From: Eledone cirrhosa
Taxonomy: Eukaryota
Assembly: GCA_964016885.1 (NCBI GenBank)
Contig: OZ024751.1
Span: 32,860,001 to 32,924,000 of the forward strand
DNA: 64,000 nt
Direction: 5' to 3'
In this document: piece after piece, positions 1 to 64,000 of the stretch
Layout of the letters: the number at the start of each line of letters is the position of its first letter
Position numbering within the stretch: the stretch's first letter is position 1
Program-made: the position numbers and the translations under genes
Notes under the pieces: model-generated
What the model was told of the DNA's origin: nothing
Seen by the model: the letters and a program-made list of their open reading frames with translations, nothing else
Database searches by the model: none

Positions 1-277
1 GCTTTACACTGAATCTTCCTGATAATTTACATTGCTTGTGTGTCTGTAGAACGAAATACTCAGCCACTTACACGTTAAGTTAACGAGAAGGCCATTCCAT
101 TCATCGTAAAACTGGAAGATTCATCGTCGACACCGACGGAGGCCCGTTTCGTATGAATACATACGCTACGTTGTATTTCCTTTTGATGCTCGTCTGAGAT
201 TTACAGTCAGGCATAAGCGGCACTAAGCGAATACCATATGATGTTTCCGCCTAAAAGCGAGACGAACAAGGCCCAGA

Positions 278-364
<87 letters not shown>

Positions 365-436
365 TTAGAACATATTCTGGTCTTTGTATTTATTATTACT
401 ATATATATATACATACACACACACATGAGGGAGTGA

Positions 437-496
<60 letters not shown>

Positions 497-538
497 AGAT
501 AGATAGAGAGAGAGAGAGAGTGTGTGTGTGTGTGTGTG
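278..538. repeat. Compound microsatellite (CA)n/(CT)n/(GA)n/(GT)n
   Basis: Direct dinucleotide runs; overlapping ORFs are HT/SL/VC artefacts. Confidence 0.95.
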
Positions 539-684
539 ATCATATTGTTGCTATATCAGAGATGATGATTGAATTTTAAATTTAAAAAAAGTTCAATCAT
601 GCACTTTTACTTTCATTCAGTTCAGTTTTAAGAGAGGCTTACGGCGCTAGCTTTTCTCCAAGGTCTGTCGAGATTCGATTGTGT

Positions 685-721
<37 letters not shown>

Positions 722-1187
722 TGTATATGTATGCACACACACGTTTCTAAATATGTACGCACATACATGTTTGTATATATGTATACACACACATTATATA
801 TATATATATATATATATATGCATGTTTGTATGTATACATACATACACACTATTAGTAGTTCACATATTCAGCTTTCTGCTATATTTTATATTTTCCATCA
901 TTGCATTAAAGAGAATATAGCTGAAAGGGTTGCACACATAACAACTATAATAAACTTTCTTATTGCAGTTATTATTATTGTTATTACTGTTTGTTGTTGT
1001 TAGTGTTATTTTTATTTATATTAACAGTGTTGGAATTGACTACGGGAAAAATGAAAATATAATTTATTTACATTAGATTCCGAAGGCTTCTCGAACCCTT
1101 CCCGCCCCTCCAACACAATTTCTCTTCTTTTCCTCAGATAAACGGAGTACACTTATTCAAATAACTATTTGAGTCTGTTGAGACGCG

Positions 1188-1231
<44 letters not shown>

Positions 1232-2419
1232 ATATATATATTGGTTATTGTTCAAATATAGGTTAGAGGAACTATTCATTTAGAACTGAACATCCTTAGA
1301 GCTCCAGTAGTTACTATTGATATCTCACATTCACCATATACCTGATATCTTTAGCCTACGTTCTGAGACATTCCTTATATTCTTCAATCCCTTATGACCT
1401 TCCCCATCGCTACTTTATATGGTAAATATCGAAAATAAAACATTATTGACAACCGTAAAATCGATTTGAAATCCCATTCCAAAATTCGACTTTACCTTTC
1501 AGTTTCTGTTTATATCCGAAATATCTCGAGTCGTCAGTAGTTTATAGAAACTTCCACTACATACTTTGAATACTAATCTTGAGATGGACGTTGGAGAGAA
1601 CTGTATCAGTTCAGGTTTTATATTTAGTTAGAACTAACATTGTTGTTTTTCTTGCTGTGTAGCAGATCAAACCAAACTTCAGTAGAGTTAGAAAGTGTTC
1701 TAACCAAGCCGACCTCATCTTACATTTCGTTTATTCTGTCACTGTAACCAGAACTTAATTTTAGATAGTGTTATTCTTTTATGCAATTTCGAGGGAGATT
1801 TGGTTGTTATTTCAAGCAGTTTGATTTATCCTAAATTAGCTCCTTTATTGTTCACTTAGTTGGCTTATCTGGATATTGGGAAATAAACTTGATGGTCTCG
1901 ACTGAATCGACCTAGAGCATATGTCAGTTCGATTAGGGAAGATCTGAGACAAATCAACAACAACCATTATAGGAGGTCAGGTGACCTGCAGGGAAAAGCA
2001 GTCAAATTTCCTTCAAATTACAGTCTAAATACAACTTTCCAAAGTGAAAAGCACAATTTAAACACCGAATCACACCTATATGGTTTATGTATAGTGATCA
2101 CATTTTTTATCTCCTTATCATGATATCCAGAATTGGTTCCCACAAAATATAATTGGAAACATAACGTTGCAAAGCTGGTCATTATCCGTGTGGTTACCCA
2201 GTTTTATATCAGTAAAGAAGATGCTAGCTTCTATTCCTATGGATCACTGCTTGCTTTATTTACTTTGCTTCGCCTGATTTGGGTTTCCATTTCAATTCAC
2301 GATAATAATTAATGTGATGAAATCTTTTGCAGATGTCACAATGACTGACATGTATCTATATATATATACATACATATATATAGATATATGTGTGGTATGT
2401 ATGTAAATGCATATATACG

Positions 2420-2458
<39 letters not shown>

Positions 2459-2807
2459 GTGTGTGTATATATATATTCCTTGTAAAGTAAATAACATTTA
2501 TAATCAGTTGATAGATGCTTCTGACTACACTTTAAGTTATGCTATTTTCACAAACCTATCGGTAGAATACCCAGTTAGAGTACCCAGGTAGAATACCCAG
2601 GTGGACAAACAAAGATATCACCTTTTAATGGTATATTTTGGGAGAGAGAACAATTGTAAACCACAAAGTTCAGATTCACCTTAATTCAAACTACAACCCC
2701 CCCTCTCTTCCTCCCCTCTACTCCATCCTCCTCCCTCTCTCTCTCATTACATCGGTATCTTATGAACTCGTATTTCTCAGTCTATTTATGTAGAGAGAGA
2801 ACAACGA

Positions 2808-2941
2808 AATTTACTATAGATATGACTACTACAAGACTAAAACTGTTTCATTTATATGAAATCATGTGGAGTGGGCACTTCCGTTGATTTCATATGAATG
2901 AAACATTCCGTGTTCTGTAGAACCATTTCTATATTAAATTT
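2808..2941. mobile_element. Degenerate fold-back (palindromic) element, same family as 10743-10874
   Basis: Arms ...ctacaagactaaaactgtttcatttatatgaaatca and tgatttcatatgaatgaaacattccgtgttctgtag are imperfect reverse complements and align by eye with the 10743-10874 palindrome. Confidence 0.65.
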
Positions 2942-3395
2942 GTTATCCATCTATATAAAATAATATGAATAAAAATGACAGCATACATTTTAGCGAGCCT
3001 CTATGCTGGGATTTCAAATCTGACAAAGGTCAATTCTGCCTTCCTGTTCTGTTTGTTCCAATGATGCCAACAGAAGACATTAGGCTTGTTCCATGGACAA
3101 TTCAATAGAAGATATTTCTTCTCTCCATATTTCTGGGAATTTGCCAAAGTAAGCAATCAATAATTGGACTCCTGAATATTGCAAAGAAAGAAACATTTTT
3201 CATATAACCTTTCTTCTATAGTCCATGTAATTCTAAAACTCACCAAATACAAATGGCGGCTACGATGAGAACTGGGAACATCCACGAACCCTCTCACACA
3301 CACACACATATGTATACACATACTTATGTGTGTGTTTAAGCGTATGTGCGTGTGTGCGTGTGTGTGAACAACCGAAACGCAATTCACCAAAAGAA

Positions 3396-3431
<36 letters not shown>

Positions 3432-3717
3432 CACACACACAAGTGGATAGTACATACAGTATTAAAAATATTGCTAGGGAAAACTGTCGCCATCAAAATC
3501 ATACATATATATACCCGGATCGAAATTCTATTTCGATCTTCTAGTTTCTCTCTATCTCCTATCTTCCATTCTATGCTTGGATTCAATGTAATCCTGTTAA
3601 GTCTGCAAATAACACCTGATGAAATCGGATGATAAAGCTGAGCCATGGAAATATGTATAGTGATTTTGGAGAATTGAAATTCTAAAGTAAATATTCTAGT
3701 CCGGCGGCCTTCTGTTG

Positions 3718-3763
<46 letters not shown>

Positions 3764-6700
3764 CAACATATATATAAAGCAGAAGAAGGAAAATGAAGGA
3801 GAGAGTTGACTTCTCTTACTCCACCTTCTTAAAACACTCTCTTTGTTGACGAATAATAATCGATGAATTGATAATAACTGCAATACCTATATTGAATGAT
3901 GGCTCAGTCACTAAACAAATACACATAGAAACCGATATATCCAGATCACATTTGAAGATCAATGGATAAGCACACAGGAATAAAATACTAACTTCTCTTC
4001 ATGCCGTTGAAGAAAAAGACAAGATTTTTGTATTCAATTTCCTGTCTGATTTTTATAGTTATTGCTTCTGTTGTTGTTGTTGATGATGATGATGTTATGT
4101 TGCTGTTTACATTGTTATAGTGTTTGCTCTTGTTATTGTTGCTAATGTTCATGTTCGAATTTTGTCGTTGCAATTGTTATCTATTTTATTACTATTGCTA
4201 TTCCTTATTATTAGAAATTACCACCACCACCACCACCACTACTGGTGTTGATGATGATGATGATAATATAATTGAAAAGAGGAAAGGCAAACTCTCCGAG
4301 GTTAACTTTATCTCTGATCCTTCAGGGTCCCAATAAAATAAAGTACCAATCATGTATTGGAGTTGGTAGTACTAATATTCGCACCCCACCCCCATTGTTG
4401 GCCTTGTGCCATTATTCTTCCTATTTTAGTCATTTTATACAATCACTTATCAGTTCATTACATATGCCCTGGGGCAAGAGAAGGTAAGTGTGATTAATTA
4501 TTAGTTCAACCAACTGTAGAGCTGGTCACAGCGAACCACATTAATTACAGAAAGAAATATTTCGTTTGTATTTATAGCTTGCTATCGATTATCGATTCGT
4601 GTCTTTATATATATATATATATATATATTAAAAAATGTCGAGGCACTTGAAGTATAACAAAGATTGTTTATGACTTCATCATATCGGACCCAAAACACGT
4701 ATTTCCCAGCTGCACTATAGTTTAAGACTTCTTAGTTTCTGCTAAGCAGGTGTTGGTCTTTTACTGCCAACATTAATCGGTCTGTTTCTATTTTTAATCC
4801 AGGACCTCTCTGCCATTTATTGTTTTTTGGTCAACATCAGCATCTTTAATTCGGAATACCAACGCAGAGGCTTTTGTCCTCACTAATATTCTGATTATTT
4901 AGGCCTTGCAGTTCTACTAACAGCTTGAAGTTTTTAGATTGCATGATGGCAGTCGTTACATTGTCAACCAGTAGAGAGTTAATTATTCTGGGTGGTCAGA
5001 GTGCAATATTTGAGTCGTTACGCGGAATTTAAATTCTGGATAGATACTGCAACATTCCACCTGACGCTCTAACAATGTCGTAAAGACATTTCACCAACTT
5101 GTATTGTCGGAATAGTGTCTAAATGTTTCGACGCACCTTTACAACCTGGTCATTCATACACATAATTTCACCGATTTATAAAAGCCGCCTTAATATATCC
5201 ATTTTAGAGTTAAACTGATCAAAATGTTGATATCCCATTATCGAAAGTTAAAAAAAAGATGGATTTTTAGATAGATAAAATAATAGGGTTTATGACAGGA
5301 AGGTACTTAGAATAGATCACTAAATGATTAAATAACTTGTTGAGGCTAACAGGATCTGAAACAAGATGATAATTGAATGAGACTGAACACTAAGGCTTGT
5401 TCTTCCATCGGTCATCGATGACAAGCGTCACTTTGACTACATAATATATATTTTTATGTTTTCGTCGATGACGGATGAAACCGATCCTGACAGCCAAATG
5501 ACAGCCACATCTAAGACTTATGTGGTTTGAGATTTAAGTTTCCGCACTGGATCTGTGTTGTTTACAAGAATGTTCAGCCTTTGATGGTGTGCCATGTGTC
5601 ATAAATACTTTTTTGAGGAAGCTGGTACCATGATTCAATCTACGTTACATCTCAGATTATCATTTCACCACTTTTTCTGAAGAATATACACACACGCATA
5701 TATATATATGTGTGTGTGTATATCATGGCACTATCGTTTCTTCCCACTCATATTTATAGCAGTATCAACACACACAGACACGAAGAAAGATTATTTATTC
5801 GATCAAATTTATAGTCCAGAGAATAATAATATATCACGAGATATTTGTTTAGATAATTAAAAAGAAAAACAAAATTTGATGTATATATAATCCTCGAATT
5901 GTGACGAAACCTGTCAGGCACTGTCATGATTTAACTTCAACAGAATTTGCAGAAAAAAAAGAAAAAACTTATTCCGAATGAATATCATTTATATTATTTA
6001 TATGTTTAGTTTTCACAAATACTGAATAATTGACACTAGTTTAGAATGATAATTTATTCAAGAAAACGACAGGAGGTTCTAATAAAACTATATTGTAGTA
6101 ATCTAAAATATTTACACCCCAAGATTTTATTTAATTCATCATCATACCCTATTTTTTGTAAAATATTTTATATATTTTTTTCAAATAAAATGGAAACATT
6201 GCTGCAAACAACCAACGCGAGGAAAATATATTGTGCATGCAGTTTAAAAATGGATGCAATGAGAAGGGCGGACGTTTTTAAGCCACGCTTTATCATATTA
6301 TGGCCGACCATTTTCGTTTTATACCGATAAAGAGGGTTCTCTTGGAAATTGTATCACTAATTAACAACACTACTGTAATTAATCATGTTGACATAATCCT
6401 CTTTTATAGTATAATCGAGCCTAAGTATGTGAACAAAAACATCATAACAACAAACAAAATAATAACAAAAATATGTAAAAAAGCAAACTGTAGCTGTTGA
6501 TGTTGCTGTGAATGCTGTGAATAATGAAGTCAAAGCAGCAGCCTGATGACGTAAACGTTATGCTGCTTCTATTGCAGTTGTCGCTACTACTACTACTACA
6601 AATGATAGTAATGATTTATTCATTAGCTTTAAGGGCTTGCATATAGAATACAGTAAAACATTAGAAAGAGAGGTTGCAATACATGTGAGGTAGGACAAAG

Positions 6701-7859
6701 TTATGTAAAAACAAATGTAGGGTGGGGAGGGGGGGACATTATGGCTTCTAATTTAAGCACAATACCAGTTATTTCTGGGGAGAGGGATATTGATTATATT
6801 GAATAGATTACTTGACTGGTATTCCGTAAGTCTGAAGATCGAAGTTAGGGACATATATAGTATATTGAACAGTTTCCTTTTGTCAACAAATGAGGAAAGG
6901 AGTACTCAATACATTTCGTATAGTATCTAAACTCAAAGTTTCCTCGTTGTTTGAATTCGACCACACACACACACACATACATACACACATGGAAAGGTAC
7001 CTAAGCAATGGCAATCAAGAATGATAATCTTAATGAAATCCAAAGTTGGCCATGATGCATTTTCAATACAGCATAAAGAATCGTAGCAAACAGAGCAAGA
7101 TGATTGCATTATTTCGCTGGTTCCATTCCCAAAATCTCGACCACGATGACCAACAACACCGACACCACCATCTCCACAAATACAAACAACAAGCAAATTT
7201 TATTACGGGTGCTGACACCCAAATCGCTAAGGTAGTGCACAACATAATGCTGTGTACGTTGTTTTCATCTTTGCACTATTCACTAGATCTTTACCTAAGA
7301 CATTTAAATCTCATAGATACCAAGTGCAACAAGCGTAAACAAACACTTAGCTGTCAGCAAAAGTTACCGGGTCATCTAGGTGAGTTAACATGCGATATAC
7401 ATTCATAATATTCGGAGATGGCAGTATAATGGTGGTGGTGGTGGTTGTGGGGTGATATTTTGCCCCATTTGTTTAATATCGTGGAAACTGTTGTATACAT
7501 TGGTTCTTTAAACACCCCAGTCTACCAACATGCTTGCCTTGGAAATAATGAAGTATTGACTTTATTTGCCTACACCGAAATAGAAATAATTATCATTCGA
7601 TCACAGAAGCTAAAACATATTTGTAAAACATAACTATCTAAAATGCACAAGACAAAAATGAAATTCTCTGTAGTTATTTTTCCTATTTTTTTGTTACATT
7701 TATTTTGTTTTTGTTTGTTGTTTTGGTGTGCATAGATTTGTGAAAATGTGCTTTTCCGTGTCTGACACAGCAATGTCACAGGAAGTGAAGCATGAAGAAA
7801 GATGGATGTTCAATATATATGAGAACTAATCGGGAATAACTAAAACGACAAACAACTAA

Positions 7860-7883
7860 ACACACACATACATAAATTTATAA

Positions 7884-7949
<66 letters not shown>

Positions 7950-8016
7950 ATATATATATATGTGTGTATATATATATATATGTGTATATATATATATATG
8001 TGTATATATATATATA

Positions 8017-8047
<31 letters not shown>

Positions 8048-8066
8048 GTGTATATATATATATATA

Positions 8067-8119
<53 letters not shown>

Positions 8120-8403
8120 ATATATATATATATGTGTATATATATATATATGTGTATATATATATATGTGTATATATATATGTGTGTGTATATATATATG
8201 TGGGTATATATATATATGTGTGTATATATATATATGTGTGTATATATATATATGTGTGTATATATATATATGTACTATATAATATATATGTGTATATATA
8301 TATATATATATGTGTATATATATATGTGTGTGTATATATATATGTTGTGTATATATATATGTGGTGTATATATATATATGTGTGTATATATATATAGTGT
8401 GTG

Positions 8404-8435
<32 letters not shown>

Positions 8436-8437
8436 AT

Positions 8438-8489
<52 letters not shown>

Positions 8490-8527
8490 GTGTGTGTATA
8501 TATTCATATATATATGTGTGTATATAT

Positions 8528-8583
<56 letters not shown>

Positions 8584-8613
8584 CTATATATGTGTGTGTG
8601 TATATATACAATA

Positions 8614-8650
<37 letters not shown>

Positions 8651-8862
8651 ATATATACATAATATATATATGTGTGTATATATATACATATATATATGTG
8701 TATATATGCATATATATGTGTGTGTGTATATATACATAGATATAAATGAAGCCATTCCGTCGGAAAGGTCCCGGAAAAAAGAGTGCTCTATGTAGGTTAC
8801 AGAGCTTATTAAGTTATGTAATAAAGAACATAAGATAATTATTTCATTTACCAGTGGTTTCT

Positions 8863-8910
<48 letters not shown>

Positions 8911-9309
8911 AAATATCAATATATTCATATGTAAATATAAAGGTATGTATATAAAGACATACAGCCATACATATAAACACACGTACATACATATATACAA
9001 AGAAACGTACATGTATATATACATGGATACATACATATATACATACATATATATATATATACATATATGGGTACATACATGGATACATACATGGATACAT
9101 ATATATATATATATACATATATACATATATACATACATAGATACATATATATATATATATATACATGGATACATATATACATACATATATATATACATAT
9201 ATACATGGATACATATATATATATATACATGGATACATATAAATATATATATATACATGGATACATATATATATATACATGGATACATATATATATATAT
9301 ATACATGGA

Positions 9310-9344
<35 letters not shown>

Positions 9345-9747
9345 CATGGATATATATATATATATATTCATACATGGATACATATATATATACATACATG
9401 GATATATATATATATACATACATGGATACATATATATATATATACATACATGGATACATATATATATATACATACATGGATACATATATAAACATATATA
9501 TATATATATACATACATGGATACATATATATACATACATGGATACATATATATACATACATAGATACATATATATATATACATGGATACATATATATATA
9601 TACATGGATACATATATATATATATATATACTTGGATACATATATATATATACATGGATACATATATATATATACTTGGATACATATATATATATACATA
9701 CATGGATACATATATATATATACATGGATACATATATACATACATGG

Positions 9748-9794
<47 letters not shown>

Positions 9795-9899
9795 CATGGA
9801 TACATATATACATATATACATACATGGATACATATATATATATATATATATATACATACATGGATACATATATACATATATATATATATACATACATGG

Positions 9900-9947
<48 letters not shown>

Positions 9948-9975
9948 GGATACATACATATATGGATACATACAT

Positions 9976-10018
<43 letters not shown>

Positions 10019-10021
10019 TGG

Positions 10022-10054
<33 letters not shown>

Positions 10055-10055
10055 T

Positions 10056-10092
<37 letters not shown>

Positions 10093-10093
10093 T

Positions 10094-10138
<45 letters not shown>

Positions 10139-10151
10139 TGGATACATACAT

Positions 10152-10194
<43 letters not shown>

Positions 10195-10215
10195 TGGATA
10201 CATACATGGATAGAT
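7860..10215. repeat. (TA)n/(TG)n microsatellite followed by a CATGGATA(TA)n minisatellite-like array
   Basis: Direct inspection; a short unique island lies at about 8745-8865. Confidence 0.95.
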
Positions 10216-10742
10216 AATGTCAATTCAAAATGTCATCGTGAATCACTTTCCTTTGAGCTCAGTCAGAAGCAGATAGCAATGAGTGTACAAATAAAGAAAT
10301 ACATCTTTTCTAAAGAGGTCCCCTCCGCTCCTCCTCATCATCATCTCTATCAACACCTTCCTAATTCTCTTCCTCATCAACAAAAGTATTTTCTAATATA
10401 AAATATTCAAGTCAATGCAATGAGTTAAACAAATATGGCGTCTGTAGTGTAATGGGTTTAGATTTAGTTTTGTTCCGCCATCTAAACAAGCATTAAATAT
10501 GAAACCCATTCAGAAAACTTTCGTTCGCTGACATTTTTCTATTTAACGTTGGAAACAAAACCTGAGACACACACGCACATATATATACATACATATACAT
10601 ATATATATATATATATAAATATATACATACATATAGATATATACACACATACAAGCATATAAACATAGATGTAGATCTCGCGTAAAATCGTATGTAATCA
10701 CGATTAAAAATGTACTCAATACATTAGTAGTACGTATACATC

Positions 10743-10874
10743 CATGTTTAATATAGATATGGCTTCTACATGAGTAGAACTGTTTCATTCTTATGAAATC
10801 ATCAGGAATGCCTGATGATTTCATACGAATGAAACATCTCTAGTCCTGTAGAAGTCAATTATATATTAAACATG
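10743..10874. mobile_element. ~132-bp fold-back element with about 64-bp arms, each carrying a hammerhead-like core CUGAUGA-U-UUC-N4-GAA-U-GAAAC
   Basis: The left arm catgtttaatatag...gaaatcatcagg is the near reverse complement of cctgatgatttcatacgaatgaaac...tattaaacatg, with a 4-nt centre (aatg). Stem I cannot form. Confidence 0.7.
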
Positions 10875-10948
10875 ATGTTTACGTTCTATTAATGTATTGA
10901 GTACCTTACTTACTGTGGTTATCTCCAATTGAACCCGGCACTCTTACA

Positions 10949-10989
<41 letters not shown>

Positions 10990-11069
10990 GAGAGATAAAG
11001 TGAGAGAATGGTTTAAACGTAAGACCAAGCAGCTTTGTTTGTGGTTTCCCCGTGCTCTCACCAGCACAG

Positions 11070-11115
<46 letters not shown>

Positions 11116-11141
11116 TATATAAATATATATATATATATATG

Positions 11142-11177
<36 letters not shown>

Positions 11178-11222
11178 TATATAAATATATATAAATATAT
11201 TATATATATATATATATATATG

Positions 11223-11264
<42 letters not shown>

Positions 11265-11280
11265 TATTATATATATATAT

Positions 11281-11323
<43 letters not shown>

Positions 11324-11345
11324 TATTATATATATATATATATAA
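11070..11345. repeat. (TA)n microsatellite
   Basis: Direct inspection. Confidence 0.95.
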
Positions 11346-11798
11346 ACGTATGTTAGTTACGCAACATTTGTAAGTTCAATAGCTAGCTTTGTATTCCCTT
11401 ATCGATGTTTGATTCCTTTCTGTGTCCAAAGAATGTTTCTCTTATTATCGTAACCCACTTGTTAAATATTTGGTAATCCATTACCGCTTTTCTGTTTGTT
11501 TATATCTGTTAGCACCGATTCTTACAGACAAATATTTGCGAATGTTTGAAAATGTTGATTGTATCTGAAAACTGATTGCGGTCGGTAGGGTACATGCATT
11601 GGCTAATATTGTCCAAGATACCCGAGGAATATACGATTTGATGATCATTGCTGGAAGGTCTTTGATGTTAGGCGTGTTCGGCCAAGTTGAAAAAGTGGTT
11701 TTAAATAACAACAACACTAACAATACCAGCACCATTAATAATTCACTACGTAAATTTAAGTGTCACCTTCATTACTATTAGATATACCGACATTATTA

Positions 11799-11980
11799 TT
11801 GGCAGTATCGGTAGAGGGTCGGACGCCATGCTTTGACGCATAGAGTTACGGCCCTTACCATTCTGAGTTCAAATCCCGCCGAGGTTAACTTTGCCTTTCA
11901 TCCTGACGAGGTCGATACAACAAAGTACCAGTAATGCACTGGGGAAATTGCTGGCCTTGTGCCAAAAGTAGAAACAATTA
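11799..11980 (+). mobile_element. tRNA-type SINE, family A
   Basis: A-box-like tggcagtatcgg, B-box gagttcaaatccc, body gccgaggttaactttgcctttcatcc and tail gctggccttgtgccaaaagtagaaac; the same sequence recurs many times in the window. Confidence 0.85.
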
Positions 11981-12149
11981 TTATTCTTGGAGATATTTTC
12001 TACGATAACAACTAAAATAGAATGGTTCATTTCACAAATATTTTCACATTTCAACGTGTCATGCTTTTATTTAACCCCTCTCCTCCTTTTTTCCTCTTTT
12101 ATCTCAATGTTTGTCTCATCCCTTGCCCTTTATTTAACTTTCTACTATT

Positions 12150-12770
12150 CTTCTCTCTCTCCCTTACCCTGTCTCTCTCTCTCTCTCCTCTTTCCTTTCA
12201 CCAGTATATCATCACAATTTCCTTAACCACATCTCTCTCTCTCTCTCACACACACACTTACCCTCACTCTCCAACACACACTTGTCTCCCACTCTCACTC
12301 TATATTTATATCTCTCTATCTTTCTCTTTCCTTTCACCAGTATATCATCACAATTTCCTTAACCACATCTCAATCTTCTCTGTCACACCCACACTCTCCA
12401 ACACACCCTCACTCTCCCACTCTCTCTCTCTCCCTCTCACACACACCCCCTCACTCTCCAACATACCCTCCCTCTCCCTCTCACCCCCCCTCACTCTCCA
12501 ACATACCCTCGTTCTCCCTCTCACCCCCCCTCACTCTCTCTCACACACACACACACACGCACACACACACACACCCTCACTCTCCAACATACCCTCACTC
12601 TCCAACACACCCTCACTCTCCCACTCTCTTTCTCTCTCACCCCCCCCTCACTCTCCAACACATCCTCACTCTCCCACTCTCTCTCACACACACACACCCT
12701 CACTCTCCAACACACCCTCCCACTCCCACTCTATCTTTCTATCTCTCAATCTTCTCTCTCTCTCACAATC
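12150..12770. repeat. CT/CA-rich low-complexity repeat with recurrent ccctcactctccaaca units
   Basis: Direct inspection. Confidence 0.85.
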
Positions 12771-13139
12771 GATTACAGACGGTTTATTCCCGCAGCTTTA
12801 ACTAAGCCAGAAATAAACTGCTGCTGATAAATACTTTAGTCAGCGAAAGAAAGAGAAGAAAAAGCAACAACAAAAATCACTGCTAAACTCACAGAGCCTA
12901 TGTCATTCGTTAAAGCAGAATCTTAATAGAATTACTGACCAAATAAGTTGCAAATATGCTGTGAGAAGGGGAGGGCGGCGTCGACGAAGTAAACGTCGGA
13001 ACAATAACCTGATCAGCTGATAATGTGCAACACCATTGATTACCAAACCATTTCTTGTAACCTTCAACTATATTCTTCGCCACAGATTTAACATTCAAGC
13101 CAATTTGGAGGAAATTCAGATACAATCCGAATACACGTT

Positions 13140-13157
13140 GTTTATATATATATATAG

Positions 13158-13189
<32 letters not shown>

Positions 13190-13960
13190 CATACATATAT
13201 ACACATGTACATATACATACATATATACACATACATACATACATGTACATACATATATATATATATATATATATACATACATGTACATACATATATACAT
13301 ACATATACATACATAACATACATACATATATATATATATACATACATACATATACATATATACATAAATACATACATATACATATACATATATATACATA
13401 CACATACACATACATATATATATATACATACATATACATACATATATATATATACATACATATACATACATATATATATATACATATACATACATATACA
13501 TACATATATATATATACATATACATACATATACATACATATATATATATACATACATATACATACATATATATATATATACATACATATACATACATATA
13601 TATATATATATACATTACATATACATACATATATATATATATATATATACATACATATACATACATATATATATATATATACATACATATACATACATAT
13701 ATATATATATATATATACATACATATACATACATATATATATATATATATACATACATACACATACATATATATATATATATACATACATACACATACAT
13801 ATATATATAATATATATACATAAATACACATACATATATATATATATATATATACATACATACACATACATATATATATATATATATATACATACATACA
13901 CATACATATATATATACATACATATACATACATACATACATACATAATATATATACATAC

Positions 13961-14003
<43 letters not shown>

Positions 14004-15166
14004 CATACATATACATACATATATATATATATATATACATACATATACATACATATATATATATATATATATACATACATATACATACATATACATACAT
14101 ATATATATATATACATATATATACATACATATATAACATACATATACATACATATATATATATATACATACATATACATACATATATATACATACATATA
14201 CATACATATATAATATATACATACATATACATACATATATACATATATATACATACATATACATACATATATATATATATATATACATACATATACATAC
14301 ATATATATATATATATACCATAAATATACATACATATATATATATATATATACATACATATACATACATATATATATATATATATACATACATATACATA
14401 ATATATATATATATATATACATACATATACATATATATATATATATATATACATACATATACATGCATATATATATATATACATACATATACATACATAT
14501 ATATATATATATACATACATACACATATATATATATATACATACATATACATATATATATATATATATATACATACATATACATATATATATATATATAT
14601 ACATACATATACACACATATATATATATATACATACATATACATATATATATATATATATACATACATATACACATATATATATATATATACATACATAT
14701 ACACATATATATATATATATATACATACATATACACATATATATATATATATATAAATACATACATATACACATATATATATATATATACATACATATAC
14801 ACATATATATATATATATATACATACATATACACATATATATATATATATATACATACATATACACATATATATATATATATACTATACATATACACATA
14901 TATATATATATATATATACATACATATACACATATATATATATATATATATACATACATATACATATATATATATATATACATACATATACAATATATAT
15001 ATATATATATATACATACATATACACATATATATATATATATATACATACATATACATATATATATATATATATATATACATACATATACATATATATAT
15101 ATATATACATACATATACATATATTATATATATACATACATATATATATATATATATACATACATA

Positions 15167-15197
<31 letters not shown>

Positions 15198-17111
15198 ATA
15201 TATACATACATATACATATACATATATATATATACATAACATATATATATATACATACATATACATATATATATATATACATACATATACATATATATAT
15301 ATACATACATAAACATATATATATATACATACATATACATATATATATATATACATACATACACATATATATATATATATATATACATACATACACATAT
15401 ATATATATATATATACATACATACACATATATATATATATATATACATACATACACATATATATATATATATACATACATACACATATATATATATATAT
15501 ATATACATACATACACATATATATATATATACATACATACACATATATATATATATATATACACATACATATACATATATACATACATACACATATATAT
15601 ATATATATATACATACATACACATATATATATATATATATACATACAATATACACATACATATATATATACATACATACACATACATATATATATACATA
15701 CATACACATACATATATAATATACATACATACACATACATATATATATACATACACATACATATATATACATACATACACATACATATATATACATACAT
15801 ACACATACATATATATACATACATACACATACATATATATACATACATACACATACATATATATACATACATACACATACATATATATATATACATACAT
15901 ACACATATATATATATACATACATACACATACATATATATATACATACATACACATACATATATATAATACATACATACACATACATATATATATATACA
16001 TACATACACATACATATATATATATACATACATACACATACATATATATATATACATACATACACATACATATATATAATACATACAATACACATACATA
16101 TATATATATACATACACATACATATATATACATACATACACATACATATATATACATACATACACATACATATATATACATACATACAACATACATATAT
16201 TATACATACATACACATACATATATATACATACATACACATACATATATATATATACATACATACACATACATATATATATATACATACATACACATACA
16301 TATATATATATACATACATACATATATATATACATACATACAATATATATACATACATACACATACATATATATATACATACATACACATACATATATAT
16401 ATATATACATACATACACATACATATATATATACATACATACACATACATATATATATATACATACATACACATACATATATATATACATACATACACAT
16501 ACATATATTATACATACATACACATACATATATATATACATACATACACATACATATATATATACATACATACACATACATATATATATACAATACATAC
16601 ACATACATATATATATACATACATACACATACATATATATATACATACATACACATACATATATATACATACATACACATACATATATATATATATACAT
16701 ACATACACATACATATATATATATATACATACATACACATACATATATATATATATACATACATACATACACATAATATATATACATACATACATACACA
16801 TATATATATACATACATACATACACATATATATATACATACATACATACATACACATATATATATATACATACATACATACACATATATATATATACATA
16901 CATACATACACATATATATATATACATACATACATACACATATATATATATACATACATACACATATTATATATACATACATACACATATATACATACAT
17001 ACATACACATACATATATATATACATACATACATACATACATACACATATATATACATACATACATACATATATATATATACATACACATACATACATAC
17101 ATACATACACA

Positions 17112-17143
<32 letters not shown>

Positions 17144-17622
17144 CATACATACATATATATATACATACATACATACATATATATATTACATACATATATA
17201 TATATACATACATACATACATATATATATATACATACATATATATATACATACACATATATATATACATACATACACATATATATATACATACATACACA
17301 TACATATATATACATACATACACATACATATATATACATACATACACATACATATATATACATACATACACATACATACATACACATACAATATATATAT
17401 ATATACATATACATATACATACATATATATACATATACATATACATACATATATATACATATACACATACATACATATACATACATATATATATATATAT
17501 ACATACATATATACATACATATATATATATATATACATACATATATACATACATATATATATATACATACATATATACATACATATATATATATACATAC
17601 ATATATACATACATATATATAT

Positions 17623-17655
<33 letters not shown>

Positions 17656-17811
17656 TATTATATATACATATACATACATATATACATACATATATATATA
17701 TATACATACATATATACATACATATATATACATATACATATACATACATATATATACATATATATATATATACATATACATATATATATACATATATATA
17801 TATATACATAC

Positions 17812-17842
<31 letters not shown>

Positions 17843-17850
17843 CATATATA
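13140..17850. repeat. Large (TA)n/(TACA)n compound microsatellite array
   Basis: Direct inspection; all ORFs here are Y/I/H/T or Y/M/C/V artefacts. Confidence 0.97.
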
Positions 17851-17952
17851 TGAATATAGACATAGAATATTCGAAAATATTCTGTATGTTTATAATAAAC
17901 ATTTTGAAGACCTAATCGCTATAGAATAGAATACGTCACGTATTACAATTAG

Positions 17953-18041
17953 ATTCTCGATAAAAGCAAGGGAAGTAATCTACGCGTTTCATTCTTGTTG
18001 GAAATCATCAGGACTACATATCCAGTGCTTTTATCGAGAAT
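17953..18041 (-). ncRNA. Type I hammerhead ribozyme, short palindromic stem III (copy 1)
   Basis: Minus strand reads auucucgauaaaagca-cuggauau-GUAGUC-CUGAUGA-U-UUC-caacaa-GAA-U-GAAA-CGC-GUA/GAUUAC-uucccu-ugcuuuuaucgagaau. Stem I is 6 bp, extended by a perfect 16-bp helix; stem III is the palindrome ACGCGU; predicted cut between 17981 and 17980. Position 10.1/11.1 is a non-canonical U-U. Confidence 0.8.
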
Positions 18042-18262
18042 GACACAGCTAGAGACTTATAGAATACTTAGCTGTGTACAGGAACTGGTTTGAAAGAGCG
18101 GTTGCCGGTCCGGCAGAAATTAGAAATTGGAATAAATGCTCTGAAATAGCGATATATATGTGAATATAGACATAGAATATTCGAAAATATTCTGTATGTT
18201 TATAATAAACATTTTGAAGACCTAATCGCTATAGAATAGAATACGTCACGTATTACAATTAG

Positions 18263-18351
18263 ATTCTCGATAAAAGCAAGGGAAGTAATCTACGCGTTTC
18301 ATTCTTGTTGGAAATCATCAGGACTACATATCCAGTGCTTTTATCGAGAAT
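18263..18351 (-). ncRNA. Type I hammerhead ribozyme, short palindromic stem III (copy 2)
   Basis: Identical to 17953-18041, offset by 310 bp; predicted cut between 18291 and 18290. Confidence 0.8.
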
Positions 18352-18371
18352 GACACAGCTAGAGACTTATA

Positions 18372-19428
18372 TATATACATATACATACATATATATATAT
18401 ACATATACATACATATATATATACATATGCATACATATATATATGTATATATATATGTATGTATATGTATTTATGTATATATACATATACATACATATAT
18501 ATATACATATACATACATATATATATATATATACATATACATACATATATATATATATATACATATACATACATATATATATATATATACATATACATAC
18601 ATATATATATATATACACATATACATACATATATATATATATACATATACATACATATATATATATATACATATACATACATATATATATATACATATAC
18701 ATACATATATATATATATACATATACATACATATATATATATACATATACATACATATATATATATACATATACATACATATATATATATACATATACAT
18801 ACATATATATATATACATATACATACATATATATATATACATATACATACATATATATATATACATATACATACATACATATATATATATACATATACAT
18901 ACATATACATATATACATATATACATATACATACATATATATATATACATATACATACATATATACATATACATACATATATATATATACATATACATAC
19001 ATATATACATATACATACATATATATATATACATATACATATACATATACATACATATATATATATACATACATATATATATATACATACATATATATAT
19101 ATACATACATATATATATATACATACATATATATATATACATACATATATATATATACATATACATACATATATATATATACATATACATACATATATAT
19201 ATATACATATACATACATATATATATATACATATACATACATATATATATATACATATACATACATACATATATACATACATACATATATATATACATAT
19301 ACATACATACATATATATATACATAACATATATATATACATACATACATATATACATACATATATATATACATACATATATATATACATACATACATATC
19401 TGTATACATATCATATATACATACATAC
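18372..19428. repeat. (TA)n/(TACA)n microsatellite array
   Basis: Direct inspection. Confidence 0.97.
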
Positions 19429-21837
19429 AGATCTGTATGGGAAACGGATGACGGATTCAACAGACAAGCTAATTGGCTAAAAGAACTGGAACAGGACTAC
19501 TGCCAACATGTCCAGACAAAACAATATGACATAGATGGGTCAATACTGGAAACAGCTCTACAGAAAATGTCGAATAGGAAATCGCCAGGCCCAGACCTCA
19601 TTACAGGATACTGGTTGAAGAATTTCACTTTCTATCGGCAAGATCTCATACGGCTGTTTACAGAAACCATTAAGGGCACACAAGAACTGCCCAGATGGTT
19701 ATCAACTGCCTCTACTCTCCTCATTCCCCAAAATAGCCAAACCACCCTTGCTAAAAATTACCGCCCAATTGCCTGCCAAAACATCATGTATAAATTATAT
19801 ACTGGGTGCCTTAACCTGTTCTTACAGGATCACTGTGCTACCAACAACATCATAACACCTGAGCAAGCTGGTGGAAAGAGGGAGGTGTGGGGTTGCATAG
19901 ATCACCTACTAACTAACAAAATGATTCAGGAAAAAACAACAAAGAATCGCAGAAACATGACTGTCGTGTGGCTGGACTATCAAAAAGCATTTGATAGTGT
20001 ACCTCATGGGTGGATTGTTAAGGCTTTACAGTTAGCTAAAGTCCCACAACCATTGGTAGCTGCTGTTGAACGCCTGACCAAGAACTGGTACACCAGTTTG
20101 ATCCTTAGAGGTGAGAAGGAGCAGGTTAAGACTGATAAGATACATTACCAGAAGGGCATCTTTCAGGGTGATAGCTTGTCAGTGCTACTCTTCGTTCTCT
20201 CACTGAATCCACTATCTTACCTACTCAGGAAACAAGGTCGACAAAGAAGTGGGACCAGAAGTATCTCCCATCTTTTCTTTGTTGATGACCTGAAGTTGTA
20301 TGGGCCAAATATCAATGACATCAAGAAACAATTGGACCTCATTACACAATTTTCAACCGACATCAAAATGAAATTTGGTGAGTCCAAGTGTGCATATTTG
20401 GCAGTAAAACGTGGAAGAGCTGTGCCCTCCTCTAGAAATCTAGAGATGAACGGCCTGACAATACAACCTCTGCAGTCAGGTGACAACTACAGATATCTTG
20501 GACAGGATGAGAATGTCAGATATGATGGACCCATAAATAAGGAGAGAACCAGACTGAATACCTCAGAAGAGTAAAGAAAATATGGTCATCAGAACTGTCA
20601 GCATACAACAAATACATTGCCCACAATACTTATGCTGTGCCAATTCTAACGCCAACATTTGGCCTACTGAACTGGTCATTGCAAGAACTAAGTGAGATGG
20701 ATGTTAGAACTCGAAAACTTCTGTGTTACTGGGAACTTTAACATCAATGGTGATGTGGATAGGCTATACTTCTCACGCAAGGAAGGTGGCCGGGGTCTAA
20801 AATCAATATTAACAACATATGAGACCCGGATAGTGACACTGAAGCAACACCTTCAACAGAGGAAAAAGGTTGGCAACCATCTTGCCCAGGTTTATGACCA
20901 TGAAAAAAGAAATATCATTAGAATAGCGACTGATCTGGAGGAGAGATATGGAATAAAGCCCGATATAAATCTCTCACCCAGAGAAATCGGAAGATCCTAT
21001 TCAATGTTCAAACAAGAAAAAAAAATTGACCAATTTACAGAAAAAGTTGTGCATGGATACTTGAGGCGTAAAACACAGACCATAGAGGGGATAAACCACT
21101 CAAAAAGCCTGGCATGGAGTTCCGACAAGTTTATGACATCACACCTTGAGGGATATCTCTATGCAATACAGGAACAAGAACTCCCTACCAAATATCTGCT
21201 GCACAAAAGAGGAGGGCCAGCAGCTGACAATAAATGTAGGCTATGTAAAACAAAGATCGAGGATGTAAGCCACATTGTTGCCAGCTGCGAAAGAATGTCA
21301 TCTCGCTACTACCTCCCCATGAGACACGATGGGATAGCTAGAACCATCTGGAACGCACTTCGGAAAACAAAATCAACAACAAACGAGGAAGAATATATTG
21401 AGACAGATGGCACTAAGGAATACTGGTGGAACCTGAAAATAAAAACTGCCACCAAATTAAAGCACAACCGGCCTGATATTGTAGTTTGGGACCACACATT
21501 GAAAACGTGTTCTGTTGTGGAGATCAGCTGCCCACTTGATGTAAACGTTGTCAGAAAAATACAGGAGAAGGAGGACATCTACGGACCATTGATGAGGAGT
21601 TTACAAATCCAGTATCCAAGATACACCTTTAGCTTCATACCCATCATTATTGGTGCTACGGGTTATATACCAACCCGCTTGGACCAAAGTATGACTGAAC
21701 TTGGATTTGCGGACCAAAGTATGACTGAACTTGGATTTGCGGACAAAAAGCGCAGCTCCCTAATTCATAGTCTACAAATGGCTGCGATAGCTGGCACCTT
21801 CAAAATTTGCAAAATATTCTTGCGATTCAAGGGATGA
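19429..21837 (+). pseudogene. Disrupted RT/RLE ORF of the R4-type element
   Basis: The frame is open from 19429 ([17 protein letters not shown]...). It shifts near 20550 (conserved EYLRRVKKIWSSELSAYNK continues in another frame) and shifts back near 20724. There is an in-frame 30-bp duplication at 21681-21740; stop at 21837. Confidence 0.88.
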
Positions 21838-21917
21838 CAATTTCTTTTCTTTTACAACCTTGCCACCAGGGAGGGGGCCGGTCAAAAAATATACTCAAAA
21901 TTAAGAGAAAGAGAAAA
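19429..21917 (+). mobile_element. 5'-truncated R4/Dong-clade non-LTR retrotransposon (RT + CCHC + restriction-like endonuclease)
   Basis: RT motifs KSPGPD, NYRPIAC, EQAG, WLDYQKAFDSVPH, GIFQGDSLS, HLFFVDDLKL, YRYLG; DRLY..RKEGGRGL; zinc knuckle CRLC-x8-H-x4-C; RHD; RLE motif RPDIVVWD...VVEISCP...KIQEK..Y. About 80 bp of 3' UTR ends in gagaaaa and abuts CATA repeats. Confidence 0.9.
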
Positions 21918-21934
21918 CATACATATATATACAC

Positions 21935-21969
<35 letters not shown>

Positions 21970-22113
21970 CATACATACATATACATACATACATACATAT
22001 ACATACATACATACATATATATATATACATACATACATATATATATATACATACATATATATATATACATACATATATATATATACATACATATATATAT
22101 ACATACATACATA

Positions 22114-22145
<32 letters not shown>

Positions 22146-22214
22146 CATATATATATATACATACATATATATATATACATACATATATATATATACATAC
22201 ATATATATATATAC

Positions 22215-22253
<39 letters not shown>

Positions 22254-22400
22254 CATATATATATATACATACATATATATATATATACATACATATATAT
22301 ATATACATACATATATATATATACATACATATATATATATATACATACATATACATACATATATATATATATACATACATATATATACATATATATATAC

Positions 22401-22434
<34 letters not shown>

Positions 22435-22522
22435 ATATACATACATACATATACATATATATATACATATATATATACATATATATACATATATATATAC
22501 ATACATACATATATATACATAC

Positions 22523-22556
<34 letters not shown>

Positions 22557-22559
22557 ATA
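21918..22559. repeat. (TACA)n/(TA)n microsatellite array
   Basis: Direct inspection. Confidence 0.97.
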
Positions 22560-23171
22560 TGGTGGCTGCCAACTCGTTTTCGAGTACGGCCACTACTTTA
22601 TATCCATGTAGGAGAACCCCTACCGATGCGCTGAACGAGTGTGACTTTTTAGTCCAGCCAACGACCTGAAAACTCTGAACCAAAAACCACACTTGTGACA
22701 ATTATTGACACATAGTGCTGGGCCCATGGTACCATGTGACGACAAGTGCAGAGAGATCTCCAGATACAAAGCAATGCCTGTGCCGTGAAGCTTTTATAGT
22801 GAGCAAAGGCACTGCACAAAGCCAGTCCCACTCTCTTAACCAAGATGATATTTACCAAAAAGAAGAACAAGTCAACATCATTGGATACCATCAGGGTTGC
22901 AGGTGTTATATCAGAGTTTTCCTTCTCCTAGAATTCTGCCTTGACAAAGGCTAAGGGGTCATCTCTCCCAGTGATTTTGGATGGCTATTGACTCTTAAGA
23001 GCCCCTTTGCCTTTTGACAGGTTTTGTTTTTAGTCCTGCAGGATGTCCAAAGCCACCCTCCTCACCAAGAAACCTTGGTGGGGTTGCCAGTTTAGTCGCC
23101 GACGACCCGACCATGAGACAGGTTGGTACTGGGATACATGTTACCAGTAGCACCAACTGGTGACCTGACAT
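22560..23171 (-). mobile_element. ~610-bp non-coding interspersed element, probably a non-autonomous RTE-derived retroposon
   Basis: Unique island in microsatellite; 22560-22881 recurs at 56934-57254. The minus strand contains ctaggagaaggaaaactctga, a motif I associate from memory with RTE 5' UTRs (not verified). Confidence 0.6.
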
Positions 23172-23270
23172 AATATATACATATATACATATATACATAC
23201 ATATATACATATATACATACATATATACATATATACATATACATACATATATATATATATATATATACAT

Positions 23271-23313
<43 letters not shown>

Positions 23314-23328
23314 CACATATACATATAC

Positions 23329-23359
<31 letters not shown>

Positions 23360-23834
23360 TATACATACATATATATATATATACATATACACATATACAT
23401 ATACATACATATATATATATATATACATATACATACATATATATATATATATACATACATATACATACATATATATGTATATACATACATATATATATAT
23501 ACATATACATACATATATATGTATATACATACATATATATATATATATATACATACATATATATGTATATACATACATATATATATATATATATATACAT
23601 ACATATATATGTATATACATACATATATATATATATATATATACATACATATATATGTATATACATACATATATATATATATATATACATACATATATAT
23701 GTATATACATACATATATATATATATATATATACATACATATATATGTATATACATACATATATATATATACATACATACATATATATATATACATATAT
23801 ATATACATACATACATACATATATATATACATAC

Positions 23835-23873
<39 letters not shown>

Positions 23874-23890
23874 CATATATATATACATAC

Positions 23891-23935
<45 letters not shown>

Positions 23936-23998
23936 CATATATATATATACATACATATATATACATATATATATATACATACATATATATATACATAC

Positions 23999-24043
<45 letters not shown>

Positions 24044-24155
24044 CATATATATATATACATACATATATATACATATATATATATACATACATATATATAC
24101 ATATATATATATACATACATATATATATATACATATATATATATACATACATACA

Positions 24156-24221
<66 letters not shown>

Positions 24222-24544
24222 CATACATACATATATATATACATACATACATATATATACATATACATACATACATACATATATATATACATACATATAT
24301 ATATATACATACATACATATATATATATATACATACATACATATATATATACATACATATATATATATACATACATACATATATATATATATACATACAT
24401 ACATATATATATACATACATGCATATATATATACATACATACATACATACATATATATATACATACATACATATATATATACATACATACATATATATAT
24501 ACATACATATATATATACATACATATATATATATATATACATAC

Positions 24545-24577
<33 letters not shown>

Positions 24578-24718
24578 CATACATACATACATATATATAT
24601 ACATACATACATATATATATACATACATACATACATATATATATATATATACATACATACATATATATATATACATACATACATATATATATATATACAT
24701 ACATACATATATATATAT

Positions 24719-24749
<31 letters not shown>

Positions 24750-24780
24750 CATATATATACATATATATACATATATATAC

Positions 24781-24851
<71 letters not shown>

Positions 24852-24886
24852 CATATATATATATATATATATACATACATATATAT

Positions 24887-24919
<33 letters not shown>

Positions 24920-24967
24920 CATACATATATATATACATACATATATATATATATATATATACATACA

Positions 24968-25009
<42 letters not shown>

Positions 25010-25094
25010 CATACATACATATATATATACATACATACATACATACATATATATATACATACATACATATATATATATATACATACATACATAC

Positions 25095-25125
<31 letters not shown>

Positions 25126-25254
25126 CATATATATACATATATATATATACATATATATACATATATATACATATATATACATATATATACATATATATAC
25201 ATATATATACATATATATACATATATATACATATATATATATATACATACATAT
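23172..25254. repeat. (TA)n/(TACA)n microsatellite array
   Basis: Direct inspection; accounts for the first ~590 aa of the 1304-aa ORF. Confidence 0.97.
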
Positions 25255-27472
25255 GGATTGACGCTATGGATTTCCACAATGCAAACTGGGAAGCGATCAG
25301 TCATGATCTTGCACATGTCGACTGGTCCTTCACGCACACTCATACACCCACTAACATCAAAAAGTCCTGGCAGACATTTGTGGACACTGTTACAAACATA
25401 TGTGCTAAACACACCCCATTAAGAACTATAAACAAATCTAAGAGCAGAATCCCTAGAAATAGAAAAACACTCATCAGAAAAATTAAGAGAACGAACAAAA
25501 AAATCAACAAGCTGAAATACTGTCAGCAGCAACACATCAACTTGACTGCCATTTCATCACTAGAGATTAAAAAACATAACCTCCAAAACAACATAATGTC
25601 CCTCATCAACAATCAGAGAAGAGCTGAAGAGGCCTGGGCCATTGAGAAGATCAAACTCAATCCCAAAGTGTTCTTTTCATTTGCAAAAAAACACAAAATC
25701 GCTGGCTCTACTGTTGGCCCTCTAATTGATGAAAATGGCACTCTTCAAGACAATGCTAAAACCATGGGTGAGATACTGCAGAAACAATACTGCTCTGTTT
25801 TCAGCAATCCTGATATGGCCGATCTGGGCTGTATCGGCGATGTTACTCCCCATTACACCTTATCGGACATAACGTTTGGCGCCCCTGATGTCTTGGCGGC
25901 AATAAAGGAAATCAAGCATAATTCAGCAGTAGGTCCCGATAGGTTCCCTGCTTGTGTCTTGAAGGCGTGTCAACACCAACTTGCTTCTCCTCTTGCCAAT
26001 CTGTGGCGGAACTCACTGGATGCTGGATATGTGCCAGAAAACCTTCTATCCCAGTCTGTTGTCCCAGTTTTCAAAAAGGGAAACAAATCCCTTGCCGTGA
26101 ATTACCGTCCAATCTCACTCACCTCTCATATCATTAAGGTATTTGAGCGAGTGGTGAGATCGCGAATGACCCACTTCCTTGAGAGTAACAATATGCTGAA
26201 CTCCAACCAGCATGGATTCCGTAATGGAAGGGATTGCCTGACGCAACTACTGCATCACTTTGATGACATTTTGAGAGCCTTGGGAGAGGGTTCCAACACT
26301 GATGTTATCTACCTTGATTTCAGCAAGGCCTTTGACAGGGTTGATCATAACATTCTACTGAGAAAGCTGTCCAATATTGGTGTCACTGGAAAGCTGCTGC
26401 AGTGGATCAAGAGCTTCCTGTCAAACAGAACCCAACATGTTGTAGTTGAGGGAGTCAAATCAAGCCCAGCCAAAGTCAGTAGTGGAGTCCCACAAGGCAC
26501 TGTGTTGGGCCCACTTCTCTTCATCATCTATATTAATGACATCACTGACATCATCAAACACAGCAACATTAAAATTTTCGCTGATGATTCCAAGCTCCAA
26601 AAGGTCATCAATGGCGTGGATGACCGGATAAGCCTTCAGTCAGACCTACTGGCTGTTACCCAATGGGCAGAAAAGAACAACATGTTACTGAACGAAGACA
26701 AATTCGAACTGATCCACTTTGGAAAAGAGGATGCTCTGAAACTCCCGTACTCCCTTCCCTCCGGGGAAACTCTCGTGGCATCTAACAACATCAGAGACTT
26801 GGGAGTAACCGTGGACAGCAACATAAGCTGGACCACGCATATAAGCAGCAAAGTTGACATGGCCCGCAGAATGTGTTCCTGGATCCTCAGAACCTTCCAG
26901 TCGAGAGATTCCCGCACCATTATCCTTCTCTTCTCTACTTTCGCCCGACCACACCTTGAATACTGTTGTCCACTGTGGTCTCCCCACACGAAACAAAGTA
27001 TCATGAAACTTGAAGCTCCTCAAAGGGCAATCACGAAAAAGATAGATGGCATGTCAGACCTTGACTACTGGGGTCGATTGGAAAACCTGAAACTTTACTC
27101 ACTCCAACGTCGCCGTGAGCGTTATATTATCTGCATGATGTGGAAAATGTTCCATCATCACTGCCCAAATGATGTTGGCATCGCCTTCAAGATACACCCA
27201 AGGCTTGGGCCCCGTGCTATCCGTCCCATTCAAAAATCTAAATCGCAACTCATAACAACAATACGGCACAATTATTTCACCTCAATCGGCCCTGCTGCCC
27301 TGCTCTCTTCAACATCACACCAGGACACGTCAAAACAGAAACTGACCACACAAAATTCAAGAAGTCTTTGGACAAATTCCTCCAAGTAATCCCGGACAAA
27401 CCACCCACACCCGGATATGTCTCCGCAAACAGTAATTCTCTTCTCGAATGGGCCATGGTGCCCAAATCCTGA
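25255..27472 (+). pseudogene. ORF2 remnant (reverse transcriptase) of the CR1-group LINE
   Basis: Open through the whole RT. An 8-bp duplication (gccctgct, 27289-27304) shifts the frame; removing it restores GPALFNITP...[29 protein letters not shown] to TGA at 27470-27472. Confidence 0.88.
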
Positions 27473-27560
27473 ATTGAAAGACTTCGCCAGGTGGTGCTAT
27501 TAAGTTAGACATGGCCTGGGCCAATACTGGCCAAAACATTTCAAAGTTATTCAAAGTTAT
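25255..27560 (+). mobile_element. 5'-truncated CR1-group LINE (RT and C-terminus; APE endonuclease missing)
   Basis: DFHNANW..I...L..VDW linker; [87 protein letters not shown]. The 3' UTR has a ggcc..ggcc stem-loop and a tandem ttcaaagtta tail. Confidence 0.9.
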
Positions 27561-27612
27561 ATACATATATATACATATATATATATATATACATACATAC
27601 ATACATATATAC

Positions 27613-27646
<34 letters not shown>

Positions 27647-27672
27647 ATATACATACATACATACATATATAC

Positions 27673-27729
<57 letters not shown>

Positions 27730-27770
27730 CATACATATATATATATACATACATATATATATATACATAC

Positions 27771-27829
<59 letters not shown>

Positions 27830-27852
27830 CATACATATATATATATACATAC

Positions 27853-27907
<55 letters not shown>

Positions 27908-28008
27908 CATATATATATATACATATACATATATATACATATATATATATATACATATATATATATACATATATATATATACATATATATATATACATAT
28001 ACATATAC

Positions 28009-28045
<37 letters not shown>

Positions 28046-28246
28046 CATACATATACATACATATATATATATATATATACATACATATACATACATATAT
28101 ATATATATATATACATACACATACATATATATATATATATATACATACATATACATACATATATATATATATATATACATACATATATATATATATATAT
28201 ACATACATATATATATATATATATACATACATACATATATAGATAC

Positions 28247-28313
<67 letters not shown>

Positions 28314-28314
28314 C

Positions 28315-28360
<46 letters not shown>

Positions 28361-28724
28361 ATACATATACATATACATATATATATACATATACATATAC
28401 ATATATATATACATATACATATACATATATATATACATATACATATACATATATATATATACATATACATATACATATATATATATACATATACATATAC
28501 ATATACATATATATATACATATACATATACATATATATATACATATACATATACATATACATACATATATATACATATACATACATATATATATATATAC
28601 ATACATATATATATATATACATACATATATATATATATACATACATATATATATATATACATACATATATATATATATACATACATATATATATATATAC
28701 ATACATATATATATATATACATAC

Positions 28725-28756
<32 letters not shown>

Positions 28757-28758
28757 GC

Positions 28759-28792
<34 letters not shown>

Positions 28793-28794
28793 GC

Positions 28795-28826
<32 letters not shown>

Positions 28827-28830
28827 ATAT

Positions 28831-28865
<35 letters not shown>

Positions 28866-29086
28866 TATATACATATACATACATATATATATACATATAC
28901 ATACATATATATACATATACATACATATACATACATATATATATATATACATACATATATATATATACATATATATATATATACATACATATATATATAT
29001 ACATATATATATATATACATACATATATATATACATATATATATATATATACATACATATACATACATATATATATATATACATAC

Positions 29087-29149
<63 letters not shown>

Positions 29150-29237
29150 CATATACATACATATATATATATATACATACATATATATATATATACATAC
29201 ATATATATACACATACATATATATACATATACATACA

Positions 29238-29275
<38 letters not shown>

Positions 29276-30367
29276 CATATACATACATATATATATATAT
29301 ACATATACATACATATATATACATATACATACATATATATATATATATATACATATACATACATATATATATATATACATATACATACATATATATATAT
29401 ATACATATACATACATATATATATATATACATATACATACATATATATATATATACATATACATACATATATATATATATACATATACATACATATATAT
29501 ATATATACATATACATACATATATATATATATACATATACATACATATATATATATATACATATACATACATATATATATATATACATATACATACATAT
29601 ATATATATATACATATACATACATATATATATATATACATATACATACATATATATATATATATACATATACATACATATATATATATATACATATACAT
29701 ACATATATATATATATATACATATACATACATATATATATATATACATATACATACATATATATATATATACATATACATACATATATATATATATACAT
29801 ATACATACATATATATATATATACATATACATACATATATATACATATACATACATATATATATATATACATATACATACATATATATATATATACATAT
29901 ACATACATATACATATACATACATATATATATATATACATATACATACATATATATATATATACATATACATACATATATATATATATACATATACATAC
30001 ATATATATATATATACATATACATACATATATATATATATACATATACATACATATATATACATATACATATATATATATATACATATACATACATATAT
30101 ATATATATACATATACATACATATATATATATATACATATACATACATATATATATATATACATATACATACATATATATATATATACATTTACATACAT
30201 ATATATATATATACATTTACATACATATATATATATATACATTTACATACATATATATATATACATATACATACATATATATATATATACATTTACATAC
30301 ATATATATATATATACATTTACATACATACATATATATATACATACATACATATATATATACATACA

Positions 30368-30409
<42 letters not shown>

Positions 30410-30550
30410 CATATACATACATATATATATACATATACATACATATATATATATATATATACATATACATACATATATATATACATATACATACATATAT
30501 ATATACATATACATACATATATATATACATATACATACATATATATATAT
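27561..30550. repeat. (TA)n/(TACA)n microsatellite array
   Basis: Direct inspection. Confidence 0.97.
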
Positions 30551-30904
30551 AAACTTGGGAAATTTAACAAACAGCAGTGTGTCTGAGTGCGTGTGTATAT
30601 GTGTGTGTGAGTGTATATATATGTATATATATATATTTAAACTTGGGAAATTTAACAAAGAGAGGAGTATGTCAGTGGGCGAATGAGTGTATAAGAATAT
30701 ATATACACACACTCTCAAATACATATACACACGTGTATGTATTTAATCTATTTACATTTCCGTCCTACATAGTTACTGATCAAACAATGCGCTCGGGCTT
30801 CTCAAAAGTGACAATTCCTAATACATACTTTGTATTATCGCTGTAACGAGACACCTTCAATGAGTAGTAATGGTTGTCAAAATAAAATATGTTCTATTAT
30901 TAAC

Positions 30905-31120
30905 GAGGGATTGGCAGTATCGGTAGAAGTTTGGACACCACGCTTTGTAACATAGAGTTACGGCCCTTCACTTTCTGAGTTCAAATCCCGCCGAGGTTAG
31001 CTTTGCCTTTCATCCTTACGGGGTCGATAAAATAAAGTACCAGTAACACATTGCGGTCGATTTAATCGACTTTCTCCTCTCCGCAAGTTGTTGGCCTTGT
31101 GTCTATAGTAAACATTATTA
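30905..31120 (+). mobile_element. SINE family A
   Basis: Same A/B-box head, body and tail as 11799-11980. Confidence 0.85.
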
Positions 31121-31939
31121 TCAATCAATTTTAATATTTGTAACTTCATCTCAGAAATTGACACCGGAGGGCTTATTTTCATTTTTCTAGACGTTTGTTA
31201 TATGCTGATGGTATTAATTTTAACTTAAATGGAAGAAAATGCAAATTTATACAATAATGAACTCGGCCAAACTTGTATTAATTGACATTCAGTCATTACA
31301 GACAAGACATTAATAAGTTTGCCAAACACATCTGTTGTGAAGAAATAAAAGAAAAACTCGTATTGTATGCTTCTAAATAACTTAATTTACTGGGAAATCT
31401 GACAATATTATAAGAAGCTGAAAGAACACCTCACTTCATTCTTCTAGAGCTTATTTAAACCTCTGTTTCTACCCTCTTAACCTATGAAAGGTATTTACAA
31501 AACTATTATTGTTGCTGCTGTTGTGTTTAACCCGGTGTAAGCTCCAAATGAACAGTTTAACCATCACAGATGTTTTATCGGAATAATTCCTATCTGCCTC
31601 TCAGACAATCTCAATGACCATATAATCATATGTACTCCTTCTTCTTCTTCAAGATAACAGGATGTCATTTGAAGGAGATTTGGCTGCGACTCCGAAAGTT
31701 CTCGACCGTTTTGTATGGCTTGTTGGTAATGTTATAAAGATTTCAAGAATAAATCAATTTGATGGGGTGTAAATACTTAAAAGACTAATTGGTTGTCACT
31801 TTATTTACGTGGTTCTGGTAGGATGACCTCGGTGGGATGTCATCACAAAATCTAAAGATAGTTAAAAATAACGCAACAAATCCCCGCCCCCGTTCTGACC
31901 ATTCTACCTATCCGTTGTCCTTGACAGTGATCATAATGA

Positions 31940-32155
31940 TTTCTAATTCAGACAAGGCCATCGATCTCTGCGGTGGTGGTGGGGGTCTATAGTATTGACC
32001 CCAGGACTTGATTGGTATTTTATTTTATCAAATGTGGAAGGATGAAAATCAAAGTTCTCCTCGGTTGAATTTGAACTAAGAACGTAAAGTGCTGGAATCT
32101 ACACCGCAATGGTATTTTATCGGAAACCCCCACCAATTCTACAAATTCAGCACCA
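31940..32155 (-). mobile_element. Degenerate SINE, family A-like
   Basis: Reverse-complement body ggatgaaaatcaaagttctcctcggttgaatttgaact. Confidence 0.65.
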
Positions 32156-32174
32156 TTTTGACATTACTACTAAT

Positions 32175-32375
32175 AATTTCTAATTAAGACACAAGACCAA
32201 CAATTTGTGGTGAGGAGAAACCGGTCACAATGTCTTGGTACTTTATTTATCGACCATGGGAGGATGAAAGACAAAGTCGACTTCGGCGCAATTTGAACTT
32301 AAAACATAAAGAGCCAGTACAATACTTCAATGGTATTTTATACGGTACCCCCTACCAATTCTACCAATCTTCCAC
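32175..32375 (-). mobile_element. Degenerate SINE, family A-like
   Basis: ggatgaaagacaaagtcgacttcggcgcaatttgaact and the tail cacaagacca match family A in reverse. Confidence 0.7.
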
Positions 32376-32439
32376 CAAATTCTGACAGCGCTCATAATAA
32401 AGAATATTCAATTTCCCTGTAATGTTTGATGAAAATATT

Positions 32440-32523
32440 CACATCTGTTCAGCAGATGATATCCATTCCTGTGCCTCACATCACATCTGTTCAGCAGATG
32501 ATATCCATTCCTGTGCCTCACAT
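32440..32523. repeat. 42-bp tandem duplication
   Basis: cacatctgttcagcagatgatatccattcctgtgcctcacat occurs twice in tandem. Confidence 0.9.
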
Positions 32524-32697
32524 TTCCTTTTACTCGGTTTCACAGAAAAATATTCTATTTGCTTTGAGTAGAAATTTTTATTGGAATATTTTCACCGTAA
32601 AATTCTTTAAAAAAACCCATGTAACTACACACGTGACTGTAATCTTGTTATCCGGGTAACGGGTTTTTACAGCATTGTTAATCGTTTGTTTGCTGTC

Positions 32698-32832
32698 ATT
32701 ACGTCCCTTTACGATCTGAGTTCAAATCCCGCCGAGGTTGACTTTGCCTTTCATCCTTACGGGGTCGATAAAATAAAGTACCAGTAATGCACTGGGCAAT
32801 TGCTGGCCTTGTGCCTAAAGTAGAAACAATTA
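32698..32832 (+). mobile_element. 5'-truncated SINE family A
   Basis: B-box, body and tail match the other copies. Confidence 0.85.
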
Positions 32833-33684
32833 TATAACTTATTAAGTAGCAGGAAGCTAGTAATTACAGACATGTTTGTAGTAATGAAGATATGTTGAAA
32901 TATTAAAAGTGATTCTGTCATCGTCTCAACCGTTACAACATCTTTGACACGATTTGAACTCAGAACGTAAAGTAACCCAATTATATATACAACATTCAAT
33001 TTGATTAGCGCTCTTCAAATTCTACTACAATTAATTAACATCATAACAGTATTAATGATTGTTGCTAATACAGGAGCAATCGGGTGGTGGTGAAGGGGGT
33101 GGTGCGGAAGAGGGATCAATTTAATTGACCAGAATACTTGATTTTTATCAACCTCAGGAGGAAGAAACGCGACGCTAGACCTCCATAGGCGATGAGCTCA
33201 GAAAGTAAAATAATGTAACTAGATACCCCGAGTCATTTTGCTCGGTGATCTACCGATTCAGCATTTAACCAATACCATAACAATATTATTACTAATAACA
33301 ATGAAGTCTAAAATTGGCCTAACGCCACATATTTTGTGGGAGCGGTATAGTCGATTAAATTTTATCAGCGAAGGAATAGTAAATCTAGTTATATTCTCAT
33401 TTATGACTGTGTTGGGAATTGTGTGGTATGTAAACTCTGAATAAATTACATATCTCTATCAAATATTATTATATTAATATCGTATATTGTAGAGAAATAT
33501 TATTGACTAGAAACACATAATAGAAAGTGAATAGACGAAAAAGTGTTCAATTTGATTATAAAGGACGAACAGATTATGTTTACTCTTCACTACAAATGTG
33601 TTTCGGAAGTTACTGTTTTAATGGCAAACAATATTTTGAACAAAAATATTGACGACTTGAAACTACTAAAAATACTTACCTCCC

Positions 33685-33845
33685 TCTTTAAAAAAATTAG
33701 TCGAAGGAAGTTCAACGCCCATGAAAATGTTAGTGGTGCACCCTAGTCAGGTTGGAGCAAGAGTTGAAAGTATCGTCAACATTTTTTTCAAAAGGTTTGC
33801 AACACAGCATTGAAGGACCAGGTCATTGTGGTAAATTGAGAGGCA

Positions 33846-33850
<5 letters not shown>
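33685..33850 (+). pseudogene. Highly decayed mariner/Tc1 transposase C-terminal remnant
   Basis: RRKFNAHENVSGA and STFFSKGLQHSIEGPGHCGKLRGNV resemble the mariner C-terminal pattern GKRF.S.EEV..A / FY..GI..L..RW.KC....G.Y; followed by (TA)n. Confidence 0.4.
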
Positions 33851-33886
<36 letters not shown>

Positions 33887-34080
33887 ATATTAACAAATGG
33901 AAACTATATTTATAAAACCATATTTATTTCATTATACATATTTCAAGGACACCAAGTTAAATTATGGTGTGCTTTCATCAGATAATATAGATCAGTTTTA
34001 TAAATAAATATTGACATACCCTTAAAGAATGCAACCATTACTGTTGGAAGCTCCCGGATAGTGGAGTTGTAGCTTTAATT

Positions 34081-34312
34081 ATATAAGATCAAAAGATGGT
34101 TAAAAGAGTTCCATGTATTTTATTATGCGCATTTCAGAAACAAATATCATGGGAGGATATTTGAGTTCTCATCAGATAAAATAGGGAGACATGATATGAA
34201 GCTTAAAAAACACTTGCGAGCAGTGAAGTGTTAAATCTACATATGATATTTGTTTCTGAAATGCGTATAATAAAATACATGGAACTCTTTTAACCATCTT
34301 TTGATCTTATAT
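34081..34312. mobile_element. Inverted-repeat (MITE/fold-back-like) element with 70-bp arms and a ~92-bp spacer
   Basis: 34081-34150 and 34243-34312 are reverse complements with one mismatch. Confidence 0.7.
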
Positions 34313-34401
34313 TATTTATACTCCAGTCCTATAAACTGTTGAGTGCTACTTATCCGATATTTGCATTGCTTTATTGTGCTACAATAAAACTCATCTCCTA
34401 C

Positions 34402-34434
<33 letters not shown>

Positions 34435-34752
34435 CTCACTTCTTTTCTTTCTAGCCTATACAAATGAAGTCATGTATTTATTTAAAGGACAAAACAAAAA
34501 CCAACTTCACAAAGAACAACAATAACAACAACAACAACAAATTTTAACAAAGAAAAGATTTTAAAAATAAATAATAAACTAAAAACAAAATAAATCAAAG
34601 CAAATGAAAATACAAAATAAATCTAAAACAAAAACACCTCTTAAACCCCGCCCCCGAAACAAACAAAAATTAACGAAAAACAACACAAGAACTCCCATAA
34701 AACAAAGACAAAAGAAGAAAAAAGGCGTCTTTCTAAGAAATCACTAATTATT

Positions 34753-34784
<32 letters not shown>

Positions 34785-34914
34785 AATAATAACTAATACA
34801 TTAGAAATATTTTTCAAGCGTTGGTTGTGTCGTCGTCTTAATAAATAATAAATATCTCAATTGAAAAGGAGCCATCTTGGAAATATATCTTGTCTGATTT
34901 TGAAAAGCTCTGAC

Positions 34915-34954
34915 CTAAGGCTGCGCAGTTGTTAGTGTCACTTTTCTATGGTAT
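34915..34954 (-). CDS. Candidate terminal coding exon of an unidentified host gene (..YHRKVTLTTAQP*)
   Basis: Minus strand shows branch-like gctaat, a pyrimidine tract and tgcag; stops in all frames within 40 nt; then about 450 nt of U-rich sequence and AATAAA at 34477-34482. The frame is not established. Confidence 0.3.
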
Positions 34955-35049
34955 CTGCAATGATGGAGGAAATGAGGAAATATTAGCAACTGATAAATTG
35001 TTTATTAAGCTGTTGCTGCTCACAAAACTGCCTAATTACATTGTCATTG

Positions 35050-35515
35050 ATCATACCTAGCATCAACAGCAGCATCAACAGCAGCATCAACAGCATCACC
35101 ATCAACAACAGCATCACCATCAACATCATCACCCGCGTCATCAACATTACTCATCACCATTATCATCATCATCATCATTATAGTTATCTGCACCATCATC
35201 ATTATTACTATCATCATCACCGGCATCATTGTTATACTCATTACCATCATCACCATCATCATCATCATCATTACCACCATCACCATCATCATCATCATTA
35301 CCACCATCACCATCATCATCATCATCAGCATCACCACCACCATCATCACCATCACCATCACCACCATCACCATCACCACCATCATCATCATTACCACCAC
35401 CATCACCATCACCATCATCATCATTACCACCATCATCATCACCATCCTACTCTCTACCACCATCATCATCATTATCACCATCATCACTATCATCATCCTA
35501 ATCGTCACCATCAGC
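35050..35515. repeat. (CAT/CAC)n trinucleotide repeat
   Basis: Direct inspection; the poly-His ORF is an artefact. Confidence 0.93.
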
Positions 35516-35518
35516 AGT

Positions 35519-35702
35519 GGCAGCGTGGATCGGCAGAGGGTCGGACGCCATGTTTTGCAGCATAGAGTTACGGCTCTTTACGGTCTCAGTTCAATGCCGC
35601 CGAGGTTAACTTTGCCTTTCATTTTTACGGAGGTCGATAAAATAAAGTACCAGTAATCTACTGGGGTAAGTGCTGGCCTTGTGCCAAAAGTAGAGACAAT
35701 TA
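35519..35702 (+). mobile_element. SINE family A
   Basis: Same body and tail as the other copies. Confidence 0.85.
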
Positions 35703-35754
35703 TCTGAACATTATTATCGTCGTCTAACTCATTTCCACAACCTTCATCCTAAAT

Positions 35755-36318
35755 ACCACCACCACCACCACCACCACCACCACCATCACCATCATCACCA
35801 CCACCACCAACACCACCATCACCACCACCACCACCACCATCACTTCCACCACCACCATCATCATCACCATCACATTTCTCTTCACATCTAAGAACATCCT
35901 CACCATCACCATCATCACCATCACCATCACCACCACCATCCTCATCTAAATATTCAGCACTATCATCACCAACATCTGCATTCCCACCACCACCATCATA
36001 AATTTCACCACCACCATCACCATCACCACCACCACCACCATCGCCATCTTATACACACCTTTAGCCTTCTACTTATTTATCATTAGCATCATCTAGTAGC
36101 AGCAGTAGTAGTGGTGGTAGTGTTGTAGTAGTGGTGGTAGTAGTAGCAGCAGCAGGAGAGGTAGTAGTAGTAGTGGTGGTAGTGTTGTAGTAGTGGTAGT
36201 AGTAGCAGCAGCAGGAGAGGTAGCAGTAGTAGTAGTAGTAGTGGTGGTAGTGTTGTAGTAGTGGTAGTGTTGTAGTAGTAGTAGTAGAGGTAGCAGTAGT
36301 AGTGGTGGTAGTGTTGTA

Positions 36319-36358
<40 letters not shown>

Positions 36359-36600
36359 CAGCAGGAGAGGTAGCAGTAGTAGTAGTGGTGGTAGTGTTGT
36401 AGTAGTGGTATTTCTAATGCTTGCGGTAGTGTAGTGGTTGTGGCGGTGTTAGTGGAGGTGGTGGTGGTGTGAGTGAGGTGGTGGTGGTGATGTTGGGGGG
36501 AAAAAAGAAATTCGTTAAAAAGAATTGTTAATGATGATGATGATGGCGATGATGATGATCATGATGATGATGATGATGATGACGACGAGGAGACAATTAC
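35755..36600. repeat. (CAC/CAT)n, then (TAG/TGG/CAG)n, then (GAT)n trinucleotide arrays
   Basis: Direct inspection. Confidence 0.9.
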
Positions 36601-37275
36601 GATGATTGTGGTGTCGATAAGAAATAGATTGGATATTGATGACAATGATGATGATGGTGGCGATGAGAGAGGTGATGATAACGTGATAGAGAGAAATGGT
36701 GGCGATGATGTGGTTGGTGCTGAGTAAGGTGATAGGGAAGAAAGATAACAAGTACAACTTTGACGGTAACTGCATTAAGGATTCGGTTACCAAAAACAGA
36801 AAATAATAACAGAAATAATAATAAAAATATTTAAAACCAAACTAAAAGAAAGAAATGTCGAGATGTGAGATGATAATAGTGGTAAATAAGTAAATAAGGA
36901 GTGAAGAGTGATAGGATGTCTCGGGATAGGCGATAGCGATAATTATATTTGTGTAATATTTTGCTGTTGTTATCGTTTTTAGTACCAAGTCTTCAATGGT
37001 TGGGAAAGAGTATAACAAAAGGCGTTCCAACCGTGATCAGACCATCTCGCTTGGTCCCACCTAGCGTATCTAGTAATAATGTAGCGAATTTGAGTCGTTA
37101 GAGCGTCGAAATATATTTACCAGTCTAGTACTGGGATCGATTCTTCTTCTATATCACTTTCTCACTCTGTCTATCGTTCCTTGGAAGAAATCTGCTATAT
37201 TCAGAGCTGGAGAGGACTGGGCTCCCTCAGGTTTAAAAATCACCCTAGAAACACCGTATATTACTACGCCGCCCT

Positions 37276-37393
37276 TAATGATAGTGACCCCAGTCCTATC
37301 ATCTCACATCTACAGCTGATTAAATTACCCAAGACACCTCCAACGAGATATACCTTGAAGGAGGCCAGCTAAACCTGTATAGGTGTGAGCTGT
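37276..37393 (+). mobile_element. Short rearranged fragment of the SINE at 60364-60605
   Basis: 37276-37319 matches 60435-60479 in the same orientation; 37320-37393 is the reverse complement of 60364-60438. Confidence 0.65.
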
Positions 37394-38187
37394 CTCTCAC
37401 ACACACAATACACCGCCTTTACGACTTCCTTAGGAGTTACGGGATCATGCTTGCTTGCAGTAAAAACACATCCAGGATGACGTAGCTTTCAATAAACTGT
37501 CAAAAGTACTGAAAGCAATATTCCCACATTTGTTATAAAAAGACCCGGGGATAATCAGAAATTAGCAACACCTTAGGTAGAAAATATAAATGAAATGGCT
37601 TAAACAAGAAGCGAAACGAGATAATAAATGCAGCTTTACGAAGGTGTGACTACATGATGGCACAGCTAAATATTGATACATTATATACTTAAAACATCTG
37701 ATACTAATTATGCTCCACTTAGCAGTTTTTAGTTAAAAGTCACCCAGAGGCTATCATATGCTTCGATAATCAAGGAAACATAAAATAGTCGAAAAATTGT
37801 ATCGGAAACGGTCGATAAAAAATATCGAACACTTTATGAAAATTACAGTTTGAAATTATTGAAACACACTATTGAAGCTAATCAGAAGAATGCACTGAGA
37901 AAATGATTGACCCTTGGAAATTTGAGCGCAGATATCCAACGGCGCTGTTTTTCACACACACACACACACGTGTGTGTATATATATACATACATACACGTG
38001 TGTGTGTGTGTGTGTCTGTGTGTGTGTGTGTGGATCGGGGCCAAATGTTTGCAGCATATTTAATTCTTCTGTTAAAAGTACGAAATGAGAAAGAAATGCA
38101 GATAAACCGGAAGAAGAATTATGTCTCACTCTGTAACTCAGCACACACACACACACACACACACGCACACACGCACACACGCACACA

Positions 38188-38232
<45 letters not shown>

Positions 38233-39469
38233 GAAAATTAATGCAAAGCATTTCTTCTGCGAAGTTTGAACTCAGAAATTAGAGAACCAGAAATAAAATA
38301 TCGACACATTAGCCTACACTCTAAATAGCCACATTATAAATACATCTCCTTGTTAGTGTACAAATCACAGTTATAATCATCGTGCTTTAGTTGTGGCAGG
38401 AGACGAACCTTGATGCTAGGATATCTTTCTCGCTATTCCATCGACTCACTGATTCACGTTTTCTTTAAATCATTAAATCACACACAAAAAATTATTCCTA
38501 TTTTTCTTTTATTTGTGTTTTTTTATTTGTTTGTTTTAGATTTGAAGTAATCAAACAAATTTCCGACAAAGACTGATGGAAAATTTCGGAAATATTCCGA
38601 ACTCATCCTCAGGTTCATGAAATTAATTTGATTGACTTAATGAATCATATGAAATCATAATGAAGTTGCCACATTGATGTATTTTTTGTGAGCAGCTAAT
38701 ACCACTGAATATTTCATACTCTCAGCTTTGCTTCTTTATTGTACCGAGTTTTCAATGTGTTCTTTATATTAAGACAACTGTCATACTTTGAAACAATGTT
38801 TTTTCCTTTAATTCAATTTTCATGACAATTAAATTCAATTTGCAAATAAAAAATGTCTTGACTAATTATAATTATATGTTTAGCCAAATTTGTAAAATTT
38901 AGAAAATCCTCGGATTATGGAAGTTAGATGAAAACAGAAAACGCAGTTTATCAATCGTGGAATGAGTTGTGCAATCGTATCTATTTTTTTACACAGAAGC
39001 TTAAATAAATGATACCGTATCAAGTCCATCTGTTGCAGCATTTGCCTCAACAGGGTTTTATCTGGTGACGAAACACAATAAACCAGTGATTAAGACACTG
39101 GTCAAACTTGACAACAGGAGATCTATAACAAACATTTGGTACTTCAAAGCGGTGTTTATGTCATACGGTGTTGCATAATTTTATGAAATATAAATTTATA
39201 TTTGGTGGTATACAGCCGGGGAAATCTAGATTAGATGAATTAAATTTATAAATTAAGTTAGTAGAAAAGCCAGGAATTTCCATAAAATCTCGATGTAAAC
39301 CGAAACTAACCGATGAATGGACTAGTTAACTAATTAATAATAAACTGAAGTGAAACTCAACTGGTGAGTGTATTTTTATTAGCAACATGACTCTCCCAAA
39401 GTATAACAATATTTGTTTCACTACACGATTTCACATTAAGCATCTTGCAAAACATATAAAAGCGAACTA

Positions 39470-40402
39470 TATATACATATACATATACATACATACTTAT
39501 ATACATGCATACATATACATATACATATATATACATATATATATACATATATATACATATATATATATACACATATATATACATACACATATACATACAT
39601 ATACATATATATACATATACATACATATATACATATACATACACATATATATACATATACATACACATATACATATACATATACATACATATATACATAT
39701 ACATACATATATACATATACATACATATACATATATATATACATATACATATACATATACATACATATATACATATACATACATATATACATATACATAT
39801 ACATACATATATACATATACATACATATACATATATATATACATACATATACATATACATACATATACATACATATACATATACATACATATACATACAT
39901 ACATATACATACATATACATATATATACATACATATACATACATATACATATATATACATATATATACATACATATACATATATATACATATATATACAT
40001 ACATATACATATATATACATACATATACATACATATACATATATATACATACATATACATATATATACAAATATATACATACATATACATATATATACAT
40101 ACATATACATATATATACATATATATACATATATATATATACATACATATATATACATATATATATATATATACATATATATACATACATATATATACAT
40201 ATATATATATACATACATATACATATATATATATACATACATATACATATATATATATACATATATACATATATATATACATACATATATATATATACAT
40301 ATATACATATATATATATACATATATATATATACATATATACATATATACATATATATATATACATATATACATATATACATATATATATATACATATAT
40401 AC

Positions 40403-40449
<47 letters not shown>

Positions 40450-40967
40450 CATACATACATACATATACATATATATACATACATACATATATATACATAT
40501 ATATATACACATATATATATACACATATATATATACACATATATATATACACATGTATATACATATATATACACACATATATATATACACATATATATAC
40601 ATATATATACACACATATATATATACACATATATATACATATATATACACACATATATATATACATATATATACATATATATACACACATATATATATAC
40701 ATATATATACACACATATATATACATATATATACACATATATATATACACATATATATATACACATATATATATACACATATATATATACATATATATAC
40801 ACATATATATATACACATATATACACATATATATATACACATATACATACACATATATACATACACATATATACATACATATATACACATACATATATAC
40901 ACATACATATATATATATACATATATACATATATATATATACATATATATATATACATATACATATA

Positions 40968-40998
<31 letters not shown>

Positions 40999-41177
40999 AC
41001 ATACATACATACATATATACATACATACATACATATATATATACATACATACATATATACATATATATACATACATACATATATATATATATACATACAT
41101 ATATATATATATACATACATATATATATATATACATACATACATATATATACATACATACATATATATATACATACA

Positions 41178-41211
<34 letters not shown>

Positions 41212-41502
41212 CATACATACATACATATATATATATATACATATACATACATATATATATATATACATATACATATACATATACATATATATACATATAC
41301 ATACATATACATATACATACATATACATATACATACATATATATATATACATATATACATATATATATATACATATATACATATACATATATACATATAC
41401 ATATATACATATACATATATACATATATACATATACATATATACATATACATATATACATATATATATATACATATATACATATATATATATACATATAT
41501 AC

Positions 41503-41533
<31 letters not shown>

Positions 41534-41552
41534 CATATATACATATATATAT

Positions 41553-41585
<33 letters not shown>

Positions 41586-41869
41586 TATATACATATATAT
41601 ATATACATATATATACATATATATATATACATATATATATATACATATATATACATATATATATATACATATATATATATACATATATATATATACATAT
41701 ATATATATACATATATATATATACATATACATATATATATATACATATATACATATATATATATACATATATACATATATATATACATATATATATACAT
41801 ATATACATATACATATATATACATATATATACATATATATACATATATTATTATATATATACATATATA

Positions 41870-41915
<46 letters not shown>

Positions 41916-41930
41916 TATATATATATATAC
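39470..41930. repeat. (TA)n/(TACA)n microsatellite array
   Basis: Direct inspection. Confidence 0.97.
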
Positions 41931-44042
41931 AGGAATCTGTTTCTCTCTTTATATATACTTTATATATACTTTATATATGCATTTGTAAAGCAATATATAA
42001 AAACAAATCATAAATATTACACTTGATAAATATTGTAAGCATAATTTGGTCAATATAATTAATAGTAGCAATAACTATAAAGACTTTGTTTGCTTAATAG
42101 AACTAATTGCATTGATAAATATAGTGGGATTGAATATATGCGTAACTAGGCGATTGATTTATCGTTTTAAAGAAAGATGCGAAACAAAGACATAAAAATC
42201 TAGTCTAAAAATCTTGTTTTCTTCCTAAAGTGACGCTGCCATTATGATGAATATGAATAGAAATATATATCAGTCGATAAATGTAGACCCAATAACTCAC
42301 TGAATCTTAACATACATACGCATACACACCGAATGTGCATTAGACAAGCGAATATAACGACAGATAAAAAAGAATAACTTTTTAATAATATAAAAAGGAA
42401 GATTTCAATTTTAAATCAATTTCAGATAAGAATTTAGTCGAGAAAAAGGATTTTATATATCTAAGCCTTAATAAAACATCTCGAAATGTTAATGCTAGGT
42501 AATCAAAATGAAACAAATTATAGAAAAAAAAAAAAAAATTAGATGTACATACATTTGTATTGTTTGTTGCATCAACGGAAAGCTCTTCAACTGGAATATA
42601 CGTGAGAAGAGAAATGCAAAGATAAGAAGAATTAGCATACCTCTGTAAAATACGAACTGAAATAAAGCTTGTCAGTAATTTTGAAAAGGAGAAAATAAAG
42701 TAACAGAGTAGAATTGTTAGCATGGAATAGAATAAAATGGAATATAAACGAAAGAAGGAAGGAGAGAATAAAAGTGGATCTGTTCACATTAGAATAATCC
42801 TTGATGATTCTCTTACGATGCTTTTAAAATAGGTTTTTCTAGGAATCTTATTCTTTGCCAATAGTTTCAATTGATTGGCAGGAATATGTAGGAATAAAAT
42901 ATGCCCGCCATATAGTTTTATTCTAGTAGAAGAGAATTGTAGCCAAAATCTGCTGTAAAACTATCAAATGAGAACATGTTAGAAGAGAAAAAGAAACCAA
43001 ACTAAAAACAGGAATATGTAATAATAAATGATCTTTTAAAGAAAGCAAGCTGTTACACTGAAAGAAAAATGGGCCGTCGTGAGTTGATTTAAACTAATTC
43101 ACTGATGTAAACAGCGAACAGAGGTAATTATATCTGCCTTTATTGATCGGCCGACAAATGTGTCTTATTAAACTTTCTTCTCTCATAAACATAATGACTG
43201 GGGAAAGGAGACGATTATCCTTGCAAACCTGTTGTACGGGTTTTGATTCGAGCAAACTGCTCTATATACAAAGCTCAATAGATATATTTTTGTTTATTAA
43301 ACAAATCATTCATATTTAGGACTAGTAGTGTTTCCTTCTCTAACAAGTTCAGAAACTCAGAAGGAATCTTTGAAAAAGAAACTGTAGTAGATGCTCTGTT
43401 AGAAAAGAATACATCTTTAGACCTCCCATCCACCCAGTTAACTGCGTTGTAACCATACAGTCCACAGGTGGTCTTTTCTTTTATTTTTATTTCCGATTTT
43501 TCTTCCATTTGTTTTCCGAAGAAGGATTGAAACGTCACTAATACTAGTCAACATCAATCTAATAACTATAATATATAACATATCCAGTCTTGTTGTTGGT
43601 TTTTATGCACTCACACCTATTCACACACACATAGGGGTGCACATATATATATATAGTGAGAGTTATATGTGTATATATATATATGTCTTATATTGCTCTA
43701 TATGAAAGAGACTGTAAAAACAAAATCGATGCAGTTCAAACGAGTGCGGTTCCTTTGTGATATCTGTTCTGCCATGTCTCCGTGAGCCGTCTGTCATAAA
43801 CACTGTGAAGCAGTCATTGCCTTCTTGAAATCCTGAATATCCGACATATAATTATACTATATTGTTCCTTGGTTCTTTCAGTTAGTCATTTTTACTGTGT
43901 GTTGTATAAACTCTCTGGAGAATTTATCACAAGTAGATTTTTAAAACTGCAACGGTAAAAATGTCAATATTGCATATCGATATAACGGTTTATATTAAAT
44001 GGTATTTCAATGGAGGAAATTATGACAAGCTATGATATCCAC

Positions 44043-44079
<37 letters not shown>

Positions 44080-44568
44080 GTATATATTATATGACTTGGG
44101 AGTAAATAAAGTGAAGAGGGAATAAGAAGTTTGGAATAAAGTATTTGCAAACTTAGAAAAAACAATTATCGAAAAGCAATATGTAAGAATCTGATTGAAA
44201 TCGTCACTGTTAAAGATGCTGCAATAGTAAGACAGAATAAGAAAGCTGTATATTTGTGTGTATATTTGTTGGGGGCATATTTTGTAACGTATATATCAAT
44301 GTATCCAAATGTTTGAACAGGCAAAAGCTATATTTTTGCCCTATGGATAATATGACCTCAAACAGCCGATGTTTTATTTTGCTGCCTATTTAGAATACGA
44401 AGGTTTGTCCTTGCCGAGGTTTATAAAGGTATCTCCTGGAAAGGGTGTACGATTTAATATATGACAACTTGATAAGTAGTAACATGACTGAGAGCTCAGC
44501 ACAGCGTCTCAGGAAAATATTGATACGTGACAGATTGCCGTATATATTATATCTTAGATTCGAATAAT

Positions 44569-44784
44569 ACAGTTACAGCCACAATCCATCCAACAGGCTT
44601 CCACACAGTTACAGTCACAATCCATCCAACAGGCTTCCACACAGTTACAGTCACAATCCATCCAACAGGCTTCCACACAGTTACAGTCACAATCCATCCA
44701 ATAGGCTTCCACACAGTTACAGTCACAATCCATCCAACAGGCTTCCACATAGTTACAGTCACAATCCATCCAACAGGCTTCCAC
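44569..44784. repeat. 36-bp minisatellite, 6 copies
   Basis: Unit acagttacagtcacaatccatccaacaggcttccac at 36-bp spacing. Confidence 0.95.
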
Positions 44785-44905
44785 AGAGTTACTGTTTACC
44801 ATATTTCGTTGACAATGCTTCAATTAACTTGGAGTTATATTAAAGAGACTTGCTTGTGATGCCATGCAGTGAGCACGAACCCACGACCTCATCGTTTCGA
44901 AACAT
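44785..44905 (-). mobile_element. Degenerate tRNA-type SINE fragment
   Basis: The minus strand has B-box-like gaggtcgtgggttcgtgc; it continues directly from the minisatellite. Confidence 0.45.
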
Positions 44906-46228
44906 TTCTAAGGAATTAACATTTTCTCTGCCTACTTTACTTTGTTGGTTATGAGGATAGTCTCACAAGTTAGACAGAAACAGTAGTCAGCGCCACCTGT
45001 AGGATGTCACTCATGTGTAAATGTTCACTTTTCCCCCTCTCTACGGACATATATTGCCCAACGTGTGTATATTATGTATGTGTGTGTGAGTGTGTATGCC
45101 TGATTGTGTGTGAGTGCGAGTGTGAATGCGTGAGTGTGAGTGTGTGTGTGAATGAGTGTGTGAGTGTGAGTGTGTGTATACGTGTGTACTAGCAAAGAGC
45201 TGGATCAATATCTTGCCAGCGCACAATCATGGACATGTAGTTTATTTATCGACCGAAAAAATGACAGGCGAATTTAACCTGGCAGGAATTTGAACACAGA
45301 ATACAAGAAGCCGGAATAAATACGATGGGGTTGGGTGGGTACTTCGTTTGACGATCAAAAGTTTCTGCCAATCAATTAACTGGATCAATATATCCAACCT
45401 TACCCAACAAATTCCATACCGTGTACTTGTGTTAGATATCAATATTTTTCATTGCGATGTTTTACGTTAAACTGGCCGAATGTTTTGTTTTAGATTTCCT
45501 CTGATTTTATTTACTCTAGTTATATGTTTAATACACAAAGACATCCCTCCCCGACACCACCCTATTCTATACAAGACTAGACTATTGTACATGCACTACA
45601 TTGCTTGCCAATGTTAGAATACTAGTTTTGGCAAAAACACACAAACTCACATCGCTGCCAAAATCTCAAGTATTTTTTGCTTCCAGTACTAAACACACAC
45701 ACACACACACACACATACATTGTGTGTGTGTGTGTAAGTGTATGTATGCATGTATTTATGTAAGTATATTACATGTGTGTCCGTGTCCCTTTATATAAAT
45801 ATATATTCCAAACATACACACACATTATATATGTATATATGTATACACACACACCTTCGTACGAGAGTGAGTGAGTGAGTGAGTGAGTGAGTGTATGCAC
45901 GCATTTATGTACGTATATTACATATGTGTGTGTCCGTCCCTTTATATAAATATATATTCCAGATATACACACACACACATTAATGAATTCATATATACAC
46001 ACACTTGCGTATGAATGTGTGTGTGTGTGTGTGTGTGTGAGTGAGTGTGTGTGTCTGTAACCAATGAATCACACGAAACAAATCTTAATTCATCTAATCG
46101 AGGTGTTTATTTTCTAAGTGTACTTTACAACTAATTAGAAATTGATTAGTTCAATACCCACTGTACACACACACACACACACACACACACATATGTATAT
46201 ATGCACACACACATACACAATCACACCC

Positions 46229-46276
<48 letters not shown>

Positions 46277-48674
46277 CTAAAGTTCCATACAGAGTGAATA
46301 TTATAGGAAGAAGTAAAAATGGCAAAGCACAGATGTGTGTGTGTATACACACACACACACACACATATAAAGAGAGAGGGGGGAGGAGAGGAAAATGAGA
46401 ACTGCCATACTTATTGCATTAAATGGCTGAGTACTTACAGACGTTTGTGTTCTTAAAATTGGGAGATCCAGCGTGCCCCTGTATCAGACAAGGCTGACCC
46501 TTTGAATTACAGATGGGGTCCACATGCTGGTTTACCACACAGTGTTCAGCTGATTTCATTCACAAGCCATTTATCTAACAGATCTGAGTTGCTGTCATGC
46601 TAGAAACAGATGCTGAAGGTGCCCCATTGCAACAGAACCAGGAAATTCTATACAGCAAGCTCCTAAAACATTTGTCATGCTTAGTTGGGTACTTGAAGCA
46701 TTAACCTACGAGTTTGTTTCATCAAGATCGTATCAGTTCCGAGATTTCACCTTGTCTTAATCGTAAACCTATTTAATCTCTTCATTGACATTCTATCTGC
46801 AAGAAAATAGCAGCTAAATATCCCTATCTTCGCACTCTACTATTTCAAACAAAAGCATTTTGAAGGGAGTCACCTCTGCTAAAGTTACCAAAGGGTCAGA
46901 TATTGGTGTTAAACCAGCCAGCGTATTAGATCTAGCAATAAAGTAGACCACGTAGGTGGTGGGGTGGATATTAACTTAGGATGGAAGCAGCTGTAACAGA
47001 TACCACCACTACTGGACCCTGGTTGTATTGATTTCCAAGTCAACCAACCTATGAACAAAACGTTTGGTAAGGATACTGTCAATGTACTATGTCTGAAAAT
47101 ATCATGATATGGTCATGGGTGGAAGGACGTTAATTGGAGGTGAACAACTTTTAATATCAACCATTCTAACAACAACTATAATCAGACATTTAAGTGGGGT
47201 TGCGATAAACTTAAACGCTGTAGTGGTAGTCCTCTCTATAGAATCAAGAAACTTTAGGAAAATAATATTACGTTGTGTAATTAGCTGTAAGGCACGATAA
47301 AGTCAAGTTGGAAAAGGAAACTGCTGATTGCGAAGAAAAAGTTCTTTGCTGGCAGCTGGGTTGACAAGAAAGTTGAGAGAGATCTGTGTGAGCTACAACA
47401 CTATCTGATGTGGCACTTGCACAACGATTTGTTTTATCATAGTCTTGATAATCACTGTATTATCGTATTAATGGTTTCAAATAGTTTTTCTTTGCTATAT
47501 TTTTCGTAGAATGCTGATAAGGGTGCCTCGTGTGTACGCCTGCAGGCATTCGCTAGTTCAATGTATGTATATATATATATATATAATGTAAACTTAGATA
47601 TCGGCATGTATACATACACACATACATACTTCGAGCGTATATTCACACATACATATATACATACACACGTATATGCACGGAAACATATACACACATAGGT
47701 AAGTTCATACAAACTTATGTAGATATATATATAATCCCACACACACACACACACATTTATATACATGCACACACATGTATATATATATACACACATATAT
47801 AGACATGCACGTGTGTATATATATATATATATATATATACACACAAACACACACATATAAATATATACACACACACATCTATCCATCCATATGAACTCAT
47901 ACATATCTACACACTCAAGCACACATACAGACACCATCGACACTGTTTGATGTCTATCTGTTTTTATTTGCAATATTTATCTTTTAGTTTCTCTTATCTT
48001 ATAAAAGACATTTTCTTTTTGCTAGAATTTGGAATATTAAATTTTTCTATGTCAATTCTAATCTTCGGAAGTGACTCACCTTCTACGATACATGATATGT
48101 TCGGAATTAACCAAACTGATAGCAGTATTCGATCATACTGCTAAATAAATATATACATAGGCGGTGAATTATTAGAGTTGTTAGAGAGTCTGACAAGCTG
48201 TATTGCCTTATTCCAGCTCCTTGCTTTCTGAGTCTGGGTCGATAAGTCAAGTATCAATGATAGTGGTTAATCTGGTGAAATCGTTACAGCCTCGGACTGA
48301 CGCTGGAGATAACTTTTCAAACAGTTTCCGTTTTGTGATCAAGTTCGCACCTGGTCTCCTATGATGATAGATATAATCTATTGCCCGGTTTAAAATTACC
48401 ACCTGGTCCTTTGGTGCTTCTAACAGAGACCAATATTCTGGCTAAGCCTCCGGTTTGAGAATATATTCAACCCTTCCCCCTCTTTCACTAGATTTGCAGG
48501 ATCGGAATGTTTCCTTGCTATTGCCCTTCCCTTTCTGACTAAACTAAGAAAAATATAGAATAACGAAATGTGTAGGAATACATTGTTTTATACTGCATAT
48601 CAACCAGTCTATGGCACTCACAACATTGCTTCTAACTTCTACAACATGCAACAGAATAAGAGAATAGTATCAAA

Positions 48675-48845
48675 TAGGGGGGTCGGCTGAAAACTTCATA
48701 GTCTGACTATGAAGGATTCATGCTAGAGCTGTGAAATCTGGCATTCATTAATTCCAACTCTTCTTGTTAATAACTCTTATTTCTTTCCAGGGTCTAAGTT
48801 GAAAAAATTAAACTTTATTTGATCATTCCATGAGAGTATCTTAAT
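48675..48845 (+). mobile_element. Possible mariner-type MITE end
   Basis: taggggggtcggctgaaaacttc resembles mariner TIR starts (tacgagggg..ctgaaaagttc); no partner TIR found. Confidence 0.3.
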
Positions 48846-50185
48846 CTGTGTTAAAATGTGGATTTACAATAAGAAAACAATTAACACACAAACATAAACA
48901 GCATAATAAATTAAGGAATTTGACTATTAACGACCAATTTTCTACACCTTTTACCATAAATTATTTATATAGGGAGCAAGAAGTAAGTTCTCGGGAAAGC
49001 GAGAATCAGAACGGTAGATCAAATCTCAGCTGAAGAGATTTCAGTTTACTTACTACAGAAATGCGATAATGTATTTTTAAAGACTTCAACGTGTCAAATT
49101 CTCCTTCTCCCCCCCCCCCCCGCCTACGTTGCAGGTTATTTATGTGTCACAGTCAAACAGTTAATCACTTTCAACAACCACATCAAAACTAATAATTATC
49201 AAGAGTAGTCTCATCTATAAGCCAGGTTTTGAAGGTCAGTCAATCAGCGGGACTCAGCACATCGTTACACCACAACAACAGATCGTTGTATGTAGGAAAG
49301 AAGTACGTTTTATTTATTTAATTAAAATAATCTGATACATCAATTGCCAATTGCATATAATAAATCTTCAAAGAACATTTCATTGAGTGTTTATCGGAAT
49401 GTTCAACGAAATAATTGGAACTCTCTAGCGACATGATGATTAAAGATCAATTGCGAATAACTTACTGTAATCGATATTTATACGTCTCTACTATATATCT
49501 ATTTAATGACCATATTCACTTCAAATTCTGTGACTGATCTTATCTCGTTCTAATGTCACCAAAGCAATTTATCACATCTATCATCCTCCTAGTTCAAATG
49601 AAAAGATGCATTTTCCCCCTTTTTATTTGATCGTATCGCATTTTAATCTCTTTTACAACGATTACTTCCCTTTATCCTCACACTCTCCACACAGTTGGTA
49701 GGTTTAGATGTTGTAGTGCAATTCTCAGTTTGTCAATTACGTAAGTTCTTGTTTCTAAATATATTTACCTAATTGTGTATCTTATCGATTAGTACTACTC
49801 CATCGGCTCCCTCATTGATTTCACAGTAAATCTAAAACCTTATCCATTCACAAACAATTTCGAACGCAGCCATTTCCATAATTCTACTGCCAAATATTCA
49901 AAATATTCATACACACACACACAGTTTTATATATGCTACACACATACATACATACATACAACTATACCTACATTTATACATTCAAATATGCAAGTATACA
50001 CCATACACATATGTTTACATACATACGTGTATGGATGTATATATGTCTGTATCAACTAATTTGTTATGAAGACAACGAGTGAGTATATTTGTGATCACTC
50101 GCCTTGCTAGAAATGCGAGCCAATTTCCCTCCAGACATCACCTTACTTTCTTGAAGAATATTTCACTTATGTTTAGCAGGTCTAA

Positions 50186-50367
50186 TAATTGTTTCTACTT
50201 TTGGCACAAGGCCAGTAATTATCCCAGTGTATTACTGGTATTTTATTTTATCGACCCCATAAGGATAAAAGTCAAAGCTGACCTTGGCGAGTTTTGAAAT
50301 CAGAATGGAAAGAGACGTAACTATGCGTCGAAGCATGGCGTCCGACCGATACTGCCAATCCACCGCT
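50186..50367 (-). mobile_element. SINE family A
   Basis: Reverse complement of the family A consensus from tail to A box. Confidence 0.85.
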
Positions 50368-52157
50368 CTTGCAGGTCTAATAATGATGTAGGAACTCCGT
50401 CTAATGGGACCTCAACTGTAGCTGAAACTACAGTTGAGGTTAGAGTCACAGTAATACAATATAACTGTGTAGACAGTATAAACTAAGGCAATATAAGGAT
50501 ATAGGAAATAGTGAGACAGATCGAACAATATCCAATGGACCGGATGTAGCTAGTTCACTTCACGTAGAGAGAAAAACATGAATGTCACAGATTCCTTATT
50601 CAAACCATCTGTGGTTAGTCAACGATATATATTCAGCAGCCGTTTAAGGATATGTTGGATTAAACTGTCAAGAAGTTGACTGTATTTATCATAGCCATGT
50701 GTGGTATACATGAAATGTTTATCATAGTTTTCATTAAGATAATATATTATCTAAAAAAATAAATTGTAACTTTGAAAGTTGTGTATTTGATAGTATCCTG
50801 ACTGTATCCTTTTCCTCTATATTGTTTATATAAGCCACTTTCTTAAGTCTTCGGCTATCTTTGTTTAAATATACATAATACAATTATATCTATCTATTCC
50901 TTATATAAAGATGTAGAAAGTGAGTTCACACTGCTTAGTAAACATGTATAGTTGATTGATATTGTCATTATGATGAACAAGTAGTTCATGAAATAATTTA
51001 AGTTACAACAACAACAGAGCTAAAGAGACGAGATTCTCGCACATTGTCACTTGACATGCTAGTTATAATAGCGACTTTGCCCTTAAATTACATCCTATAT
51101 TCTTCAGAAAAACGATATTTCTGATAAAGTTGTCTGACGTCTTCTACAGAGGAAACAGCTGGGTGGTGAAATCTTAAATGTCAAATTGTAAAGTTAGAAA
51201 AACACACCGGGGACGATTACAAAACTAATATTTTCCCTAGTGGCACAAGGCCAGACAGGGTAGGGTTGGTCGAATAAATTGACCTCTGTACTTTGATAAA
51301 ACTTTATTTTATATGACTCTTTAACGATTCTGCCATTCACCGATCTTGTGTCGATAGATGTAATGTTCGGGAGCAGTTTTCTGGAAACTTAACAAATCCA
51401 GGGTCTTCTCACTCCTGCTGGAGGAACCCCTCCTTTGTTGAACTCCATTGCTTTCTCTTGTTTTGGTCATACCAGGGGTGTAACTATACTCACCACGCTT
51501 GGTTAATTGTGGGTAGGTAAGGTTATTTAACCCATAATTGGGGCTCTTGTTTTCCTGTGCTACTAGGTTAAAAAGTAAATAATAAATGCAAAAATCATGT
51601 TCAGGGCAATTTTCAATTGTTTGAAACCTATCTTAGGAGTAATGTATTACACAGAATAAGAGGCACTAAATAAAGATAATTTTAACCTGATGTAAATATA
51701 ATCTCATTTCAAGAATCCTCTGTGGCAAACATTTGCACCGGATTTCCTTTCTTAGGATTATCTTGCTATTTATCTCACCAGTTTCGGAAACCAGGATAAG
51801 GGTCTGGGGAGGGTGGGGTTGTGGGGGGTTGGGGGCTGCTTTTAAAAAGAAAGTGGCCATAGATCTCTTTTACAACATGAAATAAACTCTCTGGCAGGTT
51901 CATATAAGAATTTATGGTTCAATACATTATTGAAGTTTTGCCAATTATAACTACAGCATCTGTCTAATTTGATATTAACGATTTGGTTTTAAAAATCCAA
52001 TCAGTCTCAAATTTTATTTAGTAATCAATTTAGAAATATTTAGAAATATCGATAAAAACTTATTGATGATCGTCTGTCTAAGAAATATTTCCAGACTGAA
52101 GATTGAACGAAATAAAAACCGTGTATAACCCATTTCTTCTTGAAACAGAAGTATGGT

Positions 52158-52158
52158 A

Positions 52159-52192
<34 letters not shown>

Positions 52193-52338
52193 TATAGTAC
52201 TAACAGTAGTAGTAGGAGTAATAGTAGCAGCAGCAGAGGTTGTAGTACTAACACTAGTAGTAGTAGTAACAGCAGCAGTGGTTGTAGTACTAACACTAGT
52301 AGTAGTAGTAACAGCAGCAGTGGTTGTAGTACTAACAC

Positions 52339-52369
<31 letters not shown>

Positions 52370-52409
52370 CCTAGTAGTAGTGCAGCAGCAGTGGTTGTAG
52401 TATTAACAC

Positions 52410-52456
<47 letters not shown>

Positions 52457-52492
52457 ATAGCAGCAACAGTAGCAGTAGTAGTAGTAGTAGTT
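52158..52492. repeat. (TAG)n repeat with a 42-bp higher-order unit
   Basis: Recurrent gcagcagtggttgtagtactaacactagtagtag. Confidence 0.92.
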
Positions 52493-53775
52493 TAGAGTAT
52501 AGGCTAAACATCTTAGTTAATGAAATTCATGAAAGATAGTTTCTGAAATTATTTATTAAGAATATTTTACATGAATAGCCTCCATATTTGTATCTTAGAA
52601 AATATTAGTTTCCTCGAGCAAACAATTTGTGAGACGAGAAATTTACAATTTCCTGTCTCAGATCAGCTAAAATATTTGTCCTTTTCTGTCTCACTGAACA
52701 AAGAGTGAATATTGAAGCTGAGCTAAGATAGTGGGGCGGTGCTTATACAAGTTCTTTTCAACTTCCTAGGGAAAGTAAATATAAGATGAGGTGGCCATAA
52801 CTGGAAGGCTTTTGATCTTAAAGGGAGACATGGCCAGCATCTCGTTCAACATGTTTCCGTTTCTGGAGAATCTGGCGCTAGAGGTGATCGACCTCGACAG
52901 ATTCTACGGCGTAGTGTAGATGAGTTCGTTAACGAAGGAGAGAGAGTGAGAGCAGAGAGAGGGGGAGAGAAAGAAGCGGAGAGAAAGAGGTAGAGAGAGG
53001 GAATGAAAGAGGGAGAGAGAAAGAGAGAGACAGAAAGAAAGAGAGTGTGAGAGTAAAACCGATCCTATATCTATATTTATAGATCGACCACAGGATCTCT
53101 GAGGCAGAACTAATACCGCAAGGCATTGTATTATCTGACGTTCAAACAACGCCATATTTATGTCAAGCATCTCTGTTTTCATGCGATAAAATAAAAAGAT
53201 AAAACGAAAAGAGAATAGAGCGAGAGAATTAAACCGTTTTCAACATGTTGTTCTGACATTTTTATTTCCTAGTTAAGACAAACACTGTTGTGTCACACGG
53301 GAGAGCTCTTTCTTTGTTTGTGCTTCTCTTTCAACGGAATATTATCTTACAATCTGACAACTTATTTAATCGTTATAATTGACATTTATAGGACATAGTA
53401 TCAGAGTATTGGTTAATGATGAAGGTGGCAACACTGAAAATATCTGATTACTCACGTCGCCATTTCTAACATCGAGTATGAGAAATGTTCTTGGATAAGA
53501 TTGGGGCGTGAGGCGGAGCCGTGAGATATGGGGGCGTGAGGTGTGGAGGCGCTTCAAGTTAACAAATATTTATCTATGTATTTGATTGATTAGAAATAGC
53601 AGCCAAATATATTTATATTAAAACCATACATTATATCCATATAAGGACTCTTAACTCCTTTTGGAGTTGTAGGGGCGCTGGCGTGGCATAAGATATTTCT
53701 TTGGCGGTTTTTGATTTACATCCGACCGTCTGACCGAGCCCATCCTAGCTTAAATCTGGAACACGACCGATTTAT

Positions 53776-53810
<35 letters not shown>

Positions 53811-53819
53811 AGAAACGGC

Positions 53820-53940
53820 CCCCAAAACTAGACTGGTATTTTCTTATCGACTTCGAAAGGATGAAAATCAAAGTTGACCTCGGTTGGATTTGAACTGAGA
53901 GAGCGGAGAACCGGAAGTTATACCATCAATTCTACCAACA
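53820..53940 (-). mobile_element. Degenerate SINE fragment, family A-like
   Basis: ggatgaaaatcaaagttgacctcggttggatttgaact. Confidence 0.65.
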
Positions 53941-54317
53941 CCTGCCCAAACCATCCATTACCGACTTAAAAAGGAAGAACATTCAGAAATAAATAGTCGA
54001 GAGCAGTGACCAAATATTTACGTTGCTGTTTGACTGGCTAGAAATAGTAGCTAAATCTCTCTCAAGTCACACACTAATCTATTAAAAAGAAATATGAAAA
54101 CGAAACGATTCTTCTGGCAGAATAAGACTGGGTGATTACGTTTGAAACGTGCTTGATCATATTATTGGTCTGTCGGTGTTGGCCCAGGGCTAAACAATAT
54201 AAACAGGTTTTATTTGTTTTATTCCTCTTAAATTAGCAACGGAAAACATTAAAAATGTGATAGAAACACTGATTAAGAGAATCAGAGAGATGGATTTCAC
54301 AGAAGGGGGATAATATG

Positions 54318-54840
54318 AGGTTGGTGGTGATGGTGGCGGTGATGGTGATGATGGTGATGGTGATGATGGTGATGATGGTGATGATGGTGATGGTGGTGGT
54401 GATGGTGAAGATGGTGGAGGTGATGGTGATGGTGAAGATGGTGGAGGTGATGGTGATGATGAGGGTGGTGATGGTGGTGATGGTGGTGGTAATGATGATG
54501 ACAGCAGTGGTGATGAAGGGGAAGGTGATGATAGTGATGGTGATGGTGATGGTGATGATGAATGTGATGGTGAAGGTGATGGTGAAGGTGGTGGTGACGA
54601 TGGTGAAGGTGATGGTGATGGTGGTGATGGTGATGATGGTGATGATGAAGATGATGACGACGGAGGTGATAATAATGATGTTGGTGATGAAGGAGATGGT
54701 GATGCTGATGGTGAAGGTGAGGATGATGAGGAGGCTGAGGAAAAGGACCATGAGGATAATGATGCTGCTATTACTGATGACTACACTAATGAATGATGAT
54801 GATGATGATGTTGAAGACGATGATGGTGAGGAGGAGGAGG
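54318..54840. repeat. (GAT/GGT)n trinucleotide repeat
   Basis: Direct inspection. Confidence 0.92.
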
Positions 54841-54907
54841 GTCTGTAGGAGGAGAGTGATGTTGCCACTACAGTTGATGACACAAATAACGATGTAGAAT
54901 CAAACAA

Positions 54908-55938
54908 TATATCAAACTATCTAGTGAGATCAAACTATATATCAAACTATCTAGTGAGATCAACCTATATATCAAACTATCTAGTGAGATCAAACTATCT
55001 AGTGAGATCAAACTATATATCAAACTATCTAGTAAGATCAACCTATATATCAAACTATCTAGTGAGATCAAACTATATATCAAACTATCTAGTGAGATCA
55101 AACTATATATCAAACTATCTAGTGAGATCAACCTATATATCAAACTATCTAGTGAGATCAAACTATCTAGTGAGATCAACCTATATATCAAACTATATAT
55201 CAAACTATCTAGTGAGATCAACCTATATATCAAACTATCTAGTGAGATCAAACTATATATCAAACTATCTAGTGAGATCAACCTATATATCAAACTATCT
55301 AGTGAGATCAAACTATATATCAAACTATCTAGTGAGATCAACCTATATATCAAACTATCTAGTGAGATCAACCTATATATCAAACTATCTAGTGAGATCA
55401 AACTATATGTCAAACTATCTAGTGAGATCAAACTATATATCAAACTATCTAGTGAGATCAAACTATATATCAAACTATCTAGTGAGATCAAACTATCTAG
55501 TGAGATCAAACTATATATCAAACTATCTAGTGAGATCAAACTATCTAGTGAGATCAACCTATATATCAAACTATCTAGTGAGATCAAACTATATATCAAA
55601 CTATCTAGTGAGATCAAACTATCTAGTGAGATCAACCTATATATCAAACTATCTAGTGAGATCAAACTATCTAGTGAGATCAAACTATATATCAAACTAT
55701 CTAGTGAGATCAAACTATCTAGTGAGATCAACCTATATATCAAACTATCTAGTGAGATCAAACTATATATCAAACTATCTAGTGAGATCAAACTATATAT
55801 CAAACTATCTAGTGAGATCAAACTATATATCAAACTATCTAGTGAGATCAAACTATCTAGTGAGATCAAACTATATATCAAACTATCTAGTGAGATCAAA
55901 CTATATATCAAACTATCTAGTGAGATCAAACTATATAT
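54908..55938. repeat. Minisatellite of interchangeable 18-bp (atctagtgagatcaaact) and 12-bp (atatatcaaact) modules, mostly 30-bp period
   Basis: Direct inspection; the ORFs are open only because the modules are multiples of 3. Confidence 0.95.
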
Positions 55939-56074
55939 TTTGTTTTTTTTAAAACAGTTTTAACTTTCCGATGAATATGGTTATTCCATGACATTTCTCG
56001 GAGTCTCAGATCAGTCGAAATCCGAATTGAAATGTAGGGAACATGTCCTTGGTCTCTCCTCAAAACAATATTCT

Positions 56075-56222
56075 ATTGCTTTGCAGCATAGAGTTACCCA
56101 CCTTTACGGTCTGAGTTCAAATCCCGCCGAGATTAACTTTGCTTTTCATCCTTACGGGGTAAAATAAAGTACCAGTAATGTACTGGGTAATTGCTGGCCT
56201 TGTGCCAAAAGTAGAAACAATT
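56075..56222 (+). mobile_element. 5'-truncated SINE family A
   Basis: B-box, body and tail. Confidence 0.85.
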
Positions 56223-56356
56223 GTTAGTAGTTTTTTAAATAGATTTCTTATCTGAGTTACAGAACTATGATTTGGTAGAATGATAGTTGACTGTTTTCGG
56301 GGTAATTACCAAATATCTGATGTAGTTGAAATTTAATTACATTATTAAATTTGTTT

Positions 56357-56545
56357 AGCGGCGGATTGGCAGTATCGGTAGAGAGTCGGACGCTATGCTT
56401 TCCAGCATAGTTACGTCCCTTTACGGTCTGAGTTCAAATCCCGCCGAGGTTTACTTTGCCTTTCATCCTTACGGGGTCGATAAAATAAAGTACCAGTAAT
56501 GCACTGGAAATTGCTGGCCTTGTGCCTAAAGTAGAAACAATTATT
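56357..56545 (+). mobile_element. Apparently full-length SINE family A
   Basis: gcggcggattggcagtatcggtaga ... gagttcaaatccc ... gtagaaacaatta. Confidence 0.88.
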
Positions 56546-56676
56546 ACATTTGTTTAGCACTATTTCCTGTATTTAATACTTTAAAACTTGGCTATTTGCT
56601 GTGTTAGCTGGTGCAACACGTGGGGTAAATGGTTAAATATTTATATCTAGATATCAGTCCACACACTCTCATATTT

Positions 56677-56707
<31 letters not shown>

Positions 56708-56933
56708 ATGTATGTATGTGTGTATGTGTATGTATGAGAGAGTGAGAGAGAGTGTGTGTGTGTTTGTGTGTACACATATATATTTATATACACACACACT
56801 TGCAAAGGCTCTCCGAATACTACCCGTAACCAATAAGATCCCTCTTTCTCTCTGCATACTTGTATATATATATATATATGTTTATATATATATATATATA
56901 TACACACACATACAACATACATACATACATACA

Positions 56934-57254
56934 TGGTGGCTGCCAACTCGTTTTCGAGTACGGCCACTACTTTATATCCATGTAGGAGAACCCCTACCGA
57001 AGCGCTGAACGAGTGTGACTTTTTAGTCCAGCCAGCGACTTGAACACTCTGGTACAAACACTACACTTGTGACAATTATTGACACATAGTGCTGGGCCCA
57101 TGGTACCATGTGACGACAAGTGCAGAGAGATCTCCAGATATAAAGCAATGCCTGTGCCGCGAAGCTTTTATAGTGAGCAAAGGCACTGCACAAAGCCAGT
57201 CCCACTCTCTTAACCAAGATAATATTTACCAAAAAGAAGAACAAGTCAACATCA
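56934..57254 (-). mobile_element. Truncated second copy of the 22560-23171 element
   Basis: Near-identical to 22560-22881 with the same left boundary (tggtggctgcc); flanked by CATA repeats on both sides. Confidence 0.8.
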
Positions 57255-57353
57255 TACATACATACAGCCCCCCCCCCGAACATGTATACACACTTCAACA
57301 GCATTCTAATAAATATTACCTGTTCATGTAATCAAAGTGTGTATACATCTTTG

Positions 57354-57400
<47 letters not shown>

Positions 57401-57816
57401 GATATATATATATATAATTGAAATACTTTATTGGTGTAGAAAGGAGAGCCATTCATTTAAATGTCATCTATTCAGTGTCTAAAAAGTCACGGTGGCTTTT
57501 TAAGCCTCTGCAGAAATTGTGCTAACCATATCATCAATATAAATACTGGCAATTGAGAATTTCGTCAAAGATGTGAACCTCATCAAACAATTACCTTGGA
57601 AAAATCGAATATTTTGCACTTCATTCTGTGTAATCCTATCATCGAATCCATAACAGATGAAATATTTCAGTCCATGAGAAAAGAACACGAGGATATTTCT
57701 TATTTTTGTTCTTGTTATATACTAGTTTTTATGTAAGTTTATTTATATATATGGCTTTTTATGGAATTGCGTAATGGCTTGTCAATTGTAAGAATATATA
57801 TATATATGTATATACA

Positions 57817-57861
<45 letters not shown>

Positions 57862-58237
57862 ATTTGTTTAGTTATTGCAATTGCTATTGATAACTGTTGC
57901 ATGGAATCTTCGGGTATAACCTTTTCAATTAAGGTAGCTTAAACACACACCCACACATATTTACAGCACATGATTATGATACATTTATATATATATAATA
58001 CACAGGTGCAATGCATATATATACAATACGCAGGTACAATACAGAGAACAACACATGCTCACAACACATGGATATGGTGCATGTATGTATAATACATATA
58101 CTGTATAACACATGCAATGCATGTTTATACAATAAATGTATATATAACACATAGTTACAAGGTATGTGTGTATAACACAGTTATAATACATATACATATA
58201 TAACACATCGTGGCACATGTATATACAACTCAGATGT

Positions 58238-58271
<34 letters not shown>

Positions 58272-58697
58272 TTTACACATACACCAATTAAACAAGGTCA
58301 CAGATATATATGTGTTTTGGCAACCATTCACGATGTGGCTCAATGAAGAATTAATAAATTAAACAATCAGAGCCAAATACTATAAAGTAAAGCATGTCCA
58401 TAGAATCATTTGATAATATATATACATCATTTCTTCTCCCAATTAGCATAATTAACCACACAAAAAAAATCAATTAGACCAGGCTATAAGATTAAAAGGC
58501 ACCTATGAAGAAACAGTAAATAAATAAACGATAGCAGCGTCTTCGCGGCCAACCGCTATAGAATATATATATCTGTGACTTTGTTTAATTGGTGTATATG
58601 TAAATATTTATATTTAATAATCTGCCATAAGGTTGAGATGCAATTTGGGCAATATTGGGCTGCTCTTTCTAGCAACCAACCCACTCGCCGTAAGCAA

Positions 58698-58771
58698 CCA
58701 ATCACACTCTTTCTGACTTGACCACTGCCACGTCACAGTTCTTAGCCATTTTGAATTCGTGTTTGGCGGGA
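58698..58771 (+). promoter_or_regulatory. Cluster of Pol II promoter-type motifs upstream of the hammerhead
   Basis: CCAATCA (58698), GCCACGTCA CRE/ATF-like (58727), GCCATTTT YY1-like (58745) and TTTGGCGGGA E2F-like (58762) within 75 bp. Confidence 0.4.
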
Positions 58772-58792
58772 GCCACTTCAGAAAATATTCTG

Positions 58793-58890
58793 TCCTAGCG
58801 AGTTTGTCCCCTGAAGAGTTCGAAACTCGAGATTTATCCTTAATAGGATATCTCAAAATGAGAACGAAACCCATGGGTCGGGATTTAGGG
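58793..58890 (+). ncRNA. Type I hammerhead ribozyme with canonical core and extended stem II
   Basis: Stem I GUCCC(58806-10)/GGGAU(58880-84), extended by UCCUAG/UUAGGG; CUGAAGA (58811-17); stem II GUUC/GAAC with inner hairpin UAUCCU-uaau-AGGAUA; GAAA (58866-69); palindromic stem III ACCCAUGGGU; GUC cut predicted after 58879. Confidence 0.88.
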
Positions 58891-59185
58891 ATTTAATTCT
58901 GATAGAAATGCTTATGTATATAAGCATTTCTAACTTTAATTTTATACCTAATTGTGTATGGTTGACCGTATATTTAATTAATTTCCACGTGCTTTTGAAA
59001 TGTTGGGTAAATATTCTATAGCGGTTGGCCTTGAAGACGCTGCTATCGTTTATTTATTTACTGTTTCTTCATAGGTGCCTTTTAATCTTATAGCCTGGTC
59101 TAATTGATTTTTTGTGTGGTTAATTATGCTAATTGGGAGAAGAAATGATGTATATATATTATCAACTAATTTTATGGACATGCTT

Positions 59186-60214
<1,029 letters not shown>

Positions 60215-60221
60215 CTATTAT

Positions 60222-60271
<50 letters not shown>

Positions 60272-60363
60272 CACATCGTGATACATGTATATACAACTCA
60301 GATGTGCAATATATGTATATACAATTCAGAGATACAAAATAGACACCCAATGTTGCTGTTGTT

Positions 60364-60605
60364 ACAGCTCACACCTATGCAGGTTTAGCTGGCCTCCTCC
60401 AAGGTTTATCTCGTTAGAGGTGTCTTGGGTGATTTAATGATAGGGACCCCAGTCCTATCATCTCATTTCTACAGCTGAGTAAACTGGAGCAACGTGAAAT
60501 AAAGTGTCTTGCTCAAGAAAACAACATATCACCCGGTCCGAGAATTGAACTAACAACCTTTCGATTGCAAGCCCAATGCCCTAAGCACTAAGTCATGCGC
60601 CTTCA
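60364..60605 (-). mobile_element. tRNA-derived SINE, family B
   Basis: The minus strand starts with tRNA-like gcgcatgacttagtgcttagggcattgggcttgcaatcgaaaggttgttagttcaattctc, then a ttgagcaagacactttatttcacgttgctccag core. Confidence 0.75.
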
Positions 60606-63239
60606 CTGATATAAAACACGGCAGTAACATACGAGACAACTCATGATGTAGGCACACTATATAGACATAACAGAAACTGGTATTATTCTTCATAAAGGAA
60701 AATCACGGAATAAAATAACGAGTGTTTTGAATTGTCTCAATGAAGATAAGCATGGCTAGTTGGTTAATATGCTTGTTTTGTATCCAGAAGCTTCAGTTGA
60801 CCAAACGAAGGTTTATAGTCTCTAGATGAGATAATTCTTGAGACCATTAGTTTAATTTGAACCATCTTAAATTTGATCGTGTTACAATACCCCCAGAGAG
60901 ATGGAGTTTGGCAGATTGAAATGAGTTTTATATGATTTAAAACCAAAATATAGCAGCTTCGTTTTCCATATCTAATCTTATAGGATTTTGATTTTTATAT
61001 CTACTGTTTGTGGTGGTGTTTTGTTACAAATAGAAGTGTTTCTTCTTAAGAGTCCTACCATCCCACAGGGAAATACACTCCAGTCTTTTGTCTGTCATTT
61101 TAGTGTCCAGAGAAGAGCGTAGTTTGTCAAATCTGAATTAAGACTGTATTGATAAAAGTCTTATTGATATTATTGTTTTATTCTTAGAAATGAACTTTGT
61201 TATAGATCGAATTATATTATTGAACATTGTTGCTCTTTTCCCCTCCTATTTCTATGATGAGACAATGAAAAGGAGAAATCACCTACTATTCTCTCCTGAT
61301 TAAGATGTGAGTAATAACAAAATTGTTAAACTGTATATTGTGCTTTGTTAGACATTTATGAGTCTCTTCGAGCGATTATGCCAATGGAATTTCATCATTG
61401 AATATAATGCCACTGTGACTTGCTCGTTAAATCACCAGTAGCTCCAGCCAAAGCGAACGATTGTTAGAGGTGGTGAACTATTTCCGATATTGCAAGGAAA
61501 TTGTCGCTGAGGGTATACTGTTAATCAATATATTGACCGTCATGTAAACTACTTTCGATAATATATGTCAGCTTTAGATCAATGAAAACTAATCATAGAA
61601 GTGAAACACGTTCTAATAGCATTATAATCATTACTTAATCAAAATAGCTCAGGACTAAATATAGTTAATAACGAATTCATTACCATGACGACTTCTATTG
61701 CATTTAGTCTGTCAATTCAGGAAAAAAGAAAAAGAAATTGTCAAGCGTAGAAATTGTTAATTACATCAATATTTTAATGAATGTGTGGTATGCATTACGT
61801 TTAAAACTACCACATTCGGCTCAGTTTTTGTGTGCACATTTAGTGTTGTGACTTCAGTCTTTGTTGCAATTGAAAGGAGCTTTAAAATACATGCAGTTAA
61901 TTTATTTCCCCACCACAATTTGCATTATGTTATCAGTAGAAATCATTCACTGATGCTGTGCTCACGTTTGCTATCACACATGCTAGACAAAATTGATTAC
62001 ACCTGGATATACAAAATGAATACTTCTGGCCTTGTGCAGGGTAGAAAGAGGACTCTGGTTTAATAATACGAAATGAAGAAGAATTTGGGTATACCAGAAA
62101 TAATAAAATGACCACAGCTATTATTGTTGACGATGAAAGGAAGACTTAAATTGGTTATACTAGTTAAGAAAAACTATTTTCTAATATACTATGTTACCTC
62201 TTATTTTCATCATTGATCTGCAATTTTCTATTTAACCCATTTAGACGGTTTGTTTTCAATATTATAAATATAGTCAAAATACAACTCTGGTGATGAGATA
62301 CTAACATGATCTCTTTCTCTGAAGGTATGGGTAAACTCCAGGTATAGTGGAGACAGCTGTACCTCTACATGGCTACACATTTCGGTTTTTATAAATTCTC
62401 TGTAAGGATCAGCTGGCAAGAATCTGAAGAAATCAATACATATATATATAGTGAGATAAATGAAGGGTATTTAATGACGCTTATTATAGATATCGATAAT
62501 GTATCAGAAAATACCCCGGGGGAGTATTGTGACTTATAAGATGTCGAAATGAACACTGGAGTTCAATTAGAATTGAAATTTCATTAGTAAAAGTACCGTC
62601 CTTTCGTTTGGCCCTCTGATAATAACGTTACCGCTGTGGGCAACATAGCATTGATATAAAACACTCGGGAAATTGGAGAAGATTTGGCAGCTTAACTCTT
62701 AGTAGAGAAGATATTGATTTAATTGAAAATAAAGCAAATTTCCAGGCAAATGAATTTAGTATAATTTTAGGATCTGTTCGATGTTTATTAATTGGTTTAC
62801 ATCATTGTTATTGAATGATTAAAATATTTGATTCTTTGCGTTATCCTGTTAATTCCTTTAGAGCGGAGATTATACAACTTTTCTTTTAATTCAGAAAGTT
62901 TCTTTTTCTTTATTTGTTTGTTCCAGATCGTTTCCTTTCGCTTTTGTTTCTTGCTGTTTATCTGCGTATGACGGAAGATAGCTCAATCAAATTCTGTGTG
63001 TTTAGTGTCATATTTGTAATGATATCGCTGGGAAGCAGGTAAACAAATATAAAAGTGATTAATGGGTGAAAGAGAACTAAAGGGAGATAAAGAAAGAGAG
63101 GAAGGGAGTGAGGGAGGTGGAGGGACAGAAAGAAAAGGAGAAAAGAGAGAACTAAAGGAAGATACATACAGAGAACAGTAAAACGAGACGAAGTATTCAA
63201 TATATCACAGAGAGAGAGTTAGTGGGATAGAGAAAACTC

Positions 63240-63297
63240 GAGAGAGAAAAATATAGAGAGCTAGAGAGAAAGAGAAAAACAACAAGTAAGAGAGAGA

Positions 63298-63365
<68 letters not shown>

Positions 63366-63390
63366 CGGACAGAGAGAATGGGAGAGGGGA
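63240..63390. repeat. (GA)n microsatellite / purine-rich tract
   Basis: Direct inspection. Confidence 0.9.
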
Positions 63391-64000
63391 AAAGTGTAAA
63401 ATGAAATTGAGAAGCAGAATGGAAGCAGAAAAAAAACAAAAGGAAAAGCAAAAGCGAAAAAAGAAAATGTTCAATAAATTTTAAACTCAAAAACAAAGAC
63501 ACAATTTGAATATAAGAAGGAGGTGGTGGCTGTAATGCCAGCGTACTTTCAGAACTAAACCAGACTAAGAAGAGGTGAAAATAGAAAGACAATGTCGAAA
63601 TAGAGAGGCCGGTCATTAAATTGATTATATTTTTGTTATAAATGACCGATTGTTTTGCATTATACGGTTGATCTGTTACTGAAACCTAAATAATCTCTCA
63701 TTATACCAAGTTTATTTCCAGTCGAATTTAATTTTACAGACCAGATACTGTTTTGTCAATCGTGACAAAAAGAGAAAATGATAACCTTTAATTTTCATGT
63801 GATTTAATATATTGTTTTACAGATTGCATGTGTTACATAGACTTGATACATGTTACAGTAGTGTCCTAGAGGTAACATGTGGTAAATGTTACAATGGTGT
63901 AATAGACGTAACATGTGGTACACGTTACATAGAGTGGCGTATTAAATGTAACTTGTGATACATGTTATTGGTGTAGTAGAAGTAACATGTGGTAGACATT

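Follow-up and report, generated by a model that had tools for sequence, protein, structure and literature searches.

The insert at positions 58263-59189 of the DNA analysed here is, with a probability of roughly 0.7, a non-autonomous, non-coding copy of the Penelope-like (retrozyme-type) kind, which carries an inverted 5' part and was copied from an uncleaved tandem or circular RNA. The whole stretch of DNA that was analysed, hereafter the window, comprises 64,000 nt of AT-rich, animal-type sequence, about 40% of which is simple repeat (25,994 of 64,000 bases masked). A Penelope-like or retrozyme-type retro-insertion with a 5' inversion had been proposed in the preliminary description, and this proposal was supported by the geometry of the locus, a hammerhead motif, junctions on TA runs and a strand-specific RNA fold. 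The features on which the argument depends are as follows.

58241-58267, no strand: left (TA)n target tract, in the host minisatellite (sequence and repeat analysis)
58263-58311, minus strand: A', inverted copy of A, outer end of the inverted cDNA and its putative priming point (2 mismatches in 49 against 58565-58613)
58312-58385, minus strand: D', 74-nt segment of single occurrence that would join C to A in the source (no partner in the window)
58386-58566, minus strand: C', inverted copy of C (95% over 189 columns including flanks, E 7e-83)
58563-58572, no strand: inversion junction, (AT)5, in which 58565-58566 are common to C' and A as a 2-nt microhomology
58565-58613, plus strand: A, 49 nt, 18% GC, duplicated at the inversion point, with TA runs at both ends (sequence comparison)
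58614-59010, plus strand: B, 397-nt single-copy non-coding body with the hammerhead, a 13-bp hairpin (58903-58932) and the 5' arm of the long hairpin
58806-58884, plus strand: type I hammerhead with complete core, in B (motif-plus-stems scan; Rfam RF00163 below cut-off)
58947-59137, plus strand only: predicted long imperfect RNA hairpin of late B with C, rich in G-U pairs (folding against shuffles)
59011-59189, plus strand: C, 179 nt, right end of the insert and putative priming point of the sense copy (BLAST and alignment)
59189-59237, no strand: right (TA)n target tract (sequence)

Read on the minus strand, the left part of the insert (58263-58566) has the order C-D-A, and the right part (58565-59189) has the order A-B-C. 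This geometry, an inverted C-D-A followed by A-B-C, was borne out by BLAST and alignment in the coordinates and counts first given for it. A and A' differ at 58580 and 58598 (2/49; BLAST E 4e-17), and C and C' differ by substitutions at 59031, 59032, 59166, 59168, and 59172 and by one 2-nt indel in a T run, making 7 differing columns in about 180 (BLAST E 7e-83). The segments A, B, C, and D sum to 49 + 397 + 179 + 74 = 699 nt, in agreement with the earlier estimate of about 700 nt, and the implied unit has 34.8% GC. If both parts came from one source order, that order was C-D-A-B-C, which is 878 nt long with a period of 699 nt, and the map of 58263-58566 supports the contention that C ran through D into A in the source. 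A partial tandem, or pseudo-LTR, arrangement with C present twice one unit apart occurs only in this reconstructed source; the chromosomal copies are inverted. The inverted repeats had been called nested, but the pairs cross: A' and A delimit 58263-58613, and C' and C delimit 58386-59189. This interleaving excludes a simple terminal-inverted-repeat element. A DNA transposon with fixed terminal inverted repeats is likewise disfavoured: the ends of the insert pair with internal sites and the termini do not match each other. Divergence of A/A' (4.1%) and C/C' (2.8%) did not differ in a test of low power (Fisher p 0.64-0.68), and the two pairs, as had been suggested, are diverged to an extent that fits one event, weak though the test is. 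Of the 7 substitutions, 6 run in one direction between GC and AT and 1 in the other, which is no significant bias (p 0.125). No second copy of the element was detected by BLAST in the window after masking of simple repeats, and since none was found in the window, in prokaryotic genomes, or by protein proxies, the 699-nt unit rests on one locus. By eye, C contains a possible short GT-AG intron with a pyrimidine tract (59007-59080), which overlaps the predicted hairpin; introns can be retained by Penelope-like elements (PLEs), according to excerpts of PMC8557442.

The insert sits within a (TA)n run of a host minisatellite. In BLAST, its left flank (58202-58267) is up to 95% identical to the minisatellite units that follow the insert on the right, and (TA)n is present on both sides, as in the microsatellite or AT-rich targets of PLE-type insertions; with (TA)n on both flanks, a target-site duplication is unreadable. 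All three junctions of the insert fall on TA microhomologies. At the left end, 58263-58267 are common to the TA target and the element end (5 nt; 7/8 positions), and at the right end 1 nt is common and the (TA)n tract matches the source beyond C at 5/6 positions (59189-59194, mismatch at 59190). On the RNA strand both outer ends are 3' ends, located at UA-rich sites in its interior, which is what priming of a cDNA by each nicked strand of the target would produce; the offset between the two outer ends is 123 nt (D+A). The inverted part (58263-58566) abuts the sense part, and thereby forms an inverted 5'-truncated copy next to its 5' end. A 7-bp inverted repeat, read from the sequence, extends across the A|B junction (58601-58616).

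The neighbourhood of the insert is unstable: a minisatellite has expanded at 59189-60026, and 59967-60270 form a near-perfect palindrome. Within the expansion, units of 75-89 nt (59230-59940) are composed of host repeat, (TA)n, and a 6-nt motif that is also the outer end of the arm of the palindrome near 60 kb. D (58312-58385) and a flanking minisatellite unit (59245-59260) have a 10-nt word in common, probably by chance. Several dispersed short repeats are also present in the window, as are two LINE-type retrotransposons with RVT_1 domains (19327-21837 and 25269-27389), for which Pfam placed RVT_1 at 19483-20571 and 25269-27386 and zf-RVT at 20692-21834. The LINE at 19327-21837 is split across two frames, and a 321-nt 3' piece of it recurs at 56935-57255 (96%), with the source copy at 22561-22881, past a simple-repeat tract. 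In appearance the repeats of the window are suggestive of a cephalopod; should this impression be correct, it is of relevance that an excerpted octopus repeat annotation records 31 Penelope-like families as recently active (PMC13282606).

The hammerhead claimed for B was recovered on the plus strand at 58806-58884, with a complete core. It has a 5-bp stem I, all core positions, an extended stem II with a G-C pair at its base, and a GUC triplet. Stem III is a 10-nt palindrome (58869-58878), and cleavage is predicted after 58879. The strict motif-plus-stems scan matched this site and 0 of 2000 dinucleotide shuffles of the element. RF00163 scored 20.9 bits here (E 0.078), below the gathering score of 34, and a scan of the whole window against Rfam at the gathering threshold returned 0 matches; miRNA matches obtained at an E-value threshold were dismissed as hairpin or TA artefacts. 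By motif and stems, the insert thus has a type I hammerhead in its terminal repeat region, as do PLE-type insertions. Folded without constraint, the motif does not adopt the catalytic structure (z -0.8), and alternative helices are predicted. The hammerheads of amphibian retrozymes are described, in excerpts of PMC7229834, as having a palindromic helix III and as cleaving better as dimers; by analogy, dimer-aided cleavage may apply to the motif at 58806-58884.

Folding of segment 58940-59145 gave -54.3 kcal/mol on the plus strand (z -4.8, 0/100 shuffles, 18 G-U pairs) compared to z 0.06 on the minus strand (45/100 shuffles). This asymmetry points to an RNA-level structure kept on the hammerhead strand. 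When C was replaced by C' in the hairpin, the energy was unchanged (-54.0 versus -54.3), and so the ancestral copy is not indicated. Folded as a circle, the reconstructed 699-nt unit reached -175.9 kcal/mol (z -3.7, 0/40 shuffles, 60% paired), where much of the signal came from local hairpins. D is predicted to pair with B at 58694-58705 and to close a domain around A; the gain was reached by 7/300 and 8/300 shuffles, with the end point of the pairing picked after the data had been seen. Shuffling A had no effect on the D-B pairing (17/40), and shuffling D had little (3/40). The predicted pairing gives a modest hint, and the sole independent one, that D-A-B was a true neighbourhood.

No frame that lies within the element stays free of stops for more than 92 codons. 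The analysis rejected a coding function for B, C, and D; the element has no long ORF, and no ORF was found after the hammerhead or in early B. The 92-residue frame gave three weak, multi-stretch matches (E 2e-6 to 4e-4, 26-39% identity), which were treated as noise. Two frames across the A|B junction, used as protein proxies, yielded no candidates among proteins near the query length, and no close protein relative of the element frames was found. No PLE ORF was seen in the window, whose three long non-repetitive ORFs, compared with Pfam, have RVT_1 or zf-RVT and no GIY-YIG. The exact 24-nt hammerhead pattern had 0 matches in prokaryotic genomes, as expected for an animal repeat, and a bacterial promoter and terminator scan of the element remained at shuffle level and is irrelevant here.

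These results imply a source RNA that was longer than one unit. The copied path is 878 nt, or 1.26 units, and it crosses the hammerhead cut site, in keeping with the longer-than-unit template that had been postulated; provided that A preceded B in the source, this rules out a cleaved linear monomer as the only template. Under the same proviso, the map implies as template a tandem transcript that had not been cleaved or a circle formed by ligation, and we place the linear multimer slightly ahead of the circle. In the mechanism that we propose, an element with a 699-nt unit would be copied in trans by the reverse transcriptase and endonuclease of a PLE. Both strands of the (TA)n tract would be nicked, and each free end would prime cDNA at a UA-rich spot inside the RNA, as the junctions suggest. 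The first cDNA would start at the end of C and copy C, B, and A to give the sense part, the second would start just 3' of A and copy A, D, and C to give the inverted part, and the two cDNA ends would be joined on the 2-nt AT overlap.

In the simplest version of this mechanism, twin priming would take place on a single RNA and overrun by 49 nt; we hold this version tentatively, at a little under even odds. The map and the TA microhomology at the junctions support the geometry of twin priming described at the outset, in which 49 nt are duplicated where the inversion begins: on the template, the outer end of the inverted part lies beside the start of the sense part, with a 49-nt overlap. The chance that the left start and the sense stop would be this close is ≈0.14 if positions are uniform, and ≈0.25 if ends are drawn preferentially to TA clusters, of which the unit has 6 and A itself 3. 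The 49-nt closeness is thus weak evidence for one RNA.

In excerpts of PMC8557442, PLE insertions are characterised by a partly tandem arrangement next to which lies an inverted, 5'-truncated copy, by a pLTR with a hammerhead, and by microsatellites as targets. The inverted 5' copies agree with the remark that inverted partial pLTRs are typical of Penelope-like insertions. Parts of PMC11167929 describe a PLE protein that, in vitro, cleaves AT-rich DNA and extends the two target strands; it begins synthesis at an internal position of the RNA and works mainly on RNA that is uncleaved. In these excerpted accounts, the endonuclease-positive PLEs (Penelope/Poseidon, Neptune, and Nematis) resemble the insert in the adjacent inverted 5'-truncated copy, the hammerhead, the AT-rich or microsatellite target, the partial tandem (for the insert, in its reconstructed source only), and the internal start on uncleaved RNA. 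By contrast, autonomous PLEs carry reverse transcriptase and GIY-YIG ORFs, and the insert has neither. The PLE tail is described in the same excerpts as optional and of 30-40 bp at one end (PMC8557442), compared to the 123-nt offset in the insert; with outer ends this far apart, the repeats of the insert cross instead of flanking a whole unit. The PLE start site reported in the excerpts of PMC11167929 is not homologous to the target, whereas both ends of the insert show TA matches. Naiads, as far as their excerpted description goes, share (TA)n targets with the insert but are without canonical hammerheads.

Metazoan non-LTR retrozymes, in the portions of PMC7229834 and 10.64898/2026.07.22.740005 drawn on here, resemble the insert in being non-coding, in having a type I hammerhead and a GC content below 45% (34.8% in the insert), and in forming a self-paired predicted circle. 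The insert accordingly combines the non-coding character, low GC, unit of a few hundred bases, and self-paired circle of a retrozyme, with the fold referring to the reconstructed unit only. Mobilisation of retrozymes by PLEs from circular RNA, giving tandem copies, is put forward as a proposal in the excerpts of PMC7229834. Retrozyme units of 170-400 nt (PMC7229834, in part) are shorter than the 699 nt of the insert, which is within the 51-972 bp given in the excerpts of 10.64898/2026.07.22.740005. In those excerpts a retrozyme counts as 'active' when two or more units, all with a complete hammerhead, follow one another, in contrast to the one hammerhead and 1.26 units found here. For this reason the insert is not filed as an active retrozyme and would be at most the partial offspring of an array. 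The word 'inversion' is absent from the main texts of PMC7229834 and 10.64898/2026.07.22.740005.

For L1 twin priming, the excerpts of 10.1101/2024.08.27.596794 report internal duplication in 283 of 1,703 inversions, with a median of 22 bp. The L1 products described there are like the insert in the inverted 5' part, the longer sense part, the short duplication at the inversion point, and the microhomology at the second priming site and at the join. They are unlike it in that the insert has no poly(A) at 59189, an unreadable target duplication, presumably another enzyme, and a self-repeating template (C twice). The insert may therefore work like twin priming but is not L1-type. Neither an autonomous PLE, an 'active' retrozyme, nor a MITE, it works like a non-autonomous PLE or the offspring of a retrozyme.

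An identical map would result from two RNAs and no 700-nt repeat, a reading that we consider unlikely. Here a longer PLE-type RNA has B-C-D-A at its 3' end and two start sites, at the ends of C and of A; one cDNA yields the inverted C-D-A, and the other copies C and B and jumps to the A end of the second RNA, so that the A|B junction marks a template jump and the event is still PLE retrotransposition. The modelling of the PLE protein as a dimer that extends both strands and has two start sites (PMC11167929, in the parts drawn on) is in accord with this scheme, as is the position of the A end at the same point in both copies, and the 7-bp inverted repeat over A|B (58601-58616) could be a switching scar. 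Nevertheless, the scheme requires an extra jump, no ORF follows the hammerhead or lies in early B, the predicted pairing of D with early B around A exceeds that of most shuffles, and the 123-nt offset is greater than the PLE tails described in the excerpts of PMC8557442.

Less likely again is a direct C-D-A-B-C insert in which two later replication template switches at self-complementary (TA)n inverted C-D and duplicated A. This history retains the longer-than-unit template, and it is consistent with the location of every junction on TA runs and with the unstable neighbourhood (the expansion at 59189-60026 and the palindrome at 59967-60270). It needs two events, however, and predicts that A/A' is no older than C/C', where divergences of 4.1% and 2.8%, not different from each other, were observed; moreover, the recurrence of inverted pieces at other hammerhead islands suits an insertion habit instead. 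An assembly or read-chimera artefact might be suspected in such AT-repeat-rich surroundings, with a near-perfect palindrome 800 bp away, but we regard it as very improbable: a foldback read would give near-identical arms, and the copies differ at 2/49 sites and in 7 columns in about 180, with D present singly. A foldback or terminal-inverted-repeat DNA transposon (MITE) has, if anything, even less to commend it. Inverted repeats and a TA target are both there, but the left end pairs with internal position 58613 and the right end with 58386, the termini are not inverted repeats of each other, and the insert has a hammerhead and a strand-specific RNA fold.

Inverted pieces recur elsewhere in the window. 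With a relaxed hammerhead scan, 11 matches were obtained, against an average of 1.4 when the 38 kb of non-repetitive DNA were shuffled; 8 of the 11 are in five islands, and 3 isolated weak ones were counted as chance. These figures are to be read with the double-counting of the motif by palindromes, and with the islands having been drawn after looking. Four of the five islands contain an inverted duplication (10709-10907, 33884-34403, the insert at 58263-59189, and 60027-60210). The fifth, at 17845-18370 on the minus strand, lies in (TA)n and repeats a 310-nt unit in direct orientation as a partial tandem (≈1.7 copies); both copies have a type I hammerhead, and the two cores are at 18321 and 18011. 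Its copies differ at 1/218 sites, and the circular fold of the 310-nt unit has z -5.4 (0/60 shuffles); we conclude that 17845-18370 is a better retrozyme candidate than the insert. No local alignment of the insert with the islands at 18 kb, 34 kb, or 60 kb surpassed shuffles (the comparison left out the island at 10.8 kb), and a look-alike motif between C and the 310-nt unit, picked out by eye, was ruled out, as no alignment rose above shuffles.

The 520-nt island at 33884-34403 (minus strand) lies between (TA)n tracts and has two divergent hammerhead-like motifs 194 nt apart, with a 74-nt inverted duplication (34077-34150 and 34243-34316, 2 mismatches) near its 5' end. The near-perfect palindrome at 59967-60270 is centred on (TA)17; its unique arms of about 80 nt differ by 1 mismatch, and each has an inward hammerhead-like motif with one core base changed. 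We interpret it as a foldback duplication or an assembly artefact. Related imperfect palindromes occur at 10709-10907 and 2785-2959 (arm identity 85% and 71%; 77% mutual identity over 130 nt), the former with weak head-to-head hammerhead-like motifs at its centre. A dispersed repeat that we take to be SINE-like has a truncated copy at 37275-37393 which, compared with 60364-60483, shows an inverted front, a 5-nt duplication, and a 6-nt junction overlap. This is a twin-priming geometry in a family unrelated to the insert.

As an element, the insert is of an ordinary sort and adds another copy to a common type of repeat; as an example of mechanism it is a neat one. It is little unusual because inverted 5' copies are described for PLEs (excerpts of PMC8557442) and inverted pieces recur in the same window. 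Its assignment to the PLE class is probably right, and single-RNA twin priming and a circular template are possible. How PLEs form tandem and inverted insertions is called undefined in the excerpts of PMC8557442, and a literature search, thin on subscription and older Penelope work and hence no proof of novelty, returned no title on twin priming in PLEs. Small non-coding copies such as 58263-59189 preserve both cDNA starts and stops in less than 1 kb, and a genome-wide tally of their junctions would be a cheap test of twin priming against two-RNA models.

A bolder reading, which we consider doubtful, is that the insert records one 699-nt hammerhead circular RNA that was primed twice, once from each nicked (TA)n strand, with strand displacement through A and C. 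If this were so, copies across the family would have a left start within about 50 nt of the sense stop at varying break points, the duplicated segments would be identical in young copies, and read-through would show a ligated cut site. If the mechanism were also general, circles would be real integration templates, and the inverted pseudo-LTRs of Penelope-like elements and retrozymes, which lack an explanation, would be products of twin priming.

What the first reader, a model, noticed from the sequence alone, without database searches (positions are those of the whole stretch)
58793..58890. Canonical hammerhead with a predicted 7-bp Watson-Crick pseudoknot between the stem I bulge and a stem II internal loop
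Seen: every core nucleotide is canonical (CUGAAGA, G10.1-C11.1, GAAA, GUC). Stem I has a one-sided 7-nt bulge CGAGUUU (58799-58805) exactly complementary to AAACUCG (58823-58829) in the internal loop of a long stem II. A 13-bp hairpin follows at 58903-58932. Known: loop1-loop2 contacts are what make natural hammerheads fast at physiological Mg2+. Inference: a probably active ribozyme with an elaborate tertiary architecture, from a different family than the 17.9-kb pair.
Basis: partly seen in the sequence, partly recalled or inferred. Interest (0 to 1): 0.85.

Follow-up and report, generated by a model that had tools for sequence, protein, structure and literature searches.

The report
Pseudoknotted hammerhead in a jumping repeat
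This is a hammerhead self-cutting RNA motif carried by a 689-base non-coding repeat that has spread through this animal genome in the manner of Penelope-type jumping genes; it is likely braced by a 6-7 base-pair long-range helix, and some copies of the repeat begin exactly at its predicted cut, which suggests that it does cut in living cells.

Summary
The type I hammerhead core and the CGAGUUU/AAACUCG complementarity are real. The motif is not a stand-alone gene. It lies in a 689-nt non-coding repeat (family C, hundreds to a few thousand copies) with Penelope-like insertion marks: fixed 3' end into (TA)n, 118-nt tail, partial tandems, inverted truncated copies. The pseudoknot is kept in both C subfamilies (97% paired, almost no two-sided changes). 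Two other hammerhead repeat families in the genome have a different complementary 7-mer pair at the same place. The outer stem I is not conserved, and the 13-bp hairpin is private to this copy (1 of 147). Of 29 copies starting near the ribozyme, 8 start exactly at the predicted cut and 2 in the 16 nt upstream. That is likely a footprint of in vivo cleavage, although 42 of 44 unselected copies read through the site. Pseudoknotted hammerheads and hammerhead retro-repeats are known; this long-stem-II internal-loop architecture in such repeats was not found in my literature searches. The scan had noted Penelope-tail and phage pseudoknot hammerheads elsewhere, not this form. No assay or RNA data. 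New variant of a known kind.

The parts
58565..59194 (+). 5'-truncated direct copy of the 689-nt family C repeat unit (unit positions 67-686), ending in (TA)n
   Evidence: BLAST of the natural tandem unit of L007 against L001; 87-100% identical copies genome-wide
58378..58569 (-). inverted, 5'-truncated copy of the unit's 3' end (unit 500-689)
   Evidence: inverted repeats I2/I3
58260..58377 (-). 118-nt 'tail' (unit 1-118) after the inverted copy, running into (TA)n
   Evidence: the same tail piece in 39 of 106 loci
58793..58798 (+). possible outer stem I 5' arm (pairs 58885-58890); subfamily-limited, probably not essential
   Evidence: 52% paired in 32 representatives, absent in C2
58799..58805 (+). 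pseudoknot 5' strand, directly 5' of stem I
58806..58810 (+). stem I 5' arm (pairs 58880-58884), 5 bp
   Evidence: 97.5% paired, two pairs with two-sided changes
58811..58817 (+). catalytic core C3-A9
58818..58822 (+). basal stem II 5' arm (pairs 58861-58865); 4 bp here, fifth position is a G.A mismatch in this copy and a G-C pair in subfamily C2
   Evidence: U-A/C-G covariation at the second pair
58823..58829 (+). pseudoknot 3' strand = 5' side of the stem II internal loop
58830..58853 (+). distal stem II hairpin capping the internal loop
58854..58861 (+). unpaired A-rich 3' side of the internal loop; must span the pseudoknot helix (contacts unknown)
58866..58869 (+). core G12-A15.1
58869..58878 (+). 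stem III, 3 bp plus 4-nt loop; the 10 nt are a perfect palindrome able to form a dimer helix
   Evidence: duplex of two copies -17.8 kcal/mol
58879..58880 (+). predicted cleavage site (after C17), unit position 381/382
   Evidence: hammerhead consensus; 8 of 29 nearby 5' junctions of other copies fall exactly here
58903..58932 (+). 13-bp hairpin made by a private 10-nt inverted insertion (58903-58912 mirrors 58923-58932); not part of the ribozyme
   Evidence: 1 of 147 copies; also absent from public contigs laid on the stretch (table 4)

Best explanation
This is a type I hammerhead motif inside a non-coding 689-nt repeat with Penelope-like insertion marks, whose fold is likely held by a 6-7 bp pseudoknot that invades the internal loop of a long stem II, and which likely cuts part of the repeat's RNA after C58879 before a Penelope-type reverse transcriptase, presumably supplied in trans, copies it into (TA)n microsatellites. 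Shown from sequence: core, stems I-III, the complementary 7-mers, the repeat unit and its end structure, the pile-up of copy 5' ends at the scissile bond. Inferred: (a) the pseudoknot forms and takes the place of the usual non-canonical loop 1-loop 2 contact, aligning stems I and II and paying for a fold that is otherwise 5-8 kcal/mol above a slipped misfold; (b) transcripts running through tandem units are cut incompletely, so most templates are uncut or re-ligated and a minority start at the cut; (c) reverse transcription starts at the unit end or the tail end at a nick in AT-rich DNA and stops early, giving truncated, tandem and inverted copies. The window copy is one such insertion with a single ribozyme, so it could cut a passing transcript once but could not release a unit-length monomer by itself.
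For: Repeat context: 988 and 2,442 first-look candidates for the ribozyme part and the 3' part (40 scored each); of 106 loci, 93 end in (TA)n at the unit end or tail end, 39 carry the 118-nt tail, 47 an inverted piece, 36 a partial-tandem junction; these match the marks listed for PLEs (PMC8557442 passages). Selection on the fold: stems I and II covary between subfamilies (41 two-sided cells, 0 of 500 shuffles). Pseudoknot: 97.3% paired, variable positions stay U-A/U.G or C-G/U.G; 59 of 76 C1 and 26 of 29 C2 copies keep 6-7 contiguous pairs; families A and B have other 7-mers in the same position that match their own stem II (7 of 7, or 6 of 7 in one A subfamily) and match other families' stems at 3-5 of 7. 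In vivo footprint: 8 of 29 junctions exactly at the cut versus 2 in the 16 positions upstream (binomial P about 3e-6 for one of 31 positions); 2 more exact starts among 58 copies found without reference to the ribozyme. Abundant PLE reading frames with RT and GIY-YIG motifs, also ending in (TA)n, exist in the genome. Pseudoknot disruption slows a natural hammerhead more than 100-fold (PMC3088659 passage).
Against: No cleavage assay and no RNA data. Inside family C the pseudoknot has only 2 cells with two-sided change, each in a single copy, so conservation could partly be shared ancestry; families A and B resemble each other downstream of the ribozyme (71% over 69 nt) and are not fully independent. 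Nested folding disfavours the hammerhead (-17.9 to -21.1 vs -25.8 kcal/mol; stem I and III pair probabilities about 0.03; z -0.4). 42 of 44 unselected copies that reach the site read through it. Many junctions lie 3-14 nt downstream at TA-like microhomologies (19 of 29), and in family A the signal is weaker and confounded by a TA microhomology (4 of 19 loci at -2..0). A fourth long-stem-II family (D, 639 matches) shows no such pseudoknot in the copies read. The one autonomous PLE family examined has a minimal hammerhead and no BLAST similarity to the A, B or C units, so the helper is not identified.
Confidence: 0.7

Rival explanations
1. The pseudoknot forms but restrains the ribozyme: the monomer is slow, and cutting happens mainly when two copies pair through the palindromic stem III (double hammerhead), which keeps most templates intact.
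For: Stem III is 3 bp within a perfect palindrome (dimer duplex -17.8 kcal/mol); 55 of 76 C1 copies have this palindrome; 42 of 44 copies read through the site; weak palindromic helix III and dimer cleavage are typical of metazoan type I motifs (PMC4209133). A satellite-RNA hammerhead whose loop contact attenuates cleavage is cited in PMC6155905 (passage and reference title); that its contact is a loop I / stem II bulge helix is recalled, the papers were not held.
Against: 17 of 29 C2 copies have a non-palindromic loop (GA or AA centre); only 4 of 106 loci hold two full ribozymes on one strand; most invertebrate type I motifs cleave as monomers (PMC7761336 passage).
Confidence: 0.2
2. The repeat is a non-LTR retrozyme proper: tandem transcripts are cut to 689-nt monomers, circularised, and the circle is the template, which explains read-through of the cut site and tandems longer than one unit.
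For: Head-to-tail tandems with one type I hammerhead per unit (L033, L039, L130, L216, L219); families A and B form arrays of 483-485 nt; the unit folded as a circle is more stable than 25 shuffles (z -2.7); natural hammerheads with tertiary contacts ligate well (PMC7229834 passage). Compatible with the best explanation rather than exclusive of it.
Against: No circular RNA seen; unit is larger than the 170-400 nt reported for animal retrozymes; copies have two fixed 3' ends rather than random permutation; few loci hold two ribozymes.
Confidence: 0.3
3. The repeat is simply the pseudo-LTR of an autonomous Penelope-like element that I did not find; the hammerhead is that element's own.
For: All PLE end marks are present; only a small part of the family was sampled.
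Against: The unit follows itself head to tail with no ORF between; the tail is the unit's own start; no locus showed a PLE ORF joined to the unit (ORF scans); in L037 a PLE lies next to it but is separated by (TA)n and has its own pLTR and minimal hammerhead.
Confidence: 0.12
4. The complementarity is incidental (low-complexity sequence inherited without selection) and the motif is an inactive relic.
For: Little two-sided covariation in the pseudoknot; A and B 7-mers are low-complexity, reached by 0.8-6% of shuffles; unfavourable nested energy.
Against: Same position in three families with different sequences and in one further single locus (L147); shuffle P 0.001 for this copy; compensatory changes in stems I and II; 5' junctions at the scissile bond.
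Confidence: 0.07

Closest known systems
Hammerhead ribozymes with a Watson-Crick pseudoknot between stems I and II (Perreault et al. 2011, PMC3088659; includes the human C10 type I motif with a 5-bp pseudoknot)
   Same: Canonical core; base-paired helix in place of non-canonical loop 1-loop 2 contacts; predicted in about 40% of hammerheads and all three types (passages).
   Different: Here the acceptor is the internal loop of a 48-nt stem II capped by a further hairpin, with no linker on either side, in a high-copy animal repeat. The paper's alignments and supplements were not seen and may hold similar cases.
[quoted passage not shown] 2021, PMC7936874)
   Same: 5-bp stem, 6-10 nt internal loop capped by an extra hairpin of about 20 nt, whose 5' strand forms a Watson-Crick pseudoknot with the other arm (passage).
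   Different: Mirror image: there the long arm is helix I of a type III motif and the contact is about 4 bp; here the long arm is helix II of a type I motif and the contact is 6-7 bp.
Metazoan non-LTR retrozymes (Cervera and de la Pena 2020, PMC7229834)
   Same: Non-coding tandem repeats with one type I hammerhead per unit and a short helix III; PLEs proposed as their helpers (passages).
   Different: Unit 689 nt (reported 170-400); pseudoknot instead of the archetypal loop contacts; circular RNA not shown here; explicit PLE end marks are seen here, while a term search of that paper for target site, truncated, inverted and microsatellite gave 0 hits.
Penelope-like elements and their pLTR hammerheads (Cervera and de la Pena 2014, PMC4209133; Craig et al. 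2021, PMC8557442; Frangieh et al. 2024, PMC11167929)
   Same: Partial tandems, inverted 5'-truncated copies, optional tail, (TA)n targets, a type I hammerhead in the repeat; non-autonomous head-to-tail derivatives are described for Chlamys.
   Different: No ORF; tail 118 nt (30-40 bp typical; 111-118 nt initiation sites in the Anolis element); full hammerhead with helix III and a pseudoknot rather than the minimal motif; Frangieh et al. found no RNA ends at the cut, whereas here genomic copies start at it.
ENE / U-rich internal loop triple helices (review PMC7583470)
   Same: In sister families A and B both sides of the stem II internal loop are U-rich, and four U's lie in parallel register with A-U pairs of the pseudoknot (18 of 20 and 13 of 13 copies).
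   Different: The window's family C has an A-rich third strand and no such triples (0 of 76 C1 copies); the triple is a prediction only.

Membership tests
Type I hammerhead ribozyme | Core C3 U4 G5 A6 N7 G8 A9, G12 A13 A14 A15.1, U16.1, H17 | tested here: met
Type I hammerhead ribozyme | Three helices around the core, helix I open-ended | tested here: met
   stems I and II covary across subfamilies; stem III 97.9% paired
Type I hammerhead ribozyme | Rfam RF00163 gathering score | tested here: not met
   20.9 bits vs 34, penalised by the 36-nt loop II insert; a model-fit failure, not a missing core feature
Type I hammerhead ribozyme | Self-cleavage after H17 | not testable with these tools
   indirect only: 8 of 29 nearby copy starts at the scissile bond
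Pseudoknot-stabilised hammerheads | Four or more Watson-Crick pairs linking stems I and II, conserved | tested here: met
Pseudoknot-stabilised hammerheads | Two-sided covariation within the family | tested here: inconclusive
   2 cells only; cross-family equivalence in A and B
Pseudoknot-stabilised hammerheads | Rate loss on disruption, rescue by compensation | not testable with these tools
   needs an assay
Penelope-like element (autonomous) | ORF with PLE reverse transcriptase and GIY-YIG endonuclease | tested here: not met
   no ORF in or joined to the unit in the loci scanned
Non-autonomous Penelope-like element | Partial tandems, inverted 5'-truncated copies, optional tail, fixed 3' end, microsatellite target | tested here: met
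   36, 47, 39 and 93 of 106 loci
Non-autonomous Penelope-like element | Sequence shared with an identified autonomous partner | tested here: inconclusive
   no similarity to the one PLE family examined, 30 loci; other PLE families not examined
Metazoan non-LTR retrozyme | Non-coding tandem repeat with a type I hammerhead per unit | tested here: met
Metazoan non-LTR retrozyme | Unit of about 170-400 nt | tested here: not met
   689 nt vs range quoted in PMC7229834
Metazoan non-LTR retrozyme | Abundant circular RNA | not testable with these tools
   no RNA run available for this stretch
ENE-like U.A-U triple helix | U-rich internal loop engaging an A-rich strand in parallel register | tested here: not met
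   0 of 76 C1 copies; sequence pattern met in sister families A and B only, structure untested

The most novel reading that the evidence does not exclude
This genome holds thousands of copies of an undescribed hammerhead class in which the strand just 5' of stem I invades the internal loop of an extended stem II, forming a 7-bp pseudoknot that the displaced strand wraps as a triple helix (ENE-like U.A-U in families A and B, A-minor in C). These ribozymes process, and circularise, non-coding RNAs that parasitise Penelope reverse transcriptases, which would give direct genomic evidence that animal retrozymes are mobilised by PLEs and that their hammerheads cut the transposition template in vivo.
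Probability: 0.27. Interest if true: 0.72.

Novelty: new variant of a known kind. Interest (0 to 1): 0.5.

Why it matters
The pseudoknot as such is ordinary, but two things around it bear on open questions. First, the role of hammerheads in Penelope-like elements is called unclear in the papers read, and the one biochemical study found cleavage dispensable and no RNA ends at the cut; copies that begin exactly at the scissile bond are a record in the genome that cut RNA was used as template. Second, PLEs were proposed as the helpers of animal retrozymes on co-occurrence; a non-coding hammerhead tandem repeat with the full set of PLE end marks makes that testable. Three natural sequence solutions to one tertiary architecture also give a ready set for structure and kinetics, including a possible triple-helix brace.

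Tried and rejected
Rfam at gathering threshold: no hit in the window. Public runs: no RNA holder listed; contigs of three runs of one sample were laid and only confirmed family variants and the private nature of the insertion at 58902-58911. Outer stem I as a conserved element: rejected. 13-bp hairpin as part of the ribozyme: rejected. A second helix between 58791-58797 and the distal stem II loop: considered by eye, broken in subfamilies with other loop sequences, dropped. A local hairpin G8-A9-G10.1-UU with AACUC as a conserved switch: probability about 0.19 in this copy, weaker in other subfamilies, not pursued. Family D as a fourth example: rejected; apparent matches came from inverted junctions. 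Two repeated CUGAGGA matches in L146 lie beside a mariner-like ORF and show no hammerhead stems. Search for the autonomous partner: one abundant PLE family examined, no sequence link. Clustering of 5' ends at unit 397-406, 59-67 and 118: put down to TA-like microhomology, not cleavage. Rows left out of counts: 3 non-family rows in the 123-row alignment; 5 unassigned motifs reported separately; L262-L264 were fetched because they start at the cut and are not in the 29; 31 of 131 rows were not listed and not examined; loci fetched twice were removed. Three papers could not be read. Earlier notes on this genome: none.

Full report
Observation. A scan of both strands for type I hammerheads with paired stems found this site and one weak chance-like match at 33,981. 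Rfam gives Hammerhead_1 at 58806-58884 with 20.9 bits (gathering 34, E 0.023) because of a 36-nt insert in loop II; nothing in the window passes gathering. Chance: 1 of 683 7-mers of the repeat unit, the real one, pairs 7 of 7 in any of six registers, and 20 of 20,000 shuffles of the stem II segment do.

Context. The flanks form a 190-nt inverted repeat. The ribozyme region has 988 first-look candidates in the 3.0-Gb genome; the 40 scored are 87-100% identical; the 3' part has 2,442 candidates. The repeat is a 689-nt non-coding unit with the predicted cut after unit position 381. The window holds unit 67-686 on the + strand (58565-59194), preceded by an inverted unit 500-689 and a 118-nt tail (58260-58569), between (TA)n tracts. 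Of 106 non-redundant loci, 93 end in (TA)n at the unit end or tail end, 39 have the tail piece, 47 an inverted piece, 36 a partial-tandem junction, 4 two full ribozymes on one strand. Partial tandems, inverted 5'-truncated copies, an optional tail and (TA)n targets are the marks listed for Penelope-like elements (PMC8557442, passages). No ORF lies in or is joined to the unit in the loci scanned. A PLE with RT, a cysteine-rich linker and GIY-YIG motifs lies beside one copy (L037; weak RVT_1 hit E 7e-6; the Neptune label is my reading from recalled motifs). It is abundant (35,108 candidates, 80 scored, many long open frames), ends in (TA)n, has a minimal hammerhead, and shows no BLAST similarity to the units in 30 loci. 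The repeat is therefore read as non-autonomous, helper unidentified.

What in the fold is conserved. In 32 representatives picked to span subfamilies, stem I (5 bp) is 97.5% paired and basal stem II 89.8%, both with two-sided changes; the whole structure has 41 two-sided cells, reached by 0 of 500 shuffles, and slid controls fall to 17-47% paired (relatedness inflates the shuffle test). The pseudoknot is 97.3% paired; its changes are U-A to U.G and C-G to U.G, with only 2 two-sided cells in single copies. The outer stem I is 52.4% paired and absent in subfamily C2, which lacks an 8-nt segment on the 3' side. G58829 can pair with C58854 instead of C58799, which improves the nested energy by 3 kcal/mol, so six pairs are secure. 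The 13-bp hairpin is due to a 10-nt inverted insertion in 1 of 147 copies.

Cross-family test. A pattern for hammerheads with a long stem II matched 2,332 places against 10 for the reversed control (first 100 listed). They fall mainly into families A (483-nt unit), B (485-nt unit) and C. All three have a stem I of about 5 bp, a 5-7 bp basal stem II, and a 7-mer directly 5' of stem I that is complementary to the 5' side of a stem II internal loop capped by a further hairpin. Among copies with an intact core, hand-picked for diversity: C1 49 of 76 with 7 contiguous pairs and 10 with 6; C2 22 and 4 of 29; B 12 of 13 with 7; A 7 of 20 with 7 and 12 with 6 of 7 around an A.G mismatch. Each 7-mer matches its own family's stem II at 6-7 of 7 and the others at 3-5. 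Shuffle rates for A and B are 0.8-6% because these tracts are low in complexity, and A and B share 71% over 69 nt downstream, so they are not fully independent. One further locus (L147) has 6 of 7. Family D (639 matches) has a long stem II but no such pairing in the 16 or so copies read. In A and B the displaced strand has four U's in parallel register with A-U pairs (18 of 20, 13 of 13), the pattern of a U-rich internal loop triple helix (PMC7583470, passages); in C it is A-rich and gives none (0 of 76 C1). It may equally just avoid pairing with the opposite loop strand.

Is it active? Without the pseudoknot the hammerhead fold is 5-8 kcal/mol above a slipped alternative and stems I and III have pair probabilities near 0.03; the 7-bp duplex is worth -6.3 kcal/mol as a bimolecular helix, and two copies of the palindromic stem III pair at -17.8. 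So activity would need the pseudoknot, dimerisation or both. The genome gives indirect evidence of cutting. A targeted pattern found 5 copies starting at the predicted cut next to (TA)n. A wider pattern allowed starts from 16 nt upstream to 14 nt downstream (131 overlapping rows, 100 listed, 29 distinct loci). Of the 29, 8 start exactly at the scissile bond, 2 upstream (-2, -4) and 19 downstream, mostly at TA-like microhomologies; P is about 3e-6 for 8 of 29 at one of 31 positions. The cut position has no TA microhomology, and stalling at structure would be expected at the 3' edge of stem I rather than at this bond (inference). Among 58 copies found by their 3' end alone, 44 reach the site, 2 stop exactly there and 42 read through, so cut templates are a minority or are re-ligated. 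In family A, 4 of 19 loci start at -2..0, confounded by a TA microhomology, and 2 upstream (read by eye). No RNA run could be consulted.

Mechanism. Shown: the motif, its host repeat, the conserved complementarity, the junction pile-up. Inferred: the 5' extension of stem I invades the stem II internal loop and stacks between basal and distal stem II, holding stems I and II side by side as such helices do in other hammerheads (PMC3088659: disruption lowers the rate up to more than 100-fold, compensation restores it). Transcripts of tandem units are partly cut; a PLE reverse transcriptase in trans starts at the unit end or tail end, as shown in vitro for an Anolis PLE (PMC11167929, passages), and inserts at (TA)n. 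The window copy has one ribozyme and cannot release a monomer on its own; whether it is transcribed is unknown, and I did not test whether it lies in a gene.

Against what is known. Watson-Crick pseudoknots between stems I and II are predicted in about 40% of hammerheads. The nearest architecture I found is the mirror image in type III motifs of toad and termite HDV-like RNAs (PMC7936874). Type I hammerheads in non-coding tandem repeats are non-LTR retrozymes, with PLEs proposed as helpers (PMC7229834, PMC7761336). PLE hammerheads are usually minimal (PMC4209133). Nine library searches turned up no type I motif with an internal-loop pseudoknot in a long stem II in animal repeats, and none on copies truncated at the cut. 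All 13 papers were seen as term-search passages only (also PMC13725137, PMC10085705, PMC6155905, PMC6466107, PMC3185516), no supplements were read, and the library lacks most subscription journals; three relevant papers were not held. The inhibitory loop I / stem II helix of the satRPV hammerhead is recalled, with only its title and a one-line mention seen.

Verdict. Observation partly confirmed, interpretation partly supported. A new structural variant of a known ribozyme in a known kind of mobile repeat, with better than usual indirect evidence of activity and a testable link between retrozyme-like repeats and Penelope elements. Interest 0.5.

Noticed in passing
window 17853-18152 and 18153-18370, - strand: The 17.9-kb pair: a 300-nt tandem unit with a type I hammerhead-like motif (short stem II closed by U.U instead of G-C, palindromic stem III) inside (TA/CA)n; no similarity to families A-C.
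   Followed up: partly
L074:1355-3207 (+), L071-L080, L148, L149: Family A: 483-nt tandem unit with an internal (TA)n tract and a long-stem-II hammerhead whose internal loop is U-rich on both sides, facing an A-rich 7-mer; arrays of up to 9 units in the listing. Candidate ENE-like triple helix.
   Followed up: partly
L034:6056-7923 (-), L081-L085: Family B: 485-nt tandem unit, same architecture, four U's in exact parallel register with four A-U pairs in 13 of 13 copies.
   Followed up: partly
L141-L145, L161-L172: Family D: 639 matches of a hammerhead with a very long, possibly branched stem II and a poorly defined stem I, mostly short truncated pieces next to (TA)n; no pseudoknot seen.
   Followed up: partly
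L147:4900-5040 (-): Single hammerhead of a further family with a 6-of-7 match between the strand 5' of stem I and the stem II internal loop and a U-rich third strand.
   Followed up: no
L037:400-4300 (-), L173-L202: Abundant Penelope-like element with RT, Cys-rich linker and GIY-YIG motifs, minimal hammerhead in its pLTR, many copies with open frames of 1,000-1,200 codons; a candidate helper.
   Followed up: partly
L253 (G000:C4:290326050): A copy starting at the predicted cut is preceded by a run of about 10 extra G, possibly non-templated addition at the end of a cleaved template.
   Followed up: no
L239 (G000:C2:184484747): Direct and inverted copies both begin at the predicted cut, two bases apart.
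   Followed up: no
window 58687-58737: CCAAT-like and CRE-like motifs (recognised from recall) upstream of the ribozyme in the unit; possible internal promoter.
   Followed up: no
window 19327-21834 (+): Fragments of a non-LTR retrotransposon (RVT_1 and zf-RVT hits).
   Followed up: no
window 56092-56546 (+): Two diverged copies of a roughly 320-nt-spaced SINE-like repeat (families D13, D15, D17).
   Followed up: no
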